Assembly (NCBI GenBank): GCA_964019335.1
Contig: OZ025691.1
Span: forward strand, 310,001 to 374,000
Length of the DNA stretch: 64,000 nt
Reading direction: 5' to 3'
Source of the DNA: Diplonema japonicum
Taxonomy: Eukaryota; Protista; Euglenozoa: Diplonemea
The notes under the pieces are model-generated. The model did no database searches. It had not been told where the DNA came from and saw nothing but the letters and a program-made list of their open reading frames with translations. A program made the position numbers and the translations under genes. Of the stretch, positions 1 to 64,000 are shown piece by piece (the stretch's first letter is position 1; every line of letters starts with the position of its first letter).

Positions 1-2579
1 AAGAAGAATTCTCTCGTTACTCCGGGTACTGGTGGGCCCCGCCTGTTGTCAATTCGGACTCCGACATTATCCACAGAATTCTCTACCTTTCCACCGATGA
101 AACGCACACCGATCGTGTTGAGATTCCTTCGCTTGACCCCACGAAACAGACCTGTGAAAGCTTCTCCATACCCCACCCTGGTCGGCCAAACCCCGTCGTT
201 ACCGTGTGCATGCTATCTTTTCCCGAAGCGGACCTCAGTGATGTTACATATTACCACGTGCCGTTGGAGACGCTGCAAGGAAATATTCCGTGGTTGGAGT
301 ACATCAGTAAAGCAGGCTGGACGCCGGGAGGTGATGTTTATCTGGAGGTTCTGGACAGAATGCAAGAGCGAGTTGCGTTGCTCGTGGTGCCTATAAGAAA
401 TTTTGAGAAAGTTGATGAGGAAAAAAGCGCGTATGCCAGGTCCGTAGCACCGGGGGAGAATTATGCTGCACCGTCGAAGTCGTTGCATTTACCGGCGTTG
501 GGTGTTGAAGCCGTCCCGCAGGCGGTGCCGGACGACAGTAGTGGTAACAAGTTGATTAGCTTTGATGGTGATATGTCTGAGCAGCAGCAACAACAACAAC
601 AACAACAACAGCAGCAACATCACCCCCCTGAGGGTTTTCCTGTTCCTGGGCAGCCGGTTTATTTGCATCATCATCACCATCATCACCATATGCATTTCCA
701 TCACCACTTTCACCACCATATACCCTTCCATTATCCTCCACCGCCTTACCCCTACCCGCCTCCTTATGATGTGCCTCCTGTTATTCTCGGGCCGCCGCCC
801 CCGCCGCCGGGGTTTCCGTATCCCGACCCTTCGCAGTTCTATCACCACCACCACCACCACCATATTATGCAGTCGCATCACCACCATCACCATCACCACC
901 ACCACCACCATCATCACCAGCATCATCATCATCATCACCACCTTATGGACCCTATGCATATCCCGCAAGGCATCCCACTGCAACAGCCTCCTATGGTCAA
1001 CGATGATGTTGAGAAGAACAAAGAGGTATTTTGAGAAATAAATGAAAAAAAAGTTTTTTTTTTTTTTTTTTTTCCAGCCGCAAGGAACCGCGACAGGGTA
1101 CAGCGCCCGGCCGGTTCCGGGTTGCGGGTTGGTGGAGAGCAAGGCGTTTCCTTATCAGGTATTTCGAAAAAAAAAAAAGAAAAAAAAAAAAAAAAAGGTG
1201 ATACGAGAAGACGTCTTCCCCGACGGGTGGGTCAACGTGTCGGAGATTCTGTATTTTTTCAAAGACGGCTCGAAGCGGGTACTGTTCGAATCCGAGGCGA
1301 GCGGGCGGGGCGGCTACCGGCATCTGTTCCTGTACCACCCGACACGGGAAGGCGGCGCCCTGCAAATCACAACAGGCGAGTGGCAAGTCGACAAAAGAGG
1401 TCTTTGGATCGACGAAGCAGGAGGCCGGGTGTACTTCTCCGCAACAGTCGACGGCTGGACCGAACAACACCTCTACTCCGCCCCCGTTCCATCCGTCTCG
1501 GAAATGTCATCCTACCGACCGTGCCGGGCCCCAAAACGGCTTTCCGGCGCGGGTATGACCCATTCCTCATTGTCTATATCAGGAGACTGCGCTTTTTTCG
1601 CATCGTGTCATTCTTCTCTGAAATCGCCACCTGGGTTGACAGTAAGCACATTAAAGGCACAGCATACAGTATCGCTGTCCGTGTCCTTGCGGTTTCCGTT
1701 GTATTCAAACTTCAGACAGCTCACGACACCGAAGCTTCTGTACGTTAAGAACCGTTCGGGTGTTGGTTTGCAAACTGCATTCTACCCACCGTCGCAGCCG
1801 GACTGGGCGTCGAAAGGGAAAGCAACGACACCTTTAGTCGTTCTGGTGTATGGCGGGACAGAGGTCCAGCAGGTCATCAATGACTATCGTTTAGTGTGCC
1901 AACCAAGGCTTCAAATGCTGTGCAGGTACGGGTATGCCTGCGCGATAATCGACAACCAGGGCAGCAGCCGCAGGGGGAACTGTTTCGAGGCTTCTGTCAA
2001 GCACAAGCTGGGCCAGCTAGAAGTTCAAGATCAAGTTGAAGCCATTGAAGAACTTGGGAAAATCTACCCTGCATTGGATTTATCTCGGATAGCGGTGTAC
2101 GGGTGGAGTTATGGCGGGTACCTAGCATTGATGTGCCTGGGGACCCGCCCTGATTTTTTCAAAATGGCGCTTGCCGGTGCGCCTGTAATCGATTGGTCTT
2201 TGTACAACTGTGCTTATACAGAACGTTACCTTGGCACCCCGGACCACAACCCCCAAGGGTACCAGAAGGGTAAGATCACCGAGTATGTGTCGAATTTCCC
2301 TGGGGAACGGGATCGTCTTGTGCTCTTCCACGGTTTGAGTGATGAAAATGTGCATACCGCTCACACCTTTGCATTGATACAAAGCCTTATAAGGGCGGCA
2401 AAGCCTTATAAACTGCAAATTTACCCCGGGGAGAGGCATGGGCTGAAGAACACCGACGTGTCTTTCCATCATGAAAGGGTATGCTTTAATAATAATATAA
2501 AAAAAAAAAAAGAAAAAAAAAAATCAATTTTTTTATTCTTTCACAGGAGTGGTTCGAGTCGATATTCAACTGTCTTTAG
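1..2579 (+). CDS. Dipeptidyl peptidase IV family (DPP8/DPP9-like, peptidase S9B), 5'-truncated by the window; exons <1-1025, 1078-1158, 1198-2478, 2547-2579
   Basis: Frame from nt 3 reads EEFSRYSGYWWAP (DPP8/9 EEF..GYWW). Also GEWQV, the nucleophile motif GWSYGG, YTERYLGTP, HGLSDENVH and YPGERHG. GT-AG introns 1026-1077, 1159-1197 and 2479-2546 join the ORFs in frame. Confidence 0.92.
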
Positions 2580-3728
2580 TGTGAGGATGGATGGGGGGAG
2601 ATTCTTTGGGGAAAAAAAGAAAAAAAAGTGTTTTTTTTTTTCTCGTCGATATAAGAAAGGGGGGGGGGGGGGGGGGGAAATGGGGAAAGAAGAGAAACAA
2701 AAACAAAAAGAAAAAAAAAAAGCAGGCGATAAAGAAAGGAAGAGATGAAGAAAAAAAAAAAGAAAATAAACTTTTTGGTTTGGTTGCTCAAAACACACCT
2801 CCTTTTTTTTTTCCATAAAGGTTTCTTTTCCTCTTTTCTCTTTTTTTTTTTAAAAAATGTCTCGCTTTGTGGGAAGATTTTTCTTTTTAGACAAAAAGGG
2901 AACAGGAAAACCACACACACACACACTTGAACAAAGAAGAAGAAAAAGTAAAAGGGGATACTCGGGGCGGGTTTTTTTTTTTAATTTTTCATGCATGTAT
3001 TGTTCACGGAAAGAGAAAAAAAAAAATAATGAGAATGACGCGGACCAGACAAAAAAGAATTACACCGAATTTGAATCTTATTTGAAATTAGCCTGATTCA
3101 TGTGAATAAAAAGGAAGCAAAAATGTGTCTCAGTAAGAAGCAACCAGTACAACGGAGAAAAAAAAAAAGAGAAAAAAAAAAAAAAAAAAGAGAAAATGAA
3201 AGGGGGGAGCATCCGTGTAAATTACTGGCGTGGCGTTATTGTGATTTCCACCCCCTTTTTTTTTCCCTGGGGGGGGGGTAGTCATGTTGGATAACTTGTT
3301 TTTTTTTCTTTTTATATTTCCCCATTTTCTTCTTCTTTTTTTTCTCTCTTGATGTTTAAGGGGGACTACCCTTAGGGAGGGTCTATCTTCGCAGACGGTT
3401 GATGTGGCGAAGATCGGTCTCCTTGCAAAGCGTCATGAGGGACTTCACTCTCGTTTTGCTCCTCGTCGGGACAGGCTTCTTCCTTCCTTGAGGTATGCAC
3501 CGTCTGCGTAGGCGACGACGTCCACCCCCACTGCCTCCAGGTCCGGGTCGGTGGTTTAGGGGCGCAGTCCCCTCCCCTTGATCTGCTCTGGCGATTGTCC
3601 TGTTCTTTCAGTGTCCACGGCACATGCCCCCTTGTCCGGCTTTCCTCTGATCACTTCTTTCAGGGGTCGGCGTCTATTGCCTGTCTGCGTCTTGGAGTGC
3701 CTTCAGCGCGTTTTTTTATTTTTATTTT

Positions 3729-3941
3729 AAATCTCCTTCCACGAGTGGGGTGTACTCTGTCTCGTTTCGCCTCAGCTCCTCAGCACCATGCTCTGCACCT
3801 GCAGTTCAAACTTCTGTTGGACTTCAGTGCCCCCTTGTCGAAGGGCTCTTCCCGGCTGTGGGTGACACAGAAGTCGCTAAAATCTCCTACCACGAGTGGG
3901 GTGTACTCTGTTTCGCCTCAGCTCCTCAGCACCATGCACCT
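3729..3941. repeat. Imperfect ~60-nt direct repeat (3729-3791 and 3880-3941)
   Basis: AAATCTCCT(T/A)CCACGAGTGGGGTGTACTCTGT..TTCGCCTCAGCTCCTCAGCACCATGC occurs twice. Confidence 0.85.
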
Positions 3942-3981
3942 CTGTTTTCTTCATCTGTAACTTCCTTGCTAGCACGCCGCA

Positions 3982-4016
<35 letters not shown>

Positions 4017-4042
4017 GGGGAAAAAAAAATGACGAGCAGCAA

Positions 4043-6658
4043 ATGTCTCTAACCAAGCTAACAAGCAGCATAGCGACTCCCCGTGATGCTGTTCGTACGC
4101 TGCAGCTTTACGGGAAAGGCAATGGCGGTAAAAATCGACTGTGCAACGACATCAAGAAGAGGATCAAGAGGATACCAAAAGACTGCTGGAGGGCTGCAGA
4201 CATAGCCCCTGTGTACCAAGCATTACAGCAGCACGGCAGCAATACGTGGTTGGATGAGATTGCCTTGGGGAAAGCAAACGTGCTGCGCAAACCAGATATT
4301 TTAAAACTTCTTGCAATGACGCGTTCTGCCCCTTTAGTAACGGCGCTCACAAACGCTCTCGCAGAGAAGTCCAAAGTATCTCCCGAAGAATATCTTCATA
4401 TTCTGTCGTGCACCAACGCAGACTTCTTCCCACATAATTTTAACGTCGGTCTTTCTGAGGCTTTGTGTGGTTGGAACGGGATAAAGCAGTATGGAAAACA
4501 ACTGTTCCCCAACCCCGAAAGCACCAAGTTGCCGCGCTTCCTCCGGAGTTTTGTCATATCACGATGTAATGATCTCCAGCACCCTTTAGACATCCTTGTC
4601 GTCCTCAAATCAAATCTGGACCTCCCGCGGAACCCTCTGGTCAGTTTGTACAAAACCTTGATGAAAAAAGTGAACAAAACAAACGCGCCCATCATCTTCA
4701 TGGGGATATCTTCGTTACATGACACGCAGGCGCAGGTGTGCATGAGATCCATTCTGGAGACGCATTGCATAGACCCGGTGAAGATTCCCATGCCAAGGGC
4801 AGCTCTTATGATGCAGATCTGCGAGGCGCGGGGTGTTTTTAACGAGTTTTTTGTGTCGAACATTGTACGCCGAGAAGATGGGAACACATATGATAGGCTA
4901 CGGGTGATCTCGCACGCTGCCGTGATGGGATACACAGAGGCGTTGAGGCACTTAAAGGCGGAAATGAAAAGAGCATACGAACCGGAGTCCGTTTTGAAAC
5001 TAGCAAGGGTGTGCAACAACGAGTGCATTGTGTACCCAGCAGCGCTGTGCAGGATTTTACGGCATTACCTTGACGCTGCCAAGTCGGGGTTCACGGTTTC
5101 CGCTGCGTTGTTGCTGGTGTGCGACACTGCGAGGTTGTCTGCTGTCAGAGACCTCCCGTTACTCTACGCGTATAGGATGAAATCCATCGTCACGCTTGAG
5201 CCCAGCAATCTCTCCGCATACTGTAGCGTGCTCGCACAAACGAAGGCGTATTGCGATTTTAAATCAAAAGAGGACAGCATCGTCGCTGTTCTTCGCAGTC
5301 TCCCCAATTCCTGCACCGAAGTCGATCTTGTGCAGCTGATCGAAGACGTGCACACCCTTGGCGGGTCTGAACGTGTGCTCCGAGAGGTGTACAAACGCTT
5401 GAACGAAAAGAACGCGCTGAAGACAGTCGGGACCGCCGATATGATAACCCGCATACCCGTCATGATGTCCCGTACAAAATGCTGGGACGAAGCACTTCTG
5501 GAAAGGGTGGTGCCGCGTGTCGTGAACCGTCTAGACGAGGTGGGCATCCGTCGAGTGCGTGACGTCGTGGTTGCCTACGCAGTTGCTTTGCACAGGTCCA
5601 GAGAGTTGTACGACGCAGCGGCAGATCGCGTTACCCGCGAGGAGAGTCTTGAAGCGGAGGTGGGGTGCCGTTTCTTATGGGCCTTCACCAGGCAAAAGGA
5701 AACGGCTTCAAGACGTGTCATGAACACCGTGGCCTCCCATATGGCGAGCCAAGCCTCGAGCCTCTCTGGGGTTGATTTAACGCACCTCGCCTGGGCCGTC
5801 GTTTCTCTCTCTCTGTCATCGTCGCACATTAGTGATGTCTGTGAATATTACCTCGCGAGGCCCGACCGTCTCGAGACCTTCTACTTCACGAAGGGCTTTG
5901 AGTTTTCGAAGCTGCTGCAAAGCCTAGCCAGGTCCCGAGCGTCGGGCGCTGCGTTGTCTCTCCAGCTCATGGACATCCCCAGGTACTACGACCTCCCACA
6001 CACACCGTCTTCGGTGGCGTCGATTTTCATGTCCGTTTTATTAACTGGTTCCAACATGACGCACCTTCATGCCCGCCTGCTGGGGGTTTTCAAGGATGCG
6101 GGCCTTGCTGGGTTGTGGCCGGGCGATGCGTGTGCCTTGCTGCGGTGTCTTGCTGAGCGTGGGCAGGCCGTGGACTATTCCACCGTGGTTAAGGTAGTCG
6201 AGAAGGTCCTCGACCACTTCTCCCAGCGACTGGAAGCCTGGTCCCTCGAACCAGTAAACGCCCTCATGATGTTCGAGTCCTGCGTGAAGCTGCAGGTACG
6301 TGCTGCAGGGTTCTTCAACACCATCGGGCGTACCCTTGCCGACAAGGGGTCCGTGCACAACATGACACCAATGGAAGCATCAGGCCTTCTTGTCGCGTAC
6401 TCTAAAGTATCCCTCTCTGTGCCCCGCCTCCATGCACAGCTTCTAAAAAGGCTATCCAGGTCAACCCTGCCGTGGCCTTTACTCGCGGAGACCGCCTGGG
6501 CAGCCTCGTTTACCCATTCAGTCACACCGCAAGCAAGTGAGTTCTGGTCGTCGATCAGAGAAGCGCTTAAATCAAAGGAGATACCGCCCGAGGACAGGGC
6601 ACGTATAGATAGTGCCCTTGGTAAGGTAAAGGAAGACGCTGGGTGGTCGCGGTTGTGA
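4043..6658 (+). CDS. Large alpha-helical repeat protein, possibly a RESC/FAST-like organellar RNA-binding protein
   Basis: Intronless 871-aa ORF from the first in-frame ATG, with repeated helical motifs (FLWAFTRQ, LAWAVVSL, MTPMEASGLLVAYSKV). The family assignment is by resemblance only. Confidence 0.6.
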   Translation: MSLTKLTSSIATPRDAVRTLQLYGKGNGGKNRLCNDIKKRIKRIPKDCWRAADIAPVYQALQQHGSNTWLDEIALGKANVLRKPDILKLLAMTRSAPLVTALTNALAEKSKVSPEEYLHILSCTNADFFPHNFNVGLSEALCGWNGIKQYGKQLFPNPESTKLPRFLRSFVISRCNDLQHPLDILVVLKSNLDLPRNPLVSLYKTLMKKVNKTNAPIIFMGISSLHDTQAQVCMRSILETHCIDPVKIPMPRAALMMQICEARGVFNEFFVSNIVRREDGNTYDRLRVISHAAVMGYTEALRHLKAEMKRAYEPESVLKLARVCNNECIVYPAALCRILRHYLDAAKSGFTVSAALLLVCDTARLSAVRDLPLLYAYRMKSIVTLEPSNLSAYCSVLAQTKAYCDFKSKEDSIVAVLRSLPNSCTEVDLVQLIEDVHTLGGSERVLREVYKRLNEKNALKTVGTADMITRIPVMMSRTKCWDEALLERVVPRVVNRLDEVGIRRVRDVVVAYAVALHRSRELYDAAADRVTREESLEAEVGCRFLWAFTRQKETASRRVMNTVASHMASQASSLSGVDLTHLAWAVVSLSLSSSHISDVCEYYLARPDRLETFYFTKGFEFSKLLQSLARSRASGAALSLQLMDIPRYYDLPHTPSSVASIFMSVLLTGSNMTHLHARLLGVFKDAGLAGLWPGDACALLRCLAERGQAVDYSTVVKVVEKVLDHFSQRLEAWSLEPVNALMMFESCVKLQVRAAGFFNTIGRTLADKGSVHNMTPMEASGLLVAYSKVSLSVPRLHAQLLKRLSRSTLPWPLLAETAWAASFTHSVTPQASEFWSSIREALKSKEIPPEDRARIDSALGKVKEDAGWSRL

Positions 6659-6686
6659 GTTTTCTACTCCTCACCTTTTTTCTTTC

Positions 6687-6723
6687 CAGTGAGCACCCCC
6701 ACGCACACTGAAATTTTATCGAG
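6687..6723. repeat. 37-nt dispersed hairpin repeat, copy 1
   Basis: CAGTGAGCACCCCCACGCACACTGAAATTTTATCGAG; one mismatch to 27575-27611. Confidence 0.9.
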
Positions 6724-6857
6724 TTTCTTTTTTTTTTTTTTTTTTTTTTTTTTTTCATTTCTTCCTCTCGCCTTATAATGCCCTTTTAAGTAGGAGGCCC
6801 CGAGTGGGCATACACAACAACGAGAGAAACAAAAAAAAAAAAAAAAAAAAAAAAAAA

Positions 6858-7929
6858 ATGTATTGGCAAGATATCCAGAACGGCTCGCTCCCCGACAGGA
6901 GGAAGCGAAGGAGCATACCTGAGGCGTACAACACAGGGAGGAGGAGCTCCATGACATCGCGGTCGTCGAGGGGCTCGAGAGGCAGCGAGTACGAGCTGGC
7001 ATCGAGGTCAAGGTCACGGGTATGCCATCCTTGTTTCCTTGTCCAAAAATAAAAAAAAATATAAAAAAGTCGAAATCACGGGAAAGGTCATGGGACAGGG
7101 ACAGGGATAGAGACTCCACAGCGAGCAGCTCAAGGCTTGCGGAGATCTTGAACAAGAGGGACCGTTTGGTGGACACTCGTCCTACAAAAACGTATTCAAG
7201 GAATATCAGTGACGTGGTATGTCATGACGAAGAACCACAACATGCACACGAACACCACAGAGATCAGCTACGAGCACGTATAGCTCGCGGCCATATACGT
7301 ACAGCAGGAGGGAAAGAGAACATGAACAAAGTAGAGCCAGCGTGCGGTCATCGACTGCGAGCACTTCAAAAAGCATTGAAGAACTGCTGCTTGAGCTGAA
7401 AGAGGAAAAACTGCATAACAGCAAACTCCAAAGGGGGCTAACCTCCGCGAGGACCAAGACCCCGGTCCAGCTGTCTGCAAGGGAGAGCATTGTATCTGGC
7501 TCCTCGTTGACCCGCAGCATGACGGAGGACACATCGCCTATGGCATATGTCGAGCGGCCCGGCCTATCGCACGAAGAGTACGCGAGGCTTAACAGGCGGA
7601 ACAAAGAATGGCAAGAAGTCCTTCGGAAACGAGCGGAAGCGCAAGCTATTGAAACATCGTCCTCCAGGGAGGAACAACCCGCATCGCCTCCACAGCCCCA
7701 CCCCCAAGCCGAGCCGGAACCCTTAGAAACAGCCCCGCAGCCGTTCCTCGCAAGAAGGTTCGAGAGCACGGCCTCGCCCCCTGACCAGGATATCATCAGC
7801 CTGAAGGACATTCCTATAGCAGATGTTGAGGTATGTTTATAGTAGTGCCACATTTTTTTACATTAGCAGATATCGCGTACAAGCACCTCACCGACAGTTA
7901 TTGCAGACAGCATGTGGAAGGTATGACGG

Positions 7930-7973
<44 letters not shown>

Positions 7974-8644
7974 AGATAAACGTGACGAAAAAAGACGGCA
8001 GTTGTGTAGTGGTGCACGCACACTCGACTGACAGCTTCGGGGATGTGAAGAAAACAATAGAAGCGAAGACTGGGGTTGCATCTTGCGACATGGTTTTGTA
8101 TGCAGGAGCGCAGGTGCTGCTGGATCTGTACCTGCTGTCTGACATGGACCCCTCAAGCGGGTACTTCCAGTTCCCCCCTGCAGTCGAACATACAACGTTG
8201 AGCATCAAGATGGATTATGAGAATTCGAACCTGGCCTCCCCGCGGTCTTTGAACTTCACCATGCCGCAAGGCAATGAGAACGACCATGATCTGGACGCGG
8301 ACCTCTTGGACAGGAATGTCAAGCGATTCACAACCGAGATCGAGAAGCTGGACATGGGGGCATCCGAAAACATCTCCCTAGAAGGGAAGCAGAAGGTACA
8401 CGGTTTTTCTTTATTACACCCCTGCACACAGGACGGCGATGACATAGAGACCGACACAGACGACGACAAGAGCACAGACCCACTAAGCAAGTATGGCAGC
8501 ATGTGCAGCGTGCCCGATGTCTTATTAACCGTTCCTGTTGCAAAGGAATGGCATGGAACAGTTCAAACAGAGAAAGGCGAAGTGGCAGTGAGGTGGAGCA
8601 ACGTAGTCAAAGCACCATGTTTAGGCGCGAATTGCTACACCGGT

Positions 8645-8675
<31 letters not shown>

Positions 8676-9355
8676 GCGTACAAGAAGTGATGTCAAAGGG
8701 TTTCCTGAAAAAACAACACCACCCCGCGGAAATGTTCTTCCTGGACATCTCTCAAAAATCCGCACTAGGGTACAGCGTGAGGCAGCGATCGGGAACAGGG
8801 CCCATGGCGAAGATGCTGGCGGATTACGAGTTCAAAAAAATGACCGGAACAATGAAGTGGGGCACCTTAGAGGGCCCCTTCTCCATGGCCGAGGGCGACA
8901 TAGATCTGACGTTGGTGAGGTACAAGGAGAAACTACGAACGGGATTCATCACGGCGGTGCTAACCATTCTTGTTTTGTGGGTCTCGTTCGACTGCTTCGA
9001 CATGGATCTGTTCTCCGACGGGCCTTTTGAAAGCGGGAGTCTCGAGGAGGCCTTTAACTCCGTAGATCCTGACGAAGCACCGTCAGCTTCAATAATTAGT
9101 GCGGTGGTTTCCTTTACTCTGGTTCCTTTGATGGAATTCTGGCCGTATATTGTTGGGGGGTTGTGCGGGCTTGGTGGAGTTTTATTTACCGTCTCCCGGC
9201 CGGACATCGCGAAGAAGATATTGTCAAAGGTTTTCGGCGGGCTTCTTCTGGGCATTATACAGCGGTTAGCCACGGCGCTGCGCTACGCTCTTGGGCACAC
9301 GGCGAAACGCGTTGCTGCGTTGCTTTTACCGCCGGAGGAGGCTAAGAAAAAATAA
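6858..9355 (+). CDS. Hypothetical protein: Ser/Arg-rich N-terminus, ubiquitin-like domain, C-terminal transmembrane segments; exons 6858-7019, 7070-7216, 7261-7830, 7867(or 7870)-7920, 7976-8642, 8676-9355
   Basis: Five GT-AG introns join the ORF pieces in frame. The spliced segment MWKINVTKKDG..DVKKTIEAKTGV..MVLYAGAQVL resembles a ubiquitin fold. Confidence 0.7.
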
Positions 9356-10765
9356 ATTTAAAAAAAAAAAAAAAAGAAAGAAAAAAAAAAAGTTTTTTTT
9401 TTTTTTTTATGGTAAGTGTGTGCTTCTTCCATTTTCCCTTTCCCTCCCAGGGATCTTTTTTTTTTTTTCCGGAAAAAAAAAAAAAAATCGATGGTTTATA
9501 CCTGCATCGCTTTTTTTGTTTTTGTTTGTTTTTTTTCTAGGGAAGATACGGCTGACGTACGAAAGCGTGCAAACCGGCTAGCTAGAGTACTGACAAAACT
9601 GTCAGAGGTGGCCGAAAAGAAAGCACGATCCCCTCCTATCCCCGGGAAAGGAGGGGATTGTGCAGGGTATTCCTGCAGACCTACATTCGCATCGTACGAC
9701 AAGGTGCGCTTCATCCTCGAACAGCGACCCGCAACTGGTTCACCGGGGAGAGACGACTGGAACAACAAGTTCGTGCTGACCTACCTGGACCTAGCAACGC
9801 AGAAGGGTAACAACAAAAGATAGACCCTCCACCACGCTGCACACTTAACGCCAAATAGTGTTGCAACCAAAGCCCCATTTTTTTTTTTTTTTTTATGAGG
9901 GGAACAGGGTTTCTTCGTGCACAAACCACCAGGTTCTGGTGAGGGATCATCAAGATAAGGCTGCAGGGACAGGGGGGGAAGGAGTATAAATAGTCATTTC
10001 ACCTAGGTGGGGTTCTTTTTCCCCCTCTTTTTCCTCTCCTCCTTCGTACGTCCGTATCTCTGTTTCACAGAAAGAAAGAAAAAAAAAAAAAAATGGGGAA
10101 ACAAAAAAAGAAATAAAGAGGGGGGAAAGTGCATAGATATAAATCGGTTTCCTCTGTGGGTTGCTACTTTGTCTAGCAATTCTTCCCTATATCCATCTGA
10201 TAGCTGATTTTGAATGTTCTTTTTATTATTATTATTATTGGTTCAAACAAATAAACAAGGGGATGGACGGGGGCCAGTTTTTTTTTTTTCTTCTTTTTTT
10301 TTTTCCCTTCTTTTTTTTTTTGATCATTGATTATGCTCATTTTTCAACATAAAAAAAACTGGAAAAGGGTGACAAATCGAAAAGAGGGATTTGGCCTCAT
10401 TAAGGTAACCCTTTTCGATTTTCTGCTCCAAGAACGGGTTTTCTTTGACTTCTCCAAAAAAGAAAAAAAAAGAAGAAAAGAAAAAAAAAAAAAAAATAGG
10501 AGGGGAGAAGATATCGCTACCTTGTTTGTCTCTAAAAATAAAATGAAAAAAAAAAAAAACCACAATGAAAAAAAAAAAAAAAAAGAAAAAAGAGAAGAAA
10601 AGCAAAGTTCTGTGCTATCCCCTATCCCCCTCCCAAAAAAAAGAAAAAGATTCTCTCTCCGCCCCCCTACCCTTTGTACTGCTATATTTATTTACTTTAC
10701 AACACCACCCATCCCGTGATCATCAACTGAAACACATTAATTGAAAGGAAAGGGGTAAAGCCAAT

Positions 10766-11033
10766 ATGGGTGAGGTAGGACAAGAGGCGAAATGGACTTG
10801 GGCACAATTCCCTGCAACGCGACTGGAAGTATGGCAAACCACTAACAATGAAAGGGGGGGAAAAAAATTACCTTACAGGCAGCGCGCATGGTAATCCCCC
10901 TAGCATGCTCGTACCCACCTCTTGAGCCCCTGAAGATGGCCCCTTTGGAGTTCGAGCCGCAACAGTGCCGCACGTGCCAGGCAGCTCTGAACCCCTATTG
11001 CCAGTGCGACTTTAGATCTCTCACATGGGTACC

Positions 11034-11081
<48 letters not shown>

Positions 11082-13263
11082 AACATCACAGCTGTGTCCG
11101 TTGTGCAACACGAAGAACAACTTCCCGCAGCAGTACAGCAGCATCAACGAGTCGAACCTCCCGACGGAGCTGCACAGGGAGGCCACCACTGTGGAGTACG
11201 TCCTCCACAACGTGAAGCCTTTGCCACCGCCGTTCTACCTGTTCCTCATTGACCTATGTGTGGGGTCTGCCAACCCCAAGGACATGGAGTTCCTCCGTGA
11301 GACACTTCTGAAGGCACTAAACTTCCTGCCGCCCGACGCTGTGGTGGGTGTTATGACATTCGGGACAGCTGTCAGCGTGCATGAACTGAAGCCTGCCTCG
11401 GACGACCTCCCTGGGAGGGTCTTCACGCTGAAGGGGTCGAAGGCTTACACCAGCCAGCAGATCGCGAAGTTCCTCCGCCTGAACGTGCCTGGCGTACTCA
11501 ACGAGAAGGAGATGCCCAAACACGCACCGGGGTCCGTCCCGAACACGTTCTTCGCCCGCTTGGGCGACGTTGAGATGTTCCTTACAGAGCTCTTCGAAGG
11601 TCTTGAACCAGACCCGTGGCCTGTTGAACCGCACTGCAGGCAGCGCAGGTGTGTTGGGTCCGCACTGAGCACAGCGGTGGGGCTGTGCGATGCTCTCTAC
11701 CCGGGAAGCGGTGGGAGGGTTATGATGTTCTTGTCTGGGCCGTGCACTGAAGGACCTGGTATGACACATGGTACATAGAACATCTTCGCAGGAATGACAG
11801 TGGACACAGACCTCGCCAACGTGATGAGGGGGCACAACGACATCAAAGGTGACACCCCGGAGGCAAAGAACTGGACAAAGGCACGTGCCTTCTACGACCA
11901 GCTTTCCACAAAACTCGTGAGGAACGGGCACTGCGTCGATGCCTTCCTGAACGCACTGGACCAGGTCGGCTTTGCAGAGATGAGATCGTGCGTCACTCTA
12001 ACTGGCGGGTCGTGCCTGCTGGTGGACAGCTACGACAACGAGAAGTTCGTCGATGCTTTTAAAAAGGTATGCCTCAGCATGCAGTGACCATCCTACACAC
12101 AGTTCTTCCGCCGTGCGGCTGACAATACCTTCCCTAGGGCGTACAATGCACGCATCCAGGTGCAGTGCTCACCGCAATGGAAAATAGCAGGCGCGACAGG
12201 ACCTGTGACGTCGGCGAAGAAGAAGAGCGCATCCGTCTCTCAAGACTCTGAGATGGGTGTGGGCGGGACATGTGAGTGGATCATGCCTTCTGTCGATGAC
12301 AAGACGCATCTTGCTTTTTACTTTGAGGTTGCAAACACGCAGAAGCCTGGCGGGTTCAGGTTCGTGCAGTTCAGCACAAGGTACCAGCACGAGTCAGGGA
12401 AGACAAGGCTGCGCATCACGACGCTGTGCCATAGGATCTCGACGCACACAAGGCCCGACGACTACATTTCGTCCTTCGACCAGGAGACAGCAGCCGTGCT
12501 GATGGCAAGGCTGTCGGCGTTCAAGGCGGAGGACGGGCATCTGTTCGATGTTCTGAGGTGGCTGGACGGGCACCTCATCAAATTGGTTTCGAAGTTTGCG
12601 AAGTACGAGAGGGACACCCCCGGGTCCCTGACACTAGCACCGCAGATGTCGCTGTTCCCGCAGTTCGTTTTCCATCTAAGGAGGTCGCAGTTTCTGCAGG
12701 TTTTCAACTGTTCACCTGATGAGACGTGCTTCTACCGTTTGTGGTTAGACAGGGAATCACCATCCAACGCACTTGTCATGATACAGCCAGCCCTGTACCT
12801 GTACGACAGCTCGGGAGGCCCCAAGCCGTGCCTGCTGGACTCCAGCAGCGTGATGCCGGATTGCATCCTTGTTCTCGACACGTATTTCGAGGTTGTTGTG
12901 CATTATGGGGAGGTGATCGTGTCGTGGAGGGATGCGGGGTACCAGGACCAGCCCAACTACGAGTACTTCAAAAAACTGCTGACGCAACCTAAGGAAGAGG
13001 CGTTGAAGATTGTTCAAGGGAGGTACCCTCAGCCTCGTTTCGTGGAGTGCGACCACCACGGGAGCCAGGCCAGGCTTTTGTACAATGTGATCAATCCTTC
13101 AAAGACGCATAACCAGGTGTGTTGGAAAAAGAAAAAAAAGAAAAAAATCCCGAAACTTCAGGAGGGGAACAACTACGGCGACGGTGGTGGTGAAATCGTG
13201 TACACCGATGACGCGTCTCTGCAGACCTTTTTGGACCATCTGAAGAAGCTCGCTGTACAATAG
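10766..13263 (+). CDS. SEC23: COPII coat subunit Sec23; exons 10766-10828, 10879-11028, 11092-11758, 11792-12066, 12103-13116, 13162-13263
   Basis: Zinc finger [23 protein letters not shown], plus [52 protein letters not shown] and [18 protein letters not shown]. Confidence 0.96.
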
Positions 13264-13918
13264 TGAGCAGAGGGAGGGGGGGAGAAAGTGTTTATAAGTG
13301 TTTTTTTTTTTTTTTTTTTTTTTAAAGAAAGCCCTCCTTTTTTTGAGTTTACGATCGCCATGAAGGGGGAAGAAAAGATTAATACAAAGGAGTGGAAATG
13401 GTTGCTTCTTCTTACTTTTTTTTTTTTTTTTTTTTTGTTAACACCGCACATTTATGAGAACAAAGAAAAATTAGTGCAAACGCTCATTTTTTTTTATCTT
13501 TTTGCGTGTTTTCTTTTTAAGAGAGATGATTCGTCTTCCCTGGCAAGGTTGGCACCTCCCCAACAAAGAGTTTTCAAAAGAAAAATGTTCTTTTTCCCCC
13601 TCGATATTCCGGAAAAATAGTTATGATTTTTTTTTGTTAACTTTTTTTTTTTTGCTGCCAAGCTTACCACCCTCCCACTTTTTTTTTTTTTGCTTTGGTG
13701 GTGAGTCGTTTCTCTCCCATCACAGCGAAATCTTTTTTTCTTTTTTCTTTTTTTTTTCCCCCTCACCTACACCTACGCTCTGTTTTTATTCCCCCTCCTT
13801 TTTTTTCCCCGACAAAAAAAAAAGAAAATCTTACAAAAAAAAAAAAAAAAAGGTTGATGAGTGGGAAGGAGTAAAAGCATCCTGTAAAATTATTGTGTGA
13901 AAGAAGAAAACAAAAAAA

Positions 13919-14173
13919 ATGTCTAGTGGGACCGATCACATTATATGCACAAACTGCAACATGAAGTGCGCTGACTACGCTCACGGAGCACACGGGCACG
14001 AAGTGCTGTGGTTTTTTTGCCCGACACCGATGTGCCAGAAGCGAACTTGGTGGAAGAGGATGATCCGTCGAGATCTGTGCAAAAACCCACGTTGCTGGTA
14101 CAAACAATATGAATCAATGCCGAGGTGGGGCGACAAGGCCCGTCAGGAGCGCAACCGGAAGGACGTTATGTAG
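13919..14173 (+). CDS. Small Cys-rich hypothetical protein (84 aa), possibly zinc-binding
   Basis: ATG after an A-run, coding-like composition between homopolymer spacers; CxxC, CxxxxC and CxxxxC motifs. Confidence 0.6.
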   Translation: MSSGTDHIICTNCNMKCADYAHGAHGHEVLWFFCPTPMCQKRTWWKRMIRRDLCKNPRCWYKQYESMPRWGDKARQERNRKDVM

Positions 14174-14194
14174 TATTGAGACCTCTATTATAGT

Positions 14195-14230
<36 letters not shown>

Positions 14231-14285
14231 TCTAACATATCAAAAAAAAAAAAAATCTACCTCAAGGGGGAGTGGGAGGGAGGGG

Positions 14286-17200
14286 ATGCCTCTGTCAGGC
14301 ACGGGCTCTGCATCACGTCTCCGCCTTGACTCAACTGAGCTGGACAGCAAATATGGCCCTGGAAGTGTGTCACGAAGGTCAACACGCATCACAGAGCACC
14401 TTGGGGACAGTTGGCTAGGCGAGAAAGAACGTGAAAGGGAGCGGGAACGGGACAGGCTGGACCTCCACATTCTCTCCCGTTCCGTTTCAGACCGCGACCA
14501 AGCCCTGGACAAGCTTGCCCATGAAAAAATGCGCCGTCTCGAAGAGGACTATCTCCGAAGAATTCAAGACCTTCAAGGCGAAAATACAAAACTGCAGCAC
14601 AAGTGTGAAGATCTCGCAGACAGGGCGGACGAGGCCTTCGCGCTCGCCAAAACCGCAGAACAAGAAGCGTTGCGAAGGCACCAAAAAGAAGAGTCCCTCC
14701 ACCAAGAGGTGTCTCAAATCAGGAAGATGACCGAAGTCGAAGTGAAGCGCACACACGATCAACTTCAGCAAATGGAGGAAAAGCTGTATAAAGAGGTCGA
14801 AAAGTCAAACAAATTAGAAGACAAGCTGATAGAGAACTCCAGAGAGTACGAGTCGCGTGCCGAGAGTGAGTTCGTGAAGCACGGCCAGTCCGACCAGATG
14901 CGCAGGGCCAGCGAGGCGGAGCTGTCGATTCTTCACAACGAAGTCGACAAGCTTCGTGATGAACGCGCGAACAACGAAACCGAAAGACGGCAGCTGCGCA
15001 GGAATGTGGAAGACCTCCGCGAGCAGCTCTCCCTGCTGCACACCGAGAAGGCCACGGAGCGTCTGGCTACTGAGAGGACCGTCGAGGACCTACAGAAGCA
15101 AGTGACCCACCTCACAAAGGACAAGTCCACCCTGCAGAAAAAAATAAAAGACTACAAAAAGAAGTCCGGGGTGTTCGACGCCGCTATCGAGTCGGACCTC
15201 CGCCGCGTCCAGCGTCAAGCGGACGAAGCCCTCATGAACGAGCGCCGCATCGCACAAGCAGACCTTGAAGCGGAACGGGCAAAGCACTGCGCTGAGGTTT
15301 CAAGCCTGCAGAGACAGCTGCAGATTCTAGAGGAACGGGGCAGGCGCGAGGCGCAAACACCGCCCGCAGATAAGGCAAAGTACGACAAGGACATCGAACG
15401 CCTCGAGAGGGAGCTGCAGGACTTTTATGCCAACAAGGACACGGCCGTGAAGAAGATGACTGAGCGTCTCGAAGAGGAAAGGCTGCTGCTGGAAAAGCAG
15501 CAGACAAGAGCCACGAAGCTTCAGCAGGACCTGGACGAGGAGCGCCTTCAAGCGGAGAAGCAAAGGTCACGAGTCTCGAAGCTGAGCATGGAGCTTGAGG
15601 AGGCGAAGTACCAACAAGAGAGGGACAGGGAGCGGGCAGCAAGACAACTGGGCGAGGAGAAGGAGCATACAGCACGGGTTGACGCGAGGTGCAGCAAGAT
15701 CGAAAAACTGCTTGAAGATGAACAGCTAGTCGTTGAGATGCAGAAGTCCAAGTTGTTGAAGCAGGACAAGCACCTTCAGGAATGTGAGCACGAGCTGTCA
15801 TTGCTGAGAACGGAGAGCCAGAAGGGCGACTTTGCGAAGATGGTTGGAACAGAAAAAGATGAAGAGATCATGCGTTTGAGACACCAGCTACAGGAAGCCA
15901 AGAACCAAGTGCACGAAGAACGAGACGACAAGTTGCGACGCTTGAGAAATGAGACGGAAGAGCATCGTGCCGAGGCCAACAGGAAAGTGTTGCAGTGCAG
16001 AGAAAAAGACGAGGAGATCATCCACTTGAGGCACCAACTACAAGAGTTGAAGGCACATATTTCGGAAGAAACAGATGACAAGGTAAGGCGCCTGAGACAT
16101 GAAAAAGAAGAGGAGGTCGCGCTACTGAAGCAGCAGCTGAAAGATGCTCAGTTCGAGGACAGAGATGGTCAGCTAAAGCGTTTCCGAGAGGAGGCGGAGC
16201 AGTGCCGTTTGGACGCGAACAGGAAAGCTATGTTATACAGAGAGAGGGGTGATGAGATCACACACTTGAAGCAAATACTTGAAGATCGTTCGATTGCTGT
16301 CAGGGCGTCCGAAGAATCACAACACGCATTGGAGATGAGGATCAGGGCCAGACTAGAAGGCGAGCGGCAGGAAATGAAGAAGAGCAGTGAGGATACCGAA
16401 AAGCTGGCAAAGGACCTTCGGGAAGCGGAGAAGGCCTTGCGTGACACAGAAAGCGTGCTGGATGACGAGAGGCGGAGAGGAGTGAGCATGGTTCAAGAGG
16501 CTGAAGTACTGAAACGCGACAACGACGGCCTGCGGAGGGAGCTACACGACAGGATGGCTGCGCACCAACAAGAGATGGAGAACCTTAGTCAGAAACTGTC
16601 TATTGCTAACGAGGAAGCCTCGCGTGGCAACCACTTGGAGAGAGAGCTGCAGCGAGAGCGTGCTGAGAAGGACGACAAACTGCGGGGCATGCTCAACGAA
16701 AAGGACGACGAGAGGCGCAGGCTGCGCAACGAAGCAGACGAGGAAATCTACTCTCTGAAGAGGACCTTCGAGGGCGAAAGGTCATCTCTGAAGGCGACAT
16801 TAGAAGACACAGAGAGACAGCTGGCACGTCTGCGCGTGGAGAAGGAAGTGAAGGACAGCGAGTTCGAAGCTCTGCATCTTAAGCACAGTAAACTGCAAGG
16901 CAAGATCGAGAGATCTGAAGAGGATGCAAAGACTGCCCGTGAGGAACAGCAGCGAGTAGTCTCCGAAAGCCAAGAACAGGTAACACGCATGAAGAGCGAG
17001 ATCGACGAGCTGCAAAAACGGATGGAAAAATACACAGGCAACACGGAAGACAGCGAGAAGAAGATAGCCGAGTTGCGAGCACAGAACGCGGACCTGACCA
17101 CAGAAGCGGAAGACCTGAGGAGGGGGGTGTCGAAGGCACAACATTCTGTCATAGAAGCCGAGAACTGGAAAGCTGAAGTAGAGCGACTTCACAAAAGATT

Positions 17201-18047
17201 ACAAGGCCTGCCCCTGTCCCCGGAGGAATGGTCAGGGGAGAGGGCTGCTCTGCACAGGCGGTTCAGGGAGTTACAGAAATACCACGACGACGAGTTAAAG
17301 CGGAGCGATGCTATCCACGCAAGACAGTGCAACGACCTAGTTCAAAATCTAGAAGCATGCAGAAAACAAAGGGATACACAAGTGGAAGAGCTATCGATAC
17401 TGCAAAACAGATGTGGAATGGAAGCAGAGAGAGGCAGAGCGGAAGGCATGAACGAGGCACAGAGATGGCAGTCGACCGCAACGCAAGCCATGGACGAGGC
17501 GGCTAGGTTGAAAGAGATGCTTGATAAGAAGACGTTGGAGCACAGAGAGTTCAGAGAAGACGCCGAGAGGGCATACCGATGTGAAGCGCAGAAAGATGAG
17601 GAGATGGTGAAAGGCTTCGAAGACCTGCGAAGGGCCCGTTCCGAAGCAGTGAGGAAAGAAGAAGCGTACAGAGAGCAGCTGAAGCAGGCAACAATAGACT
17701 TCAGGGGGTTGGAGGAACACGTTGAACAGGTTGAAGACGAACATAAGAGGGTTTGCGGGTTTTACAACGACTCCCAAAAGGGCTACCAAGCTGTTATGAC
17801 TGACCTGCAGAACCAGATTCTGGACCTGCAGTCAAACCTCACGAGAAGGCGTACAGGGGACACATCTGCCTTCAACCCCATCATCCACGAGCTAGGTACT
17901 ATTCAGCAAAAGATCTCGCAATACATGCGTCCTCGCAGCCGGCCCTATGTACCCCCTCCCACTAAGCAGCCCATCCGTCCTGGCACGTCGCCGCGCCGCC
18001 CGCGATCGCCAAGGTCTTCCCCCCTCCACCTTCCTCGGGATTATTGA
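14286..18047 (+). CDS. Long coiled-coil protein (1253 aa)
   Basis: E/K/R/Q-rich heptads with an internal repeat (EKDEEI..LRHQLQE.K..EE.DDK.RRLR.E) and a Pro-rich tail. Confidence 0.9.
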   Translation: MPLSGTGSASRLRLDSTELDSKYGPGSVSRRSTRITEHLGDSWLGEKERERERERDRLDLHILSRSVSDRDQALDKLAHEKMRRLEEDYLRRIQDLQGENTKLQHKCEDLADRADEAFALAKTAEQEALRRHQKEESLHQEVSQIRKMTEVEVKRTHDQLQQMEEKLYKEVEKSNKLEDKLIENSREYESRAESEFVKHGQSDQMRRASEAELSILHNEVDKLRDERANNETERRQLRRNVEDLREQLSLLHTEKATERLATERTVEDLQKQVTHLTKDKSTLQKKIKDYKKKSGVFDAAIESDLRRVQRQADEALMNERRIAQADLEAERAKHCAEVSSLQRQLQILEERGRREAQTPPADKAKYDKDIERLERELQDFYANKDTAVKKMTERLEEERLLLEKQQTRATKLQQDLDEERLQAEKQRSRVSKLSMELEEAKYQQERDRERAARQLGEEKEHTARVDARCSKIEKLLEDEQLVVEMQKSKLLKQDKHLQECEHELSLLRTESQKGDFAKMVGTEKDEEIMRLRHQLQEAKNQVHEERDDKLRRLRNETEEHRAEANRKVLQCREKDEEIIHLRHQLQELKAHISEETDDKVRRLRHEKEEEVALLKQQLKDAQFEDRDGQLKRFREEAEQCRLDANRKAMLYRERGDEITHLKQILEDRSIAVRASEESQHALEMRIRARLEGERQEMKKSSEDTEKLAKDLREAEKALRDTESVLDDERRRGVSMVQEAEVLKRDNDGLRRELHDRMAAHQQEMENLSQKLSIANEEASRGNHLERELQRERAEKDDKLRGMLNEKDDERRRLRNEADEEIYSLKRTFEGERSSLKATLEDTERQLARLRVEKEVKDSEFEALHLKHSKLQGKIERSEEDAKTAREEQQRVVSESQEQVTRMKSEIDELQKRMEKYTGNTEDSEKKIAELRAQNADLTTEAEDLRRGVSKAQHSVIEAENWKAEVERLHKRLQGLPLSPEEWSGERAALHRRFRELQKYHDDELKRSDAIHARQCNDLVQNLEACRKQRDTQVEELSILQNRCGMEAERGRAEGMNEAQRWQSTATQAMDEAARLKEMLDKKTLEHREFREDAERAYRCEAQKDEEMVKGFEDLRRARSEAVRKEEAYREQLKQATIDFRGLEEHVEQVEDEHKRVCGFYNDSQKGYQAVMTDLQNQILDLQSNLTRRRTGDTSAFNPIIHELGTIQQKISQYMRPRSRPYVPPPTKQPIRPGTSPRRPRSPRSSPLHLPRDY

Positions 18048-18389
18048 ATAACGCCCCCCCCACCCCCCCTCCTCCCTTTTTTCCAAATTATATTGTACTG
18101 CATTACCGTTTATTGTTAAAAAAAAAGAAGTTTTTTCTTGTTGTCACATACCTTGCCCCCCTTTTGTTTTTTTCTCTTTTGTTTAGATCCTTTTTTTGTT
18201 TCCTTGTCTTTTTCTTGTATAAGATTTGTTCCCCCTTTTGTATCCTGTCATTCACACTCGGGTCCCCCCCCCCCCCCCCCCTCCCTCGCCTTTTATTTAT
18301 TTCTCTGAGAATTCTTATTTTTTGTTGTTCCACCCCCCCCCCAAAAAAAGAACAAAACAGGGAGACGGGGAAGTACAAAAAAAGAAGAA

Positions 18390-21300
18390 ATGTCAAGGAC
18401 CTCAAAAGACTTTGACCTGGACAGTGAAAACAACACACGCAAAGAAGAGGCGGATGGAATAGTATCGATCAAAGCGACGTCGGTATGCATGGCGGTGCTG
18501 TGCTTTGGGTTGGTGTGCTCACTGTCGTACTCACTGACAATCATGGCAGGGGAGAAGGCAATAAGAGACACAGAGCACGTGAATGAGGAAGGCGGGCAAG
18601 CCGTTCTGAAAGTAGTGAGGGATGCGATGAAACTACGTATCGATGAGTTCCTCCTCAGCACCGCAAGAGGTGTAAGAGACATCGCAGTGCAACGACTGAG
18701 CATGGTGACAACCGAGGTCGACACACTCTCAAGCCTCATCACAGCCGCACAAAGCAATGCAACCACTTGGGACTTCATCAACGGACTCGGCCCCAAACTG
18801 TACAGCGGTCAAAGCGCCTTCGAAGAACACGGTGTGATAGCAATTGGTGTCCTCACCGTGGACAGCACACTCAAAATCATTACGAATTCTTTCGCTGGAA
18901 AGTTACTTATCACCAATTACACTGCTCCCGGCGAAGACCCTGGGATAGCGATAGGGCTTTCCTCCGACGATGGGATGAACTATATCAACGGGAGCACGCT
19001 GGAGTTTCGGACGTTTCCCAGGTTCGTTGGGGGCAACCTTCCACTCTTCAAGTACGGCATCGATTCTGTGAATGTCGGTCAAATGGGATGGGCGGGCCTC
19101 CAGAGTGTTATAAACTACTTCAGCATTACACTTGTTGCGAACGTAGGAACGATTGCAGACGGCACGCGTTGCTACATTGGAGTGGCGATGGATGTGGAGC
19201 GTTTGCAAGACATCCTTCTTGACGCCATCAACTCCATTGAAGAGTCTGCCCGTGCCCGCGCCTTCATCCTCACCCCGGAGGGTAAGATGGTGGCCACCTC
19301 GCACGGCGAACCTTACGAAACCATCGGGAACTCCCTCTTCGGGGGCAACACTCTTATCGCCTCGAACATCGCCGACTCCTCCGACGAGATCATTAGAACC
19401 ATAGGGGAGGCTGCTAAGAACAACTGGGAACGCTTTGTAAACGCCAGCAGCGAGGTTCCCGTCAATGGGTCCACCATGTACGTCAGGACACAACGGGTAC
19501 GGCATAAGAACCCGGAAACCGAAATGTACACAAACCTGAACTGGTGGGTGGTGATCGCAGTGGATGATGCTTACATATCTGAGAAGGTGCAATTCCTGCA
19601 AACCGACTTGCAACACGGCCAGGCAACCTCGAGGGACGATGTCTGGGAGGAGCTCGACAACTGGAAGATCATCGTCCTTTCGGTAGGACCGTTCATAGGG
19701 CTTCTGTTTGTGGTTATCATCTTCGTGCTGATCTCTTTGGTGTTCGCGCCGTTCGAGCAGCTGCAGGAGGACATGAACAAACTGGGGAAGATGCAGTTCG
19801 ACGACGTGCAGGAGCAGCGCGACTACTCGCTGGTGGTGGAGATGGGGGACATGCAGCACAGCTTCCAGCTGATGATGCGGCGATTGCGAGAGTACAAGTC
19901 ATTTGTACCATCCTCACTGCTGGTGGGGTCGGAGTTAGTTGGTGGTGCTGCAGCAGAGCCGCCGACAGGACCGAATGTCTCATACGTGTTCACAGACATC
20001 CAAGGGTCCACGGCTCTGTGGGAAATGTGCGCTGAGTCCATGAACGAAGCGATGGACACCCACAACAGGGTCATCCGTGCGGCCCTAAACACGCACGAAG
20101 GCTACGAGGTCAAGACCATCGGCGACGCCTTCATGGTGACCTTCGCTGAGGCCCTCAACGCCTGCCAGTTCTGCCTCGACGTGCAGACAAACCTCATGAA
20201 GCAGAAATGGCCGAAACCGCTTCACCTCGACTCCATGAAGGACAACGCTGGCAACGTCATATGGAAAGGCCTCCGGGTCCGTGTTGGTGCACACATCGGC
20301 GAGTCATGGACAGAGGTCAGCCCCCTCACAGGCAGGATCGACTACAAAGGGCCCGCTGTTGCTATTGCTGCCAAAGCAGAGCCTCTTGCGAAGGGTGGCA
20401 CCCTGTGCTGTACGACTGCTTTCATGGAGGCCATCAGCGCGGACCTTGGAAAACTGGGCGACCCTGCTATTGCGGATCATGGCACGCATAAGCTGAAGAG
20501 CATCGAGACTTCTGTGGATATGGTGTTGCTGTCACCGAAGGCGTTGAAGGCCAGGCTGTTCGAGGATGCACGAAGCCAGCAAACGGCGGTGGAAATGCAA
20601 GCAATACACAACGCAGAGACAGGGACGACTACAACAAGTGCGTCGGAAGGGAGGGACGGGAAGAAGAAGACAGCGATGGGACTGACAAGCGCAGTGAACA
20701 CACAGACCGCCTCGGTGGCGGTGGTGCGCCCGGAGGAAGTGTTCATGAAAGGTGCGATGCACAGCGCCTTCTCGAAGTACAACATTATCATCAAAACTGT
20801 TGCGGAGATCGCACAGCAGACGGACGGCGTCATCGTAAGCTTCGTGGGAAGCGAGATCGCAGTAGCGTGGAACACAACACGCGCAGTGAAGATCCACACC
20901 TTGGCCGCAGTTAGGTTCGCGTCGTACCTCACAAAACGAAAGCTCCGCGTCACAACAGGCGCAGCCACAGGCGAGGTGACCTACGGCAATATAGGTACGA
21001 GCACATCTAGGTACCCCATTATCTATGGTGCAGCATGCTTGATCTCAAGCAGCCTCTCTGGGTTTTCCATGGAAGCAGGCATCAAAACCATCATTGCCGA
21101 CTGTACCAACGAGGGGAAGCTGGCTCGGAATCAAACCCTTGCGCCCTTCCTGAGGCCCGTCGACAAGTGGTTGTTTCAGGATAAGAAGATAGAAGTGTAC
21201 GAGCTCTGCACATCCTTGGTGCTGTCGGCTATTGAGGGCGATTGGAGGGAGGTGTCGATGGCAGAATCCGTCATTGCGCCTGTTGAGGAGTACGGTTCAG

Positions 21301-21530
21301 CCTTCAGGCTGGCCACCGATGTTGGTGACTTCAGTAGCTTAAAGGCACTGGTTGAAAATTACGCTGGTGACAAGACCCTTCCTGCACTGGTGAAGGCCGT
21401 GCAAAACCGTACCTGGCGCCCTTCATACCGGTTGGTTAACTTCAACACAACTGTAGCCCGTGAGCCTGCTGCTGTTGTAGACCGTTTATTTGGTCATTTG
21501 CCCGACGTGCCACAGACCGAAGAAACTTGA
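18390..21530 (+). CDS. Receptor-type class III adenylate/guanylate cyclase: TM, Cache-like sensor, TM, HAMP-like linker, cyclase domain and a second degenerate cyclase-like domain
   Basis: VFTDIQGSTALWE, GYEVKTIGDAFMV and GLRVRVGAHIG. Two TM helices flank an extracellular region containing AFILTPEGKMVATS and NWWVVIAV. Confidence 0.9.
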   Translation: MSRTSKDFDLDSENNTRKEEADGIVSIKATSVCMAVLCFGLVCSLSYSLTIMAGEKAIRDTEHVNEEGGQAVLKVVRDAMKLRIDEFLLSTARGVRDIAVQRLSMVTTEVDTLSSLITAAQSNATTWDFINGLGPKLYSGQSAFEEHGVIAIGVLTVDSTLKIITNSFAGKLLITNYTAPGEDPGIAIGLSSDDGMNYINGSTLEFRTFPRFVGGNLPLFKYGIDSVNVGQMGWAGLQSVINYFSITLVANVGTIADGTRCYIGVAMDVERLQDILLDAINSIEESARARAFILTPEGKMVATSHGEPYETIGNSLFGGNTLIASNIADSSDEIIRTIGEAAKNNWERFVNASSEVPVNGSTMYVRTQRVRHKNPETEMYTNLNWWVVIAVDDAYISEKVQFLQTDLQHGQATSRDDVWEELDNWKIIVLSVGPFIGLLFVVIIFVLISLVFAPFEQLQEDMNKLGKMQFDDVQEQRDYSLVVEMGDMQHSFQLMMRRLREYKSFVPSSLLVGSELVGGAAAEPPTGPNVSYVFTDIQGSTALWEMCAESMNEAMDTHNRVIRAALNTHEGYEVKTIGDAFMVTFAEALNACQFCLDVQTNLMKQKWPKPLHLDSMKDNAGNVIWKGLRVRVGAHIGESWTEVSPLTGRIDYKGPAVAIAAKAEPLAKGGTLCCTTAFMEAISADLGKLGDPAIADHGTHKLKSIETSVDMVLLSPKALKARLFEDARSQQTAVEMQAIHNAETGTTTTSASEGRDGKKKTAMGLTSAVNTQTASVAVVRPEEVFMKGAMHSAFSKYNIIIKTVAEIAQQTDGVIVSFVGSEIAVAWNTTRAVKIHTLAAVRFASYLTKRKLRVTTGAATGEVTYGNIGTSTSRYPIIYGAACLISSSLSGFSMEAGIKTIIADCTNEGKLARNQTLAPFLRPVDKWLFQDKKIEVYELCTSLVLSAIEGDWREVSMAESVIAPVEEYGSAFRLATDVGDFSSLKALVENYAGDKTLPALVKAVQNRTWRPSYRLVNFNTTVAREPAAVVDRLFGHLPDVPQTEET

Positions 21531-22133
21531 TCTCGCGTGATATGGAAAGGAAAGAAAAGAAAAGAGGGGGGTGGGGGAAGAGGGGAAAAAAAAAAAAAAG
21601 AAAAAAGAAAAAGCAGGAATACGATTCCCGTTATCTTTATCAACTTCTTTACCTACTCCCCCCCTTCCCCTGTTGGTGTGGTTAGCTGGGTTTTATGCAG
21701 GTTTTAAATCAGCTACTGCGCATGGGCATCAACGGGGTGGGTTTTCTTTTTATTTTTTAAAGAAGACGTATATCTGAACGATCTAGTTATGAAAGTAAAA
21801 CTATTTTACTTTTCATTTTTACCCTCTCTCTCTCTCTCTCTCCCCCCCCACATTCAGATCCAGTAATGGAAGGCCCTAGATTTTCTCTTCGGGAGTAAAC
21901 TGTTTCTCACGTTACGCTTTTGATCTTTCAAGCGAGCTTTTAAATAAAAAGAGAAGGGGGGGAAAGAAGAACAAAAACGAAGGGGAAGAAAAGGCAACCC
22001 CGAGCTCCCCCTTTTTAAATGTCTCTTTTTTTTTTTTCTCTCAAAGAAATTGCCCTTTCGAATGGGAGACGTGTAAAAAAAAAAAAGGAAGAAAAAAGAC
22101 TAATATGCAAAATCAAGGAAACATGCAACCGGT

Positions 22134-22193
<60 letters not shown>

Positions 22194-22944
22194 GCAAACT
22201 GCACGGGCTCAGAATCCTGGTTACCAGGGGCGCCATGGCTGGGTTGAGGTGCACACGCAGAAGAAGCTACAGCTAGGCCGAGGCGCGCCGTAATCAAGTG
22301 GACGATGCTTGAGCAGGTGCAGGGTGCTGCAGGCACCCTTAAATAGTCTCTCTTTTTTTTTTTTTTATTTTTTTTTCTTCCAACAACGCAAAATCAAGTC
22401 ACAAGCGAAATGTAAGCCTACCGCACCTCTTTCACCTCCTTTTTTTTTTTATCTCTTATGTTTCACGTACTTTCTTTTTTTTTTTTTTTTTTTTTTTTTT
22501 TCTCCACCAGGTGAAAAATGCCCCCTTCTCGGGGTAGGGGCACTATGGGCGTAGCGTTGGCTATGGCAGTAGTCTCTTCAAGGAAGCGGTAACGATCTGA
22601 CTTCCCCCCCCCCTTTTTTTTCCCCCATACATTTGTTGCTGGTCTTCGTAAAAGCAGCCCCTTTACATTGTAATATCTTTTTGGTTAAAATGCCTGAATT
22701 CTTTTGTTATTTGTCACATATCACAGAGCTGGGGGGGGTGGGGTAGTCTAGCCTGTGAAGACTGTGTTCAGGCTGTGCATCGGTAAGGCTTTTGTCGTGG
22801 AGTGATTTCAGATATTTACAAACAGCCGAAGGATGACTTTTTTTTTTTTGTTTTTATATACCGCTCCGCGTTTTTCTTTTCTTTCGCCGCCGAGGGTGAA
22901 GTCATTACTTGTTGGCAGTTAATTAGCTATTATATTATTATTAC

Positions 22945-23005
<61 letters not shown>

Positions 23006-23278
23006 TTGTGCTTTATCCTCCTCAAAAGAAAAAGTCTGTAATATATCACTCAGTACACCCTCCCCCAAAAAAAAAGAAAATTGAGAAAAAAAGGGAACAC
23101 TCTTCTCTCACCGAGTAGTGCTAGGGTGCACCTAGTCCCTTCCCCTTTCTAGGGCCCTTGTCAGTGCCTACTACCCTGCTCTCAGCTTGCGTGGTATTAT
23201 GCCTGCTCTACTGCCTTATGGTCCCCTGTTTTAGGTACTTCGTGAATTTTCGCTTCCCCCCCCCCCTTTTTTTAATAT

Positions 23279-24691
23279 GGGTCGATTTCAAACCCCCCCC
23301 CCAAAAATGAGGCCAATTGACACTTTCGTTGCATCTTTGGGCATGCCGCCCCCTTTAAAAAAAATTCTCCATATTTCCCGGCCCATATTAGGAAAGAACC
23401 CGGGTCAGAAATCGCTCAAGGGTGCTATTTTGACCTATGAAAAATTCAGTCTTAGGGTCAAAATCGGGTTTTAGTGGTTTTGGTAAAGTCAGAGAGTATG
23501 CTTTCAATAGCAAGAAATAGCGGAACTCACTGCTAGAAGGTGGCTGAAATGATGTTGAGTATTTTTGTAATTTGGTTACTATCCTTTCTCGTTTTTCAAG
23601 TCCGGGAAGGCTATCAGGAACGTCCTCATACTCATCACAAGATTCATAGACTGGGGGCCTTTTCTCTGCCCTGTCTGCATCGAGTTCTTTGATGATGTAC
23701 TTTAGTTCTTTCTAGCTCGTGGACGCGCACGTAGCAAATACACCCTCCGGTGTGCTCCTGAGCTCATATGCGCACCTGTAAAATCCGGAAACTCAAGAAT
23801 CTTCTTTTTGTACGGGCCAAAGACATCAGTAACTACATGCACGGCGCACCGTATCGTATTGGTGATGTTAGCTATTTGTTCCACAGTTTTAATTGTTGTG
23901 GAACGAGGCACCCAAAGCCAAACACGAGAGAGCACACCAAAGTGGCTGTCCCTGTTGTTTTTGCCGTGTTTCTCCCCCAGAAACCACAGGGAAAACGTCC
24001 GATCGGGATATACATAACGAAGACCAAAAAGAACAAAGTAGCAAAATTCCTTTGCACGAAAGTGACGCCCACCGTCAGTCCAGAGTATCCACTCCATTTT
24101 TTTCTTTATTTTTTTCTGTGCCCATGCTACTGTGGAACAAGACTTTTCCAACAGTAAGGCCAGCTGCCCTTATTTCATGTGTGATGTGGTCAAGCCTCAT
24201 GCCTCTGACCAATTGGCGCCGTGTGGTGTCTTGTTGGCTACTAAATCAACCAGAAAATGATAGCAGAAGTGCCGCTAGAAGTTCCCCTTTACACACTACT
24301 TCACAAACTAGTGCAGCACAGTCGTTGCCACTGAGCTTCTCAAAAGCCTCTGTGGCGAGTGTCCTGATCGCCGTGGTGTTCCCATTTACCCTTTCTCGGT
24401 CCGAATACCATTTTTTTTTACCCCTAGCTTCTCAACAGCAAGTTTAAAAGCATCCATTTTTGTCACCCCCTCTTTTACTGAATTTGTGCAAAGTGAAAAA
24501 ACCCATTTTTGCCCCTAGGACTGAATTTTCTGGGTACTAGTAACACTCACTTTCCCATTTTCTGGGGTGTTTTCTTTCCTAACCTGGGCCGGGAAAGTTG
24601 TAGAATTTTTTTTCTTTGGGAAAAAGTACTTAGAGAAATATTGAAAGTGTCAATTGGCCTCATTTTGGGGGGGGGGTTTTGAAACGATGCC
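23279..24691 (-). mobile_element. Degenerate DNA transposon, Sola-like, with ~200-bp imperfect TIRs and a possible ATAT target-site duplication
   Basis: 23279-~23475 is an inverted copy of ~24498-24691 (shared TTTCAAA-C(n)-AAAATGAGGCCAATTGACACTTTC, TTTCCCGGCCCA.TTAGGAAAGAA, GAAAATTCAGTC.TAGGG). ATAT lies at 23275-23278 and 24692-24695. Confidence 0.82.
23702..24151 (-). pseudogene. Transposase catalytic-core remnant
   Basis: WTDGGRHFR...WFLGEKHGKNNRDSHFG fits the (S/T)D...HGK..D pattern of Sola-type DDD transposases. The upstream coding-like frame (to ~24420) has a stop and is out of frame with this ORF. Confidence 0.72.
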
Positions 24692-25418
24692 ATATATATG
24701 TTGTTGTGCACTAAGTGAATTGCTCCTTCATTTCTTTTTTTTTTTTCCAAGGCGTCCTACCACATACCGCAGGTATCCTTTTTAAATGTCTCTTTTTTTT
24801 CTTTTTTTTTTTTCTTCCTCCCATTGCCCACTTTGTTAAACGGTTCGGTAGGTTTAAGTTTTTTTTTTTTTTGTTTCTGTATTCTGTTTTCTGCGAAAAA
24901 AAAAGGGGAGGGGGGATAAGAAGTTATTTAAAAAAAAAAGAAAACTGGGTTTTTTTTTTCTTTTTCATTTTTTTATTTTGGCAAATCCTTGAGAACAGGG
25001 GAGGAGATGTGTTAGCATTGAACAAATAATAATTGCTCTCCCACGCAAAACTGATTGCTAGGATTAAAAAAAAAAAAAAAATAATAATAATAAAAGAAAG
25101 AAAATAATGGGAGCACCTTTTTCTTTTCAGCATTTTTTTTTTTTTTTTTTTTTTGCATGAACAAGAAAAAACAATATATTGACCATGAATTGTTAGTGCT
25201 AAAAAAAAAAGAGTAGTGGTAACATTGCTGGGCTTATCCTTCTACAAGTTACCCCCCCCCCCGGCTGTGTCTTTGGTGCACAAACAACAATCAACCGGAC
25301 TCTTTTAATATTGTCCTCCTCTTCTTATGCTCTCCCCTCCAATTTTTTGTTTTTGCCGATTCCGACACTTAAACAAACAAACAACAAAAAGGTTTATTTA
25401 TCTTTTTAAAAAAAAAAA

Positions 25419-25850
25419 ATGGTTCACATTGTTAAGAAGAAGGTTAACAAGTTCAAGAGGCACCACTCTGACAGGCACTGCAGGGTTGGTGAGTCATGGA
25501 GGAGGCCTAAGGGTATTGACTCCGTCGTCAGAAGGAAGTGGAGGGGTCAGATCAAGATGGCCAACATTGGTTACGGAAATGCCAAGTCCACACGTAACGT
25601 TCACCCTGACGGTCTCAAGCACTTCAACATCAACTGCGAGAAGGTATAAAATACAAAAAAAAAAAAAAAAATCATTACCATAAAACAGGACCTGGAGCTC
25701 CTCCTCATGCGCAACACCACCCACGCGGCTGTGATCGGCTCGGCCGTCGGCAAGAAGACCCGCGCTGCCATTGTGAACCGTGCGAGAGAGCTTGACATCA
25801 AAGTCGTGAACGGCGCTGCCAAGCTCCGCAAGGAGGAGGACTCCGAGTAA
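25419..25850 (+). CDS. RPL32: 60S ribosomal protein L32; exons 25419-25643, 25689-25850
   Basis: [26 protein letters not shown]; after the 45-nt intron, DLELLLM..IV.RA.ELDIKV.N.AKLR.EE. Confidence 0.97.
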
Positions 25851-25953
25851 AAGAATTTTCCATCATAAAAAGATTTTTTTTTGTTTTTTTTTTTCCTTTT
25901 TGTTGCTAGTTAATAACGACAATACCACCACAGGGGGGGGGGGGGGCGGCGGC

Positions 25954-28290
25954 ATGGAAACAGGACGGAATAGCGTGGGCAGACACCCCAGCGTGGGGAG
26001 GGAAAAAGAACTCATTGGGAACCTCCTCCACGAGAGCCCCGCAGTAACCCCCATGATGGCGGACCAAGACCCGCAGTGCAGTATCATAGACCTCGACTCG
26101 GGGCTGGGAATGGACATACTGAGGCCGAAAACTGCACCGCCAGCTCCTTCTCCGATGGTGACGACGGATGCGGAGTGGTACCAGCAGGAGCCACAGCAGG
26201 TTATCCAGCAGCAGCAGTACCTTATTGAGCAGCAGAAGCAGTTGTTGCAGCGCCAGCAGATGGTTATCATGCAGCAGGGGAACAACGGTGTTCCACAGCA
26301 GGTGCCGCAGCAGGTGCCGCAGCAGCCACACCCTGATATGGTGAATCAGCATAACCAGCAGCAGCCTCTCCATCCTATGCAGCCGCAGCAACAGCAGCAG
26401 GTTCCGCTTCAGCAGCAGCACCAAGCGAAGCCTTCTCCCCAGCAGCCACCCCTACACCCGACTCAGCAGCCGACGGTGCCTGGTGTGGGGCCGTCACTCA
26501 TTACGAGCCCTCCGACGCATCACCATCATCTCCACCACCCTCCGCACCCGCATGCGCTGCAGCACCACCGACACCACCCACAGCACCCTCTATCCCAGCA
26601 GCAGCCGCCACAACAGCAGCAGCAACAACCACAGCAACAACAGCAACCACCGCAACAGCAACAACAACAAGCTCCACAGCAGCAACAGCAGCCATTGCCG
26701 CAGCAACAGCAGCAGCAGCAGCAGCATCACGATGCCTACGATATGGAACGGCGTCCGCACCACCCCCACCAACACCCCCACCAACACCAACAGCAACAGC
26801 ACCAATCCCAACACCACCATCACCATCACCACCACCACCATCACCATCACCAGCATCACCACCAGCATCACCACCATGATGATAGAGACGAAGAGCATGA
26901 GCACGGTCACCAGCGCCGGCGACGAGACCCCGCGCCACCGCAGTCGGCTCTTATGGAGGAGTTCAGGCTGCACAACAGGCAAAGCGGGCCCCGCAAATGG
27001 GACTGCCATAGCATAAGGGGGCATATTGTAGAGTTTGCGAAAGACCAGGACGGGTCAAGGATGATCCAGCGCAGGCTGGAGAGCCCTTCGCAGGGGGAGC
27101 TGACAGCGGTGTACTCAGAGCTGCGTCCGGAGGCTCTTCCGCTGATGACGGACGTGTTCGGGAACTACGTGATCCAAAAGATCCTTGAGCACGGCAACGA
27201 GGAGCACAAGCAGGGCCTTGTGCAGGAGATGAACGGCAGTGTCGTGAAGCTGACTCTGCAGGTATACCACCCTCTTACCAACGCAACAATACTTTCAGAC
27301 ATATGGGTGCCGGGTGATCCAGAAATCACTCGAGACTTGCCCCTTGCAGCTGCAGCTCGTGGTGGTGCAGGAGCTGGACGGCCATGTCCCACAGTGCGTG
27401 CGGGATCAGAACGGTACGCCCCCACAACTTTCTTTTATATCTTTTTTTTTTTTTTTTTTTTTTTTTGCCAGGCAACCACGTAATCCAAAAGTGCATCGAG
27501 TGCATGCCCAACAACGTAGAGTTCATTTTGAGGGCTTTCTTGGGACAGGTATTTTTTTTTCTTTTTTTTTCAAACAGTGAGCACCCCCATGCACACTGAA
27601 ATTTTATCGAGTTTTTTTTTTTTCCCCGAGGAGGAAGAAAAAAAAAATAATAATAAAGGTAAAACAACTCGCCACCCACGCCTATGGGTGCAGGGTCATG
27701 CAAAGGATCCTGGAGTACTGCAGGGCGAACCCTCACAGCGTGCTGGCAACGCAGTGCAAGCCTGTGATGAATGAGGTAGAGAAAGAAAAAAAAAAAAGAA
27801 AAAAAAATCGAAGATTGTGAATTTGATCAATGTGTTGATTGACGACCAGTATGGGAACTATGTCCTGCAGCATGTGATGCTTACGGGTGACCAGGAGTTT
27901 GCGCTCAGGATCGTGTCTAAGGTGAGGAACCAGTTTTATTTTTTGAGCACAAAGAAGTTCGCTTCCAACGTGGTCGAAAAGATGTTTGAAATAGCCGCGC
28001 CTCACGACCGCACCCTTGTGGTGAAGGAATTGTTGGAGAGAAAGGCAAACGATGGGCATAGTGAGCTTTTTAGTTTGATGAAAGACCAATACGCGAATTA
28101 TGTTGCACAAAAGGTGTGAGGGGAAAGAAAAAAAAAAAAAATGCAGATAATTGACCTCTCTGATGAGACAACCCAGCGTACCATCGTTGAACACATTAAG
28201 CCCCACCTTCACCTTCTTCGCCGGTACACTTATGGAAAACACATTATTTCACGTGTAGAGAAATTGTCCAACCACAGAAACAGAAGATGA
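25954..28290 (+). CDS. Pumilio/PUF RNA-binding protein with Gln/His-rich N-terminus; exons 25954-27261, 27299-27413, 27472-27548, 27659-27775, 27814-28113, 28147-28290
   Basis: PUF repeats [77 protein letters not shown], and the terminal YTYGKHII. Confidence 0.95.
27575..27611. repeat. 37-nt dispersed hairpin repeat, copy 2, inside PUF intron 27549-27658
   Basis: CAGTGAGCACCCCCATGCACACTGAAATTTTATCGAG. Confidence 0.9.
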
Positions 28291-29178
28291 GAAAAAAAAA
28301 AAGAAAAAAAAATGGAAAAAAGAAATCCCTGTCCCCTCCCACCCCTTTGTGATATAAAATGAAATTTCCTCCCCCCCCCTTCCTTACCCTCGTTCAAAAA
28401 AAGAAGAAGAATAAAAAAAGAAAGTGTACCTTTTTTTTTTACCATGCGACAAGGAGGGGGTGGGAAAGAAGAATAAAAAGAAAGGAGGGTTATAAAAAAA
28501 AAGAAAGAAAGGGAGGGGAAAGGAAAATTATGGGGTTTTTTTTTTTGGGTTGGTCTTTTTTTTTTTTTTTTGAAAGGGGGAAAGAATTTTTAGCGATTCT
28601 ATTTTCTGCAAAGGAAAAAAAAAAAAAAAAAGGGAAAGGAAAATAGAACTAGTGGGACCCATTGATCTCAGGGGAATATGATAAAGAAGAAGGGAGGGAA
28701 ATTAAAAAAAGAAAATAAAAAATTCTTCTTTTTTTTTTTGACAGTGAGGGGCGACAGTGCACAGAGGAAAGGCAAGGGGTAGACCAGGTGACTGGATGGG
28801 TCTAGTTATGTATGGGAGAGCGCCTAACTTCACAGTTTTAACCTATTGAGTCTTCTGAGGTGGGACACCTTACTTCTCCTAAGTTGGTTAGTTCGATTTT
28901 TTTTTTTTTGGAAGGTTCTTTTTTTAGTTCTTTTCTCCACACATCCTTTCAGAATTGTTAAGTGTCGAGGGGGGGAGAGAAAAAAAAGAAAAAGCCCTTG
29001 AAAGTGTTTCTTTTTATAAACAGTGAGCCGACCCACCTCCCCCTCTTGCTCATCTGTTATCGAAAAAAAAAAAAAAAAAGAATATTTTTTGTTACATAGG
29101 TTTTAAAAAAGAAAAGAAACGGGAGAAAGAAAACCATTGCTGGAAGAAAAAGAAAAAGAAATTTACACCAGGGGAAGC

Positions 29179-29213
<35 letters not shown>

Positions 29214-29733
29214 AAAAAGAAAAAAGAAATAAAGAGTGGGCGCAAAGTTATATAGCTGGTGATAAGAAATTACTTTCGGATACAACAAAGGAGTACACAC
29301 CAGGTATGGAGTGTTTTGATTCTACTTTTCTTTTCTTTTTTTTTTTTTTTTTTTTTTTTGGCTATTGTCATATAGAAATGCTTCCCCCCTCCCCCACCCC
29401 TTCGAAGAAACGCGGTCAAGGTCCAAAGAAATAAGGATCTTCTAGTCTTTTCTTTTCCGTCCCCCTCTCCCCCTTTCCTTTTTTTTTTTTTTTTTTGCAC
29501 AAACACACGATTTCTCTTTCTGCACACCCCCCCCATTTTTGTTCCATTGTCCCCATTATCCCGTCCTATGTTGTTCTCCCCTCCCCCTCCTCAAAAAAAA
29601 GAAATTAGGATGTTTTTTTTTTTTACTTTCTTTCCCCCCCCCTCTTTTTTCTTGTATCTCGCTTCATATCTTTTTCTTTTTTTTTTTAAATACTGTTAAA
29701 ATCACAATTGACTTTTAAAAAAAAGAAAAGAAA

Positions 29734-31431
29734 ATGCTAGCCCCAAAATGGCAAGGAAATTGGGTCAGCCACTCAGAGTTCACCACAAATGAAGAAATTC
29801 TTGGTACCTTGAAAAGGGACATAATTAGAGACAGCAGAGAACGTATCTCTCGTTGGGTGGTGAAGGAGAAAGAAGCACTGAACGTCTTTGAAATCCAGCT
29901 CGAAAAGGGGAAAAACACCGTGCGGATGAGGTTCTTCCTGGACAATACCGAAAAACACGCAATAGCACACGATGCCTCAGATGAATGGGAATGGAGGGAG
30001 GTGCTTCCTTTCATAGGCGACAACGTGTACCTTTTATGCAAAAAAACCCACTGCACAAACCCTGATAGCTTCCCTCACATCCATCGAAACCAAACGTCGC
30101 CCGACAACAGCTTATTCTGGAACGCTTCAGAATTCACCGCCCTATCACTTTCAAAACAATTCACAGATGTAAATTGCGTAACAGAAGCCATCAAGAACAG
30201 AGTGTACTGGAGCTCAATGGGATGGGCGTTATCTTACTCCTCGTTGGTTCAGAAGCAGAGGCCTTGCCTGAAAGGTGGTGTTTGCACCATGACACATTTA
30301 TTTTCCCATCGAAGAATTTTCACGCATCCCGAGCACCGTGACGATCCCCGGTTGTGTAGGTTTGGGATGAGGTGTACTAATCTTGACTCACCCGCTCACC
30401 TTAGAGATTACTGCCACTCCGGAAAAAAATCAGACCAACGACCACAGGACATTAGGGACAGGCTGAACGTCATGGTGGCCATCCACTCGATGTCCGCAGC
30501 AAGGCAGAAACGATATTACACAGAATACGGTGAAGAAGTTTCAATCAGAGACGGTGTTACAAAGGTGCACAACGTGTCGGGGTACATGTTGCATGGCTCG
30601 CAGGAGGCAGCCAATAACGACGCGCCTCCTACTGTTATATCACTAACCCCCTGTGATACTGTAACCACCGCCGTTCGTCTTAAGGAAAACCACCCCTCCG
30701 AAAAGATCTTGGTTTTGAACTTTGCTAACGCGGTGAACCCTGGGGGAGGGTACCGAAGGGGGCGTGTCGCGCAGGAGGAGGAGATCTTTCGGCGAACGAA
30801 TGCATCTATGCTTCTCGACCCGGAGGCGAACCCAGACCTTGAGGACCACTATCCTCTTGAAGACGATCACATCCCTGTCACCGAGAACCTGTCTGTTCTA
30901 CGCGAAGGCAGCGAGAATGGGTACAAAATGCTCCCTCAACCTGTGGAGATAGATCTGATCTCCGTAGCGGCTTACAATGCTAGAGACGAATCCCGTTTCA
31001 GGGTTTTGAATTCTGATGGGTCGTTTACTCACAAAGCTCGTTGTAAGACTTCTGCAAAGATTTGCAGCTTACTGTGTTTGTCAAGGGATCTTGGGTATAA
31101 AAGGCTGGTTCTTGGTGCGTTTGGCTGCGGGGCGTTCGGGAACCCTGCAGGGGAGGTCGCCGAGATCTTCCGGGAGCTCTTGCTTGGCCCGCTCGTCAAC
31201 GTCTTCTCTTCGGTGGTATTCGCCATCCTCGACTCCACCTCCACCTCTAACTTGAAGATTTTTTCCGAAGCATTTGGGGTTACCCCGACAACCCCGCCAA
31301 CCGAGCACAGCTTCATCCCTGTTCAACCATGCTTCAGAGGCGGCCCGGGTTCCTTTCCTACCCACGTCTCGCCTTCCGAGCTTCAGAAAATCCCGCACCT
31401 CGACAACGTAGCCGTTAGGTGTTACAAATAA
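29734..31431 (+). CDS. Bacterial-type poly(ADP-ribose) glycohydrolase (DUF2263/TIGR02452-like macrodomain) with PBZ-like zinc fingers
   Basis: VLNFANAVNPGGG..AQEEEIFRRT and LVLGAFGCGAFGNP..VA.IF. Upstream are CLKGGVC..H..FTHP and CRFGMRC..PAHLRDYCH. Confidence 0.85.
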   Translation: MLAPKWQGNWVSHSEFTTNEEILGTLKRDIIRDSRERISRWVVKEKEALNVFEIQLEKGKNTVRMRFFLDNTEKHAIAHDASDEWEWREVLPFIGDNVYLLCKKTHCTNPDSFPHIHRNQTSPDNSLFWNASEFTALSLSKQFTDVNCVTEAIKNRVYWSSMGWALSYSSLVQKQRPCLKGGVCTMTHLFSHRRIFTHPEHRDDPRLCRFGMRCTNLDSPAHLRDYCHSGKKSDQRPQDIRDRLNVMVAIHSMSAARQKRYYTEYGEEVSIRDGVTKVHNVSGYMLHGSQEAANNDAPPTVISLTPCDTVTTAVRLKENHPSEKILVLNFANAVNPGGGYRRGRVAQEEEIFRRTNASMLLDPEANPDLEDHYPLEDDHIPVTENLSVLREGSENGYKMLPQPVEIDLISVAAYNARDESRFRVLNSDGSFTHKARCKTSAKICSLLCLSRDLGYKRLVLGAFGCGAFGNPAGEVAEIFRELLLGPLVNVFSSVVFAILDSTSTSNLKIFSEAFGVTPTTPPTEHSFIPVQPCFRGGPGSFPTHVSPSELQKIPHLDNVAVRCYK

Positions 31432-31563
31432 ACACGTTTTTTTTTTTTTTTTTTTTTTTTTAAATTCTCAGTCTTATGTTTTATCAAAGGAGGGGGGGGG
31501 GGGGGGGAGGGCGCGGAGGAGGGGGAGGAATAAAAAATTTAAAAAAGAGGGGGGGGGGGAAAA

Positions 31564-33517
31564 ATGCCACCCCAAGAGAACGTGGTAGTGATCGATGCAG
31601 GGCACCTCGGAGTGTTCGTCGTCAAAGGTATACAAACAAAACAAAACCCCCCCCCCTCCAAAAAAGATTTAACTGATCGAAATTTTCACGTAAAACTGTT
31701 GTGCAGAAGGTCGACGAAAATGTACGGGATCCTAGACGGGATGGGCGTGGACATGACACTGGTGACCCTCCACGAAGGGGTGGCAACGGACCATAATGCG
31801 ATACAAAACATAGTAGAGATCACCCCCACGGACCGTGTTGTGTACATCGGGTCCTCAGCCGCCGATAGCGAATATTGCAACCAAATCAGCCATGTAGTGG
31901 ACTCCGCTGTGCGCTGCGGCGTGAAACAGTTGATATTAATGTCAGCCACAGGCACCTCCCGGCCATGGTCTCTCAAGGCCCTTATGGCAAATTCCACCAA
32001 CCTGAAACTCGGCTGGCAACGACGAGGAGAAGACTCAGTTCGCGCCTCGGGCCTCGACTATGTCATCCTTAAGGCAGGGCTTGTCTCCAAAACCACCAAA
32101 GAGGGTCGGTCTGGGATCAAACTCAGGCAAGGAGATGTTTTTGGTACATCTGGAGCGTTGAAACCAGGTCTTCACCCTTCCGCTGCTGCTGCTTTGTGCG
32201 CGGCTTGCACAACTATGAAGGGAAGAAAGGTCACGTTAGAGGTAAAGGGTGATAAAGATCAACCTCCTTGCACTGATCCAGACCATGATTGGGGCGCGTC
32301 TTTTGGGGCACTTTTGGATGATTCACGATGGACCCCTCCTGATTTGGTATTTAAAAAAAAAAAAAAAAAAATAGCTATTTACTGCCAACAAGTAATGACT
32401 TTACCGTTACCTCGAGGTTCCGCATTTTACCGTCGAGGGCCCGCAGGGCCCGAGATGGTAAAATGCGGAACCGAGAGGTCGGTAAAGCATTACTTGGCGG
32501 TAGGTAAGTGGTTTTATTTCACGACACTCAGAAATTACTTCACCACGAGGGGCACAACAGGGTGACAAGGGGTACAACAAGAGAGGGGTTACAAAGGTTA
32601 CAATACAAGTTGTTTTTCCTCCTTTTGTTGACTAAGAGCTGCCGCTGTCGCTGGCATTGCCACTGTCACCATCTCTAATCAGGCCTTCCCATACCTAGCG
32701 CGGCCGCTGGCTCCTTTTTTTCTGCTGCTTCGGTATTTGAAGTCTTTTGGGGTGCTTGGGTAAGCTGACTAAGTTACCCTTACCCACAGAAGAGTTACCC
32801 ACAGAAACTGGGAACAAGGCCTAGCCAAAAGTGGGCAAATTGGGAGGAAAAAGTAGTCCAACTTGGAACTGAGCCGAGGCAAAAGTTGGCCAATTGAGCT
32901 GAACCTGGGGGGAAATAGCAAACTGAGAGGAAAAAGTAGCCCCACTGGGAACCGAACCGAGGCAAAAATTGGCCTACCGAGGCATATTATTTAACGGAAA
33001 CCCCCTATTACTTCACGGAAAACAGGCCATTATTTCACCGTGATGTAATGAGATTTAGCGTGAAGTAATGGGCCCCCCAGTGCGTGAAGTAATTTCTGAA
33101 GAGTGAAATAAAAAAAAAAAAAACTAGGATACTCTTGTAGCGCACGATCGGGCTGTTTTGTGTTGCTCCATACTGTTTGTTATCACACCGTTGCTTGTTT
33201 GCTTTGTTGTGTGGCTTGCCATTTGCGTAATATATGATGAGACGGTAGAGCCTGGAACCGACTCTCATAAATCCTTCTCTGCCTTCCTCACGCTCTTTGT
33301 CGGCTGCTGCTCGTCCTTCTCGATGCTGTTCTACTGGCGGAAAACAATTTTCCGTGGCTGCTGTTGCTGCATACCGCTCGACTATAGCACCACAGGACGG
33401 CGGGCAGCCTCTACCCCTCATATTCGTGAAGCCGAACTCCCTGAAGATCCCACGTTCCGGCCATTGCTAGCTGCTGGTAGTGACGATGATGAAGAGGGTG
33501 CCATTCAGGCGTGTTGA
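31564..33517 (+). CDS. NAD(P)-binding Rossmann-fold protein (atypical SDR/NmrA-like) with C-terminal TM helices; exons 31564-31627, 31667-32346, 33128-33517
   Basis: VVVIDAGHLG.FVVK|DL.....VKLLCR, VDSAVRCGVKQLILMS and GEDSVRASGLDYVILKAG. Joining donor 32347 to the acceptor ending 33127 brings the otherwise ATG-less ORF 33158-33517 into frame. A short-intron alternative (acceptor 32374) cannot be excluded. Confidence 0.75.
32372..33113. mobile_element. Non-coding foldback element (Crypton-like or MITE-like) inside an intron
   Basis: ~130-nt imperfect palindrome at 32376-32506, inverted repeat 32512-32543 / 33084-33113, and an internal ~57-nt direct repeat (32835-32891 / 32918-32974). Confidence 0.65.
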
Positions 33518-34287
33518 TGCTAGTGACATTTTTTTTTTTTTTTTGTTGCTTCGAGTGATTGTGTTTTTTTTGCATGCTTTGGAAGGATTAAAGAGGGGGG
33601 AAAAAAAAAGGAAAAAAAAAGAGGGGAAAAACCCAAACAGATTATTTTTCAAAAAAAAAAAAAAAAAAAAAAAAAAAGAAAAAAAAGTCTCAGTGACTAC
33701 CAACTTGAACTTGGGCGATAGAGGGCAGGGAGAGAGAGAAGAGAACGGAAAAAAAAAAAAAAAAATCTCTTTTTTTTTTTATCCCGCCCGCAACATTTCA
33801 AGGTTCTTCTCCCTTTTTCCTTCCCCCCCCCCCCTTTGTTTTCTTCTTTTTTTTCTTTCTGTATCCCAGAAAATGGAGAAACAAAACTGTTATTGTTGTT
33901 ATTTGTGTGTCTGTCAGTGTAACATGAGCCCTGGCTTTTTAAGGTTCCATGGCTCCAGCAAAACCTGAGAGGGCTTGTATGTAGTGCACTGTGAAGCGCC
34001 CCCCTTTTTTTTTTGGGTCTGTTGACACTGCGTGTATAGGTGTGTTACGGTATATGGAGGGGAGGTTGAAGAAAAAAAAAAAAAAAGAAGAAAAGATCAT
34101 TTCTTTCTTTTCCGGCTACGTTTATTTATTTATTTATTTTTTGTATCTCTCTTTTTTTTTTCTTTTTTCTTCTCTTCTTCTTCTTTTATGGATTCCGTTT
34201 GAAGGGAAGCAATTCAGATAGACACAGGGGCCGTTTTTCACTGAATACGAAGCCCATAGAAAAAAAGAGTTCGAAAAGCAACAGAGG

Positions 34288-34323
<36 letters not shown>

Positions 34324-34734
34324 ATGACAGCCGAGGAGCTAGATGCAGAGGAGGCCATAGCGCAGATAGACGAATTACTAGGAACGAATCCAAAGAAGCT
34401 CAGGGAGACCTTGCAGGACAGAGGAGTGTTTGTGTCAATATGCGATAAAGGGTGGGAGGCAGCGGGAAAGGCAATACGGCATGCAGAGGACCTGGCAACA
34501 GCGCTGACAGAGGTGGCCCTCCAGACCAAGACGCCCGCTGTGACTCTTGAAGAAGCAGAGGAGATGTTCATCCCGGACTTGACACTGCCAGAATTTTACC
34601 ATTTATCGCGGGAATACTTCACGTCCCTGTGTTCGTCCCTAGACTACGACGACGATTGGCAAGGCATGCTGACCGAAGAGCTCAAGAAACAACAGTTGGA
34701 AGATGAAGAAGCCGGAGAACAACAAGAAGCGTGA
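34324..34734 (+). CDS. Acidic hypothetical protein (136 aa)
   Basis: Clean ORF after an A-run, with coding-like composition. Confidence 0.7.
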   Translation: MTAEELDAEEAIAQIDELLGTNPKKLRETLQDRGVFVSICDKGWEAAGKAIRHAEDLATALTEVALQTKTPAVTLEEAEEMFIPDLTLPEFYHLSREYFTSLCSSLDYDDDWQGMLTEELKKQQLEDEEAGEQQEA

Positions 34735-34853
34735 GACTTCCCCCCCCCCCCCCCCCCCCCCCCCCCTTCTATGTTTCACTCAATTTTTTGAAAAATCTTT
34801 TTCCCTTGGATTCCTTTGGGAAAAAAAAAAAAAAAAAAGGACAAAAAAAAAAA

Positions 34854-35399
34854 ATGACCGTCACCCACACGTTGCTGCTTGCGTTGTTTCTTATCGGGTG
34901 CTACACAACACAGGCTAGCGGGCATGACTTTGACAAGTTTGAAACTTGCAGAGACTGCATAGCTGCCGGGTTCGGGTGGTGCCCAATTAAAAGGATCTGC
35001 GGTGGGTTTGCAAACCGAGAATGCGGCGATGGCGATAGATACAGAAAAGAGGGAACCCCCGACAAGAAGAAGAAAAAGAAGAAGAAGAAGAAGAAGGCCG
35101 CGAAGGAACAACTGGTCACCTACTTCACCAGCGGCAACATCACAAACATTGCTGGGTCTGACCTCTTCTGGGTTGTCGCGGCGCAACCAGCCGAAGAGGC
35201 CCAGCCCATTGATCTTGCTACCACGCTCAAACATGTTGCCAAGGTTGGCTACACACATTCCCCAACCACCACCATCCAAGGATACTTCTCTGATAAAACT
35301 GCCCCAGTCACCTTCGAAGGTACCAGCACCGACCTGCCTGCTATAGCTCAATGGGTTTATGATGAAATTGTTAAAACAATCAGACTCCGAGCAGAGTGA
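34854..35399 (+). CDS. Secreted/ER protein: signal peptide, PSI-like Cys domain, poly-Lys linker, thioredoxin-like C-terminus
   Basis: MTVTHTLLLALFLIGC signal; CRDCIAAGFGWCPIKRICGGFAN..C motif; AAG-encoded Lys run. Confidence 0.7.
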   Translation: MTVTHTLLLALFLIGCYTTQASGHDFDKFETCRDCIAAGFGWCPIKRICGGFANRECGDGDRYRKEGTPDKKKKKKKKKKKAAKEQLVTYFTSGNITNIAGSDLFWVVAAQPAEEAQPIDLATTLKHVAKVGYTHSPTTTIQGYFSDKTAPVTFEGTSTDLPAIAQWVYDEIVKTIRLRAE

Positions 35400-35623
35400 G
35401 GGGCCCTCCATTTTTTTTTTAAAGGAAAAAAGTGTTTTTTTTTATTTATTTCCCGTTCTAATCTTGTGTTTTTTTTTTATTATTTTTTTTATTTCCCCGT
35501 TTAAAAAAAAAAAAAAAAAAAAAAAGGAAGAAAATAAAAGAAAAAAAAAAGAAAAAAGAGGGAGGGGAGGGGGGAAGAGAGAAGGAACAAACAACAAAAA
35601 AAAAAGAAAAGAAGAAAAAAAAA

Positions 35624-36184
35624 ATGCAACTACACGCAGTGTCAGTAATACTATTGCTCAGCATAGTAATAGCACCGATGGCCGACGCAAAACAGAAGAA
35701 AAAGAATAAGAAAGATTACAAGGACGAAGGGACCGCTGCCACAGAAGAGCAGATGGAGGGGATGCCGGATTTTGGCGACAAGGAAGTTGCAGGCAAGTTG
35801 AAGTGCAGCGCCTGCAAAAATGTTGTTGCCGAGGTTAAGATGGCACTAGATGCGCTGACTGAGCTGAGGCACGGGAAGCCAAAGAGCTTCGAAGTCCACG
35901 ATGCCCTTGACGACATGTGCAGGAAGATCAGCCTCAACTACGGCATCTTAAGAAAGAACAACAAGCCCACAACAACCTTTTCACGGAACACAGCGATCAG
36001 CAGGCTCACTGGAAATTGGATCAACAGTTATATCGAAACCCGTTGTGGGGAGGTGCTGACTGACCACGATGAGGATCTTGCACTCAACTACCGTCGTACC
36101 CTTCCAGAGCTTCAAGACATGATTTGCCGAGTGGGGACAAACTGGTGCAAAACTGTAGAACAAACACGCGAGATCGAGCTGTAA
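35624..36184 (+). CDS. Saposin-like (Canopy/DUF3456-like) secretory protein
   Basis: Signal peptide; six-Cys pattern CSAC..C..C..C..C; C-terminal EIEL, a possible ER-retention-like tail. Confidence 0.75.
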   Translation: MQLHAVSVILLLSIVIAPMADAKQKKKNKKDYKDEGTAATEEQMEGMPDFGDKEVAGKLKCSACKNVVAEVKMALDALTELRHGKPKSFEVHDALDDMCRKISLNYGILRKNNKPTTTFSRNTAISRLTGNWINSYIETRCGEVLTDHDEDLALNYRRTLPELQDMICRVGTNWCKTVEQTREIEL

Positions 36185-36315
36185 AAAAAAAGGGGGGGGG
36201 GAAGAATTAAGAATTTATTAGTCTAACTATTTTTAACATCCCCTCCCCCCTACAGGCATGTAGCTTGCAATTTTTTTTGTATCCGATATTCTGTAATCGA
36301 TTTTTTTTTTTTTTG

Positions 36316-36435
36316 TGGTCGGGAAAGTACTGGAGCCTTTGAAAGGTGCCTCCCGCCTGAAGAATGCCTAGTACCGACCATACCCCCTTCCCTTTTTAGG
36401 GCATGCGGCTTTCGTCTTAGGGAGCTTTTGCATGT
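36316..36435 (+). repeat. Internally deleted copy of the hammerhead-bearing repeat at 53578-53747
   Basis: Colinear shared blocks TGGTCGGGAA, GTACT, GGAGCC.TTGAA.GGTGCCT..CGCCTGAAGA, ATGCCTAGT, GACCATACCCC, TGCGGCT, TTTGCATGT. Confidence 0.8.
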
Positions 36436-36629
36436 TAATTTGAATTTTTTTTTTTTTTATTATTTGCAAAGCACTATCTATATCCGATCGGGGATCCCCT
36501 TAACAGTCTGACAAAATTTGAGAGAACATCCTCCCCCACCCCCCCGCCCCCCTTTTTTTTTTGCATCCCTCCAAAAAAAAAAAAAATCTCAAAATTCAGC
36601 CTCTTGTCAAAAAAAAAAAAATAATAATA

Positions 36630-37743
36630 ATGAGCGGGGCCACAACAGCGATTATAATAGCGGCCGTGGCAGTGTTTCTCTGCGGCTTGGTGGGGGCGGT
36701 GGTATATTGTACGAAGAAAAACAAAAGGCAGAAGCAGGGATCCCGCAGGGGGGGGAAGATGAAAGTGATGAACTTCAGGCGGAAGGGCTACGGCCAGGAG
36801 TGGGGGCTCGACTGGATGGCGGTCGATGGGCGGATGGTCCTCCACAGAGGAGAGGGCGTGGACGAGAGGTACATCTACACAGAGGGAGACGAAGTGTACT
36901 GGTTTGTCGATAAGTCGGAAGAAGAACTCAATGCCATGATGAAGGGACTGGCCATGGCTCTGAGATTTCGAAAAGGGAACAGGGAGTCAGGCGACGAGTC
37001 AAGCGCCACCACCCACAACGAACAGCATCTCATACAACTTTCCCCTGGCCCCCAGCAGCCCACTTGCGCCATCCCCATCCCTGAAGAGGACGACAACGAG
37101 ACTATTTATTCTGATCCAGATGTCTCATCTACAGTAGTAGACCCTCATGCTGTCATTGCCATGAAGATGTCAACAGCTAGGCAAGCTACTTTAATGGAGC
37201 AGCAGAAGGTCCTTCAAGGTCGGTTGGATGCGTTGGGCATCACCATCAACCATGAGTGTATCCGCGTTTTCGACGACCCTGTAGCTAGGCTACCAGAAGA
37301 CACTCGAGTGGAATTATTCGATGAAATCAAGGAACTGGCGGGGTGTGGCTTAATAATAATGAAAAAAAAAAAAAAAAAAAAATAAATAAATAAAAAAAAA
37401 GATTTTCTGAGCTTTTGGAGAACACCGACATTGTGACAACTATTTATGAAAAGCTGACCGCCGAGGGAGTTACAGAGGACAGCATGCAAGACAAGGCTAC
37501 AGAGCAGTTTCAAGAGGTAAGAGTTAGACATTTTCCTTTTTTTTTTTTTAAATATTTTTGTTTACACACCAGGCACTGGAAGATACAGCCTTTCAAAATC
37601 AGTTGATAAGTAGAGCTATTGAATTGACGCTAATTCCGATTCCTCTGGCGGTTGTCGAGCGGTTGACCACCGACATCAGCGATTCGTTTTACCAGTTTGG
37701 TGCGATGGAGGAAGCAAAAGAACAGGAGGAGGAAAAAGTTTGA
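36630..37743 (+). CDS. Single-pass membrane hypothetical protein; exons 36630-37342, 37402-37516, 37573-37743
   Basis: N-terminal hydrophobic anchor followed by a basic patch. Two GT-AG introns join three ORFs in frame. Confidence 0.7.
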
Positions 37744-38539
37744 GGGGGGAAAAAAAAAAAAAGAAAAAAAAAGTACGCCATGATAATGATCACCTTTTTT
37801 TGGGGGGGTTTTTTTTTTTGAACACATAAAAAAATATAAAAAATAAGAAAAAATAAATTTCAAAATAAATAAAGCGTCCTCCCCTTCCCTCCCCTTCTTT
37901 CCTCCTGGCAGTATTTTTCGTGGCCGTTGGTGATATCTTTCTATTCGTTTCAACAAAAAAAAAGCCCCCCCTTCAGTTCAATTGTTGGTGGATTGTGTTT
38001 GTTAATGATTATTCCCATCATCTCTTTTTTTTGCTGTGTGTATCTTACAGGCTTTATCTAAAACCCCCTGATCTCCTACTTTTCTGTATTTGAGTCACAT
38101 TTTGGTTTACCTGTGGGTTTTTTCTTTTATTTTTCTTTCTTACAGTTTGCTCGGGACGTGCACGGGGGTGTCCGTCTGAATGGAAAAGTTTTTTTTTTTA
38201 TTTTTATTTTTTGTTCTTCTTTCATTAAATGTCTACAACTCTTTTCCCTTTTTGCCGCCACTTCCATGTGACCTCGGCACTATCAATCTTCGCAAGACAC
38301 CTTTTTTTTTCTTTTCTTTTCTTTCCTTTTTTTTTTTTTCCCTTTAATTTTCCACTCAAAAAAAAAAAGAAATGTTTACTTGCATTTTGCCTACCTCTTC
38401 AAAAAAAAGGTTTTTTTTTCTTCCCGCGCACCCCCTGCTCGATTTTAAGTTGTACCATTGCAGGTATTTAAGAGATTTTTTTTTTTTTTTTTTTTTTTTT
38501 TCCAAAAGGGGAGCATCATAAGGTAGGCACGCCACCGCG

Positions 38540-38589
38540 GCGGGCCGTTGCTAACCACTTCGTTCCTATCATAGTGAATTTTTTTTTTT
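38540..38589. repeat. 50-nt dispersed repeat, copy 1 (identical copy at 49370-49419; partial copy at 39522-39551)
   Basis: GCGGGCCGTTGCTAACCACTTCGTTCCTATCATAGTGAA followed by a T-run. Confidence 0.9.
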
Positions 38590-39115
38590 ACTCGGATGTG
38601 AACAAGATGCACGGAGAAAACACTTGCAATCAAAAAGAAACAGTGATGGGAAAAAAAGAAAAAAGAAAAATACGGTGATGAAAATCATTTTTTTTTTTCT
38701 CTTTTTTCTTATTGTGAATTAATTTTTCTCTCTTTTTTTTTAAAATATCCGCGGGCTTCCAGGTGCCGAGTACAGCACTGAGTGCAAACATGCTATTCCT
38801 CAAATGGTAAAAAAAAAAAAGTTTGAGGGTGCACTTTCCCACGTTTTCACGACAATGATATCATTGCCTTTCGCACGACAGAACGAGCATTGCCTTTGTA
38901 TCGTTAAATCTTGCTTTTTACCATGTGGTGAGGTGAGCCTTTTTCCTGCACCAAGATTTATTGATTTCCAACCTGTGGTCTCTGTTAAAGCGGCCTTTTG
39001 ATCATATTGTAGGTTGCTACCCCCTCTTTTGTTTTTTGTCTTTTTTTGTTTTTTTTGTTTTACTCCTCCCCCCAGTATTTCTTTCAGTTTTGTTGTTGTG
39101 CATTTATGGGTTTGT

Positions 39116-39146
<31 letters not shown>

Positions 39147-39256
39147 CGGTGAGGGTGAGTGGGTTGGGAGAAGGGAAAAAAAAAAAAAGTTCCACCCACA
39201 CTCTCTCCCCCCTATTATGATATGGTCTCGGGTGGGCCTTAATTCCCCTGTGTAGA

Positions 39257-39291
<35 letters not shown>

Positions 39292-39715
39292 GCGCTGAGA
39301 AGCAAATCCAAGAAACTGTAACATCCTTTGGAGACAAATACAGAAGCAGACGCATCGTAGGAATCCAAGAGTTCATCTACGAGGCATCCGTACCCTGCAG
39401 TTGCGGACCGCACTCACGATCTACTTGGAAGGGATCTAGCAGAGCTTTCGTCGGCACGTCGCCCCTGAAACGGGACATAGGGCTGGCGGGGCGATTTCTT
39501 TTTTTTTTTCTCGGTGGGTTAGTTGCTAACTCCCCCCCATCATAGTGAGTTCATTTCCAAGTGGGATTGTCTTTTACTTTGAGCTATTTTTTTTTTTTTT
39601 TTTTTTTTTTGAAGTACGGGAGAATATAATCTAAAAATACAACCACAATTTGTTTTTCCAACTCACCCCCCCCCCCCCCCCCCCCCACCCTTATTCTCGC
39701 TCATTTTTTTTCTCT

Positions 39716-39765
<50 letters not shown>

Positions 39766-39848
39766 AAGTAAAAAAATCAAAAAAAAAGGGAAGGAGAAAA
39801 GAAAAAAAAAAGTCGTTCCTAACGGCACACCCCCTTCTAGATGGGCAG

Positions 39849-40928
39849 ATGGACTACTTATGTGTAAGGTGCAACGCGAAAAACAAAAAGACCTCCCTGG
39901 GGCTTTGCATCGTGCTCGGCATCGCCATCTCATGGGTGGGGTCCAGTCAACTGTCGCAAGCCACGCAAAAGGACTACACCGCCATCAACTCCCCGATGTT
40001 TATGACGTGGTACAGCACCGTCTTTAATGTTGCTCTGGCAGCACCTGGGCTGGCACTGGGAAAGGTTCAGATCCACCGTGAGCTTGACACCGCGACGCTG
40101 TGGAGAATATTTGGTTTCTACCTGCTGTGGTTGTGCGCCAATTATTCGTTCACACGGGCACTGCTGCTTACCTCAGCTGGTGTGGTGACATCTTTTATGG
40201 GGACAACACCTGCTTGGGTTGCAGTGGGATCGTCGCTTGCGTTACCTTCTCATTCTTCACATCAAACTGGTACAATTATTGCTGTTTTTCTAACTGTCGC
40301 GGGTTCGGTTTTAGTAGCTCAGCCATGGGGCGGCGGACAGGCTTCACTAGGCGGGGTACTTCTATCTTTGAACGCGGCCTTACTGGCAGCATGCTACAAA
40401 GTTATGTTCAAAAAAGTTTTCGGAACACCGTCCCCACAACAAGTCGGGGGTTTCTTGGGGTTGATAGGGGTTTACGCTGCAACATTCGGTACAGGTCTTC
40501 TATGGGTGCTTCTGTTATCAGAGGCAGAATCTGTTACATGGGCAAAGGCACCATGGGGTATTCTCACCCTTACAGCCATGCTGTCTCTCGCCTTCAACTA
40601 CCTCATTAACTACGGGATCTCCTTTACGTATCCACTGTACATATCTCTCGGGACGGTGTTGGGTATTCCGTTGAACACTGGGGCGGATTATTACTTCCAC
40701 GGGACGGTGCCTTCTGCGGCGATGTTCGCTGGGATCTCTTTAATCTGCTTTGGGTTCGTCATTTTTATTGCCGTCGACGTCCGCCACAAAACAACCTTCC
40801 CCACCACCATCGATGAAGTCTCTGAGGATGACGACGACGATGAAACCGGTTCCAACGAAACACCAAACAGCATCCTTAACACCGCCCACCTCCCAAAGGA
40901 AACAGACAGCCTGCTGCAAGACCGTTAA
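39849..40928 (+). CDS. DMT-superfamily transporter, SLC35F3/F4-like
   Basis: About 10 TM helices; ISWVGSSQL, PMFMTWYST, LWLCANY, ACYKVMFKK, FNYLINYGI.FTYPL.ISLGTVLGIPLN. Confidence 0.85.
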   Translation: MDYLCVRCNAKNKKTSLGLCIVLGIAISWVGSSQLSQATQKDYTAINSPMFMTWYSTVFNVALAAPGLALGKVQIHRELDTATLWRIFGFYLLWLCANYSFTRALLLTSAGVVTSFMGTTPAWVAVGSSLALPSHSSHQTGTIIAVFLTVAGSVLVAQPWGGGQASLGGVLLSLNAALLAACYKVMFKKVFGTPSPQQVGGFLGLIGVYAATFGTGLLWVLLLSEAESVTWAKAPWGILTLTAMLSLAFNYLINYGISFTYPLYISLGTVLGIPLNTGADYYFHGTVPSAAMFAGISLICFGFVIFIAVDVRHKTTFPTTIDEVSEDDDDDETGSNETPNSILNTAHLPKETDSLLQDR

Positions 40929-40982
40929 ATTCTTTTTATATTTTTTTTTTTTGTTTCAGAATAATACACACACCAAAGGTAG

Positions 40983-42041
40983 ATGGGAGGGAGGGGTGTT
41001 ATAAGAACAACAAGCACCCTCAATATGAACTGGTTTTACAATACGTTTGGGTTTCAGGAGTCCACTGGGGTGGGATACGGGAAAACGAAAGCCATGCTAG
41101 AGGAGATGTACGACGAAAAGGACCACACGCTCAACGGGGGCAAGGTGGGGTTGTGGGAATTCACCACCCTCACGAACTTAAGGGCACAAACAGCAACACC
41201 AAAAACACCCGCTGACGATGCAGTTCGGTACGAGCACATTACAGGCGAAGCGAAGTCCATGCACGGTGTGGAAGAAAACACAGGCGCAATGTTCCAAGCC
41301 GCCTCACAATTCAACTGCTTGGAGTTCCCCAGTCCTTGCATGAACCCCGAACACGGTGTTACTAATTATGTTCTTGACAAAACCCAAGGCCCTGCATGCG
41401 CTGTGGCCTGCCCTTATGGAACAGCCTTCCGCAATTATTTGTTACCCCGAGAAAATGGTACAATCGGGCAGACCAAATTCAACCAGCTTGACGGGCTGCG
41501 CGAGCTAGGGGAACGCCTTGGCAACGACGACGACCGCTACTGGCGAGTCGCCAACGGTTACTTAGACGCTTCACACGAACAGCTGAGACTATTGAACAAA
41601 AAACTCAATTCTCTGACTGAGTCCGAGCGCGACGACATCATGGGGCACATCAAAGTGGGCAGCCACTACGATACCCAAAGCTTCAAGTCAACATTGGTGG
41701 GACAGTGCTACTGTGCAGCCGCTGCGCTTTCTTACAGCAGATGCAATGATGTTGCTCTTTGGGAGCCGTTTTCTCAGCTTATTCTGGACGCGATATACGA
41801 GGCCACACTTCGGTCTGCCGTTAAATACCATGACATGAGGGTGGCGGAAGCGCCTGCTGGATCCCTGCTCCCTCCGCAGACTGTTTTCCTCACCAAGGTC
41901 GGGGGAGGTGTGTTTGGTAACGAACACCAGTGGATCAGGCAGGCCATCGAAAGAGCCTTGACAAAAGTAAGGGAAGAAAAACACTCATTGGATGTGAAGC
42001 TGGTTCATTTCCAGAGCGTCTGTGATGAGTATCTTTTTTGA
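40983..42041 (+). CDS. Uncharacterised macrodomain-like protein (start may be ATG 41025)
   Basis: WF..FGF.E, FQAASQFNCLEF, PE.GVT.Y..D.TQGPACA, YEATL, VFLTKVGGGVFGN..WI..AI.RA. The GGGVFG loop is macrodomain-like. Confidence 0.7.
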   Translation: MGGRGVIRTTSTLNMNWFYNTFGFQESTGVGYGKTKAMLEEMYDEKDHTLNGGKVGLWEFTTLTNLRAQTATPKTPADDAVRYEHITGEAKSMHGVEENTGAMFQAASQFNCLEFPSPCMNPEHGVTNYVLDKTQGPACAVACPYGTAFRNYLLPRENGTIGQTKFNQLDGLRELGERLGNDDDRYWRVANGYLDASHEQLRLLNKKLNSLTESERDDIMGHIKVGSHYDTQSFKSTLVGQCYCAAAALSYSRCNDVALWEPFSQLILDAIYEATLRSAVKYHDMRVAEAPAGSLLPPQTVFLTKVGGGVFGNEHQWIRQAIERALTKVREEKHSLDVKLVHFQSVCDEYLF

Positions 42042-43221
42042 AAAAAAAAAAAAATGGGGAAAAAAATTTTTTTAAAAAGAAAATATTAGTGTCAGAGTGG
42101 GGGGGGGGGGGGGGGGGGGGGGCGAGTGTGAAACAAAAAGAAAAAAAAAGTGGGAGGAGCTAGGAGGAAGCCGTTTTTAACCGTTTTTACTTGGTTAAAG
42201 GTGGTGAATTCTTTAATTTGAAAGAGGAAAAAAAAAAAAAAAAAAAAAAAAGAAGAGAGAGGAAAATACAAAGACAGGTGTTTAGTGAATTGCTTAAAAG
42301 CCCTCCCCTCCCCTACTCTTGCAAAAAAAAAAAAAAAAAGCGAGGCCGTAGAAAAAGAAGAAATAGAAAGAAAAAAAGAATTTACCTCCCCTGTGTCCTT
42401 GTTGTGCCCCTCCATTGCGCTGCTGGCGTTGTCACCAACCTTCTAGTCACTGGGGGGGTTTTGAATTTTAACCCTTATAGGGAGAGAGAAAAAACCGAAA
42501 CTTTAAAAATTTCAAACATCTTCGAGCACGCCATCACAGGGATTGCTTATAGATGTCACCGCTGCATACTTTCCCAGCAATTTTCAAAGGTGCACCTTTT
42601 TTTTTTTGAGTCAATGCCTTAGGGATATAAAAAAAAAAGAGATGGGAGGGCACCACAGTCCTTACTGGTCCTTTTGAAAAGGGGTGATTAAAACTTTTTT
42701 TTTTGTTTCCTTATTTTTTTTTTCCGTTCAAACCAGGCCTTTGTTTTTATTATTCTTTTTTTACTATCCCCCCCCCCCCCCTCCCCCCTTCTCCTACCGC
42801 ACATAACACACCAAAAAAGAAAGAGAGAAAAAAAAACCACTTGTTTGATTATCTCATATCTCAGGTTCAAAGATATCAAGCGGAGCTTTTGTCCAGAAAA
42901 AGAAAGGAGCATTAAGGCATATCGAACACCTAAAATATGAGGCGTTATGTAACAAGAAAAAAAGAGGAAGACCAGGGGGAGGAAATGAGAAAACAGTATG
43001 GTACTTGCACAATCACCTTTTCTAGCCTCTTGAGGTGGTAGTGCAGGGGCCCTAGTGCACCCATCGGTCTCCCTGTGCCAGAAAGAATAAAGCCGCTCTT
43101 TTTTATTCTTTTTTTTTTTTTTTTTTTTTTTAAAGTCCATTATCTAAAACCCCGATTTGCAGTTAAAAGAAAGAAAAGGGGAAGAAAAAGGGGGAGAAAA
43201 AAAAAACTATTTATTTAGTGA

Positions 43222-43270
43222 CACTCGCTTCGCTCGTGAAGTAATGACGGTTATATTCACGAAGCGAGTG
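43222..43270. repeat. Hairpin related to the 32372-33113 foldback element
   Basis: CACTCGCTTC..GTGAA / TTCAC GAAGCGAGTG; shares CGTGAAGTAATG with 33059-33070. Confidence 0.6.
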
Positions 43271-44006
43271 CACGAGTCAAAACTGCCACCACAAGTGAAA
43301 TCATCAATCTTATATTCACAAATACGGTATTTTATTTAACGACAGCAAAATTTGAGTGGGTGGGGGGGGGGGGGGGGGGGTGGTGTAAAGACAAGATATG
43401 TGTCAACGCTGCACAGCGAACGATGCCATACCTCGGTGCAAGTAAAGAAGTCCATCATTTGCTCTTGGGTAATTTGAGGGAGACCTTTAGTAGAATTATA
43501 ATTTCTTAATACTTAACATCCTTAACTAATCCTCGGGTTTTTCTTTTTCCTCCCCCCGCCCCCCCCCACTTTGGTCTGACTTTCTTTTTTTCTCTCTCTC
43601 TTCCAATGTAGCAAAAAAGTTTTTTTTTCCCCCCTTCTTTATTCGTTACACGCCTTGCAACCTAGAAGTTTTTTTTTTTAATTCTTTTTTTTTAGCCTCT
43701 CCACCACAAGGTTTTTTTTTCCCCCTTCGTGTGTAGTAAGAAATCCAACCCTAAAAAGCGCTTTAAAAAAATTTTTAGGTTGCAAGGCATGTTGTTTAGT
43801 GTTTTGTTGTTAAAAAAGGTCCGGATGATCTATAAAAGATTTACCTGTTCTTCCCTGTTTCTCTCCCCCTCCCCCTTCTGGACTATTTCCCCCCATTCCC
43901 ACCCCCCCCCTTTTTTTTGCTTCCGCTGTGTTGCCCAAAATAAAGCAGAAAATAGTTAATTTATTGCTAATAAATACTGAGTTATTTTTCTTAACTCGAA
44001 TTTTCC

Positions 44007-44056
<50 letters not shown>

Positions 44057-44260
44057 ACTCGGGCCCATACAGGAGACAAGACTGTTTGCGGGGAGTTAAC
44101 TTCCGGCTCATATGGCAGTACGTAAGTCGGTTTTTTTTTTTTTTTTTTTTTTTTGTTGTATCCGTTCGTCATTTGAATTGGGAAAGCGAGTCTTTTTTGT
44201 TTTTCCTGCTGAGAAATATGAGGGTTTCATTTTTCCCCAGCCCTCCTAATGCAAGCCGGT

Positions 44261-44304
<44 letters not shown>

Positions 44305-44678
44305 TATCTTAAGGGATCGATTTCATCATTTTAATTGAAAACTGTGGGGACTAACCCGATCCATCTCAAGAAATAGTGGCCTTGAAAAAAAAAATAAATA
44401 TTTATTTACGAGGACAACGGGTGGGGGGGGGGGGGGGGGGGTTGATGAAGAAGGGAAAAGAAAGAAAGAAAGAAGAAAAGGGAAAAAAAAAAGAAAAGGA
44501 AGAAGATAGATTCTTGTAACATCATTTTCACCCACCTCGGACTGGCTACACCCCCACTTTTCTTTTTTTTTTTCCTTCTTATTTCACCAACTTTCCCCCC
44601 CCCATTTTTTTAAAAGAAAAGTGCAATTGAGCAAAAAAGAAAAAGGAGGATATACCGAAACCCTTCAAACAAGGTGGG

Positions 44679-44711
<33 letters not shown>

Positions 44712-44877
44712 GTGTGGCCCCCGACAAAAAGTGAGAAGAGCACAAAATGAGAAAAAGAAAACTCCTCTCTTCTTCCCCCTTCGCCCCTCTCCCCCCCCCA
44801 CATCATGATTATTTTTTTTTTCCTTCTTTAAAAAAGAAAAAAGAAAAAAAAAGGGGGCGGGTGGGAAGGAGAGAAAC

Positions 44878-47409
44878 ATGGGAAAACATGGTAAGACCTT
44901 CGTGGACTTAGATGAAGTAGGACTGCCCCACCCGTCGGAGCAGGGGCTGGTGGTCAGGGAAGGAGCGAACTTCACAGACTGGGAAACCACCCCCAGCACA
45001 AAGCGGGAAGCCGCGGTAATAAAACTAGAGGTCATGCCCCACAAGGAAACAGTGCTGTCCATGCTAATCCTCACGGCAGCCGTTGTAATAGGCGTGGGAA
45101 GCGACATCGCTCAAGGAAACAACGCATGGACCACAGTATCAGCAAACGGACCATATATGATAGAGGAAAAGCTCCTCTACACAGCAAACATAACAGCTTC
45201 TAAGGTGGACTACTTAAGCCTAGGCAGGCTCCGCGTGCACTTCGAACCCAAGGTGATACCGCATTCCTTCACAGTAACTTACGATTCAGTGTTTTACGAT
45301 GAAGATGGAGAAATACTAGTCGATGTCACCGACTCGCATCTCATTACGTGCAGCACGCAGGCGCCGTTGAGGGGGTGTGATTCGTTTAGCTTGCCGCAGT
45401 TTCCTTACGTGTGGCTTCCCGAACACGGCCCGTTGTACGCGAACGTTTCGTTTTACAATTACAACGCCACCATCTTCGATACCCAGTACATTGATGTTGA
45501 CCTGGAAATCTACGACCATGACTCCATGTGGTCCATGATCCTTGTTCGCTTCGTTTCCATTGTCACGCTTATCGCGCACGTTTACTACTACAAGAGGTCC
45601 TGCGTCCAGTCAGTAGATACGATCCGCCCTGAGCATTCACTGTGGGGTCTCACACTGGTGTTCTGTATACTATACTGTAATCCTTTCTTCCCGCTGGCGA
45701 TGATCCAGCGAACAGGACGTGATATCGATGAGCTCGTGGCGTTTCTTGTGTTTCAAGTGCCGCTTTTTTTCACGCATTACATCAAGGCTGCTATGTGGGG
45801 GCTGCTTGTTGCCATATCAAAAGGGACGGGGACGTCGGCTGTCGCTGCAATGTACTCTCGTCTTGCTGCGTTGTTCGCGTTGCTGTTCACCATTCAGATC
45901 GTGTACATAGCACTGAACGGGACATGCTTTGCTGTGCTGTCAAGCGCTGTTTTCACGCGCAACTCTGGACGTGGTGCCTTCGTCTGGTTTGCGGAGCTCA
46001 TGTACTCTGGTGTGTCGTTCCTGCTCATAGGACGTGTTGCTGTTGGGCTTTTCTGCTGTTGCCGTTGCGGTGTCAAGCAACAACTCCGCCACCACCCTTA
46101 CTACCCCTCCCGCGATAGGCAGCTGCTTGTTCGCTTAATGATCTTCATGACTATCATCGTGCTTTTCAGTTGGCTTGCCAGCTCCCTCGCCTCTGGTCAG
46201 AGCCAAGGCACCCTTGTTGCCTCTGCAGGGCACATTGTGCTTGCTGTCGTCAGCATGCATTTCGTTGTGTACTGCGGTACCCCTGTATTCCTCAAAGGGC
46301 AGACGGACAAGCCCCCTTCGCCTATGACCGACGAGTGGAAGACGACAAAGTGGCAGCCTGAGTGGTTTAACTGGATAGTTGAGACCCCCGGGACACGCTG
46401 TCTTTACGTCTTCATGACCTCGCAGGAGGAAGAGGCGTTCTGGGCGATGCAGGACCCCCCTCAGGACTGGAGGTGGCGGATGTTCATCCCTTTCAACTAC
46501 GAGGCGTGTGCTTGGTCCTTGTTCTTTGCCCGGAACAGTTACAGACTGGACTTCCTGTCCCCCACGGTGTCGGCTGTGGTGGCGGCGATCGCCATCGTGC
46601 GATCCACGTCGGATACCAGCTACAAGAAGGCGGGGCCGCGGAAGGCCGACTCGCAGCTGTTGATGAGCGTCAGCACGAAGCGCTTTGATGTGGTTCGCGT
46701 GGTGCACATGGCGGGGATGCAGGTGATCCTCGGGGTTCACGACGAGCACTTCGTGGTGGCCTTCCGGGGGTCGAGCAACCTACAAAACTGGAAGGATGAC
46801 CTGACCTTCCCCCGTGTTCCTTGGGATGAGATGATGAAGGAGACGGGGTTCCAGCGGGGGGAGGAGAACGGGTACTGTTTCACGTCTGTGCCGCTGGTGC
46901 ACTCTGGGTTCCTCAGCGTGTGGAAGGCGGTGGACCAGACGATTGTGAGTGTGATCGAGCGGTATTCTGAGGGGAGGCCGCTCGTGGTCACCGGGCACAG
47001 TCTGGGTGCGGCGTTGGCCACGCTGGCGTCGTTCTCGTTGAGCTTGCGGTACCCTGAGCGGCGGATGGCGGTGTGGACTTACGGGTCCCCCTTGGTAGGG
47101 AACAAGGCCTTTGCGAGGGTGTACCGGTCGGTGGTGAAGTACTGCTTCCGTGTGGTGAACGAGAACGACCTCATCACCCGTGCCGTCTTCACCCTCGGGA
47201 ACAGCCACGTGGGGACGCTGGTGACCCTCGCGGCCGCCAACGGGATGCTCACCGTTGACCCCCCCTTCTTCGAGCGCCTTGTCTCCCCGACACGCTTCCT
47301 GTGCTCCAGTGCCATCGCGCACTCCATTGCACAGTACCGCACTGCTCTCTACCAGTCCTTCTTGATCTCTTCCTCCGACCCTTCCCAGTTCCGGTGCCTT
47401 CCTGAGTGA
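44878..47409 (+). CDS. Multi-pass membrane protein with C-terminal class 3 lipase, paralogue A
   Basis: VVAFRGS, VHSGF, VTGHSLGAALA, TYGSP.VGN, RVVNENDLI and a C-terminal His (AHSIAQY). Confidence 0.9.
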   Translation: MGKHGKTFVDLDEVGLPHPSEQGLVVREGANFTDWETTPSTKREAAVIKLEVMPHKETVLSMLILTAAVVIGVGSDIAQGNNAWTTVSANGPYMIEEKLLYTANITASKVDYLSLGRLRVHFEPKVIPHSFTVTYDSVFYDEDGEILVDVTDSHLITCSTQAPLRGCDSFSLPQFPYVWLPEHGPLYANVSFYNYNATIFDTQYIDVDLEIYDHDSMWSMILVRFVSIVTLIAHVYYYKRSCVQSVDTIRPEHSLWGLTLVFCILYCNPFFPLAMIQRTGRDIDELVAFLVFQVPLFFTHYIKAAMWGLLVAISKGTGTSAVAAMYSRLAALFALLFTIQIVYIALNGTCFAVLSSAVFTRNSGRGAFVWFAELMYSGVSFLLIGRVAVGLFCCCRCGVKQQLRHHPYYPSRDRQLLVRLMIFMTIIVLFSWLASSLASGQSQGTLVASAGHIVLAVVSMHFVVYCGTPVFLKGQTDKPPSPMTDEWKTTKWQPEWFNWIVETPGTRCLYVFMTSQEEEAFWAMQDPPQDWRWRMFIPFNYEACAWSLFFARNSYRLDFLSPTVSAVVAAIAIVRSTSDTSYKKAGPRKADSQLLMSVSTKRFDVVRVVHMAGMQVILGVHDEHFVVAFRGSSNLQNWKDDLTFPRVPWDEMMKETGFQRGEENGYCFTSVPLVHSGFLSVWKAVDQTIVSVIERYSEGRPLVVTGHSLGAALATLASFSLSLRYPERRMAVWTYGSPLVGNKAFARVYRSVVKYCFRVVNENDLITRAVFTLGNSHVGTLVTLAAANGMLTVDPPFFERLVSPTRFLCSSAIAHSIAQYRTALYQSFLISSSDPSQFRCLPE

Positions 47410-48245
47410 CCGATTTCGAATTTTTTTGTTTCTCTTTTTTATCATGCTGCAGCAGATTTCTTTTTTTTTCTTTCTTTTTTTTTTTATTTTTTTTTTATTT
47501 TCTGAAACAATAAAATAATACTAAAAAGAGTTGAGAGGCAGCTTTTTGTTCGGCTTTTACCCTTTCTGCAGGATAAAAACCTGTCTTTGTGTCGCTAACA
47601 ACAAATTGTCAGCTCTTTCCCCCCCCCCTTTTTTTTGCTTCAAGTCTCTCTTCTTTGTTTCGCCCACTGTCCCTAGCTTTCTTTCTTACTTTTTTCTATC
47701 TGTTTTAAGTGAAAAAATTAAAAGTGAAGAGGGGGAGGAAAGAAAAAGGAAAAAAAAAAAAAAAAAACATGGGAAAGAGAGTATTTTAGCTTTGAGCTGT
47801 ACTTTTTCTCTCATTGATTGCCCGTTCTTCTGTTTCTGTTTTTTTTTTTTATTTACTAACTATCCACAACATGTTTCACTATTTTGGGCAACGTACGCGG
47901 ATTGCCACCTTTTTTTTGGGGGGGGGGCTTTTTTTTATCTGCTTAAATTGCCCAGTGGGTAAAAGGTTAAAATAATAAACATGTGAGTTTTTCCTTCTTT
48001 TTTTTTCTATTTTTTTTCTCAAAAAAAAAAATAAAAGGACTTTCGGTGGTCGTGTTTTCTCTTCACGTGTTTTTTTCCAAAAAAAAAAAGCAAAAAAAAG
48101 GTTTCAAAAAAAAAAGAAAGGTAGGGCCCTGCCGTACCTTAATTTTATTCAACAAAAGAAGAAAAAGCGAAAGAAAAAAGTAGGGGGGGGTCACCCCACC
48201 TGAGGCCCCTCATCTTTCTCATCTTTTTTTTTTCCTTCTTTTGAG

Positions 48246-48283
48246 CAGTGAGTACACGCCCCTGCACACTGAAACTGAATCGA
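48246..48283. repeat. Diverged copy 3 of the 37-nt hairpin repeat
   Basis: CAGTGAGTACACGCCCCTGCACACTGAAACTGAATCGA; the stem is retained. Confidence 0.7.
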
Positions 48284-48304
48284 TCCCCCCCCCCCCCCCC
48301 CCCA

Positions 48305-48480
48305 GGCTATGCTGGCAAGGGAACTCGTTTCCAAGCTTTTATTTTTTTTAAAATAAGAAAACGGAAGGCGTTTCCTTATTTTTTGGGGACCGTAACCTTA
48401 AGAAGGGAACACTTAAGTTTCCTTAAGTATTTGAAAATTAAGGAAACGGAAACGTTTCCCCGTTTCTTGCCAGCGTAGCC
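48305..48480. mobile_element. 176-bp MITE with ~19-bp TIRs
   Basis: Left end GGCTATGCTGGCAAGGGAAC; right end reverse-complements to GGCTACGCTGGCAAGAAAC. Internal GTTTCC/GGAAAC motifs. Confidence 0.8.
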
Positions 48481-48483
48481 CTA

Positions 48484-48915
48484 GGGGGGGGGGTCACATA
48501 GTAGTGGTAAAATAGGTTTTTTTTTTGTACTGGAGCCACCTGTACAACACCCCCTTTTTTTTGACCAAAAAAAAAAATCGATTTCCGCCATTATTTTTGC
48601 ATTTTTAAAAAAAGGTGACCACGGTTTGATCCTCTGAATTATTCTGAAAAACTTAGACATTTGACATAGTTTGTACCGTTTGAACGGCAGAGTACAGTCT
48701 TGCGTTGTCGAAATGTGAATATCTATCATTTTTCCCGAGGTTAGGATGCACCCAAACCGTGTGGTCACTGTTTTCAGAAATGCAACGAAAGCATTAACAA
48801 GTGCTCAGAAGTGTCCAATCCGGCGAATTTTGATTTTTTTTTTAGTCAGTTTAGAGGGTATTGGGTTAGAAAAAAGAATTTCTTGAAAACATGTGCCCCC
48901 CCCCCCCCCCCCCCC
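48484..48915. mobile_element. ~430-bp MITE/foldback element with long imperfect TIRs
   Basis: Nested inverted blocks: G(n)TCACAT / ATGTGC(n); AAAATCGATTTCCGCC / GGCGAATTTTGATTTT; TGCATTT..GTGACCACGGTTTG.ATCCT / AGGAT..CAAACCGTGTGGTCAC..AAATGCA. Confidence 0.7.
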
Positions 48916-49369
48916 GCTTGTTGGGCTTATCCTGTTAAAAGCTCGAACGAACAAAAATGGTATTGCAAGCACAGAAAATAACTATTGTTATTTCTCTTTC
49001 TCTTTCGTATCACCAAAACCTGACTTCCTAGCTGGCTCCAACTTTTTTGAAGGAATTTATATGAAGGGAAACAAAAAAAGCAAAAAAAGAAGAAAAAAGA
49101 AAAGAGAAGAAAAGGGAGACGAATAAGTTGTTGTTTTTTGTACTTCTTTTCTCCCGTCACGGCTTTACCTATTGAATACATATTACCCCTGTATCCACTC
49201 GTGAGTGCTTTTTTCTCCCACTTTTCAGGGCTATCTTCCAAAACCGCACGCGTGTCTTTTTCTTCTTAGAAGGGCGGGGAAGGGTAGATAGGCAGCAAAA
49301 AAGGAAAGAAAAAAAAAAAAAAGATGTTAAGCGAGGCGTCTCGGTTGTCTCATCTCTCTCTTTTTTTTC

Positions 49370-49419
49370 GCGGGCCGTTGCTAACCACTTCGTTCCTATC
49401 ATAGTGAATTTTTTTTTTT
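49370..49419. repeat. 50-nt dispersed repeat, copy 2
   Basis: Identical to 38540-38589. Confidence 0.9.
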
Positions 49420-50221
49420 TCTCCCGCAAAAAAAAAAAAAAAAAATTGAAAAAAGAAACTGAGAATGTCTGAGAATGTCAAAAAGAGGAAAGGGGGTGGG
49501 GGGAGTTACAAGCTCCAACACACCAACTGACTAGCATCACATACAGATGGGGGAAGAAAAAGGAAGAAGAAGAAAAACAATAGTTTTGGTGTTATTATCA
49601 AAGAAGAAAAAGAAAAGAAGCCCACTGCCTTCGACGGTACTACTCTCGATCGCCATCTCTTTCGCCCCTAAGGCACTATCACTTATTGGGAACTTTCTGA
49701 GTAAGAGTTATCACAGAATATGAAGGCGGGGGGGTTTTTTGAGATCAAAATTGATATATGGGGGGGGAGAGGGGGGGGGGGGGGGGGTACTGAAATATAT
49801 GTATAAGAAGAAAAAAGACTAACTAAAACACGTTTTCCGGCAGCCGAAGTAGCTTTCCCCCCCTTTTTTTTCTATTCCCCATGAAACAAGAAAGACGGAG
49901 GGTAGAAAACAAAGGAAAGAAAAAAAAAAGAGGGGAAAAAAAAAGAAAAACGAAGGTGTGGAGGGGAAGTACTTTTTCCAAAAGGTTCATGACGGGTAAC
50001 CCTCTCTGAAACTTTTTTTTTTTTCCTTCTTTTTCTTCTTTTTGTTTCCTCAATATTATGGTTCCTTCTTTTTTTTTTTCTTCTTCTACTTGTTTCCTTT
50101 TGTGAGGGGATTTTTCTCTCTCTTTTTCTTTTTTCTTTTCTTTATTTTTTTTTCCTGTTTTTTTTTTGCACAGACACAACATACCAGGTTGGGCGGGTTG
50201 TGCCGTCCCCGGCGCCACTCC

Positions 50222-52726
50222 ATGGGTATTAGTAAATACCGCAAAGCCGATTTTACAAGCACCGAGGAATACGAGGACATCGAGGCACAAGAACTACGTA
50301 TTGAGGAGTGGGAAGTGGACCAAGATGAAAGAAGAGAAGCTGCCGTCATAAGAATAGAAGTTCTAAAGGCGAGAGACGCGTGGCTCGTCATGGGTGCTAT
50401 ATTAATACTTGTGGCGGTGGGCTTGGGCTCCGACATTGCGGGTGCTGAAGACGAGTGGAAAAGCACGCGTGCACCTCCTCCTGATGTTCGGTCAGACGGT
50501 TCTCATTATTATTCTGTAAACGCCACACCGACCGTCGTCAACTATATTGGCGTGGGTAGGCTTCTCGTCAGCTATAACCCACCGGACAAACCCAAACCAT
50601 TTGGGCTCCGATTGGTAGCTGTTTTCCACAACCAGGACAACACGGTGTTATACAGCGCTACCCAAAACGCCTTTATCACGTGCACGGGCTTTAACAAACG
50701 ATGCGAAGACGTGGAAGTTCCCTCTTTCCCTTATGTGTTCCTCCCGGAACACGGACCGCTCTACGCAAGGCTCACGTTGTTCGACGTCAATACAACTGCA
50801 TTCGATCCTGAATACACTACTGTCGCCCTGCAGATTCACGAACCCGATGGCTTTGGAATTATTGTCATTGTTAGATACGTGTGTATTGTCATGTTGTTGA
50901 CCCATGCTTATTATTATAAGAAGGCGTTGAGTTTGTCGGTCGACCCCTTGCGCCCCGAACATTATGTCTGGGGTTGTGGGTTGTTGATGTGTATTCTGTA
51001 CTGCAATCCGTTTTTCCCGTTGGCGCTGCTCCATCGCAGCGGGAATGCTTCAGACGAGTTTGTTGCTTTTCTCGTTCTGCAGGTTCCGCAGTTCTTCTCA
51101 CACTTCGTCTTCGGGATGTTCTGGGGGATCATCGCGGGGATGTCGAAGGGAGCTGGGGATGAGGCTGCTGCGGCAATGTACTCCCGTATCTTGTCCCTCA
51201 CTACTTTGCTGACCGTTTTGCAGATCACGTACATTATCGCATCAGGGACATGCTTTGCCGTTATTGGTGCTAACTTCCTGGGTGGTGTCACTCTGGTTCA
51301 TTTTGTCGGCTTGATGTTCATGGGAGTGACTTTGTTGGCCGTCACCAGAATTACCACCGGGTTGTGTTGCTGTTGTGGGTCCTGTGTTGTCAAGCAGCAG
51401 CTCCGCCACCACCCTTACTACCCCTCCCGCGACAGGCAGCTCCTTCTTCGGCTACTCATCTTCTATATATTCATTGCTGTGGTCGTTGTTCTCTTCGCGC
51501 TTCTCCCTATCGGCAGCAGAACCAGCACCCCATATGTTTCCTTAGGAGATATCATCCCTGCTGTCATCAGCATGCACTTCATGGCTTTCTGCGGTACCCC
51601 TGTATTCCTCAAAGGGCAGACGGACAAGCCCCCTTCGCCCATGACCGACGAGTGGAAGACGACAAAGTGGCAGCCTGAGTGGTTTAACTGGATAGTTGAG
51701 ACCCCCGGGACACGCTGTCTTTACGTCTTCATGACCTCGCAGGAGGAAGAGGCGTTCTGGGCGATGCAGGACCCCCCTCAGGACTGGAGGTGGCGGATGT
51801 TCATCCCTTTCAACTACGAGGCGTGTGCTTGGTCCTTGTTCTTTGCCCGGAACAGTTACAGACTGGACTTCCTGTCCCCCACGGTGTCGGCTGTGGTGGC
51901 GGCGATCGCCATCGTGCGATCCACGTCGGATACCAGCTACAAGAAGGCGGGGCCGCGGAAGGCCGACTCGCAGCTGTTGATGAGCGTCAGCACGAAGCGC
52001 TTTGATGTGGTTCGCGTGGTGCACATGGCGGGGATGCAGGTGATCCTCGGGGTTCACGACGAGCACTTCGTGGTGGCCTTCCGGGGGTCGAGCAACCTAC
52101 AAAACTGGAAGGATGACCTGACCTTCCCCCGTGTTCCTTGGGATGAGATGATGAAGGAGACGGGGTTCCAGCGGGGGGAGGAGAACGGGTACTGTTTCAC
52201 GTCTGTGCCGCTGGTGCACTCTGGGTTCCTCAGCGTGTGGAAGGCGGTGGACCAGACGATTGTGAGTGTGATCGAGCGGTATTCTGAGGGGAGGCCGCTC
52301 GTGGTCACCGGGCACAGTCTGGGTGCGGCGTTGGCCACGCTGGCGTCGTTCTCGTTGAGCTTGCGGTACCCTGAGCGGCGGATGGCGGTGTGGACTTACG
52401 GGTCCCCCTTGGTAGGGAACAAGGCCTTTGCGAGGGTGTACCGGTCGGTGGTGAAGTACTGCTTCCGTGTGGTGAACGAGAACGACCTCATCACCCGTGC
52501 CGTCTTCACCCTCGGGAACAGCCACGTGGGGACGCTGGTGACCCTCGCGGCCGCCAACGGGATGCTCACCGTTGACCCCCCCTTCTTCGAGCGCCTTGTC
52601 TCCCCGACACGCTTCCTGTGCTCCAGTGCCATCGCGCACTCCATTGCACAGTACCGCACTGCTCTCTACCAGTCCTTCTTGATCTCTTCCTCCGACCCTT
52701 CCCAGTTCCGGTGCCTTCCTGAGTGA
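50222..52726 (+). CDS. Multi-pass membrane protein with C-terminal class 3 lipase, paralogue B
   Basis: Same motifs as paralogue A. The first plausible ATG is 50222; the upstream ORF extension is poly-T noise. Confidence 0.9.
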   Translation: MGISKYRKADFTSTEEYEDIEAQELRIEEWEVDQDERREAAVIRIEVLKARDAWLVMGAILILVAVGLGSDIAGAEDEWKSTRAPPPDVRSDGSHYYSVNATPTVVNYIGVGRLLVSYNPPDKPKPFGLRLVAVFHNQDNTVLYSATQNAFITCTGFNKRCEDVEVPSFPYVFLPEHGPLYARLTLFDVNTTAFDPEYTTVALQIHEPDGFGIIVIVRYVCIVMLLTHAYYYKKALSLSVDPLRPEHYVWGCGLLMCILYCNPFFPLALLHRSGNASDEFVAFLVLQVPQFFSHFVFGMFWGIIAGMSKGAGDEAAAAMYSRILSLTTLLTVLQITYIIASGTCFAVIGANFLGGVTLVHFVGLMFMGVTLLAVTRITTGLCCCCGSCVVKQQLRHHPYYPSRDRQLLLRLLIFYIFIAVVVVLFALLPIGSRTSTPYVSLGDIIPAVISMHFMAFCGTPVFLKGQTDKPPSPMTDEWKTTKWQPEWFNWIVETPGTRCLYVFMTSQEEEAFWAMQDPPQDWRWRMFIPFNYEACAWSLFFARNSYRLDFLSPTVSAVVAAIAIVRSTSDTSYKKAGPRKADSQLLMSVSTKRFDVVRVVHMAGMQVILGVHDEHFVVAFRGSSNLQNWKDDLTFPRVPWDEMMKETGFQRGEENGYCFTSVPLVHSGFLSVWKAVDQTIVSVIERYSEGRPLVVTGHSLGAALATLASFSLSLRYPERRMAVWTYGSPLVGNKAFARVYRSVVKYCFRVVNENDLITRAVFTLGNSHVGTLVTLAAANGMLTVDPPFFERLVSPTRFLCSSAIAHSIAQYRTALYQSFLISSSDPSQFRCLPE

Positions 52727-53483
52727 CAGTTGGTGTTGACTGTCGTTGTTGTGTAATATTTTGTGTGAGAGTGTCTCGAATGTGTGCAAGAAAGCCTTAC
52801 GCGTTGGTTTTAGAAGCGTGTCAGGTGACGCTGCTCGGCTACCTATTCCTGTTTCTCTCATTTCTTGTTATCAAGTCGATATTTTTTTTATTTTTTCTGC
52901 TTCAGGTGGTAAAGGTTGCCCGAAAGGAGAAGTTAAGCAAAAACGCGATATATTTTTCATATCAATCACTGTGATTAGCAGAATAATGGAACGAAGGTGC
53001 TTAAGGGAGATCCCTACAAATGGCCATTATTATCTCTTCTTTTTTTTTAGTCGGTTTGTTTGCTCGAAAAGAAGACAAACAAATAAAAACCTGATAAAAA
53101 TTTAGTGCATCCAAGAAAGTATGTGGTGTTCCGTCCTTGCACATATTCCTGCCTGAGAATGTCTCTCTAGTGGTGGAACATGCGTGATTTCTTCAATTTC
53201 TTTTAAATACATGACTATGAAACGAAATCCTTTTTTTCTTTCGTTTCACAGCAGCGCTTTTTTGCACGATGTCTTTTTTTCTTTGTCTTCTTCTTCTTTT
53301 CTGTTCTGTTTCTTCTTCCCGAGGGGTGTCGACGGCCAACCACGACAAATCAACCAAGACTCGCGAACAATTGCGCCAAAAAAAAAAAAAGAAAAAAGAA
53401 ATTTAGGATCCATATTCTCCATATTTTCTAACTTACAAAAGCACTCTTTCCCCCCGCCTTGTTTTCTTTACCTTACGTAACAC

Positions 53484-53524
<41 letters not shown>

Positions 53525-53577
53525 AATGTTGCTGAATAATATTTTCCCCTTTCGATTCCGTTCCCCCCTTATTTTTT

Positions 53578-53712
53578 TGGTCGGGAACGGTACTCTCCAA
53601 ACCTGCTGGGACGCTAGTAGGAGCCATTGAAGGGTGCCTTTCGCCTGAAGAGGACAGCACCTGGAGGAGTTGCGAGATATGTCCGAAACTGAGAGATGCC
53701 TAGTTTTGACCA
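53578..53712 (+). ncRNA. Candidate type III hammerhead ribozyme
   Basis: CTGAAGA (53645-53651), stem II GGACA/TGTCC, GAAAC (53685-53689) and an upstream AGTA (53616-53619). Stem III is extended; stem I is weak. Confidence 0.5.
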
Positions 53713-53826
53713 TACCCCCCTGCGGCTCTCGCGCGGAGTTTGCATGTGACATCATCTTTTTTCGCCGTTTCTTCTACATAACCATCACAAGCAGAATGAA
53801 GCGGTAAAAGAAAAGGTTACGTAAAG

Positions 53827-54459
53827 ATGCTCAGAAGAACCTTGGGCAGACTCAGAAAAGCCCCTTTAAGAGGGCCAGGCAAAACAACAGAAGAAAGAGA
53901 CAATGATATAAGGAGACTGCGAACAAGTTTCGAGCAGCAAAGGCTGCAAATATTAAGCACCGCAGCAGGGGTGAACAGGAGTGAAACCAACATAAGAAGT
54001 AACAAAGAGGTTGTAACTGACTTCGACAAACTGAAATTTGCATGGACTGACAGACAAAAGAAAAGGTTGCAAGAAGGAACAGAAACGGTCACAGACACCA
54101 TTGATGTGATAGGAAAAGCGGTTTTTAAGTATCATTTTGGAGATGATGGCAACATTGCTTCTCAGGTGAAGGTGGTCTATGATGGGAGCAAAACAACGGC
54201 CTCACGAAGAGACCACCGTTGGCAAGCTTCGTTCAGTGTCAAATCAAAGCATATCAACGGCGGGCCAATTGTTCTTGCCGCTCAGTCTCCACATCATCTT
54301 ATCTTCTGGCTCTGGGACAAGACCTTGGGCATCACGCACCACACGATGTCAAACGCAACAGTCAACGTCCACATCAAGGGAGCCGACCACCCCACGGAAG
54401 GTCTCCAGCTGAACAACAAAATCGGTCAAGTCCTAGGCTGCTTCCTCAACGAGCGGTGA
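53827..54459 (+). CDS. Hypothetical protein, probably mitochondrial
   Basis: Clean 210-aa ORF starting MLRRTLGRLRK, a presequence style typical of euglenozoans. Confidence 0.75.
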   Translation: MLRRTLGRLRKAPLRGPGKTTEERDNDIRRLRTSFEQQRLQILSTAAGVNRSETNIRSNKEVVTDFDKLKFAWTDRQKKRLQEGTETVTDTIDVIGKAVFKYHFGDDGNIASQVKVVYDGSKTTASRRDHRWQASFSVKSKHINGGPIVLAAQSPHHLIFWLWDKTLGITHHTMSNATVNVHIKGADHPTEGLQLNNKIGQVLGCFLNER

Positions 54460-54560
54460 AATTTTTCAAATTTTCATTCTGGCGGCGCAATAAAACCCTA
54501 TAAATAAAAAAGAAATAGGGGGAGGAGGAAAAAAAGAAAAGAGAAAAAAAAGAAGGGAAA

Positions 54561-55693
54561 ATGGAAGAGCAAGTACTCGACACACTCGACGTCCTCAGGA
54601 ACACAGTCGAGTACAAGGCAGCATGGGAGGTGGAGTTGTGGAAGAAGCGGGAGCAAACGCAGTACGCCGCCAAACTGGAAGGAGAAGCAAAGAAAGCCGT
54701 ATCGCAAAGGCTGGACATACTAAAGGAGAGGGAAAGAGAGCTATCTGACGAATACAAAATGAAGATGCGCAGCGCCACCAAAACAGAAGACAAGGCACTT
54801 CGAGAACAGGCTGAAACACGTGAAAAGCGACAACTCTTAAGCGAGGTAGAGAAGGCATTGCGTAGGAGGAAAGAGGAACTGGAGAGGGAATACTCTCTGC
54901 GGGCCAAGGAGTGGGAAGACAAGATACGGCGAAACAAAGAAGAGGCCGCACACAAAATATCAATGGAGCAAATGAAACTAAAACAGCAGTCCGCCACCAT
55001 TGACGACTTGCGCAAAAGGCTTCACGACGTTGAAACGAAACACAAGGAACTATGGAACACCGTGAGCAAGTCTAAGCAGATGGAGCTGGACCGACACCCT
55101 GCAAGCTTTATCAAGGAAGCCGTTGCAGAGGTCGAGGACAAACACCGGCAGGTTACCGAGGCCCGACGTGGGGAATGGCTGGCAAGGGAACAATCCATGC
55201 AAAAGAAAATTTCCGGCCTGACCACCGTGAACACCCGGCTCCGTGAGCTCTTAAACAACAGCTCCATAGAGATTCTCGGGCTGAAGGAGAAGCTCAGCAA
55301 GCTCACCGCGGACACCACTCTTTTGACCGCTGAAACAATCACCCTTACCAAAACAAAGCAGAGTAGTACAGAACCAGTGCCACCAGTGCAGTCGGTGGAC
55401 AATTCCGTACACATAGAAATCCGAGAGGCAGTTAAATGGCTCCCACCCGTTCTTGCGGACGTGCGGCCTGCTTGCTTATCAGAATCAGACAGACAGATCA
55501 TATTAGAAGTATGTTTGCGAGATATAAAAAAAGAACTATCACCTAATAGATATCCCGGCTTGGCAAGGAGAAGGAACGACTGTTGTCCACAGGGTGCTAC
55601 ACGGAAGCAGACTCTGTACTGGTGTCGCTGACGCAACAGCAGCAGAAGATGATACATCAGTTGATGACGGTGAAGATGGGCAGAGTGGCTTAG
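54561..55693 (+). CDS. CEP120-like coiled-coil protein; exons 54561-55508, 55550-55693
   Basis: RNTVEYKAAWEVELWK and the spliced tail ISRLGKEKERLLSTGCYTEADSVLVSL resemble the start and end of the CEP120 coiled-coil region. Confidence 0.7.
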
Positions 55694-55788
55694 ATTTCCC
55701 CAACCCCCCCCCCCCCCCCCCCCCCCTAGATATCCCCCTCCTTTTTTTTCGATGAAGACTGTCATCATCTCAGGGAGGGGAAAAAAAG

Positions 55789-58700
55789 ATGGAAGTCGGT
55801 GAAATTTGGAGCGAATGGCAGAAGAAAACGATTAGGGTGCATTATGTTGGGGTGCGGATGGGGAGCTGGGCGACGATAACAGACGCGTTGGGACATGCGT
55901 CGGACCATGATCGGGTGGAGGTCTCTGCTGGGACGTACAACGAAGCCTTGGTGATCAACAAGGAGCTGGAACTCGTCAGCGTGGAGGGCGAAACACCAGA
56001 CGTGGTCAACCGCGGAACATGCCTCACCATCATGGCTCCGAGCGCTTACATAAGCGGCTTCGACTTCACGCAAAACGACAAGATGAAGGAGGTCCCCGCG
56101 CTCAACGTCGCAGAAGGCTCACCGGTTCTTGTCAACTGCAAGTTTCCCTCCATGTTAATATGCCGCGGCCTACCCCACGTGCAGTCGTGCGAAATCACAA
56201 ATTCAGTATTAACATCTGGCATCCGTATCCGCGGCACCGCCGGTGGGACCTTCATTAAAAACACCATTCACGACCATGAGTTCTGGTGTGTTGATATAAA
56301 CTGCACCGGGGAGATAAAGTTCGAGAACAACACAATGTGCTGCTTGGAGACATCTTACCGAGCATCGAAGAAGGGACGCGGTGTCGTGCTGATCGGGTCT
56401 TCGATCTCCAAAGACACGAGCGTTGTGTTCCGCCAGAATAAAATCTCCGACCCGCCACCGAAAGAAAAGTCCGAGCACATGGAGCCCTCGCAAAAATCCC
56501 GCACTCGTGCGGCAGTTGTTCTACACAGCGACGCCATCAACGTGTGTTTCACAGACAACGATTTCACGTCGTGCGAAACAGGTGTCATTGTCAAGGGAAG
56601 CACACCTATCTTCCAGGATAACCTGTTTTCAAAGCAGCTTTACTACGGGATTCTTATCGAATCCGGCACACCCGTCATTGAGAATAACAGGTTTTCAGAA
56701 TGCCGTACAGCTGGTATCCTCGCTTCCTCTGAAGAATCCGAACCAGCAATACAGTCGAATCTCTTTATCGGGAACGCAATAGGCGGCCACGGGATAATCG
56801 TGGAGAACGGGGCAATACCGCTCTTCCACAAGAATACCCTTCAACGCTTACAAAAGGTCGCCATCAAGGTCGTTCAGTCCTCAGGGACCTTTACCGAAAA
56901 CGAGATCCACGATAATTTAGGACCTGCTGTGTTGGTGATGGGGTACTTATCGTGTCCGTTTTTTAAGGGAAACCAAATCCACCATGGAGAGATGCAGGGC
57001 ATTGTAGTGGTTCAAAACGCATCTGGTGTCTTCGTGGGAAACACGATTTACAGCATGTTGATAGGTATCGCTTTGGTGGGGTGCTCGAACCCTTTGTTCG
57101 AAAAGAACCACGTCTTCGATTCAAGGAAAGAAGGGATGCTTATCGCTGAAGGATCCCTCGGCATTGTTGAAGACAATAAAATCGAATTCTGCATCCTCGG
57201 CATCCTGGTGACAAGAGCATCATGCCCCACGGTGAAGAGGAATAAAATAACTTGTTGTATCGATCCAGCATTACAAATTTCAGAGGGTTCGACGGGGTCG
57301 TATTCTAACAATTATATCTATGAGAATAAATCTTTAGGCATACTTGTCGACTCTGCCTCAGACCCGCTGGTGACAGGGAATAAAATAGAATGTAACGATG
57401 GGTGTGGAGTTTACGTGTCGAACGCGTTGGGGTGTTTTGTCGACAATTATTTCGAGGCAAACCACATCAGTTTCAGGGTTTCCGACAATGCAGACCCAAC
57501 AGTTCGCAAGAACCTGTTTTCAAAGTGCGAGGCCCCGCAGAGCGTTGTGATAGAATCCGAGGCAAAAGGTTTTTTCGAGAAAAACAGCACGGAGCTCTGC
57601 TTCAACGGGGTGATCGTGAAGGGGAAGGGAACCGACCCGATGCTCGTGAAGTGCGATTTCAGGATGACGGACGAGGTCGGCATCACATTCATGGATAATG
57701 CAATGGGAACAGCTTCAGGGTGCCGTTTTAGAAATCTTGCAACGGGCTGCAAAATAGTTTCCGGGTCCACTCCGAACATTGTGTCATCATCCTTCGAGGG
57801 CGCTCGACACGGATTCATCGTGACAGGTCTCGACACATTCCCCACAATCTCCGAGAACCACATCACAAGCGCCGCGACCGCCGGTATCACGTGCTCCGAC
57901 CACTCGTCGGCTAGAATCTCTCGAAACATTATTGAATGTTGCGAGCTAGCCATCCACCTCTCCCAAACCACTAAGCAGGGCACGATCACACGAAACACAT
58001 TAAGCAACAATACAACAGGCGTTCTAGACACCGATCTGTCCGCGATGTCCTTCATCGACAACACCATTACCGGATCGTCAGAAGCTGCAGTTTCCATTAA
58101 AGGGGGTGGGTGTACTTACCTTGAAAACACAATCTGCGCCTCGTCTGTCGGGGTTGTGATATCAGGGAGAAGCGGTCCCGGTGTGTTTAGAAACAACACA
58201 ATCCAAGACAACATCTGGGGGATCAAAGCCTGCTGCGACCACGAACGGCAAGGCTTGATGCAGTTTATCGGAAACGATGTGATAGACAGCTCTCGAGCCA
58301 ACGTCGCCGTGGAAGTCCAAGGCCACCTCATCATGAGGCAAAACAACATCAAGAACGCCTCCTTGGGCGTGCTGTGCAGAACAGGAGGCTGCGGGTTATT
58401 TGAAGACAACACGATATCCAACCACTCCGTCGCGAACATCAGAGTTGTATCTGAAGCAAATCCTGTTTTCTTAAACAATTCAATCGAATACTCCAAGCTA
58501 GGTGTCGAAGTCACTGAAGGAGGACGCGGAGTTTTCGAGGCATGCCGTTTACGCGAAAATGACATTCACTTCTACGTCTTCAAAGGCGGCGATCCAACCG
58601 TTGTGGACTGCGACCTGACACGGAGTGAGGGCAACGGCCTCGTCGTCAGAAAAGGCGGCCTCGGAACGTACAAGAAAAACCGGCTTTCCCACAACAAAAA

Positions 58701-61700
58701 ATCAGGGTTGGAGATCGAACAAGGAAGCTCCCCCACGGTGGTGGGGAACGAGATATGCGACAATGAAGAGCACGGAGTTGTTTTTCGCGAGGAATCAGTG
58801 GGGCTGCTGGCAGAAAACAACATATCGGGCAACAAGAAGTCCGGTGTGCTCGTCAGCGTGGGAAGCAGGCCGCAGATCGAACGCAACACGATACAAAACA
58901 ACACATACGGACTGGAGGTAGATGAGGTTGGGTACTGCGATTGCGTGGGAAACACCTTCACGGAGAACAAGGAAATCGGCGTTGTCGTGCGTGCAAACTG
59001 CGACCCGATCATCGAAAACAACAAGTTCATAAAAGAGAAGGTAGGCATGTCTCTCCTCGCTCATAGCTCCGGAAGGATGTACAACAACACAATATCCGGC
59101 TGCCTCTGCGGTGTAGAGATCTCTGAAGACGCGGCACCATCTCTTCACGAGAACACCTTCGTCAGCAACACGTTTGGGATCCGCGGGCTCGACCAATGTA
59201 AGGGCTCCGTCACGAAAAACTCGTTTGAAGAGAACACTGTTGGTGCGGAGATTTGGGAAAACGGTGCTCCCACCTTCGAGGGGAACACGTTTTCATCATC
59301 CGGCGGTGAGGGAATCGTCATAAAAGGCGGTTTAGGCACATACAGTGCAAACCATTTCACTGCGATACAATGCGGCATCAGAGTTTCCCAGATAGAAGCG
59401 GAACCGGAGATACAAGCGAACACATTCCACGAAACGTATATCGGGGTGTGCGCAGAGGACGAGGCACGGCCGTTGGTCGAGAAAAATACGTTTCAGTCGA
59501 ACCACCATGCTGGGCTGCTCGTGCGGACGCAGGCAGCCCCGAACATCCAGAAAAACAACTTCTACAATGAGGTCAACGGGCTTCGAATTGAAGACGAAGG
59601 TGCGGGCTTTGCTGAGAACAACGTGTTTGAAAACAACCTTACAGGGTGCCTCATCACGTCGGAATGCACACAACCGTTTGTGCACAACAACAAGTTCGTA
59701 AAGAACAGGGTAGGGCTTGCATCGTCGAAGGGTTCTTGCGGGACGGTGACCTCAAACTACTTTTGCCAGAACGCAGAAGCCGGGATCTTGGTCACGACTG
59801 ACGCCAACGTGCAAGCATCGAAGAACACGTTTTCACACCATGCACTACCGGCCGTTGCGATTGACATTAGAGACCACGGGCGAGGACTCTTCCAAGGCAA
59901 CCTTGTCACTCAGAACGAGGTCGGTCTCCAGATTCAATCCGGTGGTGATTGCCTTGCAACTAATAATCTCTTCTCCGCACAGACGCACGCTGCCGTTGTC
60001 TCACTCTCTGGCGGAAAAGGTACCATCAAGCGTACTGCCTTCCGGGGCAACGCCCTCGATGTGGACGTCACGGACGGCGGGCTCACACTGTTCCGCGAGA
60101 ACGCCTTCAACGCCCCGCACAGCATCACCGTGCGCAACGAGGGTCTCGGCGTCTTCGTGAACAACAGCATCACCGGCCGTGTGGTGATCCACAACCATGG
60201 GAACCCGAAGATCATGGAGAACCACATTCAAGGAGCAGGCATTCTCGTCGAAAAGGGTGGGAGGGGCGAGATCATGAACAACGTGTTTGCGAGACTGCAC
60301 GACAAGACTGCCGCGGGGCTGGAGACACGGAGCGGAGGCGACCCGTACGTGTCAGGGAACACCTTTTGGCAATGCTCAAGGGGGGTCCTGTGCATGGAGG
60401 AAGGACGGGGAGTCTTTGTTGAGAACAAGATTGCGGCGGGCAAGGTAGGGTTTGAGGTCGGGCCTGATGGGAACCCCGTGGTAGACCCGGGGAACACCCT
60501 GGACTACCTCGATAAGGGAATCATAGTCACAGGTACGGGCGCAAGGGGGCAATTCACAGGAAGCTATGTAAGCGGGTGCACGGCAGGTGTTATTGTCGAG
60601 AAGGGCGCGCAGCCCGTATTCAAGGAGATGGATGTCTACGACTCGAGGATCGGTGTGCACCTCTTCGAAGCCGCAGGTCGCTTCGAGCAGTGCTCCATCT
60701 TCGACAACACACTGAACGGCATCGTCGCTGAAGCCGGCAGTGAGACCACGCTCAACGGGAACAAGATCTCATCTGCATTTGAAATAGGTGCTTTTGACAA
60801 GGTGGATGGTTCGAACTGCGTATTAGAAGATAACAAAATTAAGCATCAGTTCAGCCCAGCAAGCTCGAAACGCCCCGGCCGTGTAGAGCGTGGGGAAACC
60901 CGCCGCAAGGTGCCCATTGACGCCAGGAGAGCCATCGCCACGATGGATGGCTACCAAAAAGAACTGTGGGAGCAAGCGGACAAGATCATTAAGGAATCGA
61001 AAGAGTTGTTCAGAAAAAACAGATTGAACTCGGGGGACCTGTCCCCTGATGCGCCAGCTAGCCCAAGGGTGGAAAAACTCAGAGATACTAGCTCGAACAT
61101 CAACCTGCTTCTACAGGCAGCTGAAGAAAACGAGGAAACAGAAGACACGGCACCCGACCAAGAACAGGTTATTGGTACCCCAGTAGCGGTCCCAACGACC
61201 CCCATAGAAGTCACAAGAGCTCGATCCTCGACCCCCACAGAAATCACAACTGCAGTAAAATTGATTTCACCTCGAAGAGTAACAACTGACCATGCGACTT
61301 TGAAGCAAAAGCCGAGTGTTTTAAGATCCAAACAGTCTGCACCCAGCTGTGCTAGGCCCGCACGGAAAAAGTCAAGATCAGCTTCCAGGAAGCCAACCAC
61401 CTCAAAGCACAGCCTCTCTCCTACACAACAGAAGTCTACTGCAACTGCTCCGAAGAGCTTCAGATCGCAAGGGTCGAAGATTGTTAAGAAATCAGTTTCC
61501 GGGAGGCGCCCACTGGCTAAAACCAAGCTGTCTATCGCTACAACGCCACCGAGACATTCCGTTAGCGTTAAGGAAGAAAAAGAGTTTGTTGAACAACCCC
61601 CAACTCCTACAAAGCTCTTCTCCCCTACCGGGTTCTGCCCCGTGCAGCACCTGTCGCACGCCGAAGGGGATGTGGAGACTGCCCCTGAAGAGCCCTCCGT

Positions 61701-63015
61701 GCTGCGTGAAGTATCTGAAATCGTGTTCCCCTCCAGGCCTTCATCGCTAGAGTCGAGCATGCCGTCCCCTGTTTATTTCCCCGGTGCGCAGGAGGTGCTA
61801 GAACACGCAAGCAGCCGAACGAGCAGCTCAACGGATCAAACCTCAACCAAGGAACAATCCCTAAAACCACCATCCCCGCCACTTCTTCCTCCCCCCCGCG
61901 TGGTCAGCGCTGATACTTACTTCTTATACAAAGAGGATAGCAAGGTTATTCCCGAAATAATAGACAGCATCAGCCGTCACGATAAGAAACCTGTACTGAG
62001 ACGCACTGGGCCAAGGGAGAGCCTTGGCGTGGTGAAGGTTGGAAAAGAGTCTGCTAAGGAAGTGGTGAAAACGGAATCGGAGGATGAAGAGTCGCAAGGT
62101 GTTCGTGAGAAGGGGCGCAGCAGCACAGCCACGGTGTCCGGCTCTTCTCGGGAAAGCGAGCCGGAGCTGGAAGCGGAACCGGAGCCGGTGACGCCTCCAG
62201 CGGGTCCAGAACCTCCACCCATAGCTGATATCGCAGTCGCAGTGGCGTCTACGCCTCACTGTGTTGACACGGCGAGACCAGAACGTAGAGTGAGTATTGC
62301 GAATGAGGAGCCCACAGCAACGGATGTCTTTATATCCAGTCAGCCTTCTTCGCCCTTTGACACTCCGTATGAACATTTGTTGAAGGAGACGCCACGTGTG
62401 CCCTGTTCCCCTTGGTCAGCTGACATCTATTCTGGTAGGTCTTTTGCCCCGCAGCCGCCGATTGACGTTGTTCCGAAACAAATTGCGATCCCCACGGTCC
62501 CCCCGTTGCAGGCAGTGGTGGATGCGCAAAACCATCCGTTTCTTCGTCGTGATGAGCTGGCCGCACCTAAGCCGGTCCGGATAAAAGGAAGGAGGAGAAA
62601 TGTGTACAAGAAAACGCTGCTGGAGGTGCAAGGCAACATCCAGCCAAACGATACTGGGGACTGGGTGTGGAAGATTAACAAGGAAAAGGGATCAAATGTG
62701 AAGCCGCGAGTCTCCAGAGTCTGCGCCGTTGCCGAGACTTCCTTATGCCCACAGGTTGCCACTCTTGAAGAGGTTAGCCTCATTGCCAAGCTGCCTCCCG
62801 ACATGCTCCCCCGCATCAGCCCTTCGAGAGACGCGGTCTCCCGCAAATGGAAATCTTCTGAAGGCACTTTTACCTATTCACGACATACATCCCCCAGGGC
62901 TGCCCAGACGCAGATATGGGCTTTGCCAAGCATCTCTCCTGATTACCTCGCCCTCACAGCACCGCATATCTCCCCTGACACTGTCAGGGAGGTTTGTGCG
63001 ATGCGGATATGCTGA
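55789..63015 (+). CDS. Giant right-handed parallel beta-helix (PbH1/CASH/NosD-like) protein with a disordered Ser/Pro-rich C-terminus (2408 aa)
   Basis: TITDAL..A...D.V.V.AGTYNE.L.I.K.L.L cap, followed by dozens of ~23-aa GI.V....P....N.I repeats; intronless. Confidence 0.9.
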   Translation: MEVGEIWSEWQKKTIRVHYVGVRMGSWATITDALGHASDHDRVEVSAGTYNEALVINKELELVSVEGETPDVVNRGTCLTIMAPSAYISGFDFTQNDKMKEVPALNVAEGSPVLVNCKFPSMLICRGLPHVQSCEITNSVLTSGIRIRGTAGGTFIKNTIHDHEFWCVDINCTGEIKFENNTMCCLETSYRASKKGRGVVLIGSSISKDTSVVFRQNKISDPPPKEKSEHMEPSQKSRTRAAVVLHSDAINVCFTDNDFTSCETGVIVKGSTPIFQDNLFSKQLYYGILIESGTPVIENNRFSECRTAGILASSEESEPAIQSNLFIGNAIGGHGIIVENGAIPLFHKNTLQRLQKVAIKVVQSSGTFTENEIHDNLGPAVLVMGYLSCPFFKGNQIHHGEMQGIVVVQNASGVFVGNTIYSMLIGIALVGCSNPLFEKNHVFDSRKEGMLIAEGSLGIVEDNKIEFCILGILVTRASCPTVKRNKITCCIDPALQISEGSTGSYSNNYIYENKSLGILVDSASDPLVTGNKIECNDGCGVYVSNALGCFVDNYFEANHISFRVSDNADPTVRKNLFSKCEAPQSVVIESEAKGFFEKNSTELCFNGVIVKGKGTDPMLVKCDFRMTDEVGITFMDNAMGTASGCRFRNLATGCKIVSGSTPNIVSSSFEGARHGFIVTGLDTFPTISENHITSAATAGITCSDHSSARISRNIIECCELAIHLSQTTKQGTITRNTLSNNTTGVLDTDLSAMSFIDNTITGSSEAAVSIKGGGCTYLENTICASSVGVVISGRSGPGVFRNNTIQDNIWGIKACCDHERQGLMQFIGNDVIDSSRANVAVEVQGHLIMRQNNIKNASLGVLCRTGGCGLFEDNTISNHSVANIRVVSEANPVFLNNSIEYSKLGVEVTEGGRGVFEACRLRENDIHFYVFKGGDPTVVDCDLTRSEGNGLVVRKGGLGTYKKNRLSHNKKSGLEIEQGSSPTVVGNEICDNEEHGVVFREESVGLLAENNISGNKKSGVLVSVGSRPQIERNTIQNNTYGLEVDEVGYCDCVGNTFTENKEIGVVVRANCDPIIENNKFIKEKVGMSLLAHSSGRMYNNTISGCLCGVEISEDAAPSLHENTFVSNTFGIRGLDQCKGSVTKNSFEENTVGAEIWENGAPTFEGNTFSSSGGEGIVIKGGLGTYSANHFTAIQCGIRVSQIEAEPEIQANTFHETYIGVCAEDEARPLVEKNTFQSNHHAGLLVRTQAAPNIQKNNFYNEVNGLRIEDEGAGFAENNVFENNLTGCLITSECTQPFVHNNKFVKNRVGLASSKGSCGTVTSNYFCQNAEAGILVTTDANVQASKNTFSHHALPAVAIDIRDHGRGLFQGNLVTQNEVGLQIQSGGDCLATNNLFSAQTHAAVVSLSGGKGTIKRTAFRGNALDVDVTDGGLTLFRENAFNAPHSITVRNEGLGVFVNNSITGRVVIHNHGNPKIMENHIQGAGILVEKGGRGEIMNNVFARLHDKTAAGLETRSGGDPYVSGNTFWQCSRGVLCMEEGRGVFVENKIAAGKVGFEVGPDGNPVVDPGNTLDYLDKGIIVTGTGARGQFTGSYVSGCTAGVIVEKGAQPVFKEMDVYDSRIGVHLFEAAGRFEQCSIFDNTLNGIVAEAGSETTLNGNKISSAFEIGAFDKVDGSNCVLEDNKIKHQFSPASSKRPGRVERGETRRKVPIDARRAIATMDGYQKELWEQADKIIKESKELFRKNRLNSGDLSPDAPASPRVEKLRDTSSNINLLLQAAEENEETEDTAPDQEQVIGTPVAVPTTPIEVTRARSSTPTEITTAVKLISPRRVTTDHATLKQKPSVLRSKQSAPSCARPARKKSRSASRKPTTSKHSLSPTQQKSTATAPKSFRSQGSKIVKKSVSGRRPLAKTKLSIATTPPRHSVSVKEEKEFVEQPPTPTKLFSPTGFCPVQHLSHAEGDVETAPEEPSVLREVSEIVFPSRPSSLESSMPSPVYFPGAQEVLEHASSRTSSSTDQTSTKEQSLKPPSPPLLPPPRVVSADTYFLYKEDSKVIPEIIDSISRHDKKPVLRRTGPRESLGVVKVGKESAKEVVKTESEDEESQGVREKGRSSTATVSGSSRESEPELEAEPEPVTPPAGPEPPPIADIAVAVASTPHCVDTARPERRVSIANEEPTATDVFISSQPSSPFDTPYEHLLKETPRVPCSPWSADIYSGRSFAPQPPIDVVPKQIAIPTVPPLQAVVDAQNHPFLRRDELAAPKPVRIKGRRRNVYKKTLLEVQGNIQPNDTGDWVWKINKEKGSNVKPRVSRVCAVAETSLCPQVATLEEVSLIAKLPPDMLPRISPSRDAVSRKWKSSEGTFTYSRHTSPRAAQTQIWALPSISPDYLALTAPHISPDTVREVCAMRIC

Positions 63016-63177
63016 TCACCTTCCGGTGACCAGTGGACTTTCTGGGTTCTTTTCTTTGTTCTTCTTCTCTTCCTCTGTTGTTCCCATTTTTTTTTTTAAA
63101 CATACAGGAGACACGAGAGGGACAAGCTAGACGGAAAGTCTAGAAGGAGGCAAAAGGGAAAAAGGAAAGGACGTAAG

Positions 63178-64000
<823 letters not shown>

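Follow-up and report, generated by a model that had tools for sequence, protein, structure and literature searches.

Non-circular permutations of a ribozyme were first reported in 2023, when Eckert, Friedrich, Weinberg and Weinberg (Nucleic Acids Res 2023, PMC10085705) defined the type-CSG hammerhead ribozyme. In this type, the blocks occur in the 5'-to-3' order C (CUGAnGA), S (cleavage site) and G (GAAA); CUGAnGA is flanked directly by stem I (5') and stem II (3'), GAAA by stems II and III, and N-U-H by stems III and I, with no insertions allowed. [quoted passage not shown] Classic type III hammerheads (Rfam RF00008) occur in viroids, plant retrozymes and others. Retrozymes, in which two hammerhead-bearing direct repeats flank a non-coding unit that is excised and circularised, and Penelope-like elements are non-autonomous or mobile elements that carry hammerheads. 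The SINE-like Sm-alpha repeats of schistosomes are short, non-coding, highly repeated retroposons with a classic type I hammerhead inside them. Among Euglenozoa, the SIDER/RIME/NARTc retroposons of trypanosomatids sit, mostly in the sense direction, in the untranslated and intergenic parts of polycistronic units, and their 5' signature has HDV-like activity.

The window analyzed here is a stretch of 64,000 nucleotides of the Diplonema japonicum genome (GCA_964019335.1, contig OZ025691.1, positions 310,001–374,000, forward strand); the genome comprises 62.5 Mb in 132 contigs. The first-pass annotation had proposed that the window contains a type III hammerhead ribozyme, cleaving after the GUA that ends at 53619, in a dispersed, rod-folding repeat resembling a retrozyme or Penelope-like element. 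The sequence features underlying this proposal were confirmed. CTGAAGA was found at 53645–53651, GGACA at 53652–53656 pairing with TGTCC at 53680–53684, GAAAC at 53685–53689, and AGT at 53616–53618 followed by A at 53619, as well as the rod pairings GGTACTCTC with GAGAGATGCC and TGGTCGGGAAC with GTTTTGACCA. The 138-nt stretch folds somewhat better than its shuffles (z = -2.0). The combination of CUGANGA, a 5-bp stem II and GAAA occurs once in the window, while 0.015 occurrences per 64-kb window are expected by chance. The interpretation was supported only in part: a full hammerhead core does sit in a dispersed, rod-folding mobile repeat on the transcribed strand, but the type III wiring, the cut site and the retrozyme or Penelope-like label were not supported.

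The stretch is one copy (53579–53756, + strand) of a dispersed, non-coding, SINE-like retroposon of roughly 200 nt with about 150–250 copies. A BLAST search of the genome gave 41 scored matches out of 248 candidates, pattern searches with three different anchors gave 80, 113 and 137 matches, and a depth ratio of about 170 was obtained in a DNA run. The sequencing runs X1 and X2 hold copies that are 90–97% identical. The alignment of 72 copies showed that the common form is about 197 nt long, from GGTCGGG to ...TTAATTTGAA or ...GACATCATC, and that a rarer form has 62 more bases at the 5' end. The 3' end is constant, whereas the 5' ends form a ladder, which shows that the + strand is the RNA strand of the element. 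T-rich target duplications of 8–11 bp abut both ends of other copies, namely those at the loci labelled L006 (TTTTACAT), L004 (TCTATTTATT) and L022 (TTTTGTTTTG). There is no poly(A) tail on either strand. An open frame of about 62 codons runs through the element, but a 1-nt indel between subfamilies breaks it and rules out a conserved reading frame. An internal duplication was not significant (p = 0.09).

The origin of the element was then examined. No tRNA-like part was found, the similarity to 5S RNA did not exceed that of shuffles (score 24 against 22 +/- 4), and no Rfam match, including rRNA, was obtained; the rDNA of this genome was not compared. Thus, neither an internal Pol III promoter nor a head derived from tRNA, 5S or 7SL was recognized. 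A partner LINE was not found either: at least 150 matches to the reverse-transcriptase domain are present in the genome, many inside uninterrupted frames of 1430–2036 aa (e.g., contig C52, 155000–165000, locus L102), so that several retrotransposon families look recently active, but none of the 20 loci sampled shares sequence with the element. Two places on contig C28 (115408–115442 and 169100–169134) share only the part of the element from GAGAGATACCTAG onward, preceded by a common unrelated sequence (TAGAAG.GTTTGAGAG). A second repeat family may therefore share the same 3' module, and loose ends of contigs at window positions 53718–53719 point the same way. A scan of metagenomes with a 19-mer gave only eight isolated matches of 19–20 nt, the number expected by chance.

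Diplonemids have one-strand polycistronic gene clusters and spliced-leader trans-splicing (PMC10161547). The neighboring 356-aa ORF is 99% identical to a EukProt transcriptome protein and 42% identical to a Diplonema papillatum protein. Contigs of a related organism (run X1) cover the upstream gene to 52886 and resume at 53794 after 22 unmatched letters; transcript contigs also start at about 54560 with 42 unmatched leading letters, as expected for a spliced leader. A 41-nt GT..AG cis-intron at 55509–55549, inside the 356-aa ORF region, is skipped in contigs of three runs (X1, X2 and X7). The element therefore lies on the transcribed strand in the spacer between two cistrons, and the downstream gene and one-strand arrangement pointed out in the first-pass annotation are real. 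In the same spacer, after the lipase-domain gene and 55 nt upstream of the element, an uninterrupted run of about 45 A lies on the + strand (53478–53523), where Logan contigs break. Directly downstream in the same cluster, a 2408-aa ORF (55789–63015) contains 12 right-handed beta-helix repeats (Pfam Beta_helix, NosD). At 28 of 30 loci, the flanking long open frames run the same way as the element, while two loci are ambiguous and none is opposed. The copies lie 37–740 nt after the upstream stop and mostly 58–640 nt before the next ATG, and in some loci they fill most of the spacer. Insertion into strand-biased T-tracts is enough to explain this bias. Upstream of one copy (L006, 320–1304), four evenly spaced weak matches to a C/D-box snoRNA model (SNORD57, 23.5 bits each) may represent a tandem snoRNA cluster.

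The features of the window copy, numbered as in the type-CSG model discussed below, are as follows.
53572–53578 (+): upstream T-run, the T-rich target site and a putative copy of the target-site duplication.
53579–53756 (+): one copy of the retroposon, subfamily A, starting at GGTCGGG and ending at ...GACATCATC; it lacks about 16 nt in its 3' part compared with the family consensus.
53579–53584 (+): outer rod helix, 5' strand, pairing with 53706–53711 in the minimum-energy fold; 89% of cells paired.
53590–53597 (+): inner rod helix, 5' strand, pairing with 53691–53699 with one bulged A; 94.7% of cells paired. Its 3' strand runs directly on from stem III, so the two can stack.
53602–53621 (+): stand-alone hairpin CCUGCUGG/CUAGUAGG, found in the minimum-energy fold and by RNAalifold and containing the GUA taken for the cleavage site in the first-pass annotation; two G.U pairs become A-U in subfamily C, and 96.3% of cells are paired.
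53632–53637 (+): bridging helix, 5' strand (GGGUGC), pairing with 53657–53662 (GCACCU) and tying the far ends of stems I and II together; present in the minimum-energy fold, 98.3% of cells paired, duplex energy -8.5 kcal/mol.
53639–53644 (+): stem I, strand 2.6–2.1 (UUUCGC here, UCUCGC in the consensus), pairing with 53672–53677.
53645–53651 (+): hammerhead core C3–A9 (CUGAAGA); N7 is A, U, C or G among copies.
53652–53656 (+): stem II, strand 10.1–10.5 (GGACA), pairing with 53680–53684.
53668–53671 (+): stem III strand 16.3–16.1 (AGU) plus H17 (U here, C in most copies), with the predicted cut between 53671 and 53672; 96.7% of stem III cells paired.
53672–53677 (+): stem I, strand 1.1–1.6 (GCGAGA).
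53680–53684 (+): stem II, strand 11.5–11.1 (UGUCC).
53685–53690 (+): G12 A13 A14 followed by stem III strand 15.1–15.3 (ACU).
53757–53762 (+): downstream T-run, the second copy of the T-rich target, continuing into the pyrimidine tract ahead of the trans-splice acceptor of the next gene.

In order to evaluate the type III model, the search with the Rfam models Hammerhead_3 and Hammerhead_1, which the first-pass annotation had itself put forward as a check, was carried out, and no copy of the element was found with either model in the whole genome. The Rfam collection, used at gathering and at permissive thresholds, also gave no hammerhead hit on the window, on 701 nt (E<=10), on 93 nt (E<=10) or on 18 other copies carrying CUGAUGA. 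The best sub-threshold match to Hammerhead_1 in the genome (contig C76, 185271–185321, minus strand; 25.5 bits, E 0.016, gathering score 34) is not a copy of this element; its sequence was not examined. Stem I of the type III model is not a continuous helix: the need for a bulge, already admitted in the first-pass annotation, holds for every subfamily (G1.1–C2.1, then 3 bp after a bulged G). Its 5' strands are taken by the hairpin 53602–53609/53614–53621. Constrained folding gave -25 against -47 kcal/mol, i.e., about 21 kcal/mol above the minimum-energy fold, and the bare stems gave -1.6 to -3.4 kcal/mol. The requirements for a retrozyme were not fulfilled either, since each unit has a single ribozyme and no flanking long repeats, no primer-binding site or polypurine tract was seen, and there is no circle-forming arrangement. 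Pairs of copies do lie head to tail about 280–480 nt apart (the L028/L030 region; C12, 106622 and 107098; C28, 301448 and 301734; C27, 419382 and 419665), but they often belong to different subfamilies and are then separate insertions, as insertion into the T-run beside an older copy would give. Such pairs could release a unit-length RNA if both ribozymes cut. An HDV-like mapping of the pseudoknot was rejected by hand, as there is no room for P3/L3 and no P4 or J4/2.

RNAalifold, run unprompted, paired CUCGC just 5' of the core with GCGAG inside the "loop" of stem II. This helix is exactly a hammerhead stem I if the substrate strand is the one inside the loop: G-U-C/U at 53669–53671 is then the cleavage triplet, GCGAGA at 53672–53677 pairs with the six bases before C3, and AGU at 53668–53670 pairs with ACU at 53688–53690, right after GAA. 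The resulting order, core block (53639–53656), site block (53668–53677) and GAAA block (53680–53690), is the one defined as type CSG. Every hammerhead consensus position is present (C3–A9, G12–A14, the A15.1–U16.1 pair and H17), plus the usual G10.1–C11.1, C15.2–G16.2 and GUC. There are no spacer bases at any junction in the window copy, the consensus or subfamily D, and the stems of the window copy are 6, 5 and 3 bp long. In this model, all three stems cross one another, there is no three-way junction, and the order cannot be reached by opening a loop of a type I, II or III hammerhead, although the catalytic core, the stem II position and the expected cleavage chemistry are those of the classic type III.

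CSG-1 was rebuilt from its published oligonucleotides and compared with the element. Both contain a 6-bp helix joining the free sides of stems I and II, a 1-nt spacer, a 6-bp stem I, the core, a 5-bp stem II, the site GUC (GUU in the window copy), a short linker from stem I to stem II and GAAA. The stem sequences are unrelated, the linkers are 5 and 2 nt instead of 3 and 5, and stem III is 3 bp and continues into a long rod, against 5 bp in CSG-1. Unlike Sm-alpha, the element does not carry a type I hammerhead; it belongs to a different host group and its sequence is unrelated. In comparison with SIDER/RIME/NARTc, it carries a different ribozyme class, placed internally and not at the 5' end, and lacks a poly(A) tail. 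In contrast to retrozymes and Penelope-like elements, it has T-rich target duplications of 8–11 bp and LINE-type 5' truncation.

Loss of CTGANGA/GAAA or of the stem pairing in other copies, together with a lack of self-cleavage in Mg2+, had been specified in advance as the outcome that would speak against a ribozyme; the copies were found to keep the core and stem II. On 41 copies, the four helices of the type-CSG model were 96.3% paired, none of 500 shuffles reached the observed pairing or covariation score, and sliding the partners dropped pairing to 18–49%. Differences between subfamilies within the ribozyme fall on N7, on H17 (consensus position 92: C in 46 copies, T in 22, A in 1 and G in none), on a linker and on three pairs that change on both sides, and never on an invariant core base. 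Pair 2.3:1.3 is C-G in 29 copies and U-A in 7, and is U-A in all 32 copies of subfamily D; pair 10.3:11.3 is A-U in 24 copies and U-A in 13; and pair 10.2:11.2 is G-C, becomes A-U in subfamily D and has a G.U intermediate in copy L060. Stem III and the bridge show no compensated pair. The tree of copies was too poorly resolved for a formal test of independent events, the changes trace to only a few subfamily events and two of the changed sites are CpGs, which may be hypermutable, so that the question of whether covariation supports the stems stays undecided. Subfamily D is young (12 of its 32 copies are identical over 64 nt; one copy lies on contig C7, 121032–121095, minus strand) and carries all three changed pairs with an intact core. 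A descriptor requiring at least 5 bp in stem I, 4 in stem II and 3 in stem III gave one hit in the window (C3 53645, H17 53671, G12 53685) and none in 30 Mb of Markov-random sequence. In 292 kb of this genome, it hit only copies of this element, and 29 of 81 sampled copies are intact. The summed helix energies (-18.6 kcal/mol) rival the best nested fold of the same 64 nt (-15.2 kcal/mol).

All these characteristics allow us to assume, with moderate confidence, that the element is a SINE-borne type-CSG hammerhead with a predicted cut after 53671. In this view, the element inserts into T-tracts and so ends up in the sense direction in the spacers of polycistronic clusters; its RNA folds as a rod whose head is the ribozyme, with the bridging helix and a 2-nt linker holding stems I and II side by side. 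The 2'-OH of nucleotide 53671 would attack its 3' phosphate, leaving a 2',3'-cyclic phosphate on 53671 and a 5'-OH on G53672. The sequence and helix anatomy, its conservation and compensatory changes between subfamilies, the mobile-element features and the orientation were established by the analysis, whereas both cleavage and its purpose are inferred; no self-cleavage or core-mutant assay was performed, and the seven public runs consist of assembled contigs, which do not show RNA ends. The likeliest use is processing of element-containing co-transcripts, while an effect on the pre-mRNA spacers of the host is possible but unsupported. Three of 113 copies start exactly at the predicted 3' product (G93 of the consensus) and two more within 2 nt, but 5' truncations are common nearby, for instance four at consensus positions 103–105, so this is only a hint. 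One contig of run X1 joins position 53670 back to 53590, going back 81 nt (depth 13, 35 letters on the shorter side), with the break 1 nt from the predicted cut. We have no explanation for it, and it could be a rearranged copy or a circular or branched RNA product.

The main rival, less likely but possible, is a structured SINE RNA whose crossing helices are real but serve something else, such as recognition by a partner reverse transcriptase, Pol III transcription or RNA stability, with CUGANGA, GAAA and GUC being coincidental and no cleavage taking place. The most conserved stretches (53620–53639 and 53660–53669) lie outside the catalytic core, being linkers that the hammerhead model does not explain, and in the 31 copies found by BLAST the core is not significantly better conserved than random positions (p = 0.11). 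Stem III is short, no Rfam ribozyme family was hit, the type-CSG model was found after the covariation had been seen and is thus partly post hoc, and a ribozyme cutting the element in two has no obvious benefit for a SINE. In a very large scan, a few chance motifs are also expected. However, given real stems I and II, the odds that a CUGANGA, a GAAA and a U-H site sit exactly at their junctions without a spacer are about 1 in 10^6–10^7 by arithmetic from base frequencies. In addition, the descriptor had no hit in random sequence, all five subfamilies keep every invariant base while N7 and H17 vary freely, and the layout matches a ribozyme shown to be active.

The type III reading, with stem III formed by 53616–53618 and 53688–53690 and extended by the rod, and stem I by GGAG with UUC-G-C, is very unlikely. 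Its letters are present, AGU can pair with ACU, and 93% of its cells are paired across copies, but its one variable pair changes only on one side and the partner change lies in stem I of the type-CSG model, while its site is buried in a hairpin with its own supporting changes. It also appears unlikely that the copies, active or not as ribozymes, are a host-exapted processing module kept because they help separate cistrons or set polyadenylation or trans-splice choices. The orientation of the copies, their place in the spacers and the position of the window copy between the upstream 3' end and the acceptor at about 53794 would fit, but the bias follows from insertion into strand-biased T-tracts, as the T-rich duplications show, individual copies decay like neutral DNA, and the window copy lies in a spacer that is discarded anyway. 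A still bolder possibility, likewise improbable, is that the roughly 200 sense-oriented copies are active ribozymes cutting polycistronic pre-mRNAs inside intergenic spacers. A mobile type-CSG hammerhead would then have become part of how this diplonemid separates or times its cistrons, and this would be the first natural setting that explains why this rare strand order exists.

The strand order itself is thus already described, whereas the host and the genetic setting would be new: in the literature searched, no paper other than that of Eckert et al. uses the term type-CSG and none links hammerheads with diplonemids. The analysis shows that searches with Rfam-type models miss such rewired ribozymes altogether. 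If the fold cleaves, this family would give type CSG a host, namely a diplonemid, which belongs to a very abundant group of marine protists, a genetic setting in a recently active retroposon, and natural compensatory changes. It would also add Euglenozoa to the lineages with hammerhead-bearing mobile elements and place self-cleaving RNAs inside polycistronic transcription units.
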